Source: Candidatus Hodarchaeota archaeon
GTDB lineage: Archaea; Asgardarchaeota; Lokiarchaeia; Sigyniarchaeales; SOKP01
Length of the DNA stretch: 64,000 nt
Reading direction: 5' to 3'
NCBI GenBank assembly: GCA_048886685.1
Contig: JBHLKM010000015.1
Location: 1 to 64,000 of the forward strand
The stretch's first letter is position 1; each line of letters starts with the position of its first letter. A program made the translations under genes and the position numbers. The notes beneath the pieces were generated by a model. That model did no database searches. It saw only the letters and a program-made list of their open reading frames with translations, and was not told the DNA's origin. This document shows, piece by piece, positions 1-64,000 of this stretch.

Positions 1-9576: not shown

Positions 9577-10566
9577 ATGGCAAATTGTGCTCACTGTGGG
9601 GATGAAATAATAGGAGAACCCTTTTATTGTAATAATTGCGGATATAATTATTGCATAAGACATAGAGAACCAGAAAATCACGACTGCAATATTATTAGAG
9701 AAAGTTCGGGATTACAACAATCTATATCCACACCACAAACTTATAGTCAAGAACCTCAAATCGCATCTATTTCTCAGGATCAATCATATCGACCTCCAAG
9801 TAGTCTAGGAGTAACTCGAGGGACTACAGATGGAACATATACTTGGTATCGCCAAGATTCTCAAGTTCCTGCAAATGCATTTGATCCAGATTCTGGGATA
9901 AATTTTAAAGGAATTTTACTACCTCATAAATCAGAATTATTTCATTTTGTAGTTGGGGTTTCATTAATTTTTATTATTGGTCTTTTAACCTTCTATCCGA
10001 GTTTAATCAATACAGGGTATGAATGGGCAATCTTCATGTTAGCGAGTTTTTATGCTACAGCTTTTTTCTTTCATGAACTTGGGCACAGACAAGTAGCGAA
10101 ACACTTTAATCTTCAGACTAAATTTAGATTGTTGACTTTTGGAATGATGCTAACAGTTATAGGAGTTTTGTTTAACATATATTCATTAACATCGGGGGGA
10201 GCAAGCTTTCCTTCATTAGCTTTACCTGGAGCTGTCGTTGTTTTGGGTTTGAGTAAAATAGATAGAACTACAGGACTGTGTAAAGCTGCTGGACCTATAG
10301 TAAATCTTGTATATGGTATAATTCTTTTTGCAATCTCCTTTATAATTCCCACATATCCACTGAATATGTTAATCGGATTAGCTGCGAATTTAAACTTCAT
10401 GTTAGGGACATTTAATATGCTTCCTATTGGCATTTTAGACGGGCAAAACATCTGGAAATGGAATAAAAAGGTATATCTTATGTTATGTGGTTCATTATTA
10501 ACATTATTAATAGTTACCTATGCGATTATTTATGCCCCGGTTAGTACAAATCCTTATATTATTTAG
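9577..10566 (+). CDS. AN1-type zinc finger fused to M50 (site-2) membrane metalloprotease
   Basis: CAHC...CNNC...YCIRHREPENHDC; HELGH, AAGPIVN, FNMLPIGILDG. Confidence 0.9.
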   Translation: MANCAHCGDEIIGEPFYCNNCGYNYCIRHREPENHDCNIIRESSGLQQSISTPQTYSQEPQIASISQDQSYRPPSSLGVTRGTTDGTYTWYRQDSQVPANAFDPDSGINFKGILLPHKSELFHFVVGVSLIFIIGLLTFYPSLINTGYEWAIFMLASFYATAFFFHELGHRQVAKHFNLQTKFRLLTFGMMLTVIGVLFNIYSLTSGGASFPSLALPGAVVVLGLSKIDRTTGLCKAAGPIVNLVYGIILFAISFIIPTYPLNMLIGLAANLNFMLGTFNMLPIGILDGQNIWKWNKKVYLMLCGSLLTLLIVTYAIIYAPVSTNPYII

Positions 10567-10723
10567 CTCAGAAGAAGTTCCATACCCCTCTATGGGTTTT
10601 TTAATGTTTTTTTATAAAAAATAAAAAGTAAAAATTATGAAGGATGATGATTTTAAATTATTATACTTTTGAATTCTTTAGCAAAGGGATTGAAAAATAT
10701 TATTGCCTTCTTGGTGATTTAGA

Positions 10724-11683
10724 CTGACATATTGCGAATTTTGTGGTGAACAGATCGGATATCTTCCTTTCACATGTAAATATTGCGGTGGTACATTTTG
10801 TAAGAAGCACAGACTACCAGAAAATCATGAATGTACTTTTGAATTAAAGCATGTCCCGGTTGTACCCACTACTCCAAGAAGTTCAAGTAAACGTCGTCAA
10901 GAGACAGTTCTAAAAAAGCCTACTTCTCAAGAATATTTAGATCAGGGACCTAGAGTATTACGGAAATATCTTAGGAGACAAGAGAAACAAAGAAAAAAAA
11001 CTCTAAGGACCTATGGAAGAACACAGAAATTAAGATCCCAATATAATTATACTCAGATATTATTTGCAGTGATAATTATAACTTCAATAACTGCTTTATT
11101 CTTTGACAGTTATGGAATTTCTCAATATATATATTTGAATTTTGATAAAGTACTGTTTGAATTCACAATTCACACGTTTCTTACAAGTCTTTTTGTAAGT
11201 ACTAGCAGTTTTGGTTTCGTGAATCCAACCGCAGTTATTAATTTGTTCTTTTTATTCTTTATGTTGTTCTTCTTATATTTTATGGCAAGAAACATAGAAT
11301 CTAGTTATGGATCATCATTTTTAATTAGGTTGTTTATTATAAGTGGATTATTTTCAGCATTATTCTATATTTTACTAAGATTATCATTACTTGGTATTTT
11401 ACCCTTAGATGATCCAACCCAGATATACGTCGGATTAGCATGGGGGGGAATATATGGTCTAATTTCATATATAATCTTTCCAACAATGAGGCCTGAAGTA
11501 AGAGCATTTATTCCAATGAGAATGTCGGGAAGATCTTTTTTGATAATGATAGTGTCGATGCGTTTAATGTTTGGTTTATTTTATGCGCTTATCTCACCTA
11601 TTTATATTCTGTTTTATTTTCCGGAGCTAGGAGGGATCTTAGGTTCCTATCTTGTATATAAATATAAATTTCTAAGTCATTAA
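10724..11683 (+). CDS. AN1-type zinc finger fused to a rhomboid-fold membrane domain, probably inactive; CTG start, 319 aa
   Basis: Frame extends 115 codons upstream of the tracked ORF: CEFC...[23 protein letters not shown]. Rhomboid-like FLTSLF, IESSYGS; GLAWGG and ELGG in place of GxSG and HxGG. Confidence 0.8.
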
Positions 11684-11785
11684 AATTATTTTTTGACTTA
11701 TACTTAAAATTGATAAAAATTATCAAGGAAAAAGACTTTATCTTCATATTTAAATTAATCATTGCACATTTTTTGATATTGTATA

Positions 11786-12442
11786 ATGCCTGAAAATGAA
11801 CCTTCACTTATAATTGAATTAAATGAAGATTTAATTGCAAATAATGATAAGTTAGCCGAGGAAAATGGGAAGATTTTAAAGGAACTTAATATAAAATCTG
11901 TTGATTTTGTAGGAGCAATTGGTGCTGGAAAAACAGCTATTATTGAAAGCATAGTCAAAGAAATTTCAAAGGAATATGGAGTTCTTGTCGTTAATGGTGA
12001 TGTAACGACAAGGGTTGATGCTGATAGGATCGAAAAACATGGAGTAAATACAATACAGATTAATACTGGCAGAGAATGTGCTCTTAATTCTTATCATATC
12101 TCTCAAGTGATAAAAAATTACGATTTACACGAAATAAATCTTCTCTTTATTGAGAACGTAGGAAACTTAATTTGTCCATCTGATTTTATCTTAGGCACTG
12201 ACAAAAGAGTTGTAATAGTTTCTATTACTGAGGGGCCCTGGGTAATACGTAAACATCCAATGTTGTTTAAATATTCTGATATTGCAGTAATTAATAAAAT
12301 AGATTTAATAGATGTAATGGATGTAAACATCGAGGAAATGATAGAAGATGCTAAACAAATTAACCCCCATCTTAAGATTTTTACAACAAGTGCTTTAACT
12401 GGAGAAAATATCCCTCAGCTAATAAATGAGATAATTAAATAA
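11786..12442 (+). CDS. hypB: HypB/UreG-family metallochaperone GTPase
   Basis: GAIGAGKT, DADRI, QINTG, ENVGNLICP, SITEG, NKID. Confidence 0.9.
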   Translation: MPENEPSLIIELNEDLIANNDKLAEENGKILKELNIKSVDFVGAIGAGKTAIIESIVKEISKEYGVLVVNGDVTTRVDADRIEKHGVNTIQINTGRECALNSYHISQVIKNYDLHEINLLFIENVGNLICPSDFILGTDKRVVIVSITEGPWVIRKHPMLFKYSDIAVINKIDLIDVMDVNIEEMIEDAKQINPHLKIFTTSALTGENIPQLINEIIK

Positions 12443-12502
12443 ATTAAGAATAAAAGCAAAAGAATATAATATTATTATTAAGGAAAATTATTCTGATGTA
12501 TC

Positions 12503-12919
12503 ATGTCAATTAGGCAATATAATACAGAATTAGGAACTTTAATTGATAAAATCGTTAAGGTATATATTGATAAGGATAAGTTTTTTGTAGGTCAATTGAA
12601 GGGAATTTCAGAGGATTCAAACCTCATTCTTGTTAATGCGAAAAATGAAAAGAATAAAGTATTTCCTAAGTTGTTTATAAGAAGCAATTTCTATAATTTT
12701 GTGAGTTTAGAAGAAGAACCTTTTCCTATGCTAGCTCTCAGTGAAAGAATTGCTACGATTTTTTCAAAGGGTCATGTCAACTATATTGAAGACCAAAATA
12801 TAATCTCGATTCTAAGCGGGAAAATAATTGTAGATGAATCGGGGGTGCGCGGAGAAGGTCCTAGCGCAGACCGTGTGAGAAAGATTTACGAGCAATTCAA
12901 GTTGGATTTAGAAGATTAA
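12503..12919 (+). CDS. Lsm/Sm-like protein with C-terminal extension (SmAP3-like)
   Basis: Sm1 FVGQLKG...NLILVNA and Sm2 KLFIRSN, then a C-terminal domain ending GEGPSADRV. Confidence 0.8.
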   Translation: MSIRQYNTELGTLIDKIVKVYIDKDKFFVGQLKGISEDSNLILVNAKNEKNKVFPKLFIRSNFYNFVSLEEEPFPMLALSERIATIFSKGHVNYIEDQNIISILSGKIIVDESGVRGEGPSADRVRKIYEQFKLDLED

Positions 12920-12937
12920 TTTTTTTCATTTTTTATT

Positions 12938-13444
12938 TTATTCTTTAAATAAATTCAACAAGTTCTTCAGTTGAATATCTGCTATGATGCTTTTCATGAT
13001 GGCTTTTCCTAATGGTGCCACTTTTATTATTCCTAACTCATCGAATATTCTTAGATAATCATTCTCAATTAGAAATTGTATATCACTATCCCAAATTTTA
13101 GCAAAAATTTCTTTCAAATCTTCAATTTTTATATTCTCATCAACTTCTTTGCTTAAAGCCACTATTAATGCTAGAGCACCATATTGAGAGGGCGTGACAT
13201 TATCATCCTTACCATCAGAGGTTAAAATATAAAAAGTTTGTTCGAGAAATTTAGTTTTAATGAGTTCAAAACCGATATTGTTTAAATTCACATAAACCTC
13301 GCTTAAAACTTGTTCAAAATTTAAATCTTTACTTAAGTTCTTAAGATCTTCTTCTCGAATCATCTTCTGAGGATTAGTTAATATGATTTTCGTAATATTT
13401 TTTACAACTTCTTCAGTTTCTTTTAATTCCATTTTTTTTATCAT
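12938..13444 (-). CDS. Tandem winged-helix protein, KITE (ScpB/MukE/Nse1/Nse3-MAGE)-like
   Basis: LNNIGFELIK...FYILTS, YGALALIVAL, FLIENDYL...IKVAPLG; last gene after the SMC-like ORF. Confidence 0.55.
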   Translation of the reverse strand: MIKKMELKETEEVVKNITKIILTNPQKMIREEDLKNLSKDLNFEQVLSEVYVNLNNIGFELIKTKFLEQTFYILTSDGKDDNVTPSQYGALALIVALSKEVDENIKIEDLKEIFAKIWDSDIQFLIENDYLRIFDELGIIKVAPLGKAIMKSIIADIQLKNLLNLFKE

Positions 13445-15042
13445 CCATTTTCTTGTATCGTTATTATTTTTAAGTTTTTTATTTCTTTTTTCATTTCTAG
13501 ATTTGAAAGAATAAAGATTAAATTAAAAGTAGAAAGATTTTTTTCGTTTTCAAAAAGTGGTAAGATTTTTCTTATTGTTCTGAAAATTGATCCTGCTTTA
13601 TTGTATATTCGAGGGATAAATAAATTTGAAAACATTACATTGTTATTTTTAACTTGGAGTTCTATTGAAATATAATATGTAATAATGAAAAAAATCTTTT
13701 CAGGTGTAGTTAATTCACTAAAAGTAATTTTTTCCCGATTATTTCGAATAAATTCAATTTTTATAAATAAATTCTTATTATCATTACTTAAATGAAATCT
13801 AAAATTAGATTTTAAATTGATTTCATGTAAGAATTTATTAATTAACGATTCAAGTTCATCAACTTTAGTTTCTAATCTTTGAAAAGATTCATATATTTCT
13901 CTAATTTGCTCTTCATCTTTTTCGATTTTAAATTTAGTCGGATGAGTCTTCAAGTTATCAATAATCTGATTTAATTTTTTTTTTATTTTGGATAAATCTT
14001 CTGGATTCTGAATATCATATAATTCTCTTGGAATTGAAATTATTTTCAATTGATCATCAGCTTTTTTAATGTCATCCTCAATATCTTGTTTGGATCTTAC
14101 CGATTTCAAATCAATTCCATTAAAGTTTTTATGAGAACCATTTTTAGTTTCCATTATATTTTCTTTAAATTCAACTTGTAATTCTTCAACTCTCTGTTCA
14201 TCTGTTTTAATTATATTTTTTAGTTTATCGTAATCCCGTTTATATGTTTCATAGAGGGGATTAAATTCATTGTACTTTAATTTAGTTTCGTCGATTTTCA
14301 AATTAAGTTCATTAATCTCACTTTGTACTTCTTTAGCTTTTGTCTGAAAAGCTTTTATTTTTTGAGCATTCGTTAAACTATTATCAATTTCTGGGAAAAG
14401 ATTTGATTCTTCTTTTTCTTTGATGGGACTTCCAGACATCGCACGAGTTATTTTATTAATCTGATTAAAAAATTCTTTTTTCTGTTTTGTTAAATTTTTG
14501 ACTTTTAACTCATAATTTTTAATGGTATTATTAATCTGGTCAATTTGATTTTTTCTTTGAAGATAGTCTTCTTCAAGATATTGTAATTTCTTTTTATTAT
14601 CATTAATAGACTTATTTAACTTATTTAGTAAATCAGAAATTGCAGCGATATCACTAATTTTGGTAAATTTATCCGTAATTTCGAATTCTCTTAAAAGATT
14701 TTCCTTCTTTTTCAAAAGCGAGTTAAATTTAAGAATTAATAACATAGATTGTAGAATCTCACTGTATTCAGAGACAAATTCAATATTTTTTTTCATAAGA
14801 TCATGAAATTTATTAAGAAGAGTTACCAGATCTATACCTTTTTCTAAATTATAGGAAGTATCTAATCGTTTCTCATAGATCTCACTAAATTTTTTTAAAG
14901 GAATTAGATCAATATTCTCAAGAATTTCGGAGAAGACTTCATTTTTAAGATATTTTACCATATCTTTTTTAAATCTTCCCTTTATTACCGTATATCTATC
15001 TTGAATTGGAATTTCTTTAGAACCAATGGAAACTTTAAACAA
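13441..15042 (-). CDS. SMC/Rad50-like coiled-coil protein with degenerate ABC-ATPase head
   Basis: Long heptad coiled coil flanked by eroded Walker A (YTVIKGRFKK), signature (FSELTTPEK), Walker B (VMFSN) and H-loop (LIFILS). Confidence 0.65.
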   Translation of the reverse strand: MFKVSIGSKEIPIQDRYTVIKGRFKKDMVKYLKNEVFSEILENIDLIPLKKFSEIYEKRLDTSYNLEKGIDLVTLLNKFHDLMKKNIEFVSEYSEILQSMLLILKFNSLLKKKENLLREFEITDKFTKISDIAAISDLLNKLNKSINDNKKKLQYLEEDYLQRKNQIDQINNTIKNYELKVKNLTKQKKEFFNQINKITRAMSGSPIKEKEESNLFPEIDNSLTNAQKIKAFQTKAKEVQSEINELNLKIDETKLKYNEFNPLYETYKRDYDKLKNIIKTDEQRVEELQVEFKENIMETKNGSHKNFNGIDLKSVRSKQDIEDDIKKADDQLKIISIPRELYDIQNPEDLSKIKKKLNQIIDNLKTHPTKFKIEKDEEQIREIYESFQRLETKVDELESLINKFLHEINLKSNFRFHLSNDNKNLFIKIEFIRNNREKITFSELTTPEKIFFIITYYISIELQVKNNNVMFSNLFIPRIYNKAGSIFRTIRKILPLFENEKNLSTFNLIFILSNLEMKKEIKNLKIITIQENG

Positions 15043-15077
15043 ATTTGCTGAGATCTTAAAACACTTTAGTTTAGGAT

Positions 15078-16118
15078 TTAGATTTCTTCAAAATGATCTT
15101 TATATTTCTTATACTCTTTTTCTTTTTTGATTTTTCTTTCCCTAATTAAATCAAGAGGATCCTTTTCATCATCTTTCTGAATAAAATATTTTTCGGCAAA
15201 ACTCTTGTCTAACTTAGATTTAAATTTTTCGATTTTTTCCGAAACCTCATCACTGATTTCTATTTTTTTCGGTTTTTTATCCGTAGTTCTTATATCACTT
15301 AATTTTTCTCTAGCCTTTTTACGAATTTTTCTCTCAAAAGCTTTATCGGATAATTTTAAGTAGTCATTGTATGCTTCCTTTTGTTCTTCTTGTTTCTTTT
15401 TCAATTTTTCTAATTCTTCTCTTTCTTTTACTTTTGCTATAAATTCTTTTTTTGTCTTCAGTTCTTTTTGGGTCAATTTACTCTCGAAATCTTGTAGAAA
15501 TTCTGAAAAGCTGATATTTGGATTTTCGAGAAAGGTGGCTTCAAAGTCTTTTATTAACGATATATCAGTATCTTCAGGTATTTTACTTAATTCCAACTTG
15601 AGTCTATCTTGTATTAGACTATAGTAGTATATCTCAATTTTTTTTATAGTTTTTAAAAAAAGTGAGTTTTGTTTTAAAGAATCTAAGATTTCTAACCATT
15701 GAACAACTTCTATTGACGGGACATATGATATCTCATGGATAGTTTTGTTAATCTTTTTTCTTTCAATCAAATATAATCCAATTTCTCTTAAATTCTCTTG
15801 ATTTAATTTTAGTTTCTTTAATTTCTCTTGTTTTTTTTCTTTATATTTTTTGATCAAACTCTCTTGAAGACTCAAAAAAATATTTATATTATCCTTTGAT
15901 ATGTCTTCCAAAATATCTTTTAGATCATTCATTAAATGTGTAATTTCATTAATTTGAGAAAGAAAAACTTTATCAGTAAAAATGTAAATTATTGACTGCT
16001 TGAATGTCTTGACCTTTTCAGAATCTTCATTTAATTGAAATATTTTTGCTTGAATCTCATCGATTGAGGATGTTAGATCCTTAATTTTTTCAAGGTTGAA
16101 CAATTGGGTTTCTGTCAT
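15078..16118 (-). CDS. Charged coiled-coil hypothetical protein
   Basis: K/E-rich helical ORF; ATG at 16118 avoids overlap with the AAA gene. Confidence 0.75.
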   Translation of the reverse strand: MTETQLFNLEKIKDLTSSIDEIQAKIFQLNEDSEKVKTFKQSIIYIFTDKVFLSQINEITHLMNDLKDILEDISKDNINIFLSLQESLIKKYKEKKQEKLKKLKLNQENLREIGLYLIERKKINKTIHEISYVPSIEVVQWLEILDSLKQNSLFLKTIKKIEIYYYSLIQDRLKLELSKIPEDTDISLIKDFEATFLENPNISFSEFLQDFESKLTQKELKTKKEFIAKVKEREELEKLKKKQEEQKEAYNDYLKLSDKAFERKIRKKAREKLSDIRTTDKKPKKIEISDEVSEKIEKFKSKLDKSFAEKYFIQKDDEKDPLDLIRERKIKKEKEYKKYKDHFEEI

Positions 16119-16155
16119 ATTTAATTTAGAGAATTTTATTTGGATTTGATTTCTA

Positions 16156-17265
16156 TTATATTTCTGGGGGACCAGGTAAGTCTTTTCTTCCACCCTCACT
16201 AATTTTAGATCTATTAGCAATGATCTTAGTACTACTTAAAACATCTTGTCTTTCAACGTGGATTGCCGTCCCACCAACTAGTCGTAATGAATTAAAAAAT
16301 ATATCATAAGTAAGTAATTCAGTACTAATAGCTTTTAATAAAGCAACTCTTGTTCCTCTTTCAATATCAGAACCAGAATATCCATATGTTAACTTTAAAA
16401 GTCCGTCTATGCTTCCTTTTTTACTAATTTCCTCCCATAAAACATTATCATCGAATTCAGAGATTTTTCGTCCTAATTTGTTCTGTAATTCCTTAACGAC
16501 CAATTGAATTTCTTTATATTCATTGTTTAAATTCGAAAATATTAAATTATCCACGCCTATTTTTGCTTTTTTTATTTTATTAACAAATGATTCAATGATT
16601 TGTTTACGCAGGTGATAATCAGGGAAGTCGAATTCAAAATGGAACGTGAACCGGCGCCAAATAGCTGAATCAAGCTGATGTTGGTGATTAGTAGCACCAA
16701 AGATTGCTAATGGGACACCTTCATAATTAATTCTGTCAATAACTTGTAAAAAAGATATTACCGCTCTTTTAATTTCCCCGACTTCATGAATGTTTGATCT
16801 TTCGGAGCCTATAGCATCAATTTCATCGAAAAAAAGGATAAAGGCTCCTCTTTCTTTTGAAATATCTGCTGCTAGTTCAACAACACCTCTAATGTTTTTT
16901 ATTGTGTCTCCTAACAATGGTGATACGAGTCTATCAGATTCTACAATACATATAGGTATATCGTATTTTTTGGCAAATCCTCTTGTCAAAGAAGTTTTAC
17001 CAGTACCAGGAGGCCCATATAGAAGTACTGTTAAATTAGGTGTTAGTTTTGTATCTTTTAGTTGTTCTGTAAACTCCTCATATTTTATTAAGGCTTTGAA
17101 AAAGTCGTCTAATAATTCTTTTTTTACTTCATTACCCAAGATATCTTCTACAGATTCCTTTATATCTGCTGAAAGATAAACAGCACCATATTTGGCAAGA
17201 CGTTCTTTAATTATATCATCTGTAAAAGTAATTCTTACTTCATTTTCGATATTTTTTTTACTAAT
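16156..17265 (-). CDS. AAA+ ATPase (classical clade, single domain), probable ATT start
   Basis: [18 protein letters not shown]...LDSAIWRRF, GYSGSDI; frame open 42 codons upstream of the tracked start, to ATT after GTGAG. Confidence 0.9.
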   Translation of the reverse strand: MSKKNIENEVRITFTDDIIKERLAKYGAVYLSADIKESVEDILGNEVKKELLDDFFKALIKYEEFTEQLKDTKLTPNLTVLLYGPPGTGKTSLTRGFAKKYDIPICIVESDRLVSPLLGDTIKNIRGVVELAADISKERGAFILFFDEIDAIGSERSNIHEVGEIKRAVISFLQVIDRINYEGVPLAIFGATNHQHQLDSAIWRRFTFHFEFDFPDYHLRKQIIESFVNKIKKAKIGVDNLIFSNLNNEYKEIQLVVKELQNKLGRKISEFDDNVLWEEISKKGSIDGLLKLTYGYSGSDIERGTRVALLKAISTELLTYDIFFNSLRLVGGTAIHVERQDVLSSTKIIANRSKISEGGRKDLPGPPEI

Positions 17266-17306
17266 TTTCTCTCATCTCACATATTATTTATTCTTATTCT
17301 TAATTC

Positions 17307-18608
17307 TCAGATTTTTGTACAAAAAATCGCAATTTCATTAATAAATTCTTTAAGGTTATCAATTTGAGATCCTATAAAATTAAATATTTCTTTACGATAT
17401 TGAACAGAATCTCGAATTTTCATCTTATCTACACCGAGGTAATTGGGAAAACATATAAGTTTCATTAAATAAGGAAGAATCTTCTCATTTGTTTGTAAAT
17501 CTTTAAATATTGCATAAAAAATATTTTCATCAGACATTTTCCATTTCAAAATACCCATATAAATCAAAAAAGCAAAATTCATTGAAATCCAATTTACCAA
17601 TTCCTTTGATAGAAATCCTCTTCTTTGAGATGCAAATGCCAAATAATAAGTTATCAGTGTTTCATTGCTAAATTGAGGTAATAATCTTATAGTACCATCC
17701 GTTTGTTTAATTTCACGTAAATAGTTATTATCAAGTAAAATGTCAACAAAATCTTCTTGTGGTGCAAGAAATATACCATCAATTAGCCGTAAACCTATAC
17801 GCTCTACCACTTTTTCAATAGCTTCTTCTTCAGCATTCGCAATTGATTCAATGTATGGTAAAAATACATCATTTTTTAAAATCATTGGAATTTCATAATT
17901 CTTTTTTTCAGGAAATTCCCCAAAATTTGGATCTAAATTATAGAGTGAGGTAATATTATTAATAATTTGATATATTTTTGGAGTCATTACTGGAATTTCA
18001 AAATAATCTGGACTTTCTAATTTTTCTCTATAATAGGTATGGGATTGTAATATATGACGTTGGCATTCATAGAAAGTTGGTGAATTTTGTAATAATTTTT
18101 CATATATAATTTTTAAATTAGAGCCCCTTGGGAACACTTTTTCTTCAATGAATTTGACTAATTGATAGAGATATGTATTCTCTAGGTTAACTTCATCAGG
18201 ATTTGTGATATGACGTAATACGTTCAATGCATCTACAGATTCATGCAGAAAGTCTATTATATAATCTTTAATATCTATTATTGGAATTTCTTCTCGATAT
18301 TTTACTATAAAATCTTTAATTATTTCATATACGTTTGATCTGTACATAGCAGAAAATTCTGAGAGCGCTCTGACTTTACGTATATTTCTTTTTTCTTCCT
18401 CTTGACGGATTTTATCTAACACTTCTGTGTCTAGTAATAGATCAGGATCTAATTCAATGATTATTCTTCTAGTTTCTCTTAAAATTGGCCGCATATGACT
18501 TATAAAAGTTAAATATCGAGGGAGAATATCGGTCCATTTTTCCCGTTTTCTCCCAGGTTTTATAGTTCTTGTTGCCTTTTTTTTATAACTCATTCTTAAA
18601 TACTTCAA
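17307..18608 (-). CDS. Hypothetical protein in the SMC-like operon
   Basis: 433-aa ORF, tightly co-oriented; no motif recognised. Confidence 0.8.
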   Translation of the reverse strand: MKYLRMSYKKKATRTIKPGRKREKWTDILPRYLTFISHMRPILRETRRIIIELDPDLLLDTEVLDKIRQEEEKRNIRKVRALSEFSAMYRSNVYEIIKDFIVKYREEIPIIDIKDYIIDFLHESVDALNVLRHITNPDEVNLENTYLYQLVKFIEEKVFPRGSNLKIIYEKLLQNSPTFYECQRHILQSHTYYREKLESPDYFEIPVMTPKIYQIINNITSLYNLDPNFGEFPEKKNYEIPMILKNDVFLPYIESIANAEEEAIEKVVERIGLRLIDGIFLAPQEDFVDILLDNNYLREIKQTDGTIRLLPQFSNETLITYYLAFASQRRGFLSKELVNWISMNFAFLIYMGILKWKMSDENIFYAIFKDLQTNEKILPYLMKLICFPNYLGVDKMKIRDSVQYRKEIFNFIGSQIDNLKEFINEIAIFCTKI

Positions 18609-18617
18609 CTCTTTCTA

Positions 18618-19757
18618 TTATTGTTCGTCGTATCCAACTAAAATTTCAGTGAAAATATTAGATATTTCTACAAAGATTGGTATTTCTACCCTACACAAAT
18701 TACCTAAGATCCATTTATTAACATCTTTAAGGAGGAATCTTATTTGATTATGAATTTTTTTATTAATTTCAGAATCAACAATTTTTGAAAGCCACAATCC
18801 TCCTCCTATCCTATATGCTACAATTTTTATTAAAGGTTCGAAAAGAGGCTCTAAAACTTGTTTTATCATCCAAGATTTTGGAATAATGCTCATATTTTCT
18901 GCTTTAAAAGCAGGATCGTTTAAAATAGGATTTGTTTCATCAACTGATAATTTAGGCATAAAGCTTAGTAATAATATTAGTGCAAAAATTGCAGAAATCC
19001 CATTTATTGTAAAAGAGCCTCCAATCTTATCGAGATCATCTCGATAAATGGCAATATTAGCGAGGAACATGCAAATAAACACATTTCTATCGAAATCTTC
19101 AGAAACATATGCATATCCTAAATCGGCATCAATAATTAAATATTTTTCTTCAAGTATTTTTATGATGTCATTTGGAAAGGTATAAAATGTATATACTTTT
19201 TCCTCACTTCTTCTTATATCCTTTTCAATTAGTAGTTCCTTTGAAACAAGTCCAAACATATTTACTAATTCTTCAAGTTGCTTCTTAATATAATGCCTAG
19301 GTTTATTAGGATCTCCAAACATAGCAAAAAATTGGTGATCAACAATATGAAAATCGTTTCTCTTACTAAATGCTTCCACCATTCTATCTATTATTGGTCC
19401 TTGAGTTCCTGAAGCAATTGCTTTAGCTTTTGATGTTACAAATCCATTCAATAGCTCATTTATAATAAAATCTTGTTCATGTGTTCTGGATTTCAATATT
19501 TTCTCGAATGCTTCAGAAAAACTTGTAGTATTTGGGAAAAAAGCATTTTGAATTTTATCATTTATCGATTTAATAAAAATATCCCCATTATTTTTAGGGA
19601 AATGAAGATTCATATTACTTAATCTCTGGGTAAGCGCTTCTTTTGCTCCTGGAATATTTTCAACATCTCTTTTCTGTAATTCTTCTATTGCACTTTCAAG
19701 TCCATTCTCAAAATCATTCAATAACATTTTCCAGGTTGTGTCTTGGACTTCTGTCAT
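18618..19757 (-). CDS. Hypothetical protein, possible internal winged helix
   Basis: 379-aa ORF; QLEELVNMFGLVSK...VYTFYT resembles a wHTH recognition helix plus wing. Confidence 0.75.
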   Translation of the reverse strand: MTEVQDTTWKMLLNDFENGLESAIEELQKRDVENIPGAKEALTQRLSNMNLHFPKNNGDIFIKSINDKIQNAFFPNTTSFSEAFEKILKSRTHEQDFIINELLNGFVTSKAKAIASGTQGPIIDRMVEAFSKRNDFHIVDHQFFAMFGDPNKPRHYIKKQLEELVNMFGLVSKELLIEKDIRRSEEKVYTFYTFPNDIIKILEEKYLIIDADLGYAYVSEDFDRNVFICMFLANIAIYRDDLDKIGGSFTINGISAIFALILLLSFMPKLSVDETNPILNDPAFKAENMSIIPKSWMIKQVLEPLFEPLIKIVAYRIGGGLWLSKIVDSEINKKIHNQIRFLLKDVNKWILGNLCRVEIPIFVEISNIFTEILVGYDEQ

Positions 19758-19780
19758 AACATTCTCTTCGCTCTATTTTT

Positions 19781-20743
19781 CTAGTTAATATCCCATTTTA
19801 ATTCTGATGAAATTTTTTTTAATGCGTTTATTAAAGGTTTTATTAGTTTTTTGTCATAAATATTTGGAGAAGATATTCCTTTTTGAGTTTTCCAACCCAT
19901 TTGAGTGCCTTCCCCCATTTCCCTTTGTCCAAATTTTAAAATATTACTAAGATCTCGTACCCACCAGTAAAATCTTAACCATTTTCTGTTTGGATTATCT
20001 TTTGAATAAATGACAGCTAATGCCTTCCATTCACCCATTAACCATTTTACAGTGATCCCGCTTACGGGTAGATAAAAATTAATTGGAAAATTACCATGAA
20101 ATCGTAAATCTAAATCAGTTGATGCGATATTAAAAATTGGTTGATTATATCCTTCTAATATTACTATTTCTCCACATTTTTGACATTCATAATGTGATTT
20201 CATCTTCTCCATTTTATTTGCACATTTTGGACAGGTTCTATTTTCAATAATTCTATACTTAATAATTTCTAAATTTTTTTCTTTTTCTAAATCTTCTTCT
20301 GACTTGGGCTCTTTTTTTCCATAACTACCACTCCAACTCCAAATATCATCAAAAAGTTCGTCGAATTTTTCTAAAGCAGTAATGGTATTATTAAGTACTT
20401 CTTTATCGTAAATTTTAAACATACCTGCATGCTGTAAATTTTTCCACCAGGATAATCTAACATACTTCTCATCTTTTAAATAGGCACTATGACAGATCAA
20501 AGCAGCAAATAATCGATTTTCAGTTTTGCTTATTGTGATTCCTTTTTCACATATTTCGTATTGTTTATTTAAACTAACGTTTTTATGAAAATACTCTCCA
20601 TCTTGAAATTCCCCTTCTTCGATTTTTAATTTTTCCTCTACACTAACTTTACTCTTCTCTTTAATAATCTTTTTACATTGCGGACATTGAAAAATTCCAG
20701 CAACTAATGACTCCATTTCTACATTACATGCAGGACACTTCAA
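19781..20743 (-). CDS. Zinc-ribbon protein with two PC4-like repeats
   Basis: CPAC/CPQC and CPKC/CQKC ribbons, each followed by a repeat (YVRLSWW...IYDK..L...I.AL; WLRFYWW...GWKTQKGIS...IYDKKLI..LI.AL). Confidence 0.7.
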   Translation of the reverse strand: MKCPACNVEMESLVAGIFQCPQCKKIIKEKSKVSVEEKLKIEEGEFQDGEYFHKNVSLNKQYEICEKGITISKTENRLFAALICHSAYLKDEKYVRLSWWKNLQHAGMFKIYDKEVLNNTITALEKFDELFDDIWSWSGSYGKKEPKSEEDLEKEKNLEIIKYRIIENRTCPKCANKMEKMKSHYECQKCGEIVILEGYNQPIFNIASTDLDLRFHGNFPINFYLPVSGITVKWLMGEWKALAVIYSKDNPNRKWLRFYWWVRDLSNILKFGQREMGEGTQMGWKTQKGISSPNIYDKKLIKPLINALKKISSELKWDIN

Positions 20744-20745
20744 AT

Positions 20746-21849
20746 TTAATCTTCACTACTAGTTATTATTAATCGTTCATAATCTAGATTTAATAATTTT
20801 AATTCGTTCTTACTTTCCTTTAAAACTTCATTATTAATGCTTATTAACTCTTTTCTAAGGTCTACCAATCTTTCCTGTATAAAGTCTAATGTATTATCTT
20901 CATTATAAGTAACTTTTTCAATGAATTCAAGGTATTTGAATTTTTTATCCTTACCTGAATAATAATTTTTTAATTCAACTATTTTCTTTTCAAGTTGTGC
21001 CATTTGATATCTGGTTTTTAACAGAAAGGTGAATTTGGAATTCCATTCTTTAAATAAAGTTTCTTGTTTATTTATTTTATCAAAATTAAATTTATCGGAT
21101 AATCCTACTTTCTCTTCTTTTAGATACTTTAGAATTTCCTTATCTTCGTCTATTGCATGATTAATTTTTTTTAAAACAGGTTTTGTATTTAAAATCGGAT
21201 CAAATATTTTTATGAATTCATTGATTTTTTCTTCAATCTCCTTAAATCTTTGATAAAATCCTTCAATGGTTATTTCTATTTTAATGGCTTGATAAATATT
21301 TCCATATTGATCTAAAATATAATATAAATCGTCTGCTAAAGTATAATCATGTTCACCAATTTCGTAAATTAATGAATGGATGACACTACGTTTTTCACAT
21401 CTTACTCCCTTTAATCTTGTGAGAGCTAAATTGAAATTTCTTCTTGTTAAAAACTTAAATTTCTTATTAATTATTAAAAACAAAGTGTCATCTGGAACAG
21501 AAATAGTATCTTGTTCAATTGTTATTGTTTCTTCTCCTAATTTTATTATGAAATCATCATCTTTTTGATCAAACTCTCTTTTACTGCGAATATTTTTAAT
21601 CAATCCTAAATCAATGTAAATTTCAATAAAATCTTCATCCCAAAAATTAACTATGTTACTTTTATAAATCTCATCTATGATTAGAATTCTTTCGTAAGAT
21701 TCTATGAGATTCTTATCTCCTAAATCCTTAAATAAATCATTTCTAATTACATAAAGAAATAAAAGGATATATCTCATATCAACATCATCCATGATGTTAT
21801 CTATTAATTTTGCATCATCCTCTATTGTTAATCTTTTATGTTCCTCCAT
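20746..21849 (-). CDS. Hypothetical protein, putative winged helix plus coiled coil; first gene of the operon
   Basis: FNLALTRLK...LIYEIGEHDYTL wHTH-like segment, then heptad-rich helices. Confidence 0.75.
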   Translation of the reverse strand: MEEHKRLTIEDDAKLIDNIMDDVDMRYILLFLYVIRNDLFKDLGDKNLIESYERILIIDEIYKSNIVNFWDEDFIEIYIDLGLIKNIRSKREFDQKDDDFIIKLGEETITIEQDTISVPDDTLFLIINKKFKFLTRRNFNLALTRLKGVRCEKRSVIHSLIYEIGEHDYTLADDLYYILDQYGNIYQAIKIEITIEGFYQRFKEIEEKINEFIKIFDPILNTKPVLKKINHAIDEDKEILKYLKEEKVGLSDKFNFDKINKQETLFKEWNSKFTFLLKTRYQMAQLEKKIVELKNYYSGKDKKFKYLEFIEKVTYNEDNTLDFIQERLVDLRKELISINNEVLKESKNELKLLNLDYERLIITSSED

Positions 21850-22059
21850 ACCTAAAATCCACTCATCATTTTTTAAATTGCGTAAACGTTTTAGTGAAAA
21901 AGAGTAAGATAACTAATTTATCATTCCTAAAAAATTTTTCTAAATTCAGTAAAATTATTTAATTTAAAAGCAAAAATTTTTAGTTCTTGTTTCCATTTAA
22001 TTATTTAGAAATTTTATATTCATTTTTATATACAATATCAATTTTAGGTGATTATTAAT

Positions 22060-22635
22060 ATGGGACGTCGTAAAAGAAAACAAGTTGCACCGAAAAGGGT
22101 TAAAAGAGTACCTAAAATATTTACATGCCCTGATTGTGGTGAAAAGAGTGTTAAGGTTACTGATATCAAGAAAAAAGCTTTTGCAACTGTAAAGTGCGGA
22201 AATTGCGGTTTAACAAAAGAGGTATTAGTTAATTCCATTTCAGAACCTGTAGATGCATTTGGAGATTTTATTGATATCTATTATGCTGATCAAGAACTTC
22301 AAAGATTAGAAAAAAGAATTCAGAGGTTAAAAGAAGATAATGAATGGGGAGAACTTGCGTTATCTTATTCAATTTTATCAGATCTGTGCAAAACCAAAGC
22401 AGCAGTATTATTAGAAGAAGATGATGTTAACCTGGAAGAAGTGAACGATTGGAAAATGAAAAGTGAGCATTATAAACGACTTGAAAAAGATATGCTTTTA
22501 AAACTTGAAGCGGATGAATTAGAGAGAGGAGTAAAAACGGATGAAGAATCATTATTCGCGGAAAGCGATACAAAAATAAAAAAGGAAAGAAAAATAGAAG
22601 ATATATTTGATGATCCTGGTTTTCTAGAATTTTGA
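22060..22635 (+). CDS. elf1: Transcription elongation factor Elf1 with C-terminal extension
   Basis: MGRRKRK...FTCPDCG...CGNCG...EPVDAFGDFID. Confidence 0.9.
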   Translation: MGRRKRKQVAPKRVKRVPKIFTCPDCGEKSVKVTDIKKKAFATVKCGNCGLTKEVLVNSISEPVDAFGDFIDIYYADQELQRLEKRIQRLKEDNEWGELALSYSILSDLCKTKAAVLLEEDDVNLEEVNDWKMKSEHYKRLEKDMLLKLEADELERGVKTDEESLFAESDTKIKKERKIEDIFDDPGFLEF

Positions 22636-22820
22636 TTTTGATTATAAATTCTTATTCGAAATCAACTATGAATAAGATATAGAATCTATCCATATTTTAC
22701 TAATTCTAAGATTAGGTTAGTAGATAATTTTGCCCTAAATTAAAAGAAATTGAAAAATTTTTACGTTGATGATAGATGGGATAGTAAAATTGCATATATT
22801 TTGATAATTGGCTAAAAAAT

Positions 22821-23279
22821 TCATCCAGATGCCTGTCTGCGACGAGAAAATAGTTCTTTTAACTCTCCCATGATTGCGCCCCTAAGAGATACAGGGCTAG
22901 CAGGTCTAGCAGGTCCAGGTGGCGGACCTCCGGGTGGGCCTCCAGGTGGGCCTCCAGGTGGAGCACCAGGTGGAGCACCAGGTGGTGGTGGAATACTTTT
23001 TGGTGGAGCTCCAGGTGGGCCTCCTGCGGGTGCAGCGGCAGCTGGACCAGCTCCAGAACGTGATTTAAGTGCGCTAATATCACTATTCACTGCATTTAAT
23101 TGATTCTGCAAATTAGAAACCTTCGAATTAATGCCATTAAGGCTTTGGTCTACGAGGTCTGGTATTTTTAAAACAATTTGCATTATTTTTTCAACAATTT
23201 CACCGAAAGCATTTAATTTTTCTTCCATCGGTGCTTTTCTTGTACTATCCATAAACGATGCGAATTCTTCTGCACACAT
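22821..23279 (-). CDS. Coiled coil, polyproline tract and C-terminal amphipathic (WH2-like) helix
   Basis: N-terminal coiled coil, PPGG/PPGA repeats, then SLRGAIMGELKELFSRRR. Confidence 0.8.
   Translation of the reverse strand: MCAEEFASFMDSTRKAPMEEKLNAFGEIVEKIMQIVLKIPDLVDQSLNGINSKVSNLQNQLNAVNSDISALKSRSGAGPAAAAPAGGPPGAPPKSIPPPPGAPPGAPPGGPPGGPPGGPPPGPARPASPVSLRGAIMGELKELFSRRRQASG
22915..23025 (-). repeat. GC-rich 12-bp tandem coding repeat (PPGG/PPGA units)
   Basis: Repeated ccaggtgg(g/a) units on the + strand, within the proline-rich gene. Confidence 0.8.
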
Positions 23280-23409
23280 TTTTCTACAACTTTTGTAATT
23301 TCAAATATAATCTTTCTATTAATTATATAGATTTTTATTTAATAAATTTAAGTCTAAGCAAAGTAATGAAAGTTTGTTAATAATATAAAAAAAGAAGAAT
23401 ATATTTATA

Positions 23410-24033
23410 TTAACTTAATTCAGTTACAGTGTCTTTTAATTTAAGCCATAAGGTATTAATTTCATCTCTTACTTCCTTAAACTGATAAATTTTTTTGAGT
23501 AGAATATCACGAGCTCTATCGAAATCTCTTTGAACATCATTCAATGCTTGGTCAAGAATATTTAATTTATCACCATCAATTAACTTATTTTTTGCTTTTT
23601 CAACGTCTAAAGCTTTTTTTATTACAATAGATCTCTTATTTGCGACATCAGATAACGCTTCTACAAATTCATCTTTCTTTGCGACTAAATACTCTTTTTG
23701 GACAGCTAAATCTTTAATAGCGTTTAAATAAGTATTATTAGCTTTAACATAGGCGTCATTCTCTTTTATTATTTCTTGAAATAGTTTCACTTCCTCATCT
23801 TTAATATTAGATCTATGTTCTCGAGCAAGGGTTTGCATTTGTTTCAAAACATCTCTAAAGGTTCTATTAAGCATTTCTCTAGTAATATTTGCTTTTGAAA
23901 TGTCCTCTGCATACTTTATTTGGGAACTAATTAGAGAACTCTGCGCTCTCGAGAGTTTTTTGAGCTGAGAAGCTAATTCCTTCTCAGACTTTGCTAAGAT
24001 TAATTCATCTTGATGCGTAATTATCGGGCTCAT
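23410..24033 (-). CDS. All-helical coiled-coil protein, possibly BAR-like
   Basis: 207 aa of continuous amphipathic helices; KRS...EKAKNK...DKL...DFDRA pattern. Confidence 0.7.
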   Translation of the reverse strand: MSPIITHQDELILAKSEKELASQLKKLSRAQSSLISSQIKYAEDISKANITREMLNRTFRDVLKQMQTLAREHRSNIKDEEVKLFQEIIKENDAYVKANNTYLNAIKDLAVQKEYLVAKKDEFVEALSDVANKRSIVIKKALDVEKAKNKLIDGDKLNILDQALNDVQRDFDRARDILLKKIYQFKEVRDEINTLWLKLKDTVTELS

Positions 24034-24122
24034 AAACTTCTAAATCTCCTACAATATGTAATATTTTTTTATTCTATAGTTTAATATAACACCTTCTGAT
24101 AAAATATTAATGTAGATTCAAG

Positions 24123-25637
24123 TTATAAATAATTATCCATCTTCTTTTGATCATCTTGGTTATCATAAAACTTATTATAGTCTATTTTTGGAATTTTCGG
24201 CAATTTTTTATTTGTCAATCTCCCATACTTAACAGTTATATAATCTTGTACCTTATCAGGATGCACATAATATGGTATTTGTATTAATAAAACATTGTTT
24301 TGTTTACAAAGTTCTAATTTCGTTAAATCATCTTCAATTCTTTGTTCTAAGTCTTTTAGGGTTTGGTCAAAGTGCGCTAGGGCACGATAATGTTGTTCTC
24401 CTTGAGCTTCAAATGATACACCTAGATTTTTATTATACCCATCTAATTCCATTTGATTCCCCCGAGAGTTTATTAGCCAATCTGGTCGTTCTTTTGGAAA
24501 TTTTTCTTGAAACATTTCTTCAAAGAAGCTTCGACAAATTTTTTCAAATTTTCCTTGAGAGCAATTGGGGCACCAATCACCTCTTTTTAAGTTAGATGGT
24601 CTTCTTTCAAATATGTGGTCTTTATTGCATTGAATTTTTAATTTTTGATGTTGATTTTTGTAATCTTCTGGTTTAGAAAGACATCGACCACCTCTTTTTT
24701 CAATAAGTTTTTGAATTTCTTGGAAAGATCCTCTATATTTTTCACTTATAACTTTGTAACTACATTTCTTACACCAACTTCCTTTCTTCAGACTGCTAGC
24801 TCTAATATCAAACTTATGACCTGCCTCGCATTCAATTTTGAATCTTGCCCTTTGATTGAAGAGTTTTTCTTTCGGATCTTCATATATAATTCCGATTAAT
24901 TTACCGCTCTTCTGGATTATAATATTTTGATGTTCCTCAATAGAACCTCTTTGATTATCTACTCGACTTCTTGTTGCACATTTGGGACACCAGTTTTTGC
25001 TATTTATAATTGAATCTAAAGTAGTTTTCCAAGAATGGTTACATTTACCACATTGGTATATTAATTTAGATTTGACACCTTTGAATTCTTCCGGTTTTGA
25101 TAAAATTTTTCCAGGTTCTCCGGTTTTATTCAACCCAGCTAATTCAATAATCTTTTTTGCTTCTTCAAAAGTATATTTTTTCATAAGTTCTTTATATTTT
25201 TCTTCCCCCATCAATTGCTTCATTCTGGTTTTCATAGTCGAAATTGAAGGTGTTTTTTTACTTTCTTCGCGTAAATGATTACGGACTCTCTCCATACTTT
25301 TGTATTGGTTATATTGTTGTATCCAATATCTGACATCCTTTTCAGAATAGTTTTTAAATTTAGAATTAAGAGTGTGTTTTTCATTATCTAGTTTTTTAGT
25401 TATCCCAACTTCCTTTTTTAAGGAATGAATGAAATTTTTTTCATCATTTGGGATGAAATCAATTACGATTTCTGTGTTTTCGTTTTCTAACTCATCTTTA
25501 AGTTCATAGTTTACATAAAAATCATTAACTAAACCTTCTTCTTCATCAAGAGGTTTATAATCAGTTTCATCCAATTCTATTTCAGTTTTTAAAACTTTTT
25601 CTTCATCATTATTATCTATATTATCATATTCTTTCAA
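24123..25637 (-). CDS. Zinc-ribbon repeat protein with C-terminal PD-(D/E)XK endonuclease-like domain
   Basis: Three C..(G/N/D)H.(W/F)...WC..C repeats; ELDGYN...FEAQGEQHY...D..K...C...LIQIPY; ends QKKMDNYL. Confidence 0.85.
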   Translation of the reverse strand: MKEYDNIDNNDEEKVLKTEIELDETDYKPLDEEEGLVNDFYVNYELKDELENENTEIVIDFIPNDEKNFIHSLKKEVGITKKLDNEKHTLNSKFKNYSEKDVRYWIQQYNQYKSMERVRNHLREESKKTPSISTMKTRMKQLMGEEKYKELMKKYTFEEAKKIIELAGLNKTGEPGKILSKPEEFKGVKSKLIYQCGKCNHSWKTTLDSIINSKNWCPKCATRSRVDNQRGSIEEHQNIIIQKSGKLIGIIYEDPKEKLFNQRARFKIECEAGHKFDIRASSLKKGSWCKKCSYKVISEKYRGSFQEIQKLIEKRGGRCLSKPEDYKNQHQKLKIQCNKDHIFERRPSNLKRGDWCPNCSQGKFEKICRSFFEEMFQEKFPKERPDWLINSRGNQMELDGYNKNLGVSFEAQGEQHYRALAHFDQTLKDLEQRIEDDLTKLELCKQNNVLLIQIPYYVHPDKVQDYITVKYGRLTNKKLPKIPKIDYNKFYDNQDDQKKMDNYL

Positions 25638-25902
25638 TTATTATGATCCTCGCTCTTATTATTACTTCAGATTCTTGTAGAGATTACTTGTGTATATTAA
25701 GGTTTATTTTTTTTATGATATCATTAGGAGCACTTTGATCTCCCCCACAAATACACAAAATCTACAATGTTAACATCTAGTATATATTAGTAGTAATTTG
25801 TCTATACAGCTGTATTTAAATTACAGGAAAAATTTAAACATGAAGTTAATGAGTTATATGATTTAGTTAAGTTGATTAAAATTCAATTATTAAAATTTTA
25901 GT

Positions 25903-26934
25903 TTATATTGGAAAAACTGCGGTTAAAATGTTATCTTTATAGTTTGCCTTTATAATTCTAGCATTAATCTTCTTGCCAATAACACTCTCTGAATTTAATG
26001 TTGGTTCGTTTACAAGTACTTTTACTCCAAAATTATCATCAATTTTTCCAATAAATTCATTTTTCCAGCGACCTTTAGAAATAATTGTTAGTGTTATAAT
26101 TTGATTCTTTTTAACACCTAAGGATGCCACATTTTTCCGCTTGTGAATATTAAAATCTCTTGGACCAAGCTTTAGTTTAATCTTGTATCTTTTTTCTAAT
26201 CTGGATAATTGTTTATAGAAAAAATCCCAACTCTTTGGTCTAATTTTTTTTAACTTTCTTCCCGTTTTATAAATTAAGTACTTCTGGATTCCAATTTGAA
26301 TTTTTTTTTCAGAATATCCTTGATCTCTTAGATTGATTATAAATTTAATGATATTTTCTATATCTTCATCATTTTCTCCTGGAAACCACACAGGAGCAAT
26401 TAATAGATCAATTTTAGAGTTCAATATGATTTTAATATTTTTTAATAGAGTATCCATATTGAAATTTGAATCACACAAATAGCTTGCTTTTTCTTCATTT
26501 AAAGAATTTAAACTTAAATTAATACGTGTTAATCCAGCGATTTCCAATTGCTTAATTATTTCTTCATTAAGGAGCATTCCGTTAGATTGCATGGAAATAA
26601 TTTCAATACCTACTATCTTCCATAGATTTTCTATTAATTCTATAAGTTTTGAATAGAGTAAAATTTCTCCATATGGTGCTAGATGGATTTCTATATTATT
26701 CCTTCCTTTTTTTTCTATTATCGCATCTACTTTCTCGATTAAGTAACTAGGATCAACAATAAAATTATTATTATAATCTCCAGCACTCACAAAACAGTAT
26801 TTACATTTTAAGTTACACAAGGTCAAAGGTTTTAGTTCTATGACATTTGTACCTCGATCAATGACTCCTATATAATCTATTCCATAAAGAGGAATTCCCG
26901 ATTTTTTATCCACATAGAAAATTTCGTCTGTCAT
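25903..26934 (-). CDS. Radical SAM protein with C-terminal TRAM-like domain (COG2100-like)
   Basis: GVIDRGTNVIE, CNLKCKYC, SMQSNG. Confidence 0.88.
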   Translation of the reverse strand: MTDEIFYVDKKSGIPLYGIDYIGVIDRGTNVIELKPLTLCNLKCKYCFVSAGDYNNNFIVDPSYLIEKVDAIIEKKGRNNIEIHLAPYGEILLYSKLIELIENLWKIVGIEIISMQSNGMLLNEEIIKQLEIAGLTRINLSLNSLNEEKASYLCDSNFNMDTLLKNIKIILNSKIDLLIAPVWFPGENDEDIENIIKFIINLRDQGYSEKKIQIGIQKYLIYKTGRKLKKIRPKSWDFFYKQLSRLEKRYKIKLKLGPRDFNIHKRKNVASLGVKKNQIITLTIISKGRWKNEFIGKIDDNFGVKVLVNEPTLNSESVIGKKINARIIKANYKDNILTAVFPI

Positions 26935-26943
26935 ATTAATTTA

Positions 26944-28017
26944 CTAAGATTTATATCGCAAAATACCAACTAATGATCCCAGATTTACCAATTGTTCTCC
27001 GGCAACATTTTCCGTGCTCATAATATATATTTCTCCCCCAGCATTTTCCACTTCAGTTATTATCTCTTCAATTTTTAACTTATGATCTTTGGAAGCTCCT
27101 CGAATCATAATATCGGCAATTAAGAGCTGTTTGATCGCTCCTCTCTCAGAAGCACTAGAAACCTCATCTAATCCTATAACAATAAGATCAGCGTCAAGGG
27201 CGAATTGGGTAATAACACTTTCAACAAGTTCGGTTTCTAATAGAATTTTTACATCTTTTTTTAATTTTGCTAGTTTCTTAGATTTTAATGTTTCAATAAT
27301 TGCACTTTCTGTTCCAGAGCTTGCATAACACGTTTCAATTCTAGTTGAATAGCTAGAATCAAGGATTTTCTTCAAATAGGAAATAAAATGATCTTTAGTA
27401 TTTCCCGGACCACAAATAATTATTAAATTCACATCATGCGATAAAAGATTTTCTCTTACTATCTTGCCTATACTCTCATAAAATTCTAACAATGCTTTAT
27501 TACGATGTGCTTGTTCATATCTTTTTCCTGGAATGTGAGTTTTAATGGTAGCAATCCTTTTATGGCTGAAATTAGTAATGATAGCAATGGTTGCTAAACC
27601 TGTTTCAATTGCTACAAGCAATATAATGAAATTATTTTCAAATTTTGAGCTCTCTTTTATTCGTCTTAGTTCATAATCAGTCCATTTTTCCTTGACGATG
27701 GTAATTTTTTGTAATTTTTCTATATTAAATGTATGATAAGACCCGTAGCTGACAAAATCATCAGGACCTTCAAGAATTTTGCCTTTAACTCTTAGTCGAT
27801 TTGAAAATTCATGAAAAGAAATTGATTCAACCTTCAATTTTAATCTCATCATTTTTCTCTCACCTTTGGATCCTTCTTTCAAGACAACCCTTCTCTGTGT
27901 ACGGGCAGATACCTCATCACCCTCACTTATGATATTATAAAGGGTCCATAAGTCGTTCAGGTTCTCAGGTTTAACTGTAATTTCCTTATGTTTTTGATTG
28001 ATTTCAAGAATTTTCAA
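26944..28017 (-). CDS. pelA: mRNA surveillance protein Pelota
   Basis: PENLNDLWTL, FHEFSNRLRVKG, GSYHT, IPGKR, GPG, VGILRY. Confidence 0.96.
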   Translation of the reverse strand: MKILEINQKHKEITVKPENLNDLWTLYNIISEGDEVSARTQRRVVLKEGSKGERKMMRLKLKVESISFHEFSNRLRVKGKILEGPDDFVSYGSYHTFNIEKLQKITIVKEKWTDYELRRIKESSKFENNFIILLVAIETGLATIAIITNFSHKRIATIKTHIPGKRYEQAHRNKALLEFYESIGKIVRENLLSHDVNLIIICGPGNTKDHFISYLKKILDSSYSTRIETCYASSGTESAIIETLKSKKLAKLKKDVKILLETELVESVITQFALDADLIVIGLDEVSSASERGAIKQLLIADIMIRGASKDHKLKIEEIITEVENAGGEIYIMSTENVAGEQLVNLGSLVGILRYKS

Positions 28018-28158
28018 TGCTCAAAATTAACTCCAAATTGTTACTAATTAAAATTAATCTATAGTCTAAAATAAGCTTATTTTAATTTAAGATTAAGAAT
28101 TTTCAAAAGAAAATAAATAAAAAAAGATAAAAAAATACTTTTATTAAACGAACAAACC

Positions 28159-28314
28159 TTAATCTTTCGCTCCTAAAGCTTCTTTGACTTTTTCAAGTTC
28201 TTCCATGCGTTTCTTCTTTTCTTCTTCCCGTCTTCGGAGTTCCTCTTCATCCACTTTAGTGAGCGTAACACCTTTTTTAATCTCTTCTTGCATATCTTTA
28301 TCAATGGGTGCCAC
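28159..28314 (-). CDS. 51-aa micro-protein with WH2-like motif and charged helix (not in ORF track)
   Basis: GTG start after AAGGGGTTGA; MAPIDKDMQEEIKKGVTLTKVDEEELRRREEEKKKRMEELEKVKEALGAKD*; AT-rich flanks. Confidence 0.75.
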   Translation of the reverse strand: MAPIDKDMQEEIKKGVTLTKVDEEELRRREEEKKKRMEELEKVKEALGAKD

Positions 28315-28421
28315 TTTATATCAACCCCTTTTATTTAAAATTGATGTGAAATAATTAATATTGATATTTACACAAATTATAATAGAATTTATTTATATAT
28401 TTTTCACAAAATATAATATTA

Positions 28422-28877
28422 TCAAGAGTTTATTCTCAATTCCATAAGGAATGCACTTTCCCCAGATTGATAATAATTCTCAATCTTTCTTGGATTTTTT
28501 TTGAAATTAAATTTCTCATATAATCTAATTGCTTGTAAGTTACTCTCTTGAACATTTAAGACTATTTTCTTGATCTCCTTTAATTGTGTTATCTTTTGCA
28601 AAGCATTATTTAAGAGAAGAGCACCATATCCCTTATTTTGAAATCTGGGATTTATGAGAAAATTGATAATATTAATCTGATCTATTTTATCTCTTATAGC
28701 AATTATGAACCCAATCAGCTCATTTTTATTTTTATCATTTACTAATTTTAAAAAGAAAGTATTGCGATCTATTAATTGTTCCATTAATTGCTTCGAAAAA
28801 GCATTTTCCATAAATACCTCCATTTCAAGGGCCATAATTTGATTTAAATCTTTTGAATTAACATTTTTAACTTTCAT
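28422..28877 (-). CDS. RimI/Ard1-like GNAT N-acetyltransferase
   Basis: FQNKGYG, LNVQESN..AI.LYEKFNF, NYYQSGESAFLM. Confidence 0.9.
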   Translation of the reverse strand: MKVKNVNSKDLNQIMALEMEVFMENAFSKQLMEQLIDRNTFFLKLVNDKNKNELIGFIIAIRDKIDQINIINFLINPRFQNKGYGALLLNNALQKITQLKEIKKIVLNVQESNLQAIRLYEKFNFKKNPRKIENYYQSGESAFLMELRINS

Positions 28878-30018
28878 TTAAGCCAAATTCTTTTTTAAAT
28901 AATTTTATTGGAGTTTTTTCTGTTATTTGTTGATATTTTTGCTCTCTAAAGGGTGTTATTTCCACAATATATCCTTTGAGTTGAAATTTTTCAATTAAGG
29001 ATATAATTTGGTTATCTATTGAAAGATATAAAGGTAATTTTATGTCATTATTATTTAATGATATTAGATTCTTATTTATTTTCATTTCTGTTAATAAGAT
29101 TTCGCTGAATTTCTCTAGATCATCATTAATACCCTCGATTTGTGCAAACATTAAAAGTCCCTCTTCCGTTATTACCTCAAATGGTAATCTTATATTTTTC
29201 GCCCTTCGTAAGTACCTATTTTTTAACTGATAATAATCCTTTGAACGTATAGGACAAAAATGCATTTTGATGGAAACTTTTTTGCTTAAATCTTTAATTA
29301 GTTCAATTGCAACTTCATGACTATTGACTACAGAAGCAATGGAACCTTTTTTTAATTGATATCCTCGGCTTTTTAAGGATTCACTATTAGGAAAACAATA
29401 TTCAAATTCATTTAAATTTATAAAGTCTGCCCCTATACTATTGAGATAAATGATTAATTCTTGAAGTTCTTTTACGTTTTCTTTATTAGGAATGACAGGA
29501 ACTTCTGCTCCGATAACCAATCCTTTATTCAACGCAAATTCAATATTTGACCAGTTTTCTCTGGGAGGATGGAATCTAATTTCATCCAATCCTGCTAGCG
29601 CGAGTTTACTGGCAATAAAATTATTGAAGTTGATGCCGTTCGTGTATAGATGGACATGGAATTTATTACCTTTTTGTATTTTTATATATTTAAGATAATC
29701 AAGAGTTTTCTCTAAATTTAATTCAGAAAGGGGCTCACCCCCTGTAATACTCATTCCTTTTGCATTGATTTTATTTATTTCTTCTAACAAACCTTCCTTT
29801 GAAGTAATTTCGATCTCATTAGCAAAAGTTATATTTTTATTTCTTCTTTCTATTGAAATTGGACAATACCAAGAGCAATGATCTGGTTTTTGACATATTC
29901 CATTTAAAAATAAAACTGTTTTTTGTCCTTTTAAGCAGAGTTTACAGCCTTTAGGAAGCCCTCTTCCCTTTAGATATAAATTATTTTCTTTCGATTTGAT
30001 AATTTTAGCCTTTTTCAT
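28867..30018 (-). CDS. Radical SAM protein (COG2108-like)
   Basis: LPKGCKLC..G.K.VLF, C...CSWYCP, ITGGEP, HLYTNG, GLDEIRFHP. Confidence 0.88.
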   Translation of the reverse strand: MKKAKIIKSKENNLYLKGRGLPKGCKLCLKGQKTVLFLNGICQKPDHCSWYCPISIERRNKNITFANEIEITSKEGLLEEINKINAKGMSITGGEPLSELNLEKTLDYLKYIKIQKGNKFHVHLYTNGINFNNFIASKLALAGLDEIRFHPPRENWSNIEFALNKGLVIGAEVPVIPNKENVKELQELIIYLNSIGADFINLNEFEYCFPNSESLKSRGYQLKKGSIASVVNSHEVAIELIKDLSKKVSIKMHFCPIRSKDYYQLKNRYLRRAKNIRLPFEVITEEGLLMFAQIEGINDDLEKFSEILLTEMKINKNLISLNNNDIKLPLYLSIDNQIISLIEKFQLKGYIVEITPFREQKYQQITEKTPIKLFKKEFGLNES

Positions 30019-30722
30019 GATTCAAGTAGTTTTTTTCTCACTATTGCCTTTCTTTTAGCGAGGTTTTTTAATACTTCTTCGGTAGATTCATTCAATTGGA
30101 GAATTCTTTTTAAAAATACTCCAGTTCTCCCATGTTTCTCTCTTCTCAATAACACTTTTTTTCGTTCATTTACAGTATCAATACTTACTCCAACTTCTTT
30201 AGCAGCAAGAGTTTCGTTTCCAATGATGGAAGTTTCTTCATGACCGTGCTCGTTAGGTTTAATTAATACAAGTCTTTTATCTATTCCAGCTACTCTATTC
30301 TCTGATTTTAGTTCATCTAAAGTTATTTTCCCCCCAAAATTATAGAATTCAAGTAAATTTTTTTGAAGCTTGGTAAGTGGAATAGTTATACTCTCCAATT
30401 CACTTAAATGTATATAAAGTTTGATTGAATCTAGTGGTGTTGCCATAATGATTTCTCTAAAATAATTTTCATAACCATTTTTATTTAGAATGTATTCAAT
30501 CTGGAATGATGATACTTTTTGAATAAATACAATATCGATATCGCTAGACTCATGAACATCACCACGGGCTATGCTTCCATATACAAAGGGATTTAATCCT
30601 TCATTTACAAATAATTCTAATAGTTTTTTAGCATTAGCCCTTTTATTTTTTAACAAAGTCCAATTATCTTCCGAATAAGTTATAATATTATGGTAATCTC
30701 TTAAAATTTTTTTAATTTTCAT
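30015..30722 (-). CDS. Predicted nucleotidyltransferase (COG2413-like)
   Basis: VYGSIARGDVHESSDID, RVAGIDKRL, RREKHGRTGVF. Confidence 0.9.
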   Translation of the reverse strand: MKIKKILRDYHNIITYSEDNWTLLKNKRANAKKLLELFVNEGLNPFVYGSIARGDVHESSDIDIVFIQKVSSFQIEYILNKNGYENYFREIIMATPLDSIKLYIHLSELESITIPLTKLQKNLLEFYNFGGKITLDELKSENRVAGIDKRLVLIKPNEHGHEETSIIGNETLAAKEVGVSIDTVNERKKVLLRREKHGRTGVFLKRILQLNESTEEVLKNLAKRKAIVRKKLLES

Positions 30723-30725
30723 GAA

Positions 30726-31568
30726 TTAAGTGTTATTTACAGATTTCATTAATTTATTTTCTATAATATCAATGATAATGCCTAACAGAATAGTTTCGTA
30801 GTATCTAAAACCTTTAGTAGGTTTCTCTAGTGTTATTAAATTTGATTTATTTGTGCTGTCTTTATCAAATTCTTTAATAAAACGTTTTAAATCATTGTTT
30901 TTTAAAATAAAGTAGCTCTTTTTACTAAAAATATAAAATAATTGGCTATATTGTGGTAGATTTTGAAGATTTTCTTTTAAATTTCGAATAATCAATTTAT
31001 TCATCCTTGGGTTTATTAATATGAATCCTATCTTTTTTGGATCCGATATAGTTTCTGTGTTTGGGATGAAATACTTTGATAAATTTAGTAGAATATACCT
31101 AGAATTCACGATAAGCCCTTCATGTTTAAATTTCTCTAGGATTGATGAAAGTAAAGATTTTATCTCTTCATGAATAGTTTTATTTAATGAATTCGAACTT
31201 GAATCAAGCTTAATATCAAGTTTCAAATTAACAACATTAAAGCCATAACTGCTTAAACTCTCTGTTATGATTTTTGTTAAATGTTTTTTGAATTTAGTTC
31301 TTAAAACAAAAATTGAGGGATAATTATCATAGTGTTTATACAGAGATAAATTTCTCGTTAAACCACAGTGCTCTATTTTAATATAATGACTAATGCCAAG
31401 ATCATTTGGTTTTGGGAAAGGATAATACTCTAAATCCTGGTTAGAAAATTTTAATCGCCATCGATGAGTTGATTTGAAAATTTTTACACCGAGTAGAAGT
31501 AGGAATAAGAAAATGATTATAATTGTATCAATAAAAACCCAATCTACTTGAAAAGCATTGCTTGCCAT
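30726..31568 (-). CDS. Membrane-anchored hypothetical protein
   Basis: N-terminal TM helix; remainder has an alpha/beta pattern without catalytic motifs. Confidence 0.7.
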   Translation of the reverse strand: MASNAFQVDWVFIDTIIIIFLFLLLLGVKIFKSTHRWRLKFSNQDLEYYPFPKPNDLGISHYIKIEHCGLTRNLSLYKHYDNYPSIFVLRTKFKKHLTKIITESLSSYGFNVVNLKLDIKLDSSSNSLNKTIHEEIKSLLSSILEKFKHEGLIVNSRYILLNLSKYFIPNTETISDPKKIGFILINPRMNKLIIRNLKENLQNLPQYSQLFYIFSKKSYFILKNNDLKRFIKEFDKDSTNKSNLITLEKPTKGFRYYETILLGIIIDIIENKLMKSVNNT

Positions 31569-31592
31569 GATTTAATACAAATAATTTTTTAT

Positions 31593-31667
31593 TCAATCAA
31601 CAACGTCTTTAATCCAATTTAAATATTTTTTGGATCCCTTTTCAATCTTTAGACCAATGCATTCAGA
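31593..31667 (-). pseudogene. Remnant of a second cutA copy (C-terminal 24 codons)
   Basis: SECIGLKIEKGSKKYLNWIKDVVD* aligns with PECIAFKIEKGSETYLKWIEEAIK* of the intact cutA; preceded by a stop, no start. Confidence 0.75.
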
Positions 31668-31904
31668 TTAAATATATAATAAGGCATAATTGTTTATTAT
31701 TAAACTAAAATCAAATATGAAAATTTGTGAGCAGTAATGAGAAATCAAGTAAAATACGTCACCCTACTCAATACACTTTAAATGAAGAAGGGAAAAAATT
31801 TGTATCTTTAATATATCATTTTAGAGAGTATTATAATTCTCTGAATCTAAATTACTTTAACTATGCCTAAAATTTAAGTTCAAATCTGACCTCTTCAGTT
31901 CTAA

Positions 31905-32219
31905 TTATTTTATAGCTTCTTCTATCCACTTTAAATACGTTTCTGAACCTTTTTCTATCTTAAAGGCAATGCATTCCGGTTCGGAATAGGAATGAATTTC
32001 TTTTATTTTCTGAATTAATGAATCACTGTTCTCTTCAATGGTTTTGATCAATAATAAACACTCATTATCCTCCTCAATTTCTCCTTTCCATCTATATATT
32101 GAAGAAATATTTTGAATAACGTTTACACATGCTACAAGTTTGCTTTCCACTAAATTCCTAGCAATTTTGTGTCCTTCATCAATATTTGGAACAGTTACTA
32201 AGAAAAGATAACAACTCAT
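31905..32219 (-). CDS. cutA: Divalent cation tolerance protein CutA
   Basis: LVACVN, SIYRWKGEI, IKEIHSYSEPEC, YLKWI. Confidence 0.95.
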   Translation of the reverse strand: MSCYLFLVTVPNIDEGHKIARNLVESKLVACVNVIQNISSIYRWKGEIEEDNECLLLIKTIEENSDSLIQKIKEIHSYSEPECIAFKIEKGSETYLKWIEEAIK

Positions 32220-32280
32220 TTTATATCTTCATTATATTTATAGTTCTGATTAATGTACTACTGGACATCAATTTATTTAA

Positions 32281-32529
32281 GATTTATTTATAGAAGGAGA
32301 AAAGAATAGTAAATTGAAATTGAAAGTTAGGAATATTAGTTTATATGTTTCCATTGATTCAAATATAGTTGCTTTTATAGCTTCTGATAACTTTTTTTCT
32401 ATGGAACCTAATGAAACTAGGGATATTGATATTGAAATCGTTAGGAGTCTTGAAAAAGTAAAAGATCATTCGAAACAGGAAATTATAAAATCTTTCAAAA
32501 TTCAATCTCTTTATGATATCATTAAATAA
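32281..32529 (+). pseudogene. Probable C-terminal Ig-like remnant of a GH2 beta-mannosidase
   Basis: LYVSID...SDNFFSMEPNE...IQSLYD matches GH2 mannosidase C-termini; catalytic domain absent. Confidence 0.55.
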
Positions 32530-32628
32530 ATTTCATTTTTTTGTAGTAGATGAAGAGATTTAAATTATCATAATCCTATTAAATATACATTAAGAATAAA
32601 GTTATAAAATATTGTCGAGGTCTTATAA

Positions 32629-33354
32629 TTGCTACATAATTTTTACTTGATCCACCAATATACAGGAATCTGTTTAATCCATAGGAAATATGGAAGTATA
32701 GAATTTAATCAAGATTTAGTGAGTGGTTTTCTCACAGCGCTTAAAGATTTTTCAGTTGAATTCTCTAAAGGATCAGGAGAATTGAAGGTGATAGATATGC
32801 AAGTATTTTATCTCCTGCTTGTTTTTAAAGAGGGTGTGTTATGTACAGCAGCAGCTGATAAGAATGATGACGCTAAAATCACTCATAAAGCGCTAACTGA
32901 TATTATCGATCGGTTTGTCGCAAAATTTGGTGATCAGCTTGAGGGCTGGTCTGGAGATGTTCGCATCTTTCGAGATTTTGAACAAGTTATTGATGAGATT
33001 TTAAAAGTAGGAAAAGTTGCCGAGATCCAACTTAAAATACCAATCTTGAAAATTTTCAAGAAGGATTTCCTGAAATCTCAGAAACTAATTGCCAAGAAAG
33101 GGTTAATCTTGTCAGAGGAAGATTTACGGGAGGTGAAGGATGTGAAGCCAGAGTGGACAGCCAAACGTTTGCCGAAACAGGTGATTGCGCAGGGAGTTTT
33201 AGATGAAGAGGAATTTGATATTGCGCATTTAGCGGACGGATTTCACACGATTGCTGACATTGCAGAGGAATCGGGTCGTCCTGAGGCAGAGATTCAGAAG
33301 ATAATGAACAACTTAGACAAGTTAGAACTTCTCTCATTTGTAGAAATTAAATAA
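32629..33354 (+). CDS. Longin-like domain protein with C-terminal winged helix
   Basis: FYLI...GICL...DLVSGFLTALKDF...F..KF...W.GD...F..F pattern; DGFHTIADIAEESG...LDKLELL wHTH. Confidence 0.75.
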   Translation: MLHNFYLIHQYTGICLIHRKYGSIEFNQDLVSGFLTALKDFSVEFSKGSGELKVIDMQVFYLLLVFKEGVLCTAAADKNDDAKITHKALTDIIDRFVAKFGDQLEGWSGDVRIFRDFEQVIDEILKVGKVAEIQLKIPILKIFKKDFLKSQKLIAKKGLILSEEDLREVKDVKPEWTAKRLPKQVIAQGVLDEEEFDIAHLADGFHTIADIAEESGRPEAEIQKIMNNLDKLELLSFVEIK

Positions 33355-33501
33355 TTAAATTAGCTTCTTTTAAGAGATTCTTTTCAATTATTACTTTGGT
33401 ATAATATTTTTAATGTCTAGAAGTTGATTAATTTCATAACTAAATTCAAAATCAAATTTTAAAATATTATAATATTAAATGAAAATATTTTTGAAAATTA
33501 A

Positions 33502-34992
33502 TTGACTTATAATTTTAAGATGAATGTTAATAAAGTTGCGGAGAATATTTACGAGATTCCTCCTAAAACTTTGATGGCGAGGATTCAAGGGAATATAGAG
33601 AAGTTCCAAATGAGAGTTCCCGTTAAAATTTATGCAAATGCTTATATACTAGAGAAAATAAGACAGGACCGCACATTAGATCAAATAGCTAATGTAGCAT
33701 GTTTACCAGGTATACAAAAACATGCCATAGCGTTATCTGATGCTCATCAGGGATATGGATTTTGTATAGGTGGCGTTGCTGGAACTGATGCAGAGACAGG
33801 GATGATCTCACCTGGAGGTGTTGGTTATGATATTAATTGCGGTGTACGATTATTAAGAACGAATTTATTCCTCAACGATATAAAAAATGTGCTTCCAAAT
33901 TTATTAACTAACATTTTTAATAATATCCCCTCTGGTTTAGGGTCAAAAGGAAAACTAAACATAAGTTATTCTGACTTAGATGATGTTTTAAATAATGGAG
34001 TGAACTGGGCTTTAGAAAAGGGGTATGCATTTGAAGAAGATCTAAAGCATTTAGAAGAAAACGGATGTTTGAAGAATGCTAATGCAGACTTAGTGTCGCA
34101 GAAGGCAAAACAAAGAGCAATTAACCAACTTGGTTCTTTAGGAAGTGGAAACCATTTTCTTGAAATCCAAAAAGTAGATCAGATCTATAATAGAACAATT
34201 GCAGAAAAATTAGGAATATTTGAAAAAAATCAAATTTCTGTAATGGTACACACAGGAAGTAGAGCATTAGGACACCAAGTTTGTTCAGATAGCTTACGAA
34301 ATATCGAAAGAGCAATGAATCAATATAACATAAAAGTACCAGATAGAGAATTAGCATGTGTACCGGCAGATAGTCTTGAGGCTCAAAATTATTTACAACA
34401 GATGGCAAGCGCTGCCAATTTTGGATTCACTAATCGTCAGTTAATAACTCATTGGTTAAGGGAATCCTTCCAAAAGGCATTTAATAAGGATATTGATGCT
34501 TTAGATATGCATATGATTTATGGTGTTTGTCATAATATTCTAAAGATAGAGGAACACGAGATAAATGGTAAGAAAGTGAAATTAAATGTCCATCGTAAGG
34601 GAGCCACAAGAGCGTTTCCACCAAATCACCCAGTCTTACCCCAAGATTATAAAAATATTGGTCAACCTGCATTAATTCCCGGAACTATGGGATCTGCCTC
34701 CTATTTATGTGTAGGCAAACCAAAAGCTATGGAATTATCTTTTGGATCAACTGCTCATGGATCTGGACGTGTTATGTCTAGATCAAAAGCTATAAAAAGA
34801 TATTGGGGTACTAAAGTAAAAGAAGATTTGGGAAAGAAAGGGATATTAGTAAAAAGTGCTTCTATGAAGGTTTTAGCAGAAGAAAGTCCTGGTGCTTACA
34901 AAGATATTGATCAAGTCGTTCAAGTGAGTCATGATCTAGGAATTGTTGAAAAAATTGTAAGGCTCGTCCCGGTAGGCGTTGTAAAAGGGTAA
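33502..34992 (+). CDS. rtcB: tRNA-splicing ligase RtcB
   Basis: DAHQGYGFCIGGV, GYDINCGVR, GSGNHFLE, HTGSR, HRKGAT, HGSGR; no intein. Confidence 0.98.
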   Translation: MTYNFKMNVNKVAENIYEIPPKTLMARIQGNIEKFQMRVPVKIYANAYILEKIRQDRTLDQIANVACLPGIQKHAIALSDAHQGYGFCIGGVAGTDAETGMISPGGVGYDINCGVRLLRTNLFLNDIKNVLPNLLTNIFNNIPSGLGSKGKLNISYSDLDDVLNNGVNWALEKGYAFEEDLKHLEENGCLKNANADLVSQKAKQRAINQLGSLGSGNHFLEIQKVDQIYNRTIAEKLGIFEKNQISVMVHTGSRALGHQVCSDSLRNIERAMNQYNIKVPDRELACVPADSLEAQNYLQQMASAANFGFTNRQLITHWLRESFQKAFNKDIDALDMHMIYGVCHNILKIEEHEINGKKVKLNVHRKGATRAFPPNHPVLPQDYKNIGQPALIPGTMGSASYLCVGKPKAMELSFGSTAHGSGRVMSRSKAIKRYWGTKVKEDLGKKGILVKSASMKVLAEESPGAYKDIDQVVQVSHDLGIVEKIVRLVPVGVVKG

Positions 34993-35007
34993 AAACTTAT
35001 TTAATCA

Positions 35008-35445
35008 CTAGATATCAAACACTATATCAATTTCAACTTTATTCTTTTTTTCTTCAATATTCATAAATGAATAAGTAATTGCTTTTACTTCTGTACCTAT
35101 TTCGTGTTTATTTTTATCGAATTTTTCCCCCTTTACTACAGCTTTAAGTTTATATTTCTCTTCTATTTTTTCAATAGATTGTACTGAAATATAACTAAAG
35201 ACTAATTCTTCTACGTCAAATAAGTAAAGAAACTCTGATAAAAAGTCAAAACATAATGCATATTTATCTTCTGATTCTATCTCAATCTTTTTTTCGATAT
35301 TTGTTGAAATGAGTGTCAAATTGGGAGTTATAGTCGCCATTAAACTTAATGCCGTTTGGGAAAAAGCATCCTCCAAAGTTTTACCCCAACTTTTGACTCT
35401 TACGTCTGCAGTATGATCTATAAATTCAAAACCGGCTCCTTTCAT
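35008..35445 (-). CDS. Archease
   Basis: DHTADV...EVKAITY...FDI; convergent with rtcB. Confidence 0.96.
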   Translation of the reverse strand: MKGAGFEFIDHTADVRVKSWGKTLEDAFSQTALSLMATITPNLTLISTNIEKKIEIESEDKYALCFDFLSEFLYLFDVEELVFSYISVQSIEKIEEKYKLKAVVKGEKFDKNKHEIGTEVKAITYSFMNIEEKKNKVEIDIVFDI

Positions 35446-35563
35446 AATTCCATAATAGTATAAAAAGAATCTGATGCAGATTGATTTTTATTAATTATTA
35501 ATTATTTTGACTAAATAAGTGAATTTCTGAGTACTTTTTATTTTTCCCTAAAGAAATTTTGAT

Positions 35564-36067
35564 ATGGGTTTTTATACAATAATCGATGATTTATATTTCT
35601 ACCAAATGCTTTCATTTGTGAGGAAATATAGTAATTTTGAGCTTAAATTGAATAAGTATTTTTATAATAAAACAAATGGAATAATTCCAGAATTTATTGT
35701 GGTAATAAACAAGTATATTTTTTTCTTTGTAAGGAAAGATAAATATTTTACCTCCAAAATATATCTAAGCTCTATTAGAAGGGAGATTTCACCCAATAAG
35801 GTGTTGATTATAAGAGCTGAGAATGTCTTTATTAATTTGTTATTTAGTTTTTTTCCAGATGTATATATTCATGATATTAGAATAGAAAATGATAATAGCT
35901 CAGGAAAACGAGAAATTTCATTATATTTTTTAAATTACAAAGATAGGGGTATCGCAATTGGGCGACAAGGGGAGTATATTAAATGTTTAAACGAATTGTG
36001 CCGAAGATATATAATTCTAGAAAGTAAAATAACACCACTAGAAATTAAATGTAAAGTTTTAGTTTAA
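35564..36067 (+). CDS. NusA-like KH-domain protein
   Basis: DRGIAIGRQGEYIK KH loop; first KH domain degenerate. Confidence 0.7.
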   Translation: MGFYTIIDDLYFYQMLSFVRKYSNFELKLNKYFYNKTNGIIPEFIVVINKYIFFFVRKDKYFTSKIYLSSIRREISPNKVLIIRAENVFINLLFSFFPDVYIHDIRIENDNSSGKREISLYFLNYKDRGIAIGRQGEYIKCLNELCRRYIILESKITPLEIKCKVLV

Positions 36068-36072
36068 AAATT

Positions 36073-36840
36073 TCAGTAAGGGACAGACTTTAAACCTACT
36101 AAATAGGCAACGGTATTAGCAATAATACTTACTGCCGGTGTTATAATTATTAGAAAAATGAAAATATGAATATCAGGAAATAGAAATATTGTTGGAGAAA
36201 TAAAACTAGGGATCAATATAAACAGTAGTGCAATTAAGGCGAAATCTAATTGATCTACAATCCAAAATGGTGCTCCACTCTTAATATCAAATCGTCTTTT
36301 TAAAAAAGAACCGATTAAATCTCCTAATACAGCGCCATAAGATCCTAATATAATTCTTATTATTAACACTAAGAAATTCATTGGAAATTCTCCACCAATA
36401 AAATAATATTGAAAAACTTTAAAATCATTGTAGAGCAAATATTGCCCTTCTCCTAAAGCTTTAATTATTAAATCTTTTATCGGTTGCCAAAGAATGAAAA
36501 AAAGTAGAAAAATCATAAATGAAATAGGAATACCCACATACAAAGGTCCTTTTAAGCCATTAACAGTCTTATGGTCTCCTAATATCCTTCTTCCATCTCG
36601 AAAAAATTTACCACCATCAATTGGACGACCTCCACCCGTTATAACCATTGAAGCATTTGAAAGGTAAGCAGGAACAATCAATAAAAGTGAAAAAATCAAT
36701 AAGCTAATCCAATCTGCCCATGAAAAAAATACCGATATAACTAAGAAATTTACTATGAGCAAACTGGCAAAAAAAAGAGCAAGTATAAATGCAATCCTTT
36801 TATTCCGCTTTTCTCTTTCTAAAGTTTCAGTCGCTATCAA
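36073..36840 (-). CDS. carS: CDP-archaeol synthase
   Basis: PAYLSN, PIDGGK..DGRRILGDHKT, GDLIGSFLKRR, DQLDF, LGLK..PY-type ending. Confidence 0.95.
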   Translation of the reverse strand: MIATETLEREKRNKRIAFILALFFASLLIVNFLVISVFFSWADWISLLIFSLLLIVPAYLSNASMVITGGGRPIDGGKFFRDGRRILGDHKTVNGLKGPLYVGIPISFMIFLLFFILWQPIKDLIIKALGEGQYLLYNDFKVFQYYFIGGEFPMNFLVLIIRIILGSYGAVLGDLIGSFLKRRFDIKSGAPFWIVDQLDFALIALLFILIPSFISPTIFLFPDIHIFIFLIIITPAVSIIANTVAYLVGLKSVPY

Positions 36841-37116
36841 ATTGTTCTATTATCCTATTTTACCAAAAAATCATAAAAAACTGAATACTTAAACAAATTC
36901 TCGATTAAATTAAATTCTTATTAAACCTATTTTTATTAACTAGATCTTAATAAATATTGCTTCATAAATAATATTCTTTTAAAATACCGACAATAATTAT
37001 ATAATTTATTGAAAAGATTATTCAAAATCAGATATTAAAGCTTTAACATTTTTCTATTAAATTAAAGATTAATAATTAACTTTATAAATGCAATAGAAAT
37101 ATTACATAATACAGTA

Positions 37117-37129
37117 TTTCGAGTGGAAA
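37117..37129 (+). promoter_or_regulatory. ORB-like element TTTCGAGTGGAAA upstream of cdc6 (candidate oriC or autoregulatory site)
   Basis: Close to the archaeal ORB core TTCCAGTGGAAA; lies in a ~330-bp very AT-rich gap. Confidence 0.5.
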
Positions 37130-37168
37130 AAAAATTCTCTTATTAAAATGAATCTCTTGGTGCCATAA

Positions 37169-38476
37169 TTGTTGAACAATCATGAAAATAATTATCAATT
37201 TAACATCGATAAATTTTACAAGAATTATCTTAAAGGACCAAAAATTTTCAATAATCGCAACGCATTAGAACCTTCGTATATCCCTGATATTTTACCTCAT
37301 CGGGATGTCCAAATAAAAGATATTGCTGAAAAAACTGCATGTGCTTTATTAGGGGATGCCCCTCCAAGTTTCTTATGTTATGGTCAAACTGGGACGGGAA
37401 AAACTGCTACTATAAGATACGTGAGTCAAAAGTTAGCACAGCAAAACTCAGAAATTAAACCTTGGTGGATTTATATTAATTGTAATGTTGTTTCAACTCC
37501 TTACCGTATTTTAGCTCATATATATAACACAATCTCACGAGATGAGAAAATTCCACCGACAGGACTTCCAAAGGATATAATTTTTAAGAAATTACTTGGT
37601 TTACTAGACTCCAGATTGGGGGTTTCAATATGCTTCTTAGTGTTAGATGAGATAGATATTTTAGTAGATAAAAAAGGTGGAAACGAAATATTATATGATT
37701 TAACCCGATTAAATGAAAATTTGGATCATTGCAAATCCAGTTTAATAGGTATCTCTAATAAATTAAAGTTTAGAAATAATTTGGATCCCAGAATTTTGTC
37801 GAGTTTAGGAGAAGAGCATATAGTTTTTCCTTCTTACGATGCAAGTGAGCTTAGAGATATTTTAAATGAGAGAGCAAAAATTGCATTTCACAATAATGTT
37901 TTAAAGGAAGATGTAATTCCTTTATGTGCGGCATTAGCTGCGAAAGAACACGGAGATGCGAGGAAAGCACTACAATTACTAAGAAAAGCTGGAGAATTAG
38001 CTGAAAGAGCTCAAAGCAAGATTGTAACATCAAAATATGTCGATAAAGCTCAAGAGGATATAGAAAAAGATTATATCATGGAATACATAAAAGGTATGCC
38101 ACTCCAAGCCCAATTAGTTTTAACTTCAATATATTTAATCTCAAAATTTAGTCCTGATCATATCATAATTTCTGGAGATATTTATGACGTTCATTCTGAA
38201 ATAAGAGGATTGATCCCTGGAATCCGTCAATTAACTAAACGGAGGATTAGTGATTACATAAATGAATTGGCTCTCTCCGGTATAATTTCTGCTGAAGTTA
38301 AATCTATGGGACATTATGGTAGAACTAAGATAATTAAATTTGATATTGAAATAGATATTATTGAGAGAGTTCTATATGGAATTGATAAAATTCAAGGCAT
38401 TCTAGAGCATAAACCGATATTATTACAAACAGATAAAGTTAAATTGAAAAATAACATTTTTAAGAAATTAATTTAA
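37169..38476 (+). CDS. cdc6: Orc1/Cdc6 replication initiator
   Basis: LPHRD, GQTGTGKT, VLDEID, LDPRILSSL, GDARKAL, GHYGRTK wing. Confidence 0.97.
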   Translation: MLNNHENNYQFNIDKFYKNYLKGPKIFNNRNALEPSYIPDILPHRDVQIKDIAEKTACALLGDAPPSFLCYGQTGTGKTATIRYVSQKLAQQNSEIKPWWIYINCNVVSTPYRILAHIYNTISRDEKIPPTGLPKDIIFKKLLGLLDSRLGVSICFLVLDEIDILVDKKGGNEILYDLTRLNENLDHCKSSLIGISNKLKFRNNLDPRILSSLGEEHIVFPSYDASELRDILNERAKIAFHNNVLKEDVIPLCAALAAKEHGDARKALQLLRKAGELAERAQSKIVTSKYVDKAQEDIEKDYIMEYIKGMPLQAQLVLTSIYLISKFSPDHIIISGDIYDVHSEIRGLIPGIRQLTKRRISDYINELALSGIISAEVKSMGHYGRTKIIKFDIEIDIIERVLYGIDKIQGILEHKPILLQTDKVKLKNNIFKKLI

Positions 38477-39156
38477 GAACTAAATTCCCACTTATCAACG
38501 TTATTCGCTAAGTCTTGGAGGAAAAACTCAGCAGAGTCTTCATTTTTCTCTTTTAAAAGTAGGAATAATCTTGTAAGATGTTTGCAAAATTGTTTGTTCT
38601 TACTCCTTCTTGTTTCAAAATCGTGGCAATTGTGTTTCAATAATTTATTATTTATATCAATTTCGATAAAATATGGTTCTTCTTCTGAGCCTGAAACTGT
38701 CGATTTCATAATGCCTTTTGTAGTATCTATTTCTTTTATTTTAAAATCATTACTTGATATGTTTGCTGCCCTATTTATTGTGCCCTTATCAGCAAAAGAT
38801 TTCAATAAAACGTTAAAACGTGTTGAACCCTCTTTTTCAATACTACTTATCATTTGAACGTTCTTTTTAGCGAGATTTATGTTATCCAAAATCTCATTTC
38901 TTCTTTTTTTTTGCCAGAGTGTTAATTTCTTACGCAGAGAATCAGATAGGCTAAGTGTTCCATTATCATTTTTGGTTAATACTTTGCTTTTGAGGCAATT
39001 TTCAACAAATACAATTGCTTTATCAGGAGGAATTAAAAACAATTCATATGAGATTTTATATAAAAGGTTATTTAGTGCAATAGAGGGTAAATCAATTGTT
39101 TTCCAAATATATAATAACAATTGTGTATTATCTCCACGAGGAATTGCTATATTCAT
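38473..39156 (-). CDS. SWIM zinc-finger protein
   Basis: V.GS...PY.I.ID...HNCHDF...FCKHL. Confidence 0.8.
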   Translation of the reverse strand: MNIAIPRGDNTQLLLYIWKTIDLPSIALNNLLYKISYELFLIPPDKAIVFVENCLKSKVLTKNDNGTLSLSDSLRKKLTLWQKKRRNEILDNINLAKKNVQMISSIEKEGSTRFNVLLKSFADKGTINRAANISSNDFKIKEIDTTKGIMKSTVSGSEEEPYFIEIDINNKLLKHNCHDFETRRSKNKQFCKHLTRLFLLLKEKNEDSAEFFLQDLANNVDKWEFSS

Positions 39157-39195
39157 AAGTTAGTATAATTTTTTATCTTTTATTAAATTGAATTA

Positions 39196-40989
39196 TCATA
39201 CCTTGATCTTAAGGTCTAATTGCGTTCCTTTCAAAGAATCTAAATCAATTATTGATAAAATTCCTGGTGTAGGGTGGATTCCTAGAGAATTCATAAAATC
39301 TGTTTGACTTTGAAAACAGCCCGAATTAACTAAAGTAATATTATTATAAGTACCCATATCATTAACATGAATGTGTCCTGTGTGAAAAATATCTGGTATT
39401 TTATCTATTACAAGCCAATCTTTATTAATAGGTGCTATTTGAGTTTTTTTACCATAAACAGGAGCTAAATGCCGACACTTTAAAAATTCTTTCATTGTTT
39501 CAACGGATTTAGTGTTCTCCATTCCAGGAATCAACATATTTATGTCAAGGATACTATCTCCATGGAATATTAATGTATTTACATTATGAGTGTTAATAAG
39601 TGAAGGATTTCCCACACATCTCACCCCTATATTAATAAGCCCCTCTGAATACTTTTTAGGTACAGCAGGTCTAGGAATAGCATTTCTTACAGGCTCATGA
39701 TTTCCAGAACTATAAAAAATCTTAATATATTCGGGAATTCCCGAGAGTAATTCTGCTGCCTGCTCGAATTGCTTATAAATATTAGATATTAAAAGATCGC
39801 TTCTCTGAGTTGGGTAAACGCCTATTCCATCGACTAAATCTCCATTTATTATGATATATTTAATTCTACCAGCTCTCTCTCTTTGATTTTTATTTCCTAT
39901 TTTTCCATTTAAAAAACTTATAAATCTCTTCCATAATTTTACTTCAAATTCTTTACTACCTATATGGGTATCGGAAATTAAAGCAATCGATAACGGGTCA
40001 CTAGATTTGTTTGGTTCATAATCTCTGGGAATATCAATTTTAGTTATATAGTTCCCATAAATTATACCGGATTTCCCTTTATCACCCGGATTATAAGTGC
40101 CCTCTATATAAACCATCTGATCGTGTAGAGTCCTTTCAGCGATTTTTACATTATCTTGATTTTCTGTGTCTTTTTTAATCACTACATTTATTAAACCAGT
40201 GAGATCTTCCAATGTTAATAGGTAAAATCCATTTTTAGTTATTCTAATTTCGTTTACAAGACCAAGAATAGATACTTCTACTTTATTAGATAATCGTAAT
40301 ATATTATTGATATTATCAGCATTGTGGACCTCTGTTCTTTTTCTCATTAGTTTTTGAAGTTTATTGAATTTATCAAATGTTAAATCATAAAAATCTTTAT
40401 AATCTCCATTGGTATACAATTTTCCAGTAGGATCCTTTAAAATTTCAAATTGAGAATTGTATTCTTTTGCTATAGGAGTAAATTTAATTGAAGATCTAGC
40501 ACCTTCTATTAATTTAATTTTAGTTTTTTTATCAACTCCCAAATTCAAAGATTTATCATTCTGTTCCATTGTTGGAAAAAGTTGTTGTTTAAGGTCATTA
40601 TTTATCATAGTTTCACTAGAAATTTCAATTTCTTTACTCGGATTTGGTTCGCTTTCTTTTTGTAAATTATTTAATTGTAACTGCTTTTGGACTTCATTAC
40701 TTTTATCTTTTATCCTTAAATCCTCTTCATCAGAACTTATTTCTTGCTTAATGAGTTTTCTTTTCACGATATTCTTTATTTCTTCATTAGATATTTTATT
40801 TAAAATGTTTTGAGTTAAGTGACTCTTGAAACTAGCTATAAAACTCGTATCTTTAATTATTAGGTTAATCTTATTTAAAGGATTATCTAATTCTAAGATA
40901 AAGTCTAAAAGAGAAGGAGTGATATTTATACCCGAATTCACTAGCTTTTTTACAATGATTCTTTTTACTATAGTATTTTCTGCTCTCAA
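39196..40989 (-). CDS. polB: DNA polymerase D small (proofreading) subunit DP1
   Basis: OB fold, ISDTHIGS, GDLVDGIGVYP, GNHE, FHG, RHLAP, FHTGHIH, NSGCFQ. Confidence 0.96.
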   Translation of the reverse strand: MRAENTIVKRIIVKKLVNSGINITPSLLDFILELDNPLNKINLIIKDTSFIASFKSHLTQNILNKISNEEIKNIVKRKLIKQEISSDEEDLRIKDKSNEVQKQLQLNNLQKESEPNPSKEIEISSETMINNDLKQQLFPTMEQNDKSLNLGVDKKTKIKLIEGARSSIKFTPIAKEYNSQFEILKDPTGKLYTNGDYKDFYDLTFDKFNKLQKLMRKRTEVHNADNINNILRLSNKVEVSILGLVNEIRITKNGFYLLTLEDLTGLINVVIKKDTENQDNVKIAERTLHDQMVYIEGTYNPGDKGKSGIIYGNYITKIDIPRDYEPNKSSDPLSIALISDTHIGSKEFEVKLWKRFISFLNGKIGNKNQRERAGRIKYIIINGDLVDGIGVYPTQRSDLLISNIYKQFEQAAELLSGIPEYIKIFYSSGNHEPVRNAIPRPAVPKKYSEGLINIGVRCVGNPSLINTHNVNTLIFHGDSILDINMLIPGMENTKSVETMKEFLKCRHLAPVYGKKTQIAPINKDWLVIDKIPDIFHTGHIHVNDMGTYNNITLVNSGCFQSQTDFMNSLGIHPTPGILSIIDLDSLKGTQLDLKIKV

Positions 40990-41230
40990 GGTTTACTATT
41001 CCACAATTGAATTGTATTAATTATTATTTAACAAAATTAAATCATTTTTTATTAAAGGAAAAACATAATTTCTATTTATTTCAGTAGAGTGTAATAAATT
41101 AACATTCTCTTGATATTTATAAATGAAATAGCTGATTAATAAATGGATTTAATTTATAGTAGGAAATAACTATAATAATATCGTTAATAATTACTTTATA
41201 CTTGGAATAACTTACTAGAAAGGGTACATT

Positions 41231-44200
41231 ATGGTAGAAATGAATAAAGAAATAGAAGATTACTTTGTTTCAATTCAAAATCGAGTAGATCAATGTTATG
41301 CAATCGCTGAAGAAGCCCGTAGTAAAGGTTTTGATCCAGAGAAATATGTAGAATGTCCTCAAGCAAGGGATTTAGCTGGGAGAGTTGAAAAATTAGTTGG
41401 TCCAGAAGGTATTGCTGAAGTAATAAGAAATTTGAAGAAACACGGACTAACTGATGATGAAATTGTTTTTAAAGTAGTTACTGACATATTAGATAAAAAA
41501 GTTGGAAATATTGAATCACTAGAAGAACGTGTAGAAAGAGCTATAAGAGCAGGATTAGCAATAAAAACGATGGGTGTAGTGAGTGCCCCACTTGAAGGAA
41601 TTTCCAAGATTTTAATACGAGAAGATCAATTCGGTAAGAAATATTTATCTTTATTCTTTGCTGGTCCAATAAGAGCTGCAGGAGGGACAACTACCGCTCT
41701 CTGCGTACTGATTGCTGATTATGTTAGAAAGAAATCAAATATTCCAAAATATGAAGCTACTGAAGCAGAAATCGGAAGATATGTAGAAGAGATAAAACTT
41801 TATGATAGAAACGTTCATTTGCAATATCCTTCTTCAAATCGTGAGATAAGATACGCTGTTAAAAATTTACCAATTGAAATTAATGGTGATGCAACTGAGT
41901 TTGAAGAAGTATCTGCTTTTAGAGACTTACCTAGAATTGAGACGAATAACATACGGGGTGGGGCATGCCTAGTTTTAAATGATGGGATCTTACTAAAAGC
42001 GCCAAAACTTCTGAAAATTGCTAGGGCTATGAATATAGAAGGATGGGATTGGTTAGATGGCTTAAAAAAAATTTCCCAAAAAGAAGAGTCCGAAAAGAGT
42101 CATCCGGATAATCTGAAAGATAAAAAGGAAGTGGTTGAATTTATACCACCAAATTCTAAATATGTTGCTGATATTATTGCTGGCAGACCTGTATTTGGTG
42201 ATCCATCTGAAATTGGAGGTCATAGAGTAAGATACGGGAGATCTCGGAATACTGGATTGGCAGCAGGAGGAATGCACCCTGCAACTATGGGTATTTTAGA
42301 TGATTTTGTGGCCATTGGCACACAGCTTAGAATTGAAAGACCTGGTAAGAGTACAAGCATTTGTCCTGTTAGTGTTATTGAACCACCAATTGTAAAATTA
42401 AAAAATGGGAATATTATTAGAGTTACTTCATATAAAATGTCTAAACAAGTATTTCCGGATATTGAATCAATATTATTTCTTGGAGATATTCTTTTTGGAT
42501 TTGGAGAATTTGCTGAGAATAATCATAAATTAATTCCTTCTGGCTATGTAGAAGAATGGTGGAGTTTAGATTTAAAAAAAGCCATTAAAAATGAAAAAAA
42601 TGTTAATTCTAGGCTTCTAGAATTAATAGAGAATCCTTTCACCCTTCAACCAAGTGCAGAAGAAGCTATTAATTTATCTCACGAGTATAACATCCCCTTA
42701 CATCCTTTTTTCACCGATTTTTGGGGTAATATTTCAATTGAAGAACTCTATACGTTAAGAAAAGCCTTCGTTAGCGGTTTTTCGGATATAGAGAAAAAAA
42801 TAATTTTAACTTACAATGAAGAAATTAAAAATATTCTCGAAAAAGCATTTATCATTCACCAAGTTAAAGAAAACAAAATAGTCTTTAGCAAGAGGATGAA
42901 TATTATCTATGCAGAAATATTTAAGCTAGAAGATAAGAAACAAATCAAATTTGATAAGGGTGATAGTGTTTTTTCATTTTTGAATAAGATTTCTTCAATT
43001 AAAATTAAGAATAAAGCACCTCATTTCATTGGATCTCGCATGGGAAGACCAGAAAAATCTGAAAGAAAAAGTATGAAAGGAGTTCATGCATTATTTCCTT
43101 TAAGTGATAAAGTTGGAAGCTCGAGATCAGTAGAAAAGGCACTTGAACTTCAAAAAGTAAAGATAGATGTGTGTAGAAAAAGGTGTCCGAAATGTGGTAC
43201 GATAAGTATATTTAATACTTGTCCAAAATGTTCTACACACACAGAATTGGGATCAATTTGTGAGAAATGTAAAAAATTATACCCTCCTAGCGAACCAAAA
43301 AATGAGGAAAGATGTCCTCAATGTAATGGAAGGTTGAAGGCATCTAATGAAGCAATTTTTAATCTTGAAAATCATATTAATTCAATTTTAAGAACTTTAC
43401 AATTACCTCTTCCAAAAAAGTTAAAAGGTATTTACGGGTTGACTAATCAGTTTAAAGTTCCTGAACCTTTAGAAAAAGGCATTTTGAGAGCTAAAAACGA
43501 TGTTTTAGTATATAAGACTGCTGAAATAAGATATGATGCTACTGATATACCTTTATCCCATTTTATGCCAGAAGAAATTGGGATATCAATTAAACAACTT
43601 AAAGAGTTGGGCTATAGTTATGATTATAAAGGAGAGCTTTTAACTCATGACAAACAAATTGTAGAACTAAGAGTGCAAGATGTAATTCTTTCAGATGATT
43701 GCGCTAACTATTTTATTAAAGTAACAAATTTCTTGGACGATGAGTTAGAATATTTTTATAGGATGGATCGTTTTTATAATATTTCTAAAAGAGAAGATCT
43801 GATTGGACATTTAGTCGTGGGTTTAGCACCACATACTAGTGCGGGGATAATTGGACGCATAATAGGATTTAGCCCTGCAAGATCTATTTATGCTCATCAT
43901 TTTTGGCATGCTGCAAAAAGAAGAAACTGTGATGGGGATGAAGACGGAATTATGTTATTATTAGATCCTCTTCTAAATTTTTCACGACATTATTTACCAA
44001 ATAAAATTGGGGGTAGAATGGATGCAACCTTAGTAATTTCATCAATATTAGATCCAAATGAAATAGATGTTGAAGCTCATAATGTAGATGTAATGTTTAG
44101 ATATCCTTTAGAATTTTATGAGGCTACTGAAATTTATTCAATGCCGTCTGAAATTGAGGAAGTTATGGATTTAGTTAAGGATCGTCTGACAACACCAGAA

Positions 44201-44686
44201 CAATATGAAAATCTTGGATATAATATTCCTACAGAAAATATAACGGAAGGTCCTAAAACTACAGCATATAAATTATATGAATCTATAGATGACAAAATAG
44301 ATGCACAATTACATCTGGGAAAAATCATTAGGGCTGTTGATGTAAGAAAAGTTGCAGAGAAAATATTAGCAACTCATTTTAATCCCGACATTTTAGGAAA
44401 TCTAAGAAAGTTTAGTGTACAGGAATTTAGGTGTGTTAAATGCAATTCAAAATATCGAAGACCGCCCATTTCAAATGCAGGAAAATGTCCTAAATGTGGA
44501 AATAAAATAATATTAACTGTAAATCGTGGAGGAATTGAAAAGTATATTCCTAGAGCTTTAAAGCTTTGTAAGAATTTTAATTTAGATGAGTATACTGTTC
44601 AAAGAATGGAATTAATTGAAGAATATGTAGAGAGTTTAACTAACAATCCAAAGATTAAGCAATATAAATTAGGCGACTTCTTCTAG
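41231..44686 (+). CDS. polC: DNA polymerase D large subunit DP2
   Basis: FAGPIRAAGGT, YGRSRNTG, catalytic RRNCDGDED, C-terminal Zn ribbon and PIP-like QYKLGDFF; no intein. Confidence 0.98.
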   Translation: MVEMNKEIEDYFVSIQNRVDQCYAIAEEARSKGFDPEKYVECPQARDLAGRVEKLVGPEGIAEVIRNLKKHGLTDDEIVFKVVTDILDKKVGNIESLEERVERAIRAGLAIKTMGVVSAPLEGISKILIREDQFGKKYLSLFFAGPIRAAGGTTTALCVLIADYVRKKSNIPKYEATEAEIGRYVEEIKLYDRNVHLQYPSSNREIRYAVKNLPIEINGDATEFEEVSAFRDLPRIETNNIRGGACLVLNDGILLKAPKLLKIARAMNIEGWDWLDGLKKISQKEESEKSHPDNLKDKKEVVEFIPPNSKYVADIIAGRPVFGDPSEIGGHRVRYGRSRNTGLAAGGMHPATMGILDDFVAIGTQLRIERPGKSTSICPVSVIEPPIVKLKNGNIIRVTSYKMSKQVFPDIESILFLGDILFGFGEFAENNHKLIPSGYVEEWWSLDLKKAIKNEKNVNSRLLELIENPFTLQPSAEEAINLSHEYNIPLHPFFTDFWGNISIEELYTLRKAFVSGFSDIEKKIILTYNEEIKNILEKAFIIHQVKENKIVFSKRMNIIYAEIFKLEDKKQIKFDKGDSVFSFLNKISSIKIKNKAPHFIGSRMGRPEKSERKSMKGVHALFPLSDKVGSSRSVEKALELQKVKIDVCRKRCPKCGTISIFNTCPKCSTHTELGSICEKCKKLYPPSEPKNEERCPQCNGRLKASNEAIFNLENHINSILRTLQLPLPKKLKGIYGLTNQFKVPEPLEKGILRAKNDVLVYKTAEIRYDATDIPLSHFMPEEIGISIKQLKELGYSYDYKGELLTHDKQIVELRVQDVILSDDCANYFIKVTNFLDDELEYFYRMDRFYNISKREDLIGHLVVGLAPHTSAGIIGRIIGFSPARSIYAHHFWHAAKRRNCDGDEDGIMLLLDPLLNFSRHYLPNKIGGRMDATLVISSILDPNEIDVEAHNVDVMFRYPLEFYEATEIYSMPSEIEEVMDLVKDRLTTPEQYENLGYNIPTENITEGPKTTAYKLYESIDDKIDAQLHLGKIIRAVDVRKVAEKILATHFNPDILGNLRKFSVQEFRCVKCNSKYRRPPISNAGKCPKCGNKIILTVNRGGIEKYIPRALKLCKNFNLDEYTVQRMELIEEYVESLTNNPKIKQYKLGDFF

Positions 44687-44724
44687 TTCATTTTTTTCCT
44701 AAAGAGATTATGATAATACAAAAT

Positions 44725-44876
44725 TGCAGGAGGTGGGATTTTCGAGAGAGATCAATATGATCTTTTATCAATATTCGAACCCACGAAGACCTATGTCACT
44801 AGAGCCTCAGTCTAGCGCCGCTGACCGCTTGCTCAAATTAATGAACTAAGCTTAGACCAGGCTTGGCAACTCCTGC
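44725..44876 (-). tRNA. tRNA-Leu(GAG) with two BHB introns (44821-44852 in the D arm; 44739-44773 in the T loop)
   Basis: Acceptor GCAGGAG/CTCCTGC, anticodon arm CTAGA-CTGAGGC-TCTAG, long variable arm; 85 nt after removing 32 and 35 nt. Confidence 0.92.
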
Positions 44877-45172
44877 TTTATATTAGTTTGTTTATACTTT
44901 TTCTCTAAATATAAAAAAACAAATAATATAGGTGCTATTGAATTTAGATAATGTAGACAATTTTTAAAATCTTTTTTCTTCATTATTAGTAATTACTGTT
45001 TTAAATAATAAACGCGATTTTAGCTTCATGGTCTACTTAATTTTTTAAACTAAATCTGTGATGAAGGATTATCGTTTTCTATAAATTTTTAAGATAAACT
45101 TATTATATTAAATATTAAATCTTAGTTATATTATAATGCATTTAAAATCAAATTACTGAGGTTAATATATTC

Positions 45173-46186
45173 ATGTCGGTTGATCGTGATAAACTAGAGG
45201 CACTGTTGAAGTGGTATAAGCAAGAAATAGGAAAAAATTTGATTGCTGCTATTATTGTAAATAGAGAAGGATTAGTAATGGCAGCTTTAAAAGGGGAGTC
45301 TGAAACAGAAGTGGAAGAAGATATAATTGGGGGTGTTAGTGCATTAGTAGAACCTGTTCTAACTAGGATCACTGAAGAATTTAGTTCGGGTGCTTTCGGA
45401 ACAGGTACATTTGATACAGAAGAACATCGGATTATTTTTTGCGAAGCAGGACTTGAAGCGATTTTTGTTACTGTCTTAGATTCAATTGCTATGGTTGATC
45501 CAATTTTTCCATATGCCTATTTAGCTGCAGAGAAGATCGCTCGAATATTTGATGGAAGACCAGTAAGTCCTGTAATTCCAAAACTTATTTTAGACCAAAA
45601 TGTTCAAAATATTGAAAGAAAAGTGGATAAACTTCAAAAAATTAAGATACAATCAGGAGAATACGCATATAAACTAATTTTAGGGGGTGAAGGAGGAGTA
45701 GGTAAAACAAGCATGGTTCACCGTTTTGTTGAAAATTCATTTCAAACGGATTATAAATCTACGATAGGGACATCAATAATGAAAAAAGAATGTGATTTTG
45801 AAGGATTAGAATCAAAAGTCCGTTTTGTTCTTTGGGATTTGGCGGGACAAGCACAATTTAAACGTGTAAGACAATCTTATTTATCTAATGCTGAAGCTGG
45901 TATTTTGGTCTATGATGTGACTCGTAAAGAGACTTTTGATAGTACAGAAAATTGGTTTAATGAAATAAAAGACATTTCACCGGCAATTTCTTTAATCTTA
46001 GTGGGAAATAAAATAGATCTGAAAGAAGAGAGAGTTATTTCTACTGAGGCTGGAGAGGAGCTGGCAAAAAAATTAAATCTTTCATATATTGAAACATCAG
46101 CTAAAACAGGCGAAAACATCAATGATGCATTTAAAATGCTTGCTTTACAAATTATAAAACGATATGTTTTTACGGAAGAAGTGTAA
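45173..46186 (+). CDS. Roadblock domain fused to a Rab-like small GTPase
   Basis: AAIIVNREGLVMA roadblock start; GEGGVGKT, YKSTIG, WDLAGQ, NKID, ETSAK. Confidence 0.92.
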   Translation: MSVDRDKLEALLKWYKQEIGKNLIAAIIVNREGLVMAALKGESETEVEEDIIGGVSALVEPVLTRITEEFSSGAFGTGTFDTEEHRIIFCEAGLEAIFVTVLDSIAMVDPIFPYAYLAAEKIARIFDGRPVSPVIPKLILDQNVQNIERKVDKLQKIKIQSGEYAYKLILGGEGGVGKTSMVHRFVENSFQTDYKSTIGTSIMKKECDFEGLESKVRFVLWDLAGQAQFKRVRQSYLSNAEAGILVYDVTRKETFDSTENWFNEIKDISPAISLILVGNKIDLKEERVISTEAGEELAKKLNLSYIETSAKTGENINDAFKMLALQIIKRYVFTEEV

Positions 46187-46190
46187 TTAG

Positions 46191-46292
46191 AGCCTCTGGG
46201 GGGAATTGAACCCCCGATCTACAGATTACGAATCTTTAACATTTTCATCAAAATGAATTTAAATGTTGCTGTAACCACTAAGCTACAGAGGC
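46191..46292 (-). tRNA. tRNA-Thr(CGT) with a 29-nt BHB intron (46236-46264) at about position 28/29
   Basis: Acceptor GCCTCTG/CAGAGGC; splicing rebuilds ACAGA-TTCGTAA-TCTGT; 73 nt mature. Confidence 0.92.
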
Positions 46293-46602
46293 AGACTATC
46301 ATTTTTATCCAAAATCAATATATTGTAATATTCTATTAAAAAAAAATTTTAGTCATATTTTAGTTTTAATACTAAAATCTAAAGATAAAATTTAACGATT
46401 TAAAATCATATAAAGCCTATATTTCTTCATCTGCCTCTTTTTCATTAAGATTGTCTTGAAATTCAATCAATTAAAATCACAAGTATTTATTCGATATTTT
46501 GATAAGAAATGAATTGAAAGTATTTAAAGAAAAATACGGAAAAATATTAGTAAGTGTATTCTTTTAAACATATGTAAATTAAAAAATTTTAAATTTTATC
46601 TT

Positions 46603-47628
46603 ATGGATACCAATCTTCAGGTAGGAAATCTTGGAGAAAATAAATTAATAGAACTTATTGAAGATTTGATATTAGAAAAAACTGGAAAAGTTTTATTAAG
46701 CGATGATTCTTTTTTTTTCAGCCCTAAAAGCGAAAATTTGGATGATATATTAGTTTTGAATTCAGATATGTTAGTTGCTACTACTGACGTTCCACCCCTA
46801 ATGAATTTCTATCAAATTGGAAAGAAATCAGTAATAATGAATATTAGTGATTTACTAGTTAAAGGTGTTGAACCTAAGGGAATAGTTATATCCTTAGGCT
46901 TACCAAAGGAACTTAAAAAAGTAAATTTCATTGAAATTATAAATGGGATAATCGAGTGTTCAATGAAATTTAATCTTGGATATATTGGAGGAGATATTAA
47001 TGAAACAAAAGAATTAATAATAAATCCTACAGTATTTGGTTTCAAAAATCCATCAGAGATCATTTTTCGAAAGGGGATAAATATAGATGATATTTTGGTT
47101 GTTAATAATAAATTTGGATTAACTGGTGTAGGATTTGACATTCTTTTAAACAGAAACGGAGATTTAGAAAGCTTTCCAAATTATAAAAGATCTATTATGA
47201 GTGTATTAGAACCTGATATCTCTGGAAATGAGGCATTAATTTTATCGGAGAGAAAGTTAGCAACTTCAAGTATAGATTCATCAGACGGATTGTCAAAATC
47301 TTTACTTGATCTAATGATATCAAATCCCAATTTAGGATTCGAAATTGCTTTTAATGAAAATCTAATCGCCCCGGAAGCCATAACCTATTCTCAAGAATTC
47401 AATCTCCCCTTGGAAAATCTCATATTCAATGGGGGTGAAGAATTTATTCACATATTTACGATACCTGAAAAAAATTTCTCCAAGGCAAAAAAAGAAATAC
47501 AAATAACAGGTGGAAAACTTTTTAAAATTGGAAAGGTAATATATGGAGAAAATATATATATCTTAAAACACAATAAAAGAAGTGAATTAAAAACCTATGG
47601 ATTTGAGCATTTCCATAAAAAAGCTTAA
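46603..47628 (+). CDS. thiL: Thiamine-monophosphate kinase
   Basis: GE..LI, SDD, NISDL, IGGDIN, IDSSDGL, GGEEF. Confidence 0.93.
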   Translation: MDTNLQVGNLGENKLIELIEDLILEKTGKVLLSDDSFFFSPKSENLDDILVLNSDMLVATTDVPPLMNFYQIGKKSVIMNISDLLVKGVEPKGIVISLGLPKELKKVNFIEIINGIIECSMKFNLGYIGGDINETKELIINPTVFGFKNPSEIIFRKGINIDDILVVNNKFGLTGVGFDILLNRNGDLESFPNYKRSIMSVLEPDISGNEALILSERKLATSSIDSSDGLSKSLLDLMISNPNLGFEIAFNENLIAPEAITYSQEFNLPLENLIFNGGEEFIHIFTIPEKNFSKAKKEIQITGGKLFKIGKVIYGENIYILKHNKRSELKTYGFEHFHKKA

Positions 47629-47740
47629 GATAGTAATGGTTAGTTATAGTTTCTTCAAAAATTAAAGAAGAGGCACTCTATTAAATAAAATTTTTATATT
47701 ATCATTGATTTATTGCATATACCTTCCATACTTTCATTAT

Positions 47741-47844
47741 GGGCTATTGGCGCAGGCAGGTAGCGCAACAGGCTTTTAACCTGAAATTTGTGAGGGGTCC
47801 TCTCATGAATAGGAAGGTCAGGGGTTCAATTCCCCTATAGCCCG
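47741..47844 (+). tRNA. tRNA-Lys(TTT) with a 30-nt BHB intron (47786-47815) at about position 44/45
   Basis: Acceptor GGGCTAT/ATAGCCC, D stem GCGC/GCGC, loop CTTTTAA; 74 nt mature. Confidence 0.92.
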
Positions 47845-47991
47845 TACATAATATACACATTCTATAGATGAGAAGAAATTACTTTTTTACCGAGATTTTA
47901 AATCTGGATATAATTAAACCATTTTTTAAGTAATGTTTATGAAATTTCAAATTTTATAATTACATAAAGAGTTCCCTCACAATTTTCAAGT

Positions 47992-48996
47992 ATGGCATTT
48001 AAAGAATTTAAATTACCTTCTGACGAACCTGAGCAATTATTAGTTAAATCTCAAGATATTACCAATCCAAATTATGGATGTGAACCAGAAAGTAGGACCA
48101 TAACAAATCTTTTACAGTATGGAGTAATAAATTTGGATAAACCAAGTGGTCCAACTAGTCACGAAGTGGTATCTTGGGTTCGTAAAATTTTAGGTATCTC
48201 AAATGCAGGACATGGAGGCACTTTAGATCCTAAAGTTACTGGGGTATTACCCTGTGCTCTTGGAAGAGCTACACGAGCTTTATCATCGTTATTGAATGCT
48301 GGTAAAGAATATATAGGAGTGCTTTATCTACATTCTCCCGAAAAATTGATGAGAATTGAAAAAATATTTAAATTATTCACCGGAAAGATTTATCAAAGAC
48401 CTCCCCTAATATCATCAGTAGCGAGAAAACTTAGAGTCAGAGAAATATATTATAGCCAAGTTATTGAAGTGAAAGACAATCATGTTTTATTTAGAATAGG
48501 ATGTGAAGCAGGAACTTATATACGTAAATTATGTTTTGATATTGGAGAAGCTCTCTGTTCTGGTGCCCATATGTTAGAGCTGCGAAGAACTCGAGTTGGA
48601 AAATTTACAGAGAACAATAATCTAGTTACACTCCAAAATCTAAAGGACGCCTATACAGTTTATCAAATGGAGAACGACGATTATTATTTAAAAAAGATCA
48701 TTTTTCCAATGGAAAAAATGGTTTCCCATTTACCAAAAATCTATATTCGAGATACTGCTGTTGATGCTATATGCCATGGTGCAGATTTAGCTTCGGCGGG
48801 TATATGCCATATTGATGCTAGAATAAAACCTAACATGCTAGTTGCCATAATGACCTTGAAAAAAGAATTAATTGGATTTGGTACTTCACTAAAAAACGCT
48901 ATGCAAATGTATAAAGCTAAATCAGGAATATTAGTAAAAACAAATAAAGTTTTTATGGAGAGGGGAATATACCCTCGGTGGAATGAAAAAAAATAG
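47992..48996 (+). CDS. cbf5: H/ACA pseudouridine synthase Cbf5
   Basis: LDKPSGPTSHEV, GHGGTLDPKVTG, GTYIRKLC, PUA domain; uninterrupted. Confidence 0.97.
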   Translation: MAFKEFKLPSDEPEQLLVKSQDITNPNYGCEPESRTITNLLQYGVINLDKPSGPTSHEVVSWVRKILGISNAGHGGTLDPKVTGVLPCALGRATRALSSLLNAGKEYIGVLYLHSPEKLMRIEKIFKLFTGKIYQRPPLISSVARKLRVREIYYSQVIEVKDNHVLFRIGCEAGTYIRKLCFDIGEALCSGAHMLELRRTRVGKFTENNNLVTLQNLKDAYTVYQMENDDYYLKKIIFPMEKMVSHLPKIYIRDTAVDAICHGADLASAGICHIDARIKPNMLVAIMTLKKELIGFGTSLKNAMQMYKAKSGILVKTNKVFMERGIYPRWNEKK

Positions 48997-49024
48997 AAAG
49001 ATTAATTTTTGACTGTTTACTACC

Positions 49025-49660
49025 ATGGAAAATAATAATCAACACTATTATAGTGAATTTCCCGACGTAGGAGTTAAAGTTTATACAATTTCTGAAAGTC
49101 TGAGAAGGCATCTTTACATTTTTAAAACAATTACGGGAGTATTTTCTTTCCGTAAAATAGATTTAGGTACGAAAATTTTGATTGAACATATGGTTATTCC
49201 TAAGGAGCCTAGTGTTCTGCTTGATTTAGGGTGTGGATATGGACCCATTGGCATTGTTTTAGGTTTTGAATCACCACATAGTCTAGTGTATTTAATAGAT
49301 ATTAATAAACATGCTATTTGGTGTGCTAAAGAAAACATTAAAATTAATATAAATAGAGATAAAAAAAGGGTATTTACATTATCTGGAAATTATTTTGAAC
49401 CTATCAAGAATAAGAAACTAACCTTTAATGAAATTTACATGAATCCTCCTCTACGACAAGGTAGAAAAGAGTTTTTGGATTTGTTTGAAATTATTCCGAA
49501 ATATTTAAAATCGGAGGGTTCTTTTCAATTTGTAATCAAAAAGAAAATGGGAGCACCTCATATTCTTAATTTTATTAGCAAAAGTTATCCAGATAATGAT
49601 ATTGAGATAATTTGTAAAAGAAGTGGTTATTGGGTTTTTAGATTTTTTCAAGTTAATTAA
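49025..49660 (+). CDS. RsmC/MTS-family class I SAM methyltransferase
   Basis: GVFS..KIDLGT, LDLGCGYGPIG, NPPLRQG. Confidence 0.9.
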   Translation: MENNNQHYYSEFPDVGVKVYTISESLRRHLYIFKTITGVFSFRKIDLGTKILIEHMVIPKEPSVLLDLGCGYGPIGIVLGFESPHSLVYLIDINKHAIWCAKENIKININRDKKRVFTLSGNYFEPIKNKKLTFNEIYMNPPLRQGRKEFLDLFEIIPKYLKSEGSFQFVIKKKMGAPHILNFISKSYPDNDIEIICKRSGYWVFRFFQVN

Positions 49661-49768
49661 AATAAATTCAACCTTCATAAGTCATTTAAAAAAAGAAGAA
49701 AATTGGTAAAATTTTTTAGAAATGTATAATTTCTATAATTATAAATCGTCATATAAGAGGATTTTTCC

Positions 49769-50026
49769 TTGACTAAGAAAAAAAGAATAGACGTCTTATT
49801 ACATAAGTTTGTTCCTAAACATCTTCTTTTAACTAAAGAAGAATCTCAAGAACTCTTAGAAAAATATAAAATAGAATTAACGGATTTACCTCAAATATTT
49901 GAAAAAGATCCAGTTGCGATTGCTATTGGAGCAAAGGAGGGAGATATTGTAAAAATAATCCGAGATTCGCACACAACGGTAAGAAGCATAGACTACTTTC
50001 GCTATGTTAAAAAAGAAAAAGGATAA
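49769..50026 (+). CDS. rpoH: RNA polymerase subunit H (Rpo5)
   Basis: HKFVPKH, LPQI...DPV, GDIVKIIR. Confidence 0.96.
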   Translation: MTKKKRIDVLLHKFVPKHLLLTKEESQELLEKYKIELTDLPQIFEKDPVAIAIGAKEGDIVKIIRDSHTTVRSIDYFRYVKKEKG

Positions 50027-50070
50027 TATGATTTTTTTATTGGTTTTTATTTAAAATTTGTAAGGGATGA

Positions 50071-53000
50071 TTGATATTGAGTACTGAAAAATTATCAAAT
50101 GAAGATAAATGGATTGTTTTAAAAAGTCTATTTGATGAGAAAGGTTTGGTTCGTCAGCATTTAGATTCATACAATGGGTTCATTGAATATGAAATGCAAT
50201 CCATAGTTGATGAATCTGGAGAAGTAATACCCGATATTCCAGGTTTCAAAATAAAATTTGGAAAAATTAAAGTTGGAATGCCAAAAGTTAGAGAAGCCGA
50301 TGGGGCAACTATGGAAATTACTCCTATTGAAGCGAGAATAAGAGAATTAAGTTATGCAGCAGATATTGCTTTAGAAATGACCCCAATAACTATTGATGAA
50401 CGAACTCAGAGGGAAGAAGCCGAAGAAACGTTAGATATCTATATTGGTAAGATACCTATTATGCTTAAAAGCTGCCGATGCCCATTAGAAAGTCTATCTG
50501 AGCAAGAATTGATTAATAGAGGTGAGGATCCGTTAGATCCAGGGGGATACTTTATAATAAATGGGACTGAACGAGTTCTTGTTACGCAGGAAGATCTTGC
50601 GCCTAATAGAATTCTCGCAGAAGAAGCCAGTAGAAGTTCTAGTGCCACTCATCAAGCAAAAGTATTTTCAACTAGGAGTGGGTTCCGCGCACCTGTAACG
50701 ATTGAAAGGAAAAAAGATGGTAATTTAAGAGTTTCATTCCCTTCAGTTCCTGGTAAAATCCCTTTAGCAATTTTAATGAGATCTTTAGGTTTACATTCTG
50801 ATAGAGAAATTTTCGAGGCTATATCTGAAAATGATGAAATTCAAAAAGAATTAATCCCTGTAATAGATGTAGCATCTGAAATCCAAGTGTTAAAGGATCC
50901 AGAGAAATCTCAACAAAATGCTCTTGATTATATTGGAAAAAGAGTAGCTATCGGACAAACTAAAGATTATCGTATTAGAAGAGCTCTTCAAGTGTTGGAT
51001 AGGTATCTATTGCCTCACATTGGAAATGCTGAGGAGGACAGAATTAAAAAAGCGTATTATTTAGGCCAAATGGCACAAAAAGTAATGGAACTTGCCTTAG
51101 GATTAAGAGAACCAGATGATAAAGACCATTATGCTAATAAAAGGTTAAAACTAGCTGGAGAATTATTTACTGGTCTATTTAGAGTTGCCTTCTTAAATCT
51201 TGTAAAAGATATTAAGTATCAGCTGGAAAGAACCGCCGTTAGAGGAAGAGCACCAAATATAAAAACCGCAGTCAGAGCAGATGTAATTACAGAAAGAATT
51301 AGACATGCATTAGCTACGGGAAATTGGGTTGGAGGTAAAGCTGGTGTGAGTCAATTGTTAAATAGAAATAATCATGTTGGTACATTGAGTCATTTAAGAA
51401 GAGTTATTTCTCCTTTAAGTAGAAGTCAACCTCATTTTGAAGCTAGAGATTTACATCCAACTCAGTGGGGAAAAATCTGTCCAGCAGAAACTCCTGAGGG
51501 GCCAAATTGTGGTTTGGTTAAAAATCTTGGATTAGCATCCATAATTTCCGTAGGAACTGATGAAAGAATTATTGAAAATATATTATTCGATTTGGGAGTC
51601 ATTCCTATAAATGAAGTGAAGACTGTAAAAGGAGATAAGGTAAAAGTTTTTCTTAATGGGAAATTAGTTGGCATTCATCAACAATACAACCCTTTTATTA
51701 GGCAACTTAGAGAAAAAAGAAGGAAAGGAGAAATAGGACAGCATGTAAACATAGGATATTACCATGACTCTAAAGAAATTCAAATTAATTGTGATGCTGG
51801 AAGAGCAACAAGACCACTTTTTGTATTAAAAAATAAGAAACCATTGATTATTAAGGAAGATATTGAGAAATTAAGACAACATAAATATATATGGTCAGAT
51901 TTAGTTCAAAAAGGTGTGATTGAGTATTTAGATGCGGAAGAAGAAGAAAATGCGTACATAGCTATGTTTGAAGAAGATATAACTGAGGAACATACTCATT
52001 TAGAAATTTCTCCAGCTGCAATTCTCGGAATTTGTGCTTCAATAATTCCATTTCCAGAACATAATCAATCACCAAGAAATACCTACGAAGCAGGAATGGT
52101 AAAACAAGCATTAGGTTTATTTGCTGCGAATATGCATCTTAGACTTGACACAAGGGGGCACACATTACATTACCCCCAACAACCTCTTGTAAAAACCAGT
52201 CCAATGGAGATAATTGGAATTAATAAACGACCTGCGGGGCAAAATTTTATTATTGCGATGATGAGCTTTGAGGGATTCAATATACAGGATGCTATTATAG
52301 TTAATAAAGCATCAATTGAGAGAGGTTTAGCTCGGAGTCATTTCTTTAGAACATATGATGCTGAAGAAAGAAAGTATCCAGGAGGAGAAGTTGACAAGTT
52401 CGAGATCCCAGAGAGGGGAGTGAGGGGATTCAAATCTGCCGAATCTTATCGACTTTTATCTGAAGAGGATGGCATAATAGAACCAGAAACTCAAGTTAAT
52501 GGAGGAGATGTGCTTATTGGGAGAACTTCTCCACCGAGATTTATAAAATCCTATGAAGAATTTGAATTAATGCAACCTAATAGGCGTGAAACTTCAAAAA
52601 ATATGAGGCATAATGAACAAGGGATAGTTGATACTGTAATTATTTCCGAAACCGTGGATGGAAATAAATTAGTAAAAATAAAAGTAAGAGATCTAAGGAT
52701 ACCTGAATTAGGAGATAAATTTTCTTCTCGTCATGGGCAAAAGGGCGTTCTTGGAGCGGTATTTGATCAATCTGATATGCCATTCACATCATCGGGTGTA
52801 ATTCCTGATATTATTGTTAATCCACATGCTATGCCTTCACGAATGACTTTAGGACAATTATTTGAGGGAATAAGTGGTAAAATTGCGTGTGCTAATGGAA
52901 AGTTAGGTGATGCTACTGCCTTTGAATGGACAGATATAACTAAACTTCAGGAACTTTTAGTGGATTCTGGGTTTGAATTTAATGGTAGAGAAGTTATGTA

Positions 53001-53448
53001 CAACGGGATAACAGGAGAAAAATATGAAGCTGGTATTTATTGCGCTCCAATCTATTATCAAAAGTTATATCACTTAGTTGCTGATAAACTTCATGCTAGA
53101 GCACGAGGTCCTGTTCAAATATTAACAAGACAACCAACTGAAGGTAGAGCTAGAGAAGGAGGGTTAAGATTTGGTGAAATGGAGCGTGATTGTCTTGTGG
53201 GCCATGGATCTGCGCTATTGTTGAAGGAAAGACTTCTAGATGAGTCAGATAGAACAGTTATATTAGTTTGTGAAAAATGTGGACTCCTGGCTGTGTATGA
53301 TCGAAATCGAGATAAGCGATATTGCCCAGTATGTGGAGAAAGCACAATAATATCAAAAGTTGTTTGTTCTTACGCTTTCAAGTTGTTATTACAAGAGATG
53401 ATGAGTTTAGGACTTGCTCCTCGACTCAAGCTCAAAGAAAAAATATAA
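50071..53448 (+). CDS. rpoB: RNA polymerase subunit B (Rpo2), undivided
   Basis: GGYFIINGTER, ETPEGPNCGLVKN, GDKFSSRHGQKG, GGLRFGEMERD. Confidence 0.99.
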   Translation: MILSTEKLSNEDKWIVLKSLFDEKGLVRQHLDSYNGFIEYEMQSIVDESGEVIPDIPGFKIKFGKIKVGMPKVREADGATMEITPIEARIRELSYAADIALEMTPITIDERTQREEAEETLDIYIGKIPIMLKSCRCPLESLSEQELINRGEDPLDPGGYFIINGTERVLVTQEDLAPNRILAEEASRSSSATHQAKVFSTRSGFRAPVTIERKKDGNLRVSFPSVPGKIPLAILMRSLGLHSDREIFEAISENDEIQKELIPVIDVASEIQVLKDPEKSQQNALDYIGKRVAIGQTKDYRIRRALQVLDRYLLPHIGNAEEDRIKKAYYLGQMAQKVMELALGLREPDDKDHYANKRLKLAGELFTGLFRVAFLNLVKDIKYQLERTAVRGRAPNIKTAVRADVITERIRHALATGNWVGGKAGVSQLLNRNNHVGTLSHLRRVISPLSRSQPHFEARDLHPTQWGKICPAETPEGPNCGLVKNLGLASIISVGTDERIIENILFDLGVIPINEVKTVKGDKVKVFLNGKLVGIHQQYNPFIRQLREKRRKGEIGQHVNIGYYHDSKEIQINCDAGRATRPLFVLKNKKPLIIKEDIEKLRQHKYIWSDLVQKGVIEYLDAEEEENAYIAMFEEDITEEHTHLEISPAAILGICASIIPFPEHNQSPRNTYEAGMVKQALGLFAANMHLRLDTRGHTLHYPQQPLVKTSPMEIIGINKRPAGQNFIIAMMSFEGFNIQDAIIVNKASIERGLARSHFFRTYDAEERKYPGGEVDKFEIPERGVRGFKSAESYRLLSEEDGIIEPETQVNGGDVLIGRTSPPRFIKSYEEFELMQPNRRETSKNMRHNEQGIVDTVIISETVDGNKLVKIKVRDLRIPELGDKFSSRHGQKGVLGAVFDQSDMPFTSSGVIPDIIVNPHAMPSRMTLGQLFEGISGKIACANGKLGDATAFEWTDITKLQELLVDSGFEFNGREVMYNGITGEKYEAGIYCAPIYYQKLYHLVADKLHARARGPVQILTRQPTEGRAREGGLRFGEMERDCLVGHGSALLLKERLLDESDRTVILVCEKCGLLAVYDRNRDKRYCPVCGESTIISKVVCSYAFKLLLQEMMSLGLAPRLKLKEKI

Positions 53449-53589
53449 TTCTTAAACGTTTTTTGAATTAAATCCATTATTTCTCTCTTTATTCAACATT
53501 GTTAGTATGAGCTTGTTAGTTGTAGACTTCTAAAATTATCAATTTTTAAGAAATAAAAAAAAAAAGGATAATTTTATTTTTTTAACTAT

Positions 53590-54033
53590 TTAAAACCCAA
53601 TTCCTAAGAAAGTATACAATTCAGGAATTAAACAGTATAGAACGTAGAGTATGAGTAGGGTTAACAATGAAATCCACACTGCATTATCCCATGGTATATC
53701 GATTAAGAACTTTACAAGGACTAATAGAATCAGAAATCCAATAATGGGTGTTAAATTGGTTAAGAAGTTTGCCCCCCCATCATCAAGAGCGTTCCTAATA
53801 TCAGCTAAAGCATCCCCAATAGCACTTAGTACCTCGTTTATTGCGTTTAAAACTATTGGAAGAAGCAATACTATTATAAAAGCTAATAAAAGTATCCAGA
53901 ATTTCTTATCTGAAGCCTTAGTTTTAGACTCTAAAAGAACAACTACTATATATATTATTAATGCTATAATTATCGTCGCAATTATTAACCATAATACAAA
54001 AAAAACAGGTTCCGCATCATTTTGAAACAACAT
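53590..54033 (-). CDS. Multi-pass membrane hypothetical protein
   Basis: Four hydrophobic segments. Confidence 0.75.
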   Translation of the reverse strand: MLFQNDAEPVFFVLWLIIATIIIALIIYIVVVLLESKTKASDKKFWILLLAFIIVLLLPIVLNAINEVLSAIGDALADIRNALDDGGANFLTNLTPIIGFLILLVLVKFLIDIPWDNAVWISLLTLLILYVLYCLIPELYTFLGIGF

Positions 54034-54163
54034 TTTAATGACCTGAGAAGTTTTTTTAAGATTTAATTATAAAAAATATTACATTTCTTCTTTTTTAAAG
54101 GTTGAGTTCTAAGATTATAAATGATAAAAGAAAGAGACTTCTATTAAATTATTTACATCTATC

Positions 54164-54364
54164 TCATATTCCCCAGTTTAACAAAAAGAAGTGAATAGAA
54201 AAGCCTAGAAATATCGATGCTATAATTATACTAATTACTGATAATTGGACTGATTTTTCTCTACCATATCTAGTGTAGATTACCAAAACTGTGAGAGCAA
54301 CTAATCCGATTATAAGAAAAAGCCATGCTAAGACCCATAAAGTTAATGAAGGAACATCAGCCAT
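54164..54364 (-). CDS. OST5/TMEM258-like two-TM protein
   Basis: FLIIGL...IYTRYGRE...VISIIIASIFLGFSIHFFLLNWGI parallels the TMEM258 pattern. Confidence 0.7.
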   Translation of the reverse strand: MADVPSLTLWVLAWLFLIIGLVALTVLVIYTRYGREKSVQLSVISIIIASIFLGFSIHFFLLNWGI

Positions 54365-54518
54365 TCGTATGAAACCTATTTTTTTATAACTGGTAGTTTT
54401 AAGTTATGAATGATTTTTTTTTAATTTTATTGATGAATAAAATTTAAAATAATTATTTTTTGATAGTTAATAAACAAAACTTATATTAATATTCACGAAA
54501 GTTTTTTCTAAGATAAAG

Positions 54519-55295
54519 ATGCATTTTCTAAAAAAGATTGTCGGATCTCCAATTTTAGAAGACCCTGCAAAGAAACATATTGATGTTCATCGTCACTTCT
54601 ACAGATATTCTAAAGGAGAATTTATAGGCCCAGCATTAAAGATCTCAAAAACTAATACTCGTATAACGCTTAAAGGTACTCATGAATATGAAGATTTAAT
54701 TCTCGAGGTAGTAGCTAATACTCTTTCTGAGGAGGAAGTTGAAATAAAGGGCAATTTAATATCTGGTAATGATATAAGTGAAATAATTACAAATCTTGGA
54801 TTTGACTGGACTTTAAAAAAATCAACAGGTCAAACCAAGAATTATAAAGCTGATATTCTAAGCACAACTACCAAAGAAACCCTTTTAAAAAGTATTGCAA
54901 TTTTTAGAAAAACTAGTTATTACTTGATTTCGTTCAATATTAGCCCTATTTGTAAAGTCACAACTAAAAAAAGCATCCCACAACCTTCTAAAAAGAAAGT
55001 AGAGGAAGATGATGTAAATAAAAGGATACAATTTTGTACAGGTGTTATAAATAATAATGAACAAAATGTGAGATTTCTATTGGATTCGGTATTACCTGAT
55101 TTTAAATCAGAACTTCCCGATAAATGGAAAAACATTATTATAAAGAATAACTATAGAATAACAGAGATTATCCTGCCTGAGGATGTTGATAATTGGGGAT
55201 TAAAGAGAATACTAGCGATAAGGAAAGGTAAATTGTTTCGATCCATAGATGTAGATAATGAAATTATAGAAAAACAATATAATTTTGTCGTTTAA
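54519..55295 (+). CDS. Hypothetical protein
   Basis: 258-aa ORF, VHRHFYRYSKGEFIGP N-terminal block; upstream of tfe. Confidence 0.75.
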   Translation: MHFLKKIVGSPILEDPAKKHIDVHRHFYRYSKGEFIGPALKISKTNTRITLKGTHEYEDLILEVVANTLSEEEVEIKGNLISGNDISEIITNLGFDWTLKKSTGQTKNYKADILSTTTKETLLKSIAIFRKTSYYLISFNISPICKVTTKKSIPQPSKKKVEEDDVNKRIQFCTGVINNNEQNVRFLLDSVLPDFKSELPDKWKNIIIKNNYRITEIILPEDVDNWGLKRILAIRKGKLFRSIDVDNEIIEKQYNFVV

Positions 55296-55400
55296 GTCTT
55301 AAATTGTAAGTCTTTACTTTATTATTTTCAAAAAAATTTAATTTTTATGAAAAATAAATAATTATAAACTCAGTACTAAATGCGAACAAGGTAGATCTGT

Positions 55401-55976
55401 ATTAAAGAATTAAATCCTTTTTTAAAATCTTTGTTATATATTATTGCTGGAGAAATAGGTGTTTATGTTGGAATGGAACTTCTAAATTCTGAATCTATGG
55501 ATATAACTGATGAGGACATTACAGAAAATATAAAAAACGAGATAAAAGGTAAAGATATTGATTTTGAACCTGACGATACCGAAATTTTAAAGTTGAACAC
55601 AGTGCGGAAAACACTTTATAAATTATATTCAGAAAAGCTTGCACAATTCAGGCGCATACGAGATAAATCTACTGGATGGTTTATCTACTATTGGTGGCAT
55701 GAATTTGATCTCCTTGAGGAGATCCTAATTGAGAAAAAAAAATTAGTAGAGACTAAATTACGAGAGCGATTAGACTTTGAGGAAAAAAATTATTTTTTCT
55801 TCTGTAAAACATGTCAAAATATCAATATTAAATATAACTTTGATGAAGCTTTTGAGCTTAACTTCAGATGTCCTGATTGTGGAAGTCCTTTAGAAGCCCA
55901 AGATAACCAGAAAATCATTGAATTTTTGAAAAACAAGATTGTTTTAAACCAGAACTTTAAAATATCAATTGATTGA
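55401..55976 (+). CDS. tfe: Transcription factor E alpha subunit (probable ATT start)
   Basis: TDEDI, LNTVRKTLYKL, RIRDKSTGWFIYYW, C..C...FDEAFELNFRCPDCG. Confidence 0.95.
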   Translation: MKELNPFLKSLLYIIAGEIGVYVGMELLNSESMDITDEDITENIKNEIKGKDIDFEPDDTEILKLNTVRKTLYKLYSEKLAQFRRIRDKSTGWFIYYWWHEFDLLEEILIEKKKLVETKLRERLDFEEKNYFFFCKTCQNINIKYNFDEAFELNFRCPDCGSPLEAQDNQKIIEFLKNKIVLNQNFKISID

Positions 55977-56050
55977 ATTACCTATTTGTAAGATTAATAA
56001 TATTTTCCTTTATCTATTACCTTCAATTAAATATAAATTAGTATCTATTT

Positions 56051-58075
56051 ATGGACGAAATAGTAAGATTTGGAACATGTACAAAAGATTGCTATGGTTC
56101 TTGTGTATTTAATGGGTTTTGGAATGATAATGCTATAGAACATAAGTTGCAATATGTAACTCCTTTAAAAAGTCATCCATTTACTAACGGTTTTTTCTGT
56201 CCTAAATATAATAATCGACAGGAATTATTATATCACCCCAAGCGTTTAAAGAGTCCATTAGTTAGGGGAGATCCAAAACCTGAAAACAGTTTCAAAAGTA
56301 TTTCTTCTCAACAAGCATTTGAAATTATAGCCAAAAAAGTAATGGAAATTAAGGAAAAAAAGCAGGAAAAGTCTATAGTTGGGGCTTTTTATTCGGGAAA
56401 TTCTGGATTGATATCTATGTATTCCCCTCTTAGGTTTTTTGCTAAGCTGGGGGCTACAGTTACCAGTGCTGGTCTATGTAATGAAGGTGGATGTCAAGCT
56501 CTGAAAAAAGTATTTGGAACTTATTCATTATCAAATCCCTTTCAAATTATTAATCCAGCAACTCATCTAATTGTTATTTGGGGCAGTAATCTATCAGAAA
56601 GTAATATCCATGCTTATTTTTTTGTTAAACAAGCACTTAAAAATAAAACTAAGCTAATTGTGGTTGATTCTCGCAATACCCGAATTGCCAGAAAATCAAA
56701 CTGTTTTCTTCATATAAATCCTGGCACCGAACATTTAATTGTTAAGTTAGTAGTTAAAGCATTAGTTAAACAGAATGTTTGTGATGTTGAATTTTTAAGA
56801 GACAATGTTGATTCCTATAGGTCCGTTTTTTCCGGAAGCAATAATATTGATGATGATAAGCTATTGTTCCAAATAGGAATCAATTTTGAAACATTTCAGA
56901 AATTAGTTGATTTACTAGTAGAACATAAACATCATACATTATTTATTATTGGTTATGGTGTTCAGAAGGTTTTTTATGGGGGAAGAATCGTCCAATCCAT
57001 TGCTTTAATTCAAATCTTACTTGGGAATATCGGCAAACGAGGAACAGGTTTGTTATATTCTCAAAGTGATTTTATAAAGCCTATAACCCAACCAATTTTG
57101 AATTATATTACCCATTCTGCAAATAATACTAGTTTAAAGGAAATTCCCTTAATTAATCTGGGTAAAGCTTTATCTACCGGAGAGCATAAAATTGTATTTA
57201 TATATAATCTTAACCCAGTGAGTTCCTTACCAAATCAAAAATTATTAAGAGAAGCACTTTTAAATGAAGATTTATTTGTAATTGTTTTAGATTTATTCTT
57301 GAATGAAACCACAAATTATGCGGATATCGTGATGCCTGCGAAGTTTGATTTGGAGTCATACGATATAATTACTCCATTTTATTTTCCCAGCTTATCTATA
57401 AATTTAGGGGGTCCTTGTCCATATATGGATTGTATGTCAAATTATGAGTTTTTTCAGAAATTAGCATGGAGAGTTGGCTATTGTAAATCATCAATTTTTA
57501 AAGAGTCTGAAAAAGATATATTTAATAAATGTTTAAATATGCTTCCAAAAAAGATTTATAAAGATGTTATTACAAACGGGTATCATCTATTATTTAATAA
57601 GTCACATATTCCATTTAAAAATCTTAAATTTCCTACTTTTAATAATAAAATCCAGGCTCAATATATCAATCTGAGATTTGGTGAAAATGAGTTGAATCAG
57701 AAATTTAACCGTAAAAAAAATGAGTTTATACTAATATCACCGTCTCACTCACATTTCTTGCATTCTCAATTGGGTCAATTAAATTCTAAGTATTATGAAG
57801 ATTTTAGTAAAATATTTTTAAATCCGGTAGATATAAAGTCTTTGGATTTAAACATAGATGAGGAGGTTTTAGTATCAAATAAATATGGTTCTGCTAATTA
57901 CATACTGGCTGAACTCACATCTTTAAAGTCAGGCACAGCACTAATCTATTCTGGGGGATCATCACCTTATAATGAAAGTACGAATGTTAACCTTTTTACC
58001 CCTGATATTCCTGAAGAATCGGGGCTTTCAGGAGCTTATAACTCTTCGATTATACAAATTAAGAAAGTAAAGTAG
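56051..58075 (+). CDS. Molybdopterin-dependent oxidoreductase, catalytic subunit
   Basis: CTKDCYGSC...FCPK Fe-S motif, RLKSPL, WGSN, NETT.YADIVMPA, C-terminal MGD-binding domain. Confidence 0.9.
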   Translation: MDEIVRFGTCTKDCYGSCVFNGFWNDNAIEHKLQYVTPLKSHPFTNGFFCPKYNNRQELLYHPKRLKSPLVRGDPKPENSFKSISSQQAFEIIAKKVMEIKEKKQEKSIVGAFYSGNSGLISMYSPLRFFAKLGATVTSAGLCNEGGCQALKKVFGTYSLSNPFQIINPATHLIVIWGSNLSESNIHAYFFVKQALKNKTKLIVVDSRNTRIARKSNCFLHINPGTEHLIVKLVVKALVKQNVCDVEFLRDNVDSYRSVFSGSNNIDDDKLLFQIGINFETFQKLVDLLVEHKHHTLFIIGYGVQKVFYGGRIVQSIALIQILLGNIGKRGTGLLYSQSDFIKPITQPILNYITHSANNTSLKEIPLINLGKALSTGEHKIVFIYNLNPVSSLPNQKLLREALLNEDLFVIVLDLFLNETTNYADIVMPAKFDLESYDIITPFYFPSLSINLGGPCPYMDCMSNYEFFQKLAWRVGYCKSSIFKESEKDIFNKCLNMLPKKIYKDVITNGYHLLFNKSHIPFKNLKFPTFNNKIQAQYINLRFGENELNQKFNRKKNEFILISPSHSHFLHSQLGQLNSKYYEDFSKIFLNPVDIKSLDLNIDEEVLVSNKYGSANYILAELTSLKSGTALIYSGGSSPYNESTNVNLFTPDIPEESGLSGAYNSSIIQIKKVK

Positions 58076-58170
58076 TAAAGAGTTTAAGAAGCACCAGTAT
58101 TTTTTAAAAATCCCTTATTAGAGAATTTTATGTATGATTTTCGATGTATTTTTCAATAGAGAGAATTAAC

Positions 58171-58719
58171 TTAGGAATCTGAATCTTTACTTTTTTTTTT
58201 AATAAACGCAATATCTCCTAAAGAACTGCCAGTTGATTTTTTCATGAATTTGGTTTCTTGAACTCTAAACTCTGTTTCATCAATTTTCTTTAATAGTTTA
58301 ATTTTGTATACTTCTTGGATTTTTTTGGCTAATTTGATAGTTGGTTCTACTTTTCCTGCTTCAATTCTTCTAATTAATGATGGTTTTTCATTTAATTTCT
58401 GAGCAAATTGATCTTGATTAATTCTAAGATTGCTCCTAACATTTCTAATTCTTTTAGCATAATCAACAACGACTTCTAAATCTTCAATCCCCTTAGCCTT
58501 AAATGTTTGCCTTTTTGGAGCCATATGATGTTTAGTTTGAGCCGGTTTCTTTATTTGAACGTTGGTAGCTGATTTGTAGATTTTGGTGCCATGTTGAGCA
58601 CAATTATCACATACTGTGATTTTTGCCCCCTCTAATAAAACTCTCTGTCCTTTTCCCCATATTATACCTCCACATACTGGACATTCCTTATCTACTTCAT
58701 TGTATCTAGGTTTTGGCAT
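58171..58719 (-). CDS. mbf1: Multiprotein bridging factor aMBF1
   Basis: CPVCG...VCDNC ribbon, HTH QDQFAQKLNEK..IRRIE, SLGD. Confidence 0.93.
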   Translation of the reverse strand: MPKPRYNEVDKECPVCGGIIWGKGQRVLLEGAKITVCDNCAQHGTKIYKSATNVQIKKPAQTKHHMAPKRQTFKAKGIEDLEVVVDYAKRIRNVRSNLRINQDQFAQKLNEKPSLIRRIEAGKVEPTIKLAKKIQEVYKIKLLKKIDETEFRVQETKFMKKSTGSSLGDIAFIKKKSKDSDS

Positions 58720-58963
58720 AAACTCATCTCAAGTTTTACTAATTGATAAAATTCTCATTCATATATAGAAGTTATTTGAGAATTCTTATAATTTGTGGTT
58801 ATAATTCCATTATATTTTATAATCTATAAATTTTTTAAAAATTGAGATTTTAAAGTAATAGTAAAGAAATAACCTTAAATTTAAATGAAGAAAAGTTTAT
58901 TATTAAATTAAAGCACTTTCTTAAGAAAAATAGAAAATTGAGAAAAGAAGGAGTATAATTTTT

Positions 58964-60172
58964 TTGACGACAACCAAGGATAAGAGAAAAAGAGAAGAAA
59001 CTAAAGATGGCGAGTATTTGATAACTTATACTAGACATCTAGAGAAAAGGTTAAGAAATTTAGAGACAGAAAAGCAACTATTAGATGCAGAGCGATTAAG
59101 ATTAGAACAAGAGTTACACAGTTTAAGAAATGAAATTGATAGGCTAAGAGAACCACCATTGGTTTCTGCAACTATCATAGATTTCTTAGATGATAAAGGA
59201 AGGGCAATTGTAAAAAGCTCAACAGGACCAAGTTTTGTCGTCAATGCCAGTAGAAAAGTGAAAAATGAAAAATTAACACCAGGAATGAGAGTTGCCTTAA
59301 ATCAGAGAACATTCGCTATTATGGAAGTTTTACCTACTAAACTTGATCCATTTGTTAAAGGTATGGAAGTAATTGATTCAATTCCAGACATTTCTTATGC
59401 CGATGTTGGTGGTTTAGGAGATCAACTACAAGAAGTTAGAGAAACAGTCGAATTACCCTTGAAGAAGCCAGAATTATTTGAAAAAATAGGTATTGATCCA
59501 CCGAAAGGCGTATTATTATTTGGGCCTCCAGGGACAGGAAAAACATTATTAGCAAAAGCAGTTGCTCATGAAACAGAAGCTACATTTATTAGAATCATTG
59601 GATCTGAATTAGTTCAAAAATTTATTGGTGAAGGTGCTCGTTTAGTGAGAGAAATTTTTAATTTGGCAAAAGAAAAAGCTCCTACAATATTATTTATTGA
59701 TGAGTTAGATGCAATCGGTTCTCAGAGATTAAAAATTGCTACATCTGGAGATAGAGAGGTTCAGAGAACTTTAATGCAATTATTAAGTGAATTAGACGGT
59801 TTTGAACAGCGCGGAGATGTAAAAATTATCGGTGCTACAAATCGAATTGATATCTTAGATCCTGCCTTATTGAGACCAGGAAGATTTGATCGAATGATAG
59901 AGTTTCCTATCCCAGATGATGTGGCTAGAAAAGCAATTTTTAAGATTCATACTCGAAGATTGAATATAGAAGAAAATGTAGATTTTAATAGGCTAGTTAA
60001 TTTAACAGAAGGTGCAACTGGAGCGGATATCAAAGCTATTTCTACTGAAGCAGGTATGTTTGCTATTAGAAAAGATGCTGAGATAATTGTTAGTAAAGAT
60101 TTTTATGATGCTGTTGATAAAGTAATGAATAAAGTAAGAGATAAATGTGTTGAATCTAGGCTATACTCATAA
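58964..60172 (+). CDS. pan: Proteasome-activating nucleotidase
   Basis: Coiled coil and OB domain, [33 protein letters not shown]-terminal HbYX (LYS). Confidence 0.97.
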
Positions 60173-60248
60173 TGAGTGTAGAATAGAATCTATTTATGTT
60201 TTACATTGCTTATTTTAATATATCTTATTTTATTATTTATTATTACAA

Positions 60249-60740
60249 ATGGAAAGTACACTTTTATTAGGTTTAAGACAAGTTAAAGCAATTTCGGATT
60301 ATCAATTTGGCAAAGAAATAACTGACATTCTATTTAGTAAACTAGAGAATATTCATATTGAAAGATCTCTGGCTACTAATAAAATACGGTACATTTTTCA
60401 TAATAACAATTTAATGCTCACTTTACGACCTAATAATGGTTTCTTTACATTGAGTTTATATTCTGCTAATATGATAATCAAGAATATTTCAACTCCAAAA
60501 TTAAGGATTATTGTTTTAAATGAGATTTCTGAGTTTATAAAGAAGGGTAGGAATGTTTTTTGTAAACATGTTGTTAATATTGATGAAAATTTAAGACCTT
60601 TAGATGAGGTAATCATAGTTAATCAAAATGATGAATTATTAGCTATTGGAAGATTAAAATTACCTATTTCATATGTGAAGTCTTTCTCAAGTGGAGTTGC
60701 TGTAAATGTTCGAAAAGGAGTTTATAAATCAAAAATTTAA
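60249..60740 (+). CDS. PUA-domain protein (archaeosine TGT C-terminal-like)
   Basis: DYQFG, KIRYI, GRNVFCKHV, RPLDEVIIV, GVAVNVRKG. Confidence 0.88.
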   Translation: MESTLLLGLRQVKAISDYQFGKEITDILFSKLENIHIERSLATNKIRYIFHNNNLMLTLRPNNGFFTLSLYSANMIIKNISTPKLRIIVLNEISEFIKKGRNVFCKHVVNIDENLRPLDEVIIVNQNDELLAIGRLKLPISYVKSFSSGVAVNVRKGVYKSKI

Positions 60741-60782
60741 AATGCAAATTACTATATAATTATATAGAAATTATAGCTAAAA

Positions 60783-61271
60783 GTGAAGATTTTGGTAAAG
60801 CTCCCAAAAGAAATGCAAGATAAAGTTAAGAATAAACCTAAAAGGCCTCAAGCAGCCCCAAAGAGAGAAGGTGCCCAATTTGGATCAAGACAGATGCGAA
60901 GAAGAATGCAACAACAAGGAATTGAAATGGATCAAATCGAAGCAACAAGAGTTATAATTGAGGGAACAGAAAAAACATTAATACTTGAACAACCTGAAGT
61001 TGTATTAATGAAACAAGCGGATCAAGAGATTTATCAGATAATAGGGCAAGCAGAAGAGCGTTCATCAGAGGATCTTACAATTGTTACTGATGCACAAATT
61101 GAAGATGAGGAATCAATAGAAGAGACAGAAGTTAAACCAACTATAACAGAAAATGATATAATGTTAGTAGCCAGTCAAGCAAATGTCGATAAAAAAGAAG
61201 CTGAAACTGTATTAAAAGAATGTGATGGTGATATTGCTAAGGCAATTCTGTTTTTTAAAAATCGACCTTAA
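60783..61271 (+). CDS. nac: Nascent polypeptide-associated complex protein
   Basis: RQMRRRMQQQGI, YQIIG, UBA-like DIMLVASQA...GDIAKAI. Confidence 0.93.
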   Translation: MKILVKLPKEMQDKVKNKPKRPQAAPKREGAQFGSRQMRRRMQQQGIEMDQIEATRVIIEGTEKTLILEQPEVVLMKQADQEIYQIIGQAEERSSEDLTIVTDAQIEDEESIEETEVKPTITENDIMLVASQANVDKKEAETVLKECDGDIAKAILFFKNRP

Positions 61272-61357
61272 GAGAATTAATTTTTTAAATTTAGAAATCA
61301 TAAAAATTAAGAATTATAAAATTTTTAATATTCAAAAAGAAGATTACATGATAAGGA

Positions 61358-61711
61358 ATGTCAAAAGTTAGGAAAAAACAAATTGAGCGTCAAAAAGTTC
61401 TTTCAGAATTAGATATCAAATTTGAAAAAATTATTCAATTTTCTGGTTGGATATTCTTACTTGTTTTTGGGGGTTTTATTGGAGGTTGGATATTGCTAGA
61501 TACGATGTTAGAAATAATAGATTTAAGTGTAGGTGCTATAACTTTTAGCTTCATAATATTTACTGGAACGAACTCAGCGGTTAGTTTTGGTGTAGCATCA
61601 AAAGTAAAAAAGGACCGAAGTAAAAAAAGAGAAATTTTTCTTGATTGGTTATTAGGAGAATTTCTTTTGTGCATGTTTGCAATATTTTCTGTTGCTGCAT
61701 ATCAATGGTGA
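61358..61711 (+). CDS. Three-TM protein, DAD1/OST2-like
   Basis: 117 aa, 3 TM; SFGVASKVK...REIFLDWLLGEFLL resembles DAD1 SFILAVCLR...ERAFADFLFASTIL. Confidence 0.55.
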   Translation: MSKVRKKQIERQKVLSELDIKFEKIIQFSGWIFLLVFGGFIGGWILLDTMLEIIDLSVGAITFSFIIFTGTNSAVSFGVASKVKKDRSKKREIFLDWLLGEFLLCMFAIFSVAAYQW

Positions 61712-61768
61712 ATGTCTCTTTTTTTATTCACTCTTTCTAGTCTGAAGATTATAAAAATAAAAAAAGAA

Positions 61769-62098
61769 TCATTTATAGTCTTCTCTGGCAGGATGGAAAA
61801 TATCAATCACTTCAGAATCTTCCAAAATTATAGCCCCATGTTTTTCATTTGAGTTAAAAATATATCCATCACCCGTTTTCGCTATAAATTCACCCTTTTC
61901 TGTAAGGATTTTTAATTTTCCCTCTATTACATATCCAATTTGGTCTTCCTTGTGAGAGTGGATGGGGACCTCTGCATTTTGTTCAAGTTTAAAATGGCAT
62001 AACATAAGATTATTATTAAATAATAACGTTTTTCTATAAACTCCTTCAAAAACTCTAATTTGTTTAATATTTTCCTTACTCATGATATTTTTCATCAT
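61769..62098 (-). CDS. Cupin-domain protein
   Basis: PIHSH..DQIGYVIEG, EKHGA, DIFHPAREDY. Confidence 0.9.
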   Translation of the reverse strand: MMKNIMSKENIKQIRVFEGVYRKTLLFNNNLMLCHFKLEQNAEVPIHSHKEDQIGYVIEGKLKILTEKGEFIAKTGDGYIFNSNEKHGAIILEDSEVIDIFHPAREDYK

Positions 62099-62440
62099 TA
62101 TAACTTCCCCCTATTAAACCAATTTGATAAATTTTTTTGTTTAAATACTCACATATTCATTTGTTAAGTAATTATTTAATTTCAAATTTAATAAAGACTG
62201 TAATTTCCTCGACAAAATTTTAGGAGAATGGCAAGTCCAAAAATGATAAATTACAAATCAATTACACTCCAAATAATTATGTATTTTTTTCTGATTTAAA
62301 CAACCAACAAAAGATATTGCAAATAAAGTGTTAATAAAATAACTTTAAATTGGAGAAATAAATAAATTTTTATATCAAAAGAGGTAAAATATTAACGATA
62401 ATAAAGAATTAATAATTCTCTTAGTTCAGATCACGGCACC

Positions 62441-62454
62441 GACAAAATTTTGTC
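62441..62454. promoter_or_regulatory. Perfect palindrome GACAAAATTTTGTC upstream of nrdD
   Basis: 14-bp palindrome; CGACAAAATTTT also occurs at 62210-62221. Confidence 0.35.
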
Positions 62455-62526
62455 TATTTAAGGATATTAGGTTATAGTTCTTTATTGTTAAAGATAATTT
62501 GAATTTGAAAAAACAGAGGTTATAGA

Positions 62527-64000
62527 TTGGTATTGTTATCAGATCCTAAAACTATAAAAGAAAAAGATGGCAAAAAAATAAAGAGGAATTATTTAACAAA
62601 ATTATTACCTCGAGTTTTTAGAACTGAAGGTGATGTTGTACCTTTTGAACCAATTAAAATTGAACAGAGTCTTATTAGAGAAACTGGTTTAGATCAAAGA
62701 TCTGCTGATAGAATTACTGAACTTGTTGTTAGAAGAATAATTTCTTCAGGGATTAAATTTCTATCAGGTCCGCATATTCGAGAAATCGTTTGTTCAATTT
62801 TATCGGAACAACATTTTGAAGAAGAACGTAAAATATATACTAGAATTGGAATGCCAATAATGGATTATGAAGCTATTTTAGAATATGGTGTTGATGAAAA
62901 TGCAAATCAAGATATGAATCCAGAAAGTATTCATCATTGGGCAGCGAATAGAATTTCCGATGAATACGCATTATTGAGAATTTTGGATTCAGAAGAGGCG
63001 CACGCTCATTTATTTGGTGATCTCCATGTTCATATGCTTCGGTATTTCGATTTAAGACCTTTTTGCGTAGATGGTAGTACAAAAATTCCCGTAATCAATA
63101 GAGAAGGGATACTAAACTATATAGAAGCAAAATATTTTGACATTTTTTTTGATGATGAGTCTTATATGAATATTTATAATGAAGGTTATTATTTTTATAC
63201 TCCGAGTGGACCTAGACGAGTGAAAATCGTATCACGAAGAGAATCTGATCCTACTATGTATAAAGTTGTAACTGAGAAAGGAAAAGAAATTATATTAAGT
63301 GAAGATCATAAAATCATGGTCTTTAATAACCATATTCCTGAAGAAATGTCTGTGTCTAATTTAAAAACTGGCGATAAAATTAAGATTTTAGATACCTTAG
63401 TTCACCATAGAAATCTTAATGAGATTAATCTAATAGAATATTTAGAAAAAAAATGCTCATTAGAAGATTTAGAGACTATATACGTAAGAAATCTTAGAGA
63501 AGAACTTCTACATATTAAACATCAACATTCTATTTCATGGGGTGATGTTTTTCAAAAAGCAGAAATATTAGATTATCCTAGAAGTTGGGAATCAGGAAAT
63601 ATACCTATAATTAAAGCAATAAATCTAATTAGAGAATATAATATTGAAATATCTAATTTAGAAATAGGTACTGTAGGTTCTCCATATTTCTTACCTGCTA
63701 TATTACCTATCACCCCATCTCTCCTACAATTAGTAGGTTATTTCGTCTCTGAAGGAAATTATGATATTTCTGAAGGTAATTATTATAATTTAACATTGAC
63801 TAACAGTGATCCTAGGATTTTAGCCGATATGAGATTGTGTATTGAAAATTCATTTGACACGTTTATAACTCCCTGTGAGATTGAAGGTAAAGCACCCCAA
63901 TTATTTTTTGGGGGTAAACTAATTTATCTTCTTTTTAAATATGTTTTCGGAATAAAGTCTAAAGCTGAGAACAAAAGTTTAGGTGAAATTTTTAATAATT
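62527..64000 (+). CDS. nrdD: Class III anaerobic ribonucleotide reductase with ATP cone and intein (partial, runs off the window)
   Basis: TTG after GAGGT; ATP cone (PFEPIKIEQSLIRE...LSGPHIREIV), YTRIGMP, ENAN, HLFGDLHVHMLRYFDLRPF-C. Confidence 0.92.
   Translation, partial: MVLLSDPKTIKEKDGKKIKRNYLTKLLPRVFRTEGDVVPFEPIKIEQSLIRETGLDQRSADRITELVVRRIISSGIKFLSGPHIREIVCSILSEQHFEEERKIYTRIGMPIMDYEAILEYGVDENANQDMNPESIHHWAANRISDEYALLRILDSEEAHAHLFGDLHVHMLRYFDLRPFCVDGSTKIPVINREGILNYIEAKYFDIFFDDESYMNIYNEGYYFYTPSGPRRVKIVSRRESDPTMYKVVTEKGKEIILSEDHKIMVFNNHIPEEMSVSNLKTGDKIKILDTLVHHRNLNEINLIEYLEKKCSLEDLETIYVRNLREELLHIKHQHSISWGDVFQKAEILDYPRSWESGNIPIIKAINLIREYNIEISNLEIGTVGSPYFLPAILPITPSLLQLVGYFVSEGNYDISEGNYYNLTLTNSDPRILADMRLCIENSFDTFITPCEIEGKAPQLFFGGKLIYLLFKYVFGIKSKAENKSLGEIFNN
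63064..64000 (+). mobile_element. Intein with LAGLIDADG homing endonuclease in nrdD (partial)
   Basis: Block A CVDGSTKI, block B YKVVTEKGKEIILSEDHKI, LAGLIDADG-like LLQLVGYFVSEGN. Confidence 0.9.

What the first reader, a model, noticed from the sequence alone, without database searches (positions are those of the whole stretch)
28159..28314. Stand-alone WH2 / beta-thymosin-like micro-protein missed by ORF calling
Seen: a 51-aa gene with a good SD and its own AT-rich flanks. DKDMQEEIKKGVTLTKVD is followed by an E/R/K single-alpha-helix-type tail. Established: the WH2 consensus is an amphipathic helix then G..L(K/R)(K/x)(V/T), e.g. N-WASP LLDQIREGAQLKKV; free WH2 peptides (beta-thymosins) sequester G-actin in animals. 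Inference: an Asgard actin-monomer-binding peptide, a likely overlooked eukaryotic-signature protein. Short motifs can match by chance.
Basis: partly seen in the sequence, partly recalled or inferred. Interest (0 to 1): 0.8.

Follow-up and report, generated by a model that had tools for sequence, protein, structure and literature searches.

The report
Lokiarchaeal WH2/thymosin-like actin micro-protein candidate
A real, strongly conserved and expressed 51-residue protein of Loki-type Asgard archaea looks like the short peptides (WH2, beta-thymosin) that grip actin monomers in eukaryotes. Relatives carry the same unit behind profilin, or ten times in a protein that comes down with the archaeon's own actin, so it is a good but still unproven candidate for a new archaeal actin regulator.

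Summary
The 51-codon ORF at 28159-28314 (-) is a real gene. It is a GC island (39%) between AT-rich spacers (13-17% GC), with a conserved GGTG/GGGG Shine-Dalgarno site and dN/dS of about 0.05-0.07. More than 200 homologues of 49-51 aa exist, and annotators do call them ('hypothetical protein'), so 'missed by ORF calling' fails. Its inferred Lokiarchaeum ossiferum orthologue is detected in all 16 published proteomes.

For the actin reading:
- The helix-G-LxKV pattern persists in divergent orthologues, some reading LKKV, and its Leu is one of the unit's two best-conserved residues.
- The same ~45-aa unit sits behind confirmed Asgard profilin domains.
- It also occurs ten times in a 480-500-aa protein that is enriched as strongly as actin itself in a published Lokiactin co-IP.

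Against it:
- The Pfam WH2 and Thymosin models stay below threshold.
- PDB profile hits to N-WASP, MIM and Spire WH2 are marginal.
- The motif alone occurs about 10 times per genome by chance.
- The micro-protein's own orthologue is not significantly enriched in the co-IP.
- The family was found in only one order.

Verdict: a plausible, unproven WH2/beta-thymosin-like actin binder. This scan reached the same reading earlier on other genomes.

The parts
28159..28314 (-). Coding sequence of the 51-aa micro-protein (GTG start 28312-28314, TAA stop 28159-28161); 6.06 kDa, pI 5.3
   Evidence: Conserved in 204 homologues. dN/dS about 0.05-0.07.
28273..28305 (-). Residues 4-14 (IDKDMQEEIKK): short amphipathic N-terminal helix with I4, M8 and I12 on one face. 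It corresponds to the LLxxI helix of the repeats in relatives.
   Evidence: AF2 helix 6-14. Alignments. Repeats read LLEEI / LMKNI.
28249..28272 (-). Residues 15-22 (GVTLTKVD): the non-helical WH2-like core G-x-x-L-x-K-V. K20 and V21 are invariant among micro-protein orthologues. L18 is at least 90% conserved across all units.
   Evidence: Coil in the AF2 model. The same segments are the low-confidence linkers of the ten-repeat model.
28165..28248 (-). Residues 23-50: long charged helix (EEELRRREEEKKKRMEELEKVKEALGAK). It is as conserved as the motif. R36 is invariant among orthologues and at least 90% conserved across all units. M37, L40, V43 and L47 form a hydrophobic stripe.
   Evidence: AF2 helix 23-50, pLDDT 93-94 in the middle. 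Alignments.
28320..28329 (-). Shine-Dalgarno-like AGGGGTTGAT, 5 nt upstream of the GTG
   Evidence: Sequence. Equivalent AAGGTGTT, GGGATT or AAGTGTT in 18 orthologous loci.
28330..28421 (-). AT-rich spacer (13% GC over 28315-28421) between the GNAT gene and the micro-protein. It holds TATA-like TTTAAATAAA directly upstream of the SD and ATATATAAATA further up. It is presumed to carry the gene's own promoter, but no start site is mapped.
   Evidence: A conserved A/T-rich block before the SD in orthologues. Promoter function is inferred.
28110..28136 (-). Two T7 tracts downstream of the stop, typical of archaeal transcription termination
   Evidence: Sequence. Terminator function is inferred.

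Best explanation
The gene encodes a stand-alone copy of a roughly 45-50-aa actin-binding module that so far is found only in the window's own order of Loki-type Asgard archaea. The module has three pieces: a short amphipathic helix, an extended G-x-x-L-x-K-V/I stretch, and a long conserved charged helix.

Proposed mechanism (inferred, not shown):
- The LxKV stretch runs up the actin surface.
- The long helix continues along the monomer.
- The free 51-aa peptide would therefore buffer or hand over actin monomers.

The same unit serves as an added actin-binding piece behind profilin, and as a ten-fold array in a protein that accompanies Lokiactin. In that array each unit is a helix of about 36 residues (about 5.4 nm, close to the 5.5 nm actin subunit rise) plus one motif.

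Shown here: the gene is real, under strong purifying selection, and its orthologue is translated; the unit is conserved; the profilin fusions exist; the ten-repeat protein co-purifies with Lokiactin.

Inferred: direct contact with actin, the binding site, and monomer sequestration.
For: 1. Reality and constraint. 204 homologues of 49-51 aa. dN/dS about 0.05-0.07 with synonymous sites near saturation, plus a conserved SD and start position.

2. Motif conservation. Distant orthologues keep it: MDGELKKAIEAGASLKKVD, MSDKPKITDEELRKGAENLSKVS, MSDDELRKEIEEHDKSKMAKVS. Across 41 units of all architectures, only the motif's Leu and one Arg of the tail are at least 90% conserved.

3. Unbiased PDB searches. 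Against all 177,635 distinct PDB sequences, profile A1 has N-WASP tandem WH2 bound to actin as its top hit (3m3n_W, E 1.9e-4). MIM WH2 (2d1k_C) and N-WASP (2vcp_D) are also in the top five. The broader unit profile A6 has Spire WH2 second.

4. Pfam WH2 model. Although below cut-off, its best or second-best six-frame hit genome-wide falls on family members in 3 of 5 genomes.

5. Secondary structure. Helix, then an 8-residue coil, then a helix. In the ten-repeat protein the conserved motifs are exactly the low-confidence linkers between 36-residue helices, and pTM is 0.17. That behaviour fits a linear binding motif rather than a folded core.

6. Profilin fusions. P0282, P0285 and P0311 carry 4, 2 and 1 units behind a domain whose profile hits solved Asgard profilins: 5zza E 2.8e-17, then 5yed, 5zzb and 7pbh.

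7. Published co-IP (bioRxiv 10.1101/2025.11.30.690169, Suppl. Table 2). GNAMCCOK_04085 (56.41 kDa; 44 peptides; 70.5% coverage) has log2 ratio 4.53 and adjusted p 0.002. Lokiactin itself has 4.44. I map this entry to the ten-repeat ORF of a 6.0-Mb single-contig relative in two ways. Three monoisotopic masses match exactly: 56.41, actin 42.75 and micro-protein 8.24 kDa. The gene index interpolated between actin and 2DGel1 is 4083 against 4085.

8. Expression. The orthologue GNAMCCOK_02436 is detected in all 16 proteomes.

9. Protein language model. The first hit with a named family is a 53-aa cluster in which 52% of members carry Thymosin PF01290 (score 0.85; a lead only).
Against: - No member reaches the Pfam WH2 cut-off. 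The best is 13-15 bits against 23.1, only 2 of 41 units give any WH2 hit, and the window's own protein gives none. The Pfam Thymosin model finds no member.
- Single-repeat E-values in the PDB search are 10-17. De novo TIM barrels and a synthetic coiled coil score alongside.
- The window's motif reads LTKV, not LKKV. In the profilin fusions the V is often P.
- A relaxed WH2 pattern occurs 10 times by chance in this genome.
- The micro-protein orthologue is only 1.5-fold enriched with Lokiactin (log2 0.57, adjusted p 0.105).
- The unit also occurs in LRR and ribbon-helix-helix proteins with no obvious actin link.
- The neighbours are housekeeping and translation genes: GNAT, Pelota, radical SAM, Elf1, RtcB.
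- The strongly conserved tail (REEEKKKRMEEL, near-invariant Arg) is not a WH2 feature.
- A co-IP cannot tell direct from indirect binding.
Confidence: 0.5

Rival explanations
1. The unit is a helical protein-protein interaction or oligomerisation module, with the long amphipathic charged helix forming a coiled coil. The LxKV stretch is only a conserved helix-breaking turn. The ten-repeat protein is then an actin-associated scaffold that binds actin indirectly or in another way. The free micro-protein pairs with, or competes for, the helices of larger unit-bearing proteins (profilin fusions, RHH and LRR proteins) instead of touching actin.
For: - The tail is at least as conserved as the motif. 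It carries the other residue that is at least 90% conserved (R36) and a hydrophobic stripe.
- The broader unit profile's best PDB hit is a synthetic coiled coil, SYNZIP5.
- Units are fused to dimeric DNA-binding RHH domains and to LRRs.
- The micro-protein orthologue is not significantly enriched in the Lokiactin co-IP, while the ten-repeat protein is.
Against: - The best-conserved position outside the tail is the Leu of the non-helical motif, not a heptad position.
- AF2 gives no packed fold for the ten-repeat protein (pTM 0.17), and its conserved linkers have the lowest confidence.
- WH2 chains keep appearing at the top of the PDB searches.
- Fusion to profilin fits a second actin contact, as described for Leishmania profilin (PMC10907219).
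Confidence: 0.25
2. The micro-protein is linked to translation or ribosome quality control, and its WH2 resemblance is coincidental. It lies between a RimI/Ard1-type acetyltransferase and Pelota.
For: The gene order radical-SAM, GNAT, micro-protein, Pelota, radical-SAM is kept in 19 of the 20 loci fetched from the genus (the twentieth was not examined), and largely in a genus of a second family. The protein is abundant in proteomes, ranking roughly in the top sixth.
Against: - The synteny is lost in other families that keep the gene.
- The spacers of 107 and 141 nt, with AT-rich and T-tract signals, argue for a separate transcription unit.
- The protein is slightly acidic (pI 5.3), unlike ribosomal micro-proteins.
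- There is no hit to any translation-related family.
- This reading does not explain the profilin fusions or the co-IP.
Confidence: 0.07
3. It is a conserved charged single-alpha-helix spacer or chaperone-like 'hero' peptide with no specific partner. Under this reading the motif match is chance.
For: The E3-R3-E3-K3 pattern is typical of single alpha helices. The motif alone is at chance level in the genome. All HMM matches are sub-threshold.
Against: Conservation of 73-100% in sequence, not just composition, with dN/dS about 0.06. Position-specific conservation extends to distant orthologues and fusions. The family has specific actin-linked contexts.
Confidence: 0.1

Closest known systems
WH2 (WASP-homology 2) domain, Pfam PF02205 (N-WASP, WAVE, WIP, MIM, Spire, Cordon-bleu)
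   Same: - A short amphipathic helix (LLxxI in most repeats, M..I here), a small or Gly residue, then L-(K/x)-K-(V/I) at the same spacing.
- The Leu is one of the two best-conserved residues.
- It occurs singly or in tandem arrays.
- N-WASP, MIM and Spire WH2 chains come first, fourth, fifth and second in the PDB profile searches.
   Different: - Below the Pfam cut-off everywhere.
- The window's copy reads LTKV.
- Every unit carries a conserved helix of about 27 residues right after the motif, with a near-invariant Arg, which WH2 domains lack.
- The repeat period is about 45 aa, not about 30.
- Actin binding is untested.
Beta-thymosin and thymosin-repeat proteins (thymosin beta-4, Ciboulot, tetrathymosin; Pfam PF01290)
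   Same: - A free peptide of 40-55 aa, or tandem repeats.
- The layout is N-terminal helix, LKKT-like stretch, C-terminal helix.
- Acidic, with an N-terminus Met-Ala or Met-Ser. Some orthologues begin MSDKP.
- The language-model search puts a Thymosin-bearing cluster as the first named hit.
   Different: - The Pfam Thymosin model finds no member.
- The linker between the N-helix and the Leu is shorter, of WH2 type.
- The C-terminal helix is much longer and starts directly after the motif.
- Sequestering activity is untested.
WH2-like central motif of Asgard two-domain gelsolins (LRRV in Thor, LVDV in Loki, LKDV in L. ossiferum)
   Same: An archaeal L-x-x-V motif that contacts actin in crystal structures with rabbit actin (PMC9433394, PMC7444086). 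This shows that such motifs are used on Asgard-type actin regulators.
   Different: There the motif is a linker after a folded gelsolin domain that supplies the main contact. Here it is the centre of an autonomous unit with no gelsolin domain.
Leishmania/Trypanosoma profilin with a WH2-like insertion
   Same: Profilin and a WH2-like actin-binding element in one polypeptide, both contributing to actin binding (PMC10907219). This parallels the archaeal profilin-unit fusions P0282, P0285 and P0311.
   Different: In trypanosomatids the element is an insertion inside the profilin fold. Here one to four complete units follow the profilin domain.

Membership tests
WH2 domain (Pfam PF02205) | Score over the curated Pfam cut-off (23.1 bits) | tested here: not met
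   The window protein gives no hit at E <= 10. The best family members reach 13-15 bits. Only 2 of 41 units give any WH2 hit, best E 0.022.
WH2 domain (Pfam PF02205) | Sequence pattern: amphipathic helix with 2-3 hydrophobic residues, short Gly-containing linker, L-K/R-K/R-V/T | tested here: met
   The window has M8..I12..G15..L18-T-K-V21. Orthologues read L..AI..G..LKKV, and repeats read LLEEI.....LKKV/I. The first basic residue is not conserved (T, Q, E, S or K).
WH2 domain (Pfam PF02205) | Short helix followed by an extended, non-globular segment | tested here: met
   AF2 gives H6-14 then coil 15-22. The motifs are low-confidence linkers in the ten-repeat model, with pTM 0.17. These are predictions only.
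WH2 domain (Pfam PF02205) | Binds the actin monomer in the cleft between subdomains 1 and 3 | not testable with these tools
   The complex prediction with the genome's own Lokiactin was not folded by the tool. No binding data exist for the micro-protein beyond a non-significant co-IP ratio for its orthologue.
Beta-thymosin (Pfam PF01290) | Score over the curated Pfam cut-off (24.8 bits) | tested here: not met
   No family member is among the hits in 5 genomes at E <= 10. There is no hit in hmmscan.
Beta-thymosin (Pfam PF01290) | Free 40-55-aa peptide or tandem repeats with N-helix, LKKT-like motif and C-terminal helix | tested here: met
   Architecture and predicted secondary structure. This is a resemblance of layout, not of sequence profile.
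Beta-thymosin (Pfam PF01290) | Sequesters G-actin | not testable with these tools
   Needs biochemistry.
Asgard profilin (for the N-terminal domain of the fusion relatives P0282, P0285, P0311) | Sequence-profile match to solved Asgard profilins | tested here: met
   Profile A4 hits 5zza_P at 2.8e-17, 5yed_A at 9.7e-15, 5zzb_A at 6.8e-14 and 7pbh_A (named Profilin) at 1.4e-12. Pfam Profilin gives 19-22 bits on P0282 and P0285, below its cut-off of 25, and nothing on P0311. PMC10907219 names 5ZZB as Lokiarchaeum profilin.

The most novel reading that the evidence does not exclude
The unit is a true archaeal counterpart, homologous or convergent, of the eukaryotic WH2/beta-thymosin actin-monomer-binding module. 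It would define a third class of Asgard actin regulators beside profilins and gelsolins:
- a free sequestering peptide;
- profilin-WH2 hybrids;
- a ten-unit protein whose 36-residue helices match the 5.5-nm actin subunit spacing, and which would nucleate, measure or stabilise Lokiactin filaments much as tandem-WH2 nucleators or nebulin do.
Probability: 0.3. Interest if true: 0.85.

Novelty: new variant of a known kind. Interest (0 to 1): 0.7.

Why it matters
Asgard archaea are the closest known relatives of eukaryotes. According to the 2025 preprint read here, only profilins and gelsolins are discussed as their actin regulators. I found no paper in the searched library that describes a stand-alone WH2- or thymosin-like protein in archaea.

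If this module binds Lokiactin, monomer-buffering peptides and tandem-repeat actin organisers would exist in an archaeon. That would also give a name and a testable hypothesis to one of the strongest undiscussed hits of a published Lokiactin co-IP.

The peptide is only 51 residues, so it can be synthesised and tested directly. One point limits the bearing on eukaryogenesis: the family was found only in one Loki-type order and not in the other Asgard lineages sampled, so a lineage-specific invention is as likely as an ancestral trait.

Tried and rejected
- **Complex prediction.** Complex prediction with the genome's own Lokiactin (alignment A2) and the micro-protein (alignment A3) returned 'NOT FOLDED', because the actin chain looks eukaryotic. 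I did not try to obtain it another way.
- **Foldseek of the AF2 model against PDB.** No match.
- **ESM Atlas search by shape.** Only generic long-helix matches; uninformative.
- **NCBIfam.** Nothing.
- **Single-sequence PDB search.** Only de novo TIM barrels and PARN; no WH2.
- **The search for homologous proteins with the ten-repeat protein.** It returned only the query itself, after only the 8,000 candidates sharing most words were scored. I used genome searches instead.
- **Ten-repeat protein in the window's own family.** Not found in 100 other genomes of that family, nor in the window's own genome, with this query.
- **Profilin-unit fusion in the window's own genome.** Not found. Its extended profilins carry other C-terminal modules.
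- **Actin-related neighbours in the window.** None within about 10 kb either side.
- **Taxon labels.** The labels Thor, Heimdall, Hermod and Hod on some NCBI homologues are not borne out by the search of species representatives, where all matches lie in one order. I therefore dropped 'Asgard-wide'.

Full report
**1. The observation**

The ORF is at 28159-28314 on the minus strand, with 51 codons and a GTG start. It is a 39% GC island between spacers of 13% and 17% GC, in a window of 29.5% GC. AGGGGTTGAT lies 5 nt before the start, and two T7 tracts follow the stop. The neighbours, all on the same strand, are:
- a GNAT acetyltransferase at 28422-28877;
- Pelota at 26944-28017;
- two radical-SAM genes.

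Nothing actin-related lies within about 10 kb. The wider context is Elf1, RtcB, archease and CDP-archaeol synthase.

**2. It is a real gene**

- A search of 5.8 billion proteins gave 204 homologues of 49-51 aa. The 120 listed are 73-100% identical, and NCBI and JGI annotate many of them as 'hypothetical protein'. The gene is therefore not missed by gene callers.
- All 40 related genomes gave a match at E <= 10. Some of these matches are weak and do not lie at the micro-protein locus.
- Against 18 orthologues of the genus, synonymous sites are almost saturated (pS 0.65-0.83 in 17 of them) while pN is 0.08-0.14. Where it can be computed, dN/dS is 0.045-0.075, apart from 0.23 in the closest orthologue.
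- The start codon is ATG, GTG or TTG at the same position, and a GGTG-type SD is conserved upstream.
- The micro-protein is more conserved (76-86% identity) than the flanking GNAT (56-81%), and more than Pelota (66-90%) in most loci.

**3. Where the family occurs**

The genome is an Asgard archaeon of the Loki type. It encodes a 381-aa Lokiactin about 60% identical to eukaryotic actins, and its closest homologues are named Promethearchaeota.

The family profile matched 49/53 and 5/5 genomes of two families of the window's order. It matched 0 of 191 genomes of 26 other families of the phylum at E <= 1e-5. Two further families of the order gave weaker hits. So it was not found outside one order among those searched. 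The Thor, Heimdall and Hod labels on some database entries are doubtful.

**4. The motif**

Distant orthologues at 38-59% identity keep the pattern. Examples are MDGELKKAIEAGASLKKVD, MSDKPKITDEELRKGAENLSKVS and MSDDELRKEIEEHDKSKMAKVS. K20, V21, R36 and K42 are invariant among the micro-proteins.

AF2 predicts helix 6-14, coil 15-22 (GVTLTKVD) and helix 23-50, with pLDDT 87.5.

The motif alone is not evidence. A relaxed WH2 regular expression hits 10 places in this genome's ORFs.

**5. Other architectures**

An exhaustive profile search of 1.84 billion representatives found 72 proteins. The architectures are:
- (a) single units of 47-77 aa;
- (b) proteins of 479-497 aa with about ten tandem units (consensus LLEEIxxGxxLKKIDExELxxYExxKxxRLxxIxxLKxKL); these were found in 8 of 14 genomes of the sister family and in none of 100 other genomes of the window's family;
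- (c) an N-terminal profilin domain followed by 1, 2 or 4 units;
- (d) LRR-unit-RHH and RHH-unit proteins, including a 167-aa protein of this same genome on contig 21.

The profilin domain is confirmed. Its profile hits the solved Asgard profilins 5zza, 5yed, 5zzb and 7pbh at E 2.8e-17 to 1.4e-12.

Across 41 units of all architectures, only the motif's Leu and the tail's Arg are at least 90% conserved.

AF2 on the ten-repeat protein gives helices of about 36 residues joined by 9-11-residue linkers. The linkers are exactly the G..L.K[VI] motifs and have pLDDT below 50. pTM is 0.17, so no packed fold is predicted.

**6. Comparison with WH2 and thymosin**

- The Pfam WH2 model does not reach its cut-off on any member, and it finds nothing on the window's protein. 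Its best or second-best six-frame hit in 3 of 5 genomes nevertheless falls on family members, at 13-14 bits. Only 2 of 41 units give any WH2 hit.
- The Pfam Thymosin model finds no member.
- Against the whole PDB, the family profile's best hit is the N-WASP tandem-WH2 chain of an actin complex (3m3n_W, E 1.9e-4, summed over three repeats that each have E 10 or worse). MIM WH2 and another N-WASP chain are also in the top five. The rest are designed TIM barrels.
- The broader unit profile has Spire WH2 second, after a synthetic coiled coil; none of these hits is significant.
- A protein-language-model search puts a 53-aa cluster, 52% of whose members carry the Thymosin family, as the first named hit at score 0.85, which is only a lead.

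Conclusion: there is a real resemblance of pattern and layout, but family membership is not established.

**7. Experimental data from the literature**

A 2025 preprint on Lokiarchaeum ossiferum (10.1101/2025.11.30.690169) reports proteomes and a Lokiactin co-IP. Its text discusses gelsolins, profilins and an Arf GTPase.

In its Supplementary Table 2, GNAMCCOK_04085 stands out:
- 56.41 kDa, 44 peptides, 70.5% coverage and 366 spectra;
- log2 ratio 4.53 and adjusted p 0.002, against 4.44 for Lokiactin itself.

It is not mentioned in the text.

I map this entry to the ten-repeat ORF of a 6.0-Mb single-contig relative (G053) on two grounds:
- **Masses.** The computed monoisotopic masses equal the table's values for three proteins: ten-repeat 56.41, actin from its second Met 42.75, and the 69-aa reading of the micro-protein ORF 8.24 kDa.
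- **Gene index.** The index interpolated between the actin and 2DGel1 anchors is 4083, against the table's 4085. For the micro-protein, interpolation gives 2427-2437 against 2436.

The micro-protein orthologue (GNAMCCOK_02436) is detected in all 16 proteomes, with mean log2 18.4. In the co-IP it has 5 peptides and 43.5% coverage, but log2 ratio 0.57 and adjusted p 0.105. It is therefore translated but not significantly enriched.

This mapping is my inference.

**8. Interpretation**

The best-supported reading is a WH2/beta-thymosin-like actin-binding module (confidence 0.5). Two independent contexts tie the unit to actin: fusion to profilin, and co-purification of the ten-repeat form. The conserved, non-globular L-x-K-V core behaves like a linear binding motif.

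Direct binding by the 51-aa protein, its binding site, and sequestration are all inferred. The strongly conserved charged tail is not a WH2 feature and keeps a coiled-coil or adaptor reading alive (0.25). Links to translation (0.07) and a partner-less charged helix (0.1) are weaker.

**9. Novelty**

Asgard gelsolins are known to contain a WH2-like linker (PMC7444086, PMC9433394). Leishmania profilin has a WH2-like insertion (PMC10907219). I found no paper in the searched library that describes a stand-alone or tandem WH2- or thymosin-like family in archaea.

Earlier follow-up agents of this scan reached the same reading on orthologues in other genomes. I re-tested their two leads, the profilin fusion and the co-IP, and both hold.

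Noticed in passing
G000 contig 21, 47590-48093 (locus L028:3590-4093, +): The same genome encodes a 167-aa protein with one copy of the unit (VMSEIKETLPSVRNGSYLKKPDEEEIKAREIEKEKRKEEL), followed by a sub-threshold ribbon-helix-helix-like segment (weak Pfam DUF6290 / NikA-like hits) and a charged C-terminal helix. Relatives elsewhere have LRR-unit-RHH (P0296) and RHH-unit (P0305). If the unit binds actin, these could be actin-responsive DNA-binding proteins, as MRTF/RPEL is in animals. That is pure speculation.
   Followed up: partly
Loci L048:1468-2703 (+) and L054:1468-2694 (+), two genomes of the window's genus: Proteins of about 410 aa join an N-terminal Asgard profilin domain to a TrmB-type winged-helix DNA-binding domain. 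Pfam TrmB scores 45.7 and 41 bits, over the cut-off of 25.6. Six frames of 411-443 aa in other genomes of the genus gave similar profilin matches, though one, when inspected, showed no long plus-strand frame; none turned up in the window's genome. A profilin fused to a transcription regulator looks undescribed.
   Followed up: partly
Locus L035:1501-2964 (-), genome G053 (inferred to be L. ossiferum B35): The ten-repeat protein appears to be GNAMCCOK_04085, one of the strongest hits of the published Lokiactin co-IP (log2 4.53). The preprint's text does not discuss it. Other undiscussed top hits are GNAMCCOK_00333 (37.5 kDa, log2 9.2), 02751 (67 kDa, log2 7.7) and 04250 (20.6 kDa, log2 5.1, 92% coverage).
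   Followed up: partly
window 28422-28877 (-) and 28159-28314 (-): A RimI/Ard1-type GNAT acetyltransferase lies directly upstream of the micro-protein in all 19 loci examined in the genus and in a second family. The micro-protein's N-terminus (Met-Ala-Pro; Met-Ser-Asp/Glu in distant orthologues) is a typical substrate of N-terminal acetyltransferases, and thymosin beta-4 is N-acetylated (from general knowledge). This may be coincidence.
   Followed up: no
window 24123-25637 (-): A 504-aa protein with repeated treble-clef zinc-finger / CapR-homology motifs (Pfam CapR 35 bits, DUF4379 28 bits) and an acidic N-terminus. Its function is unknown.
   Followed up: no
protein P0288 (762 aa, JGI metagenome contig): A eukaryote-like protein with FHA, PP1-binding and two SAP domains holds many repeats of the type TPLRNEIKAGTSLRQV / ARNAIKAGVQLKKV. 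The family profile matches seven stretches of it (E 2e-6), and Pfam WH2 scores 18 bits, below the cut-off. This shows that the profile also picks up WH2-like repeats outside archaea.
   Followed up: no
database names of homologues against the genome search: Several NCBI MAG proteins of this family are labelled Thorarchaeota, Heimdallarchaeota, Hermodarchaeota or Hodarchaeota. Among 250 species representatives of the phylum, however, all matches lie in one order. The labels of those MAGs may be unreliable.
   Followed up: partly
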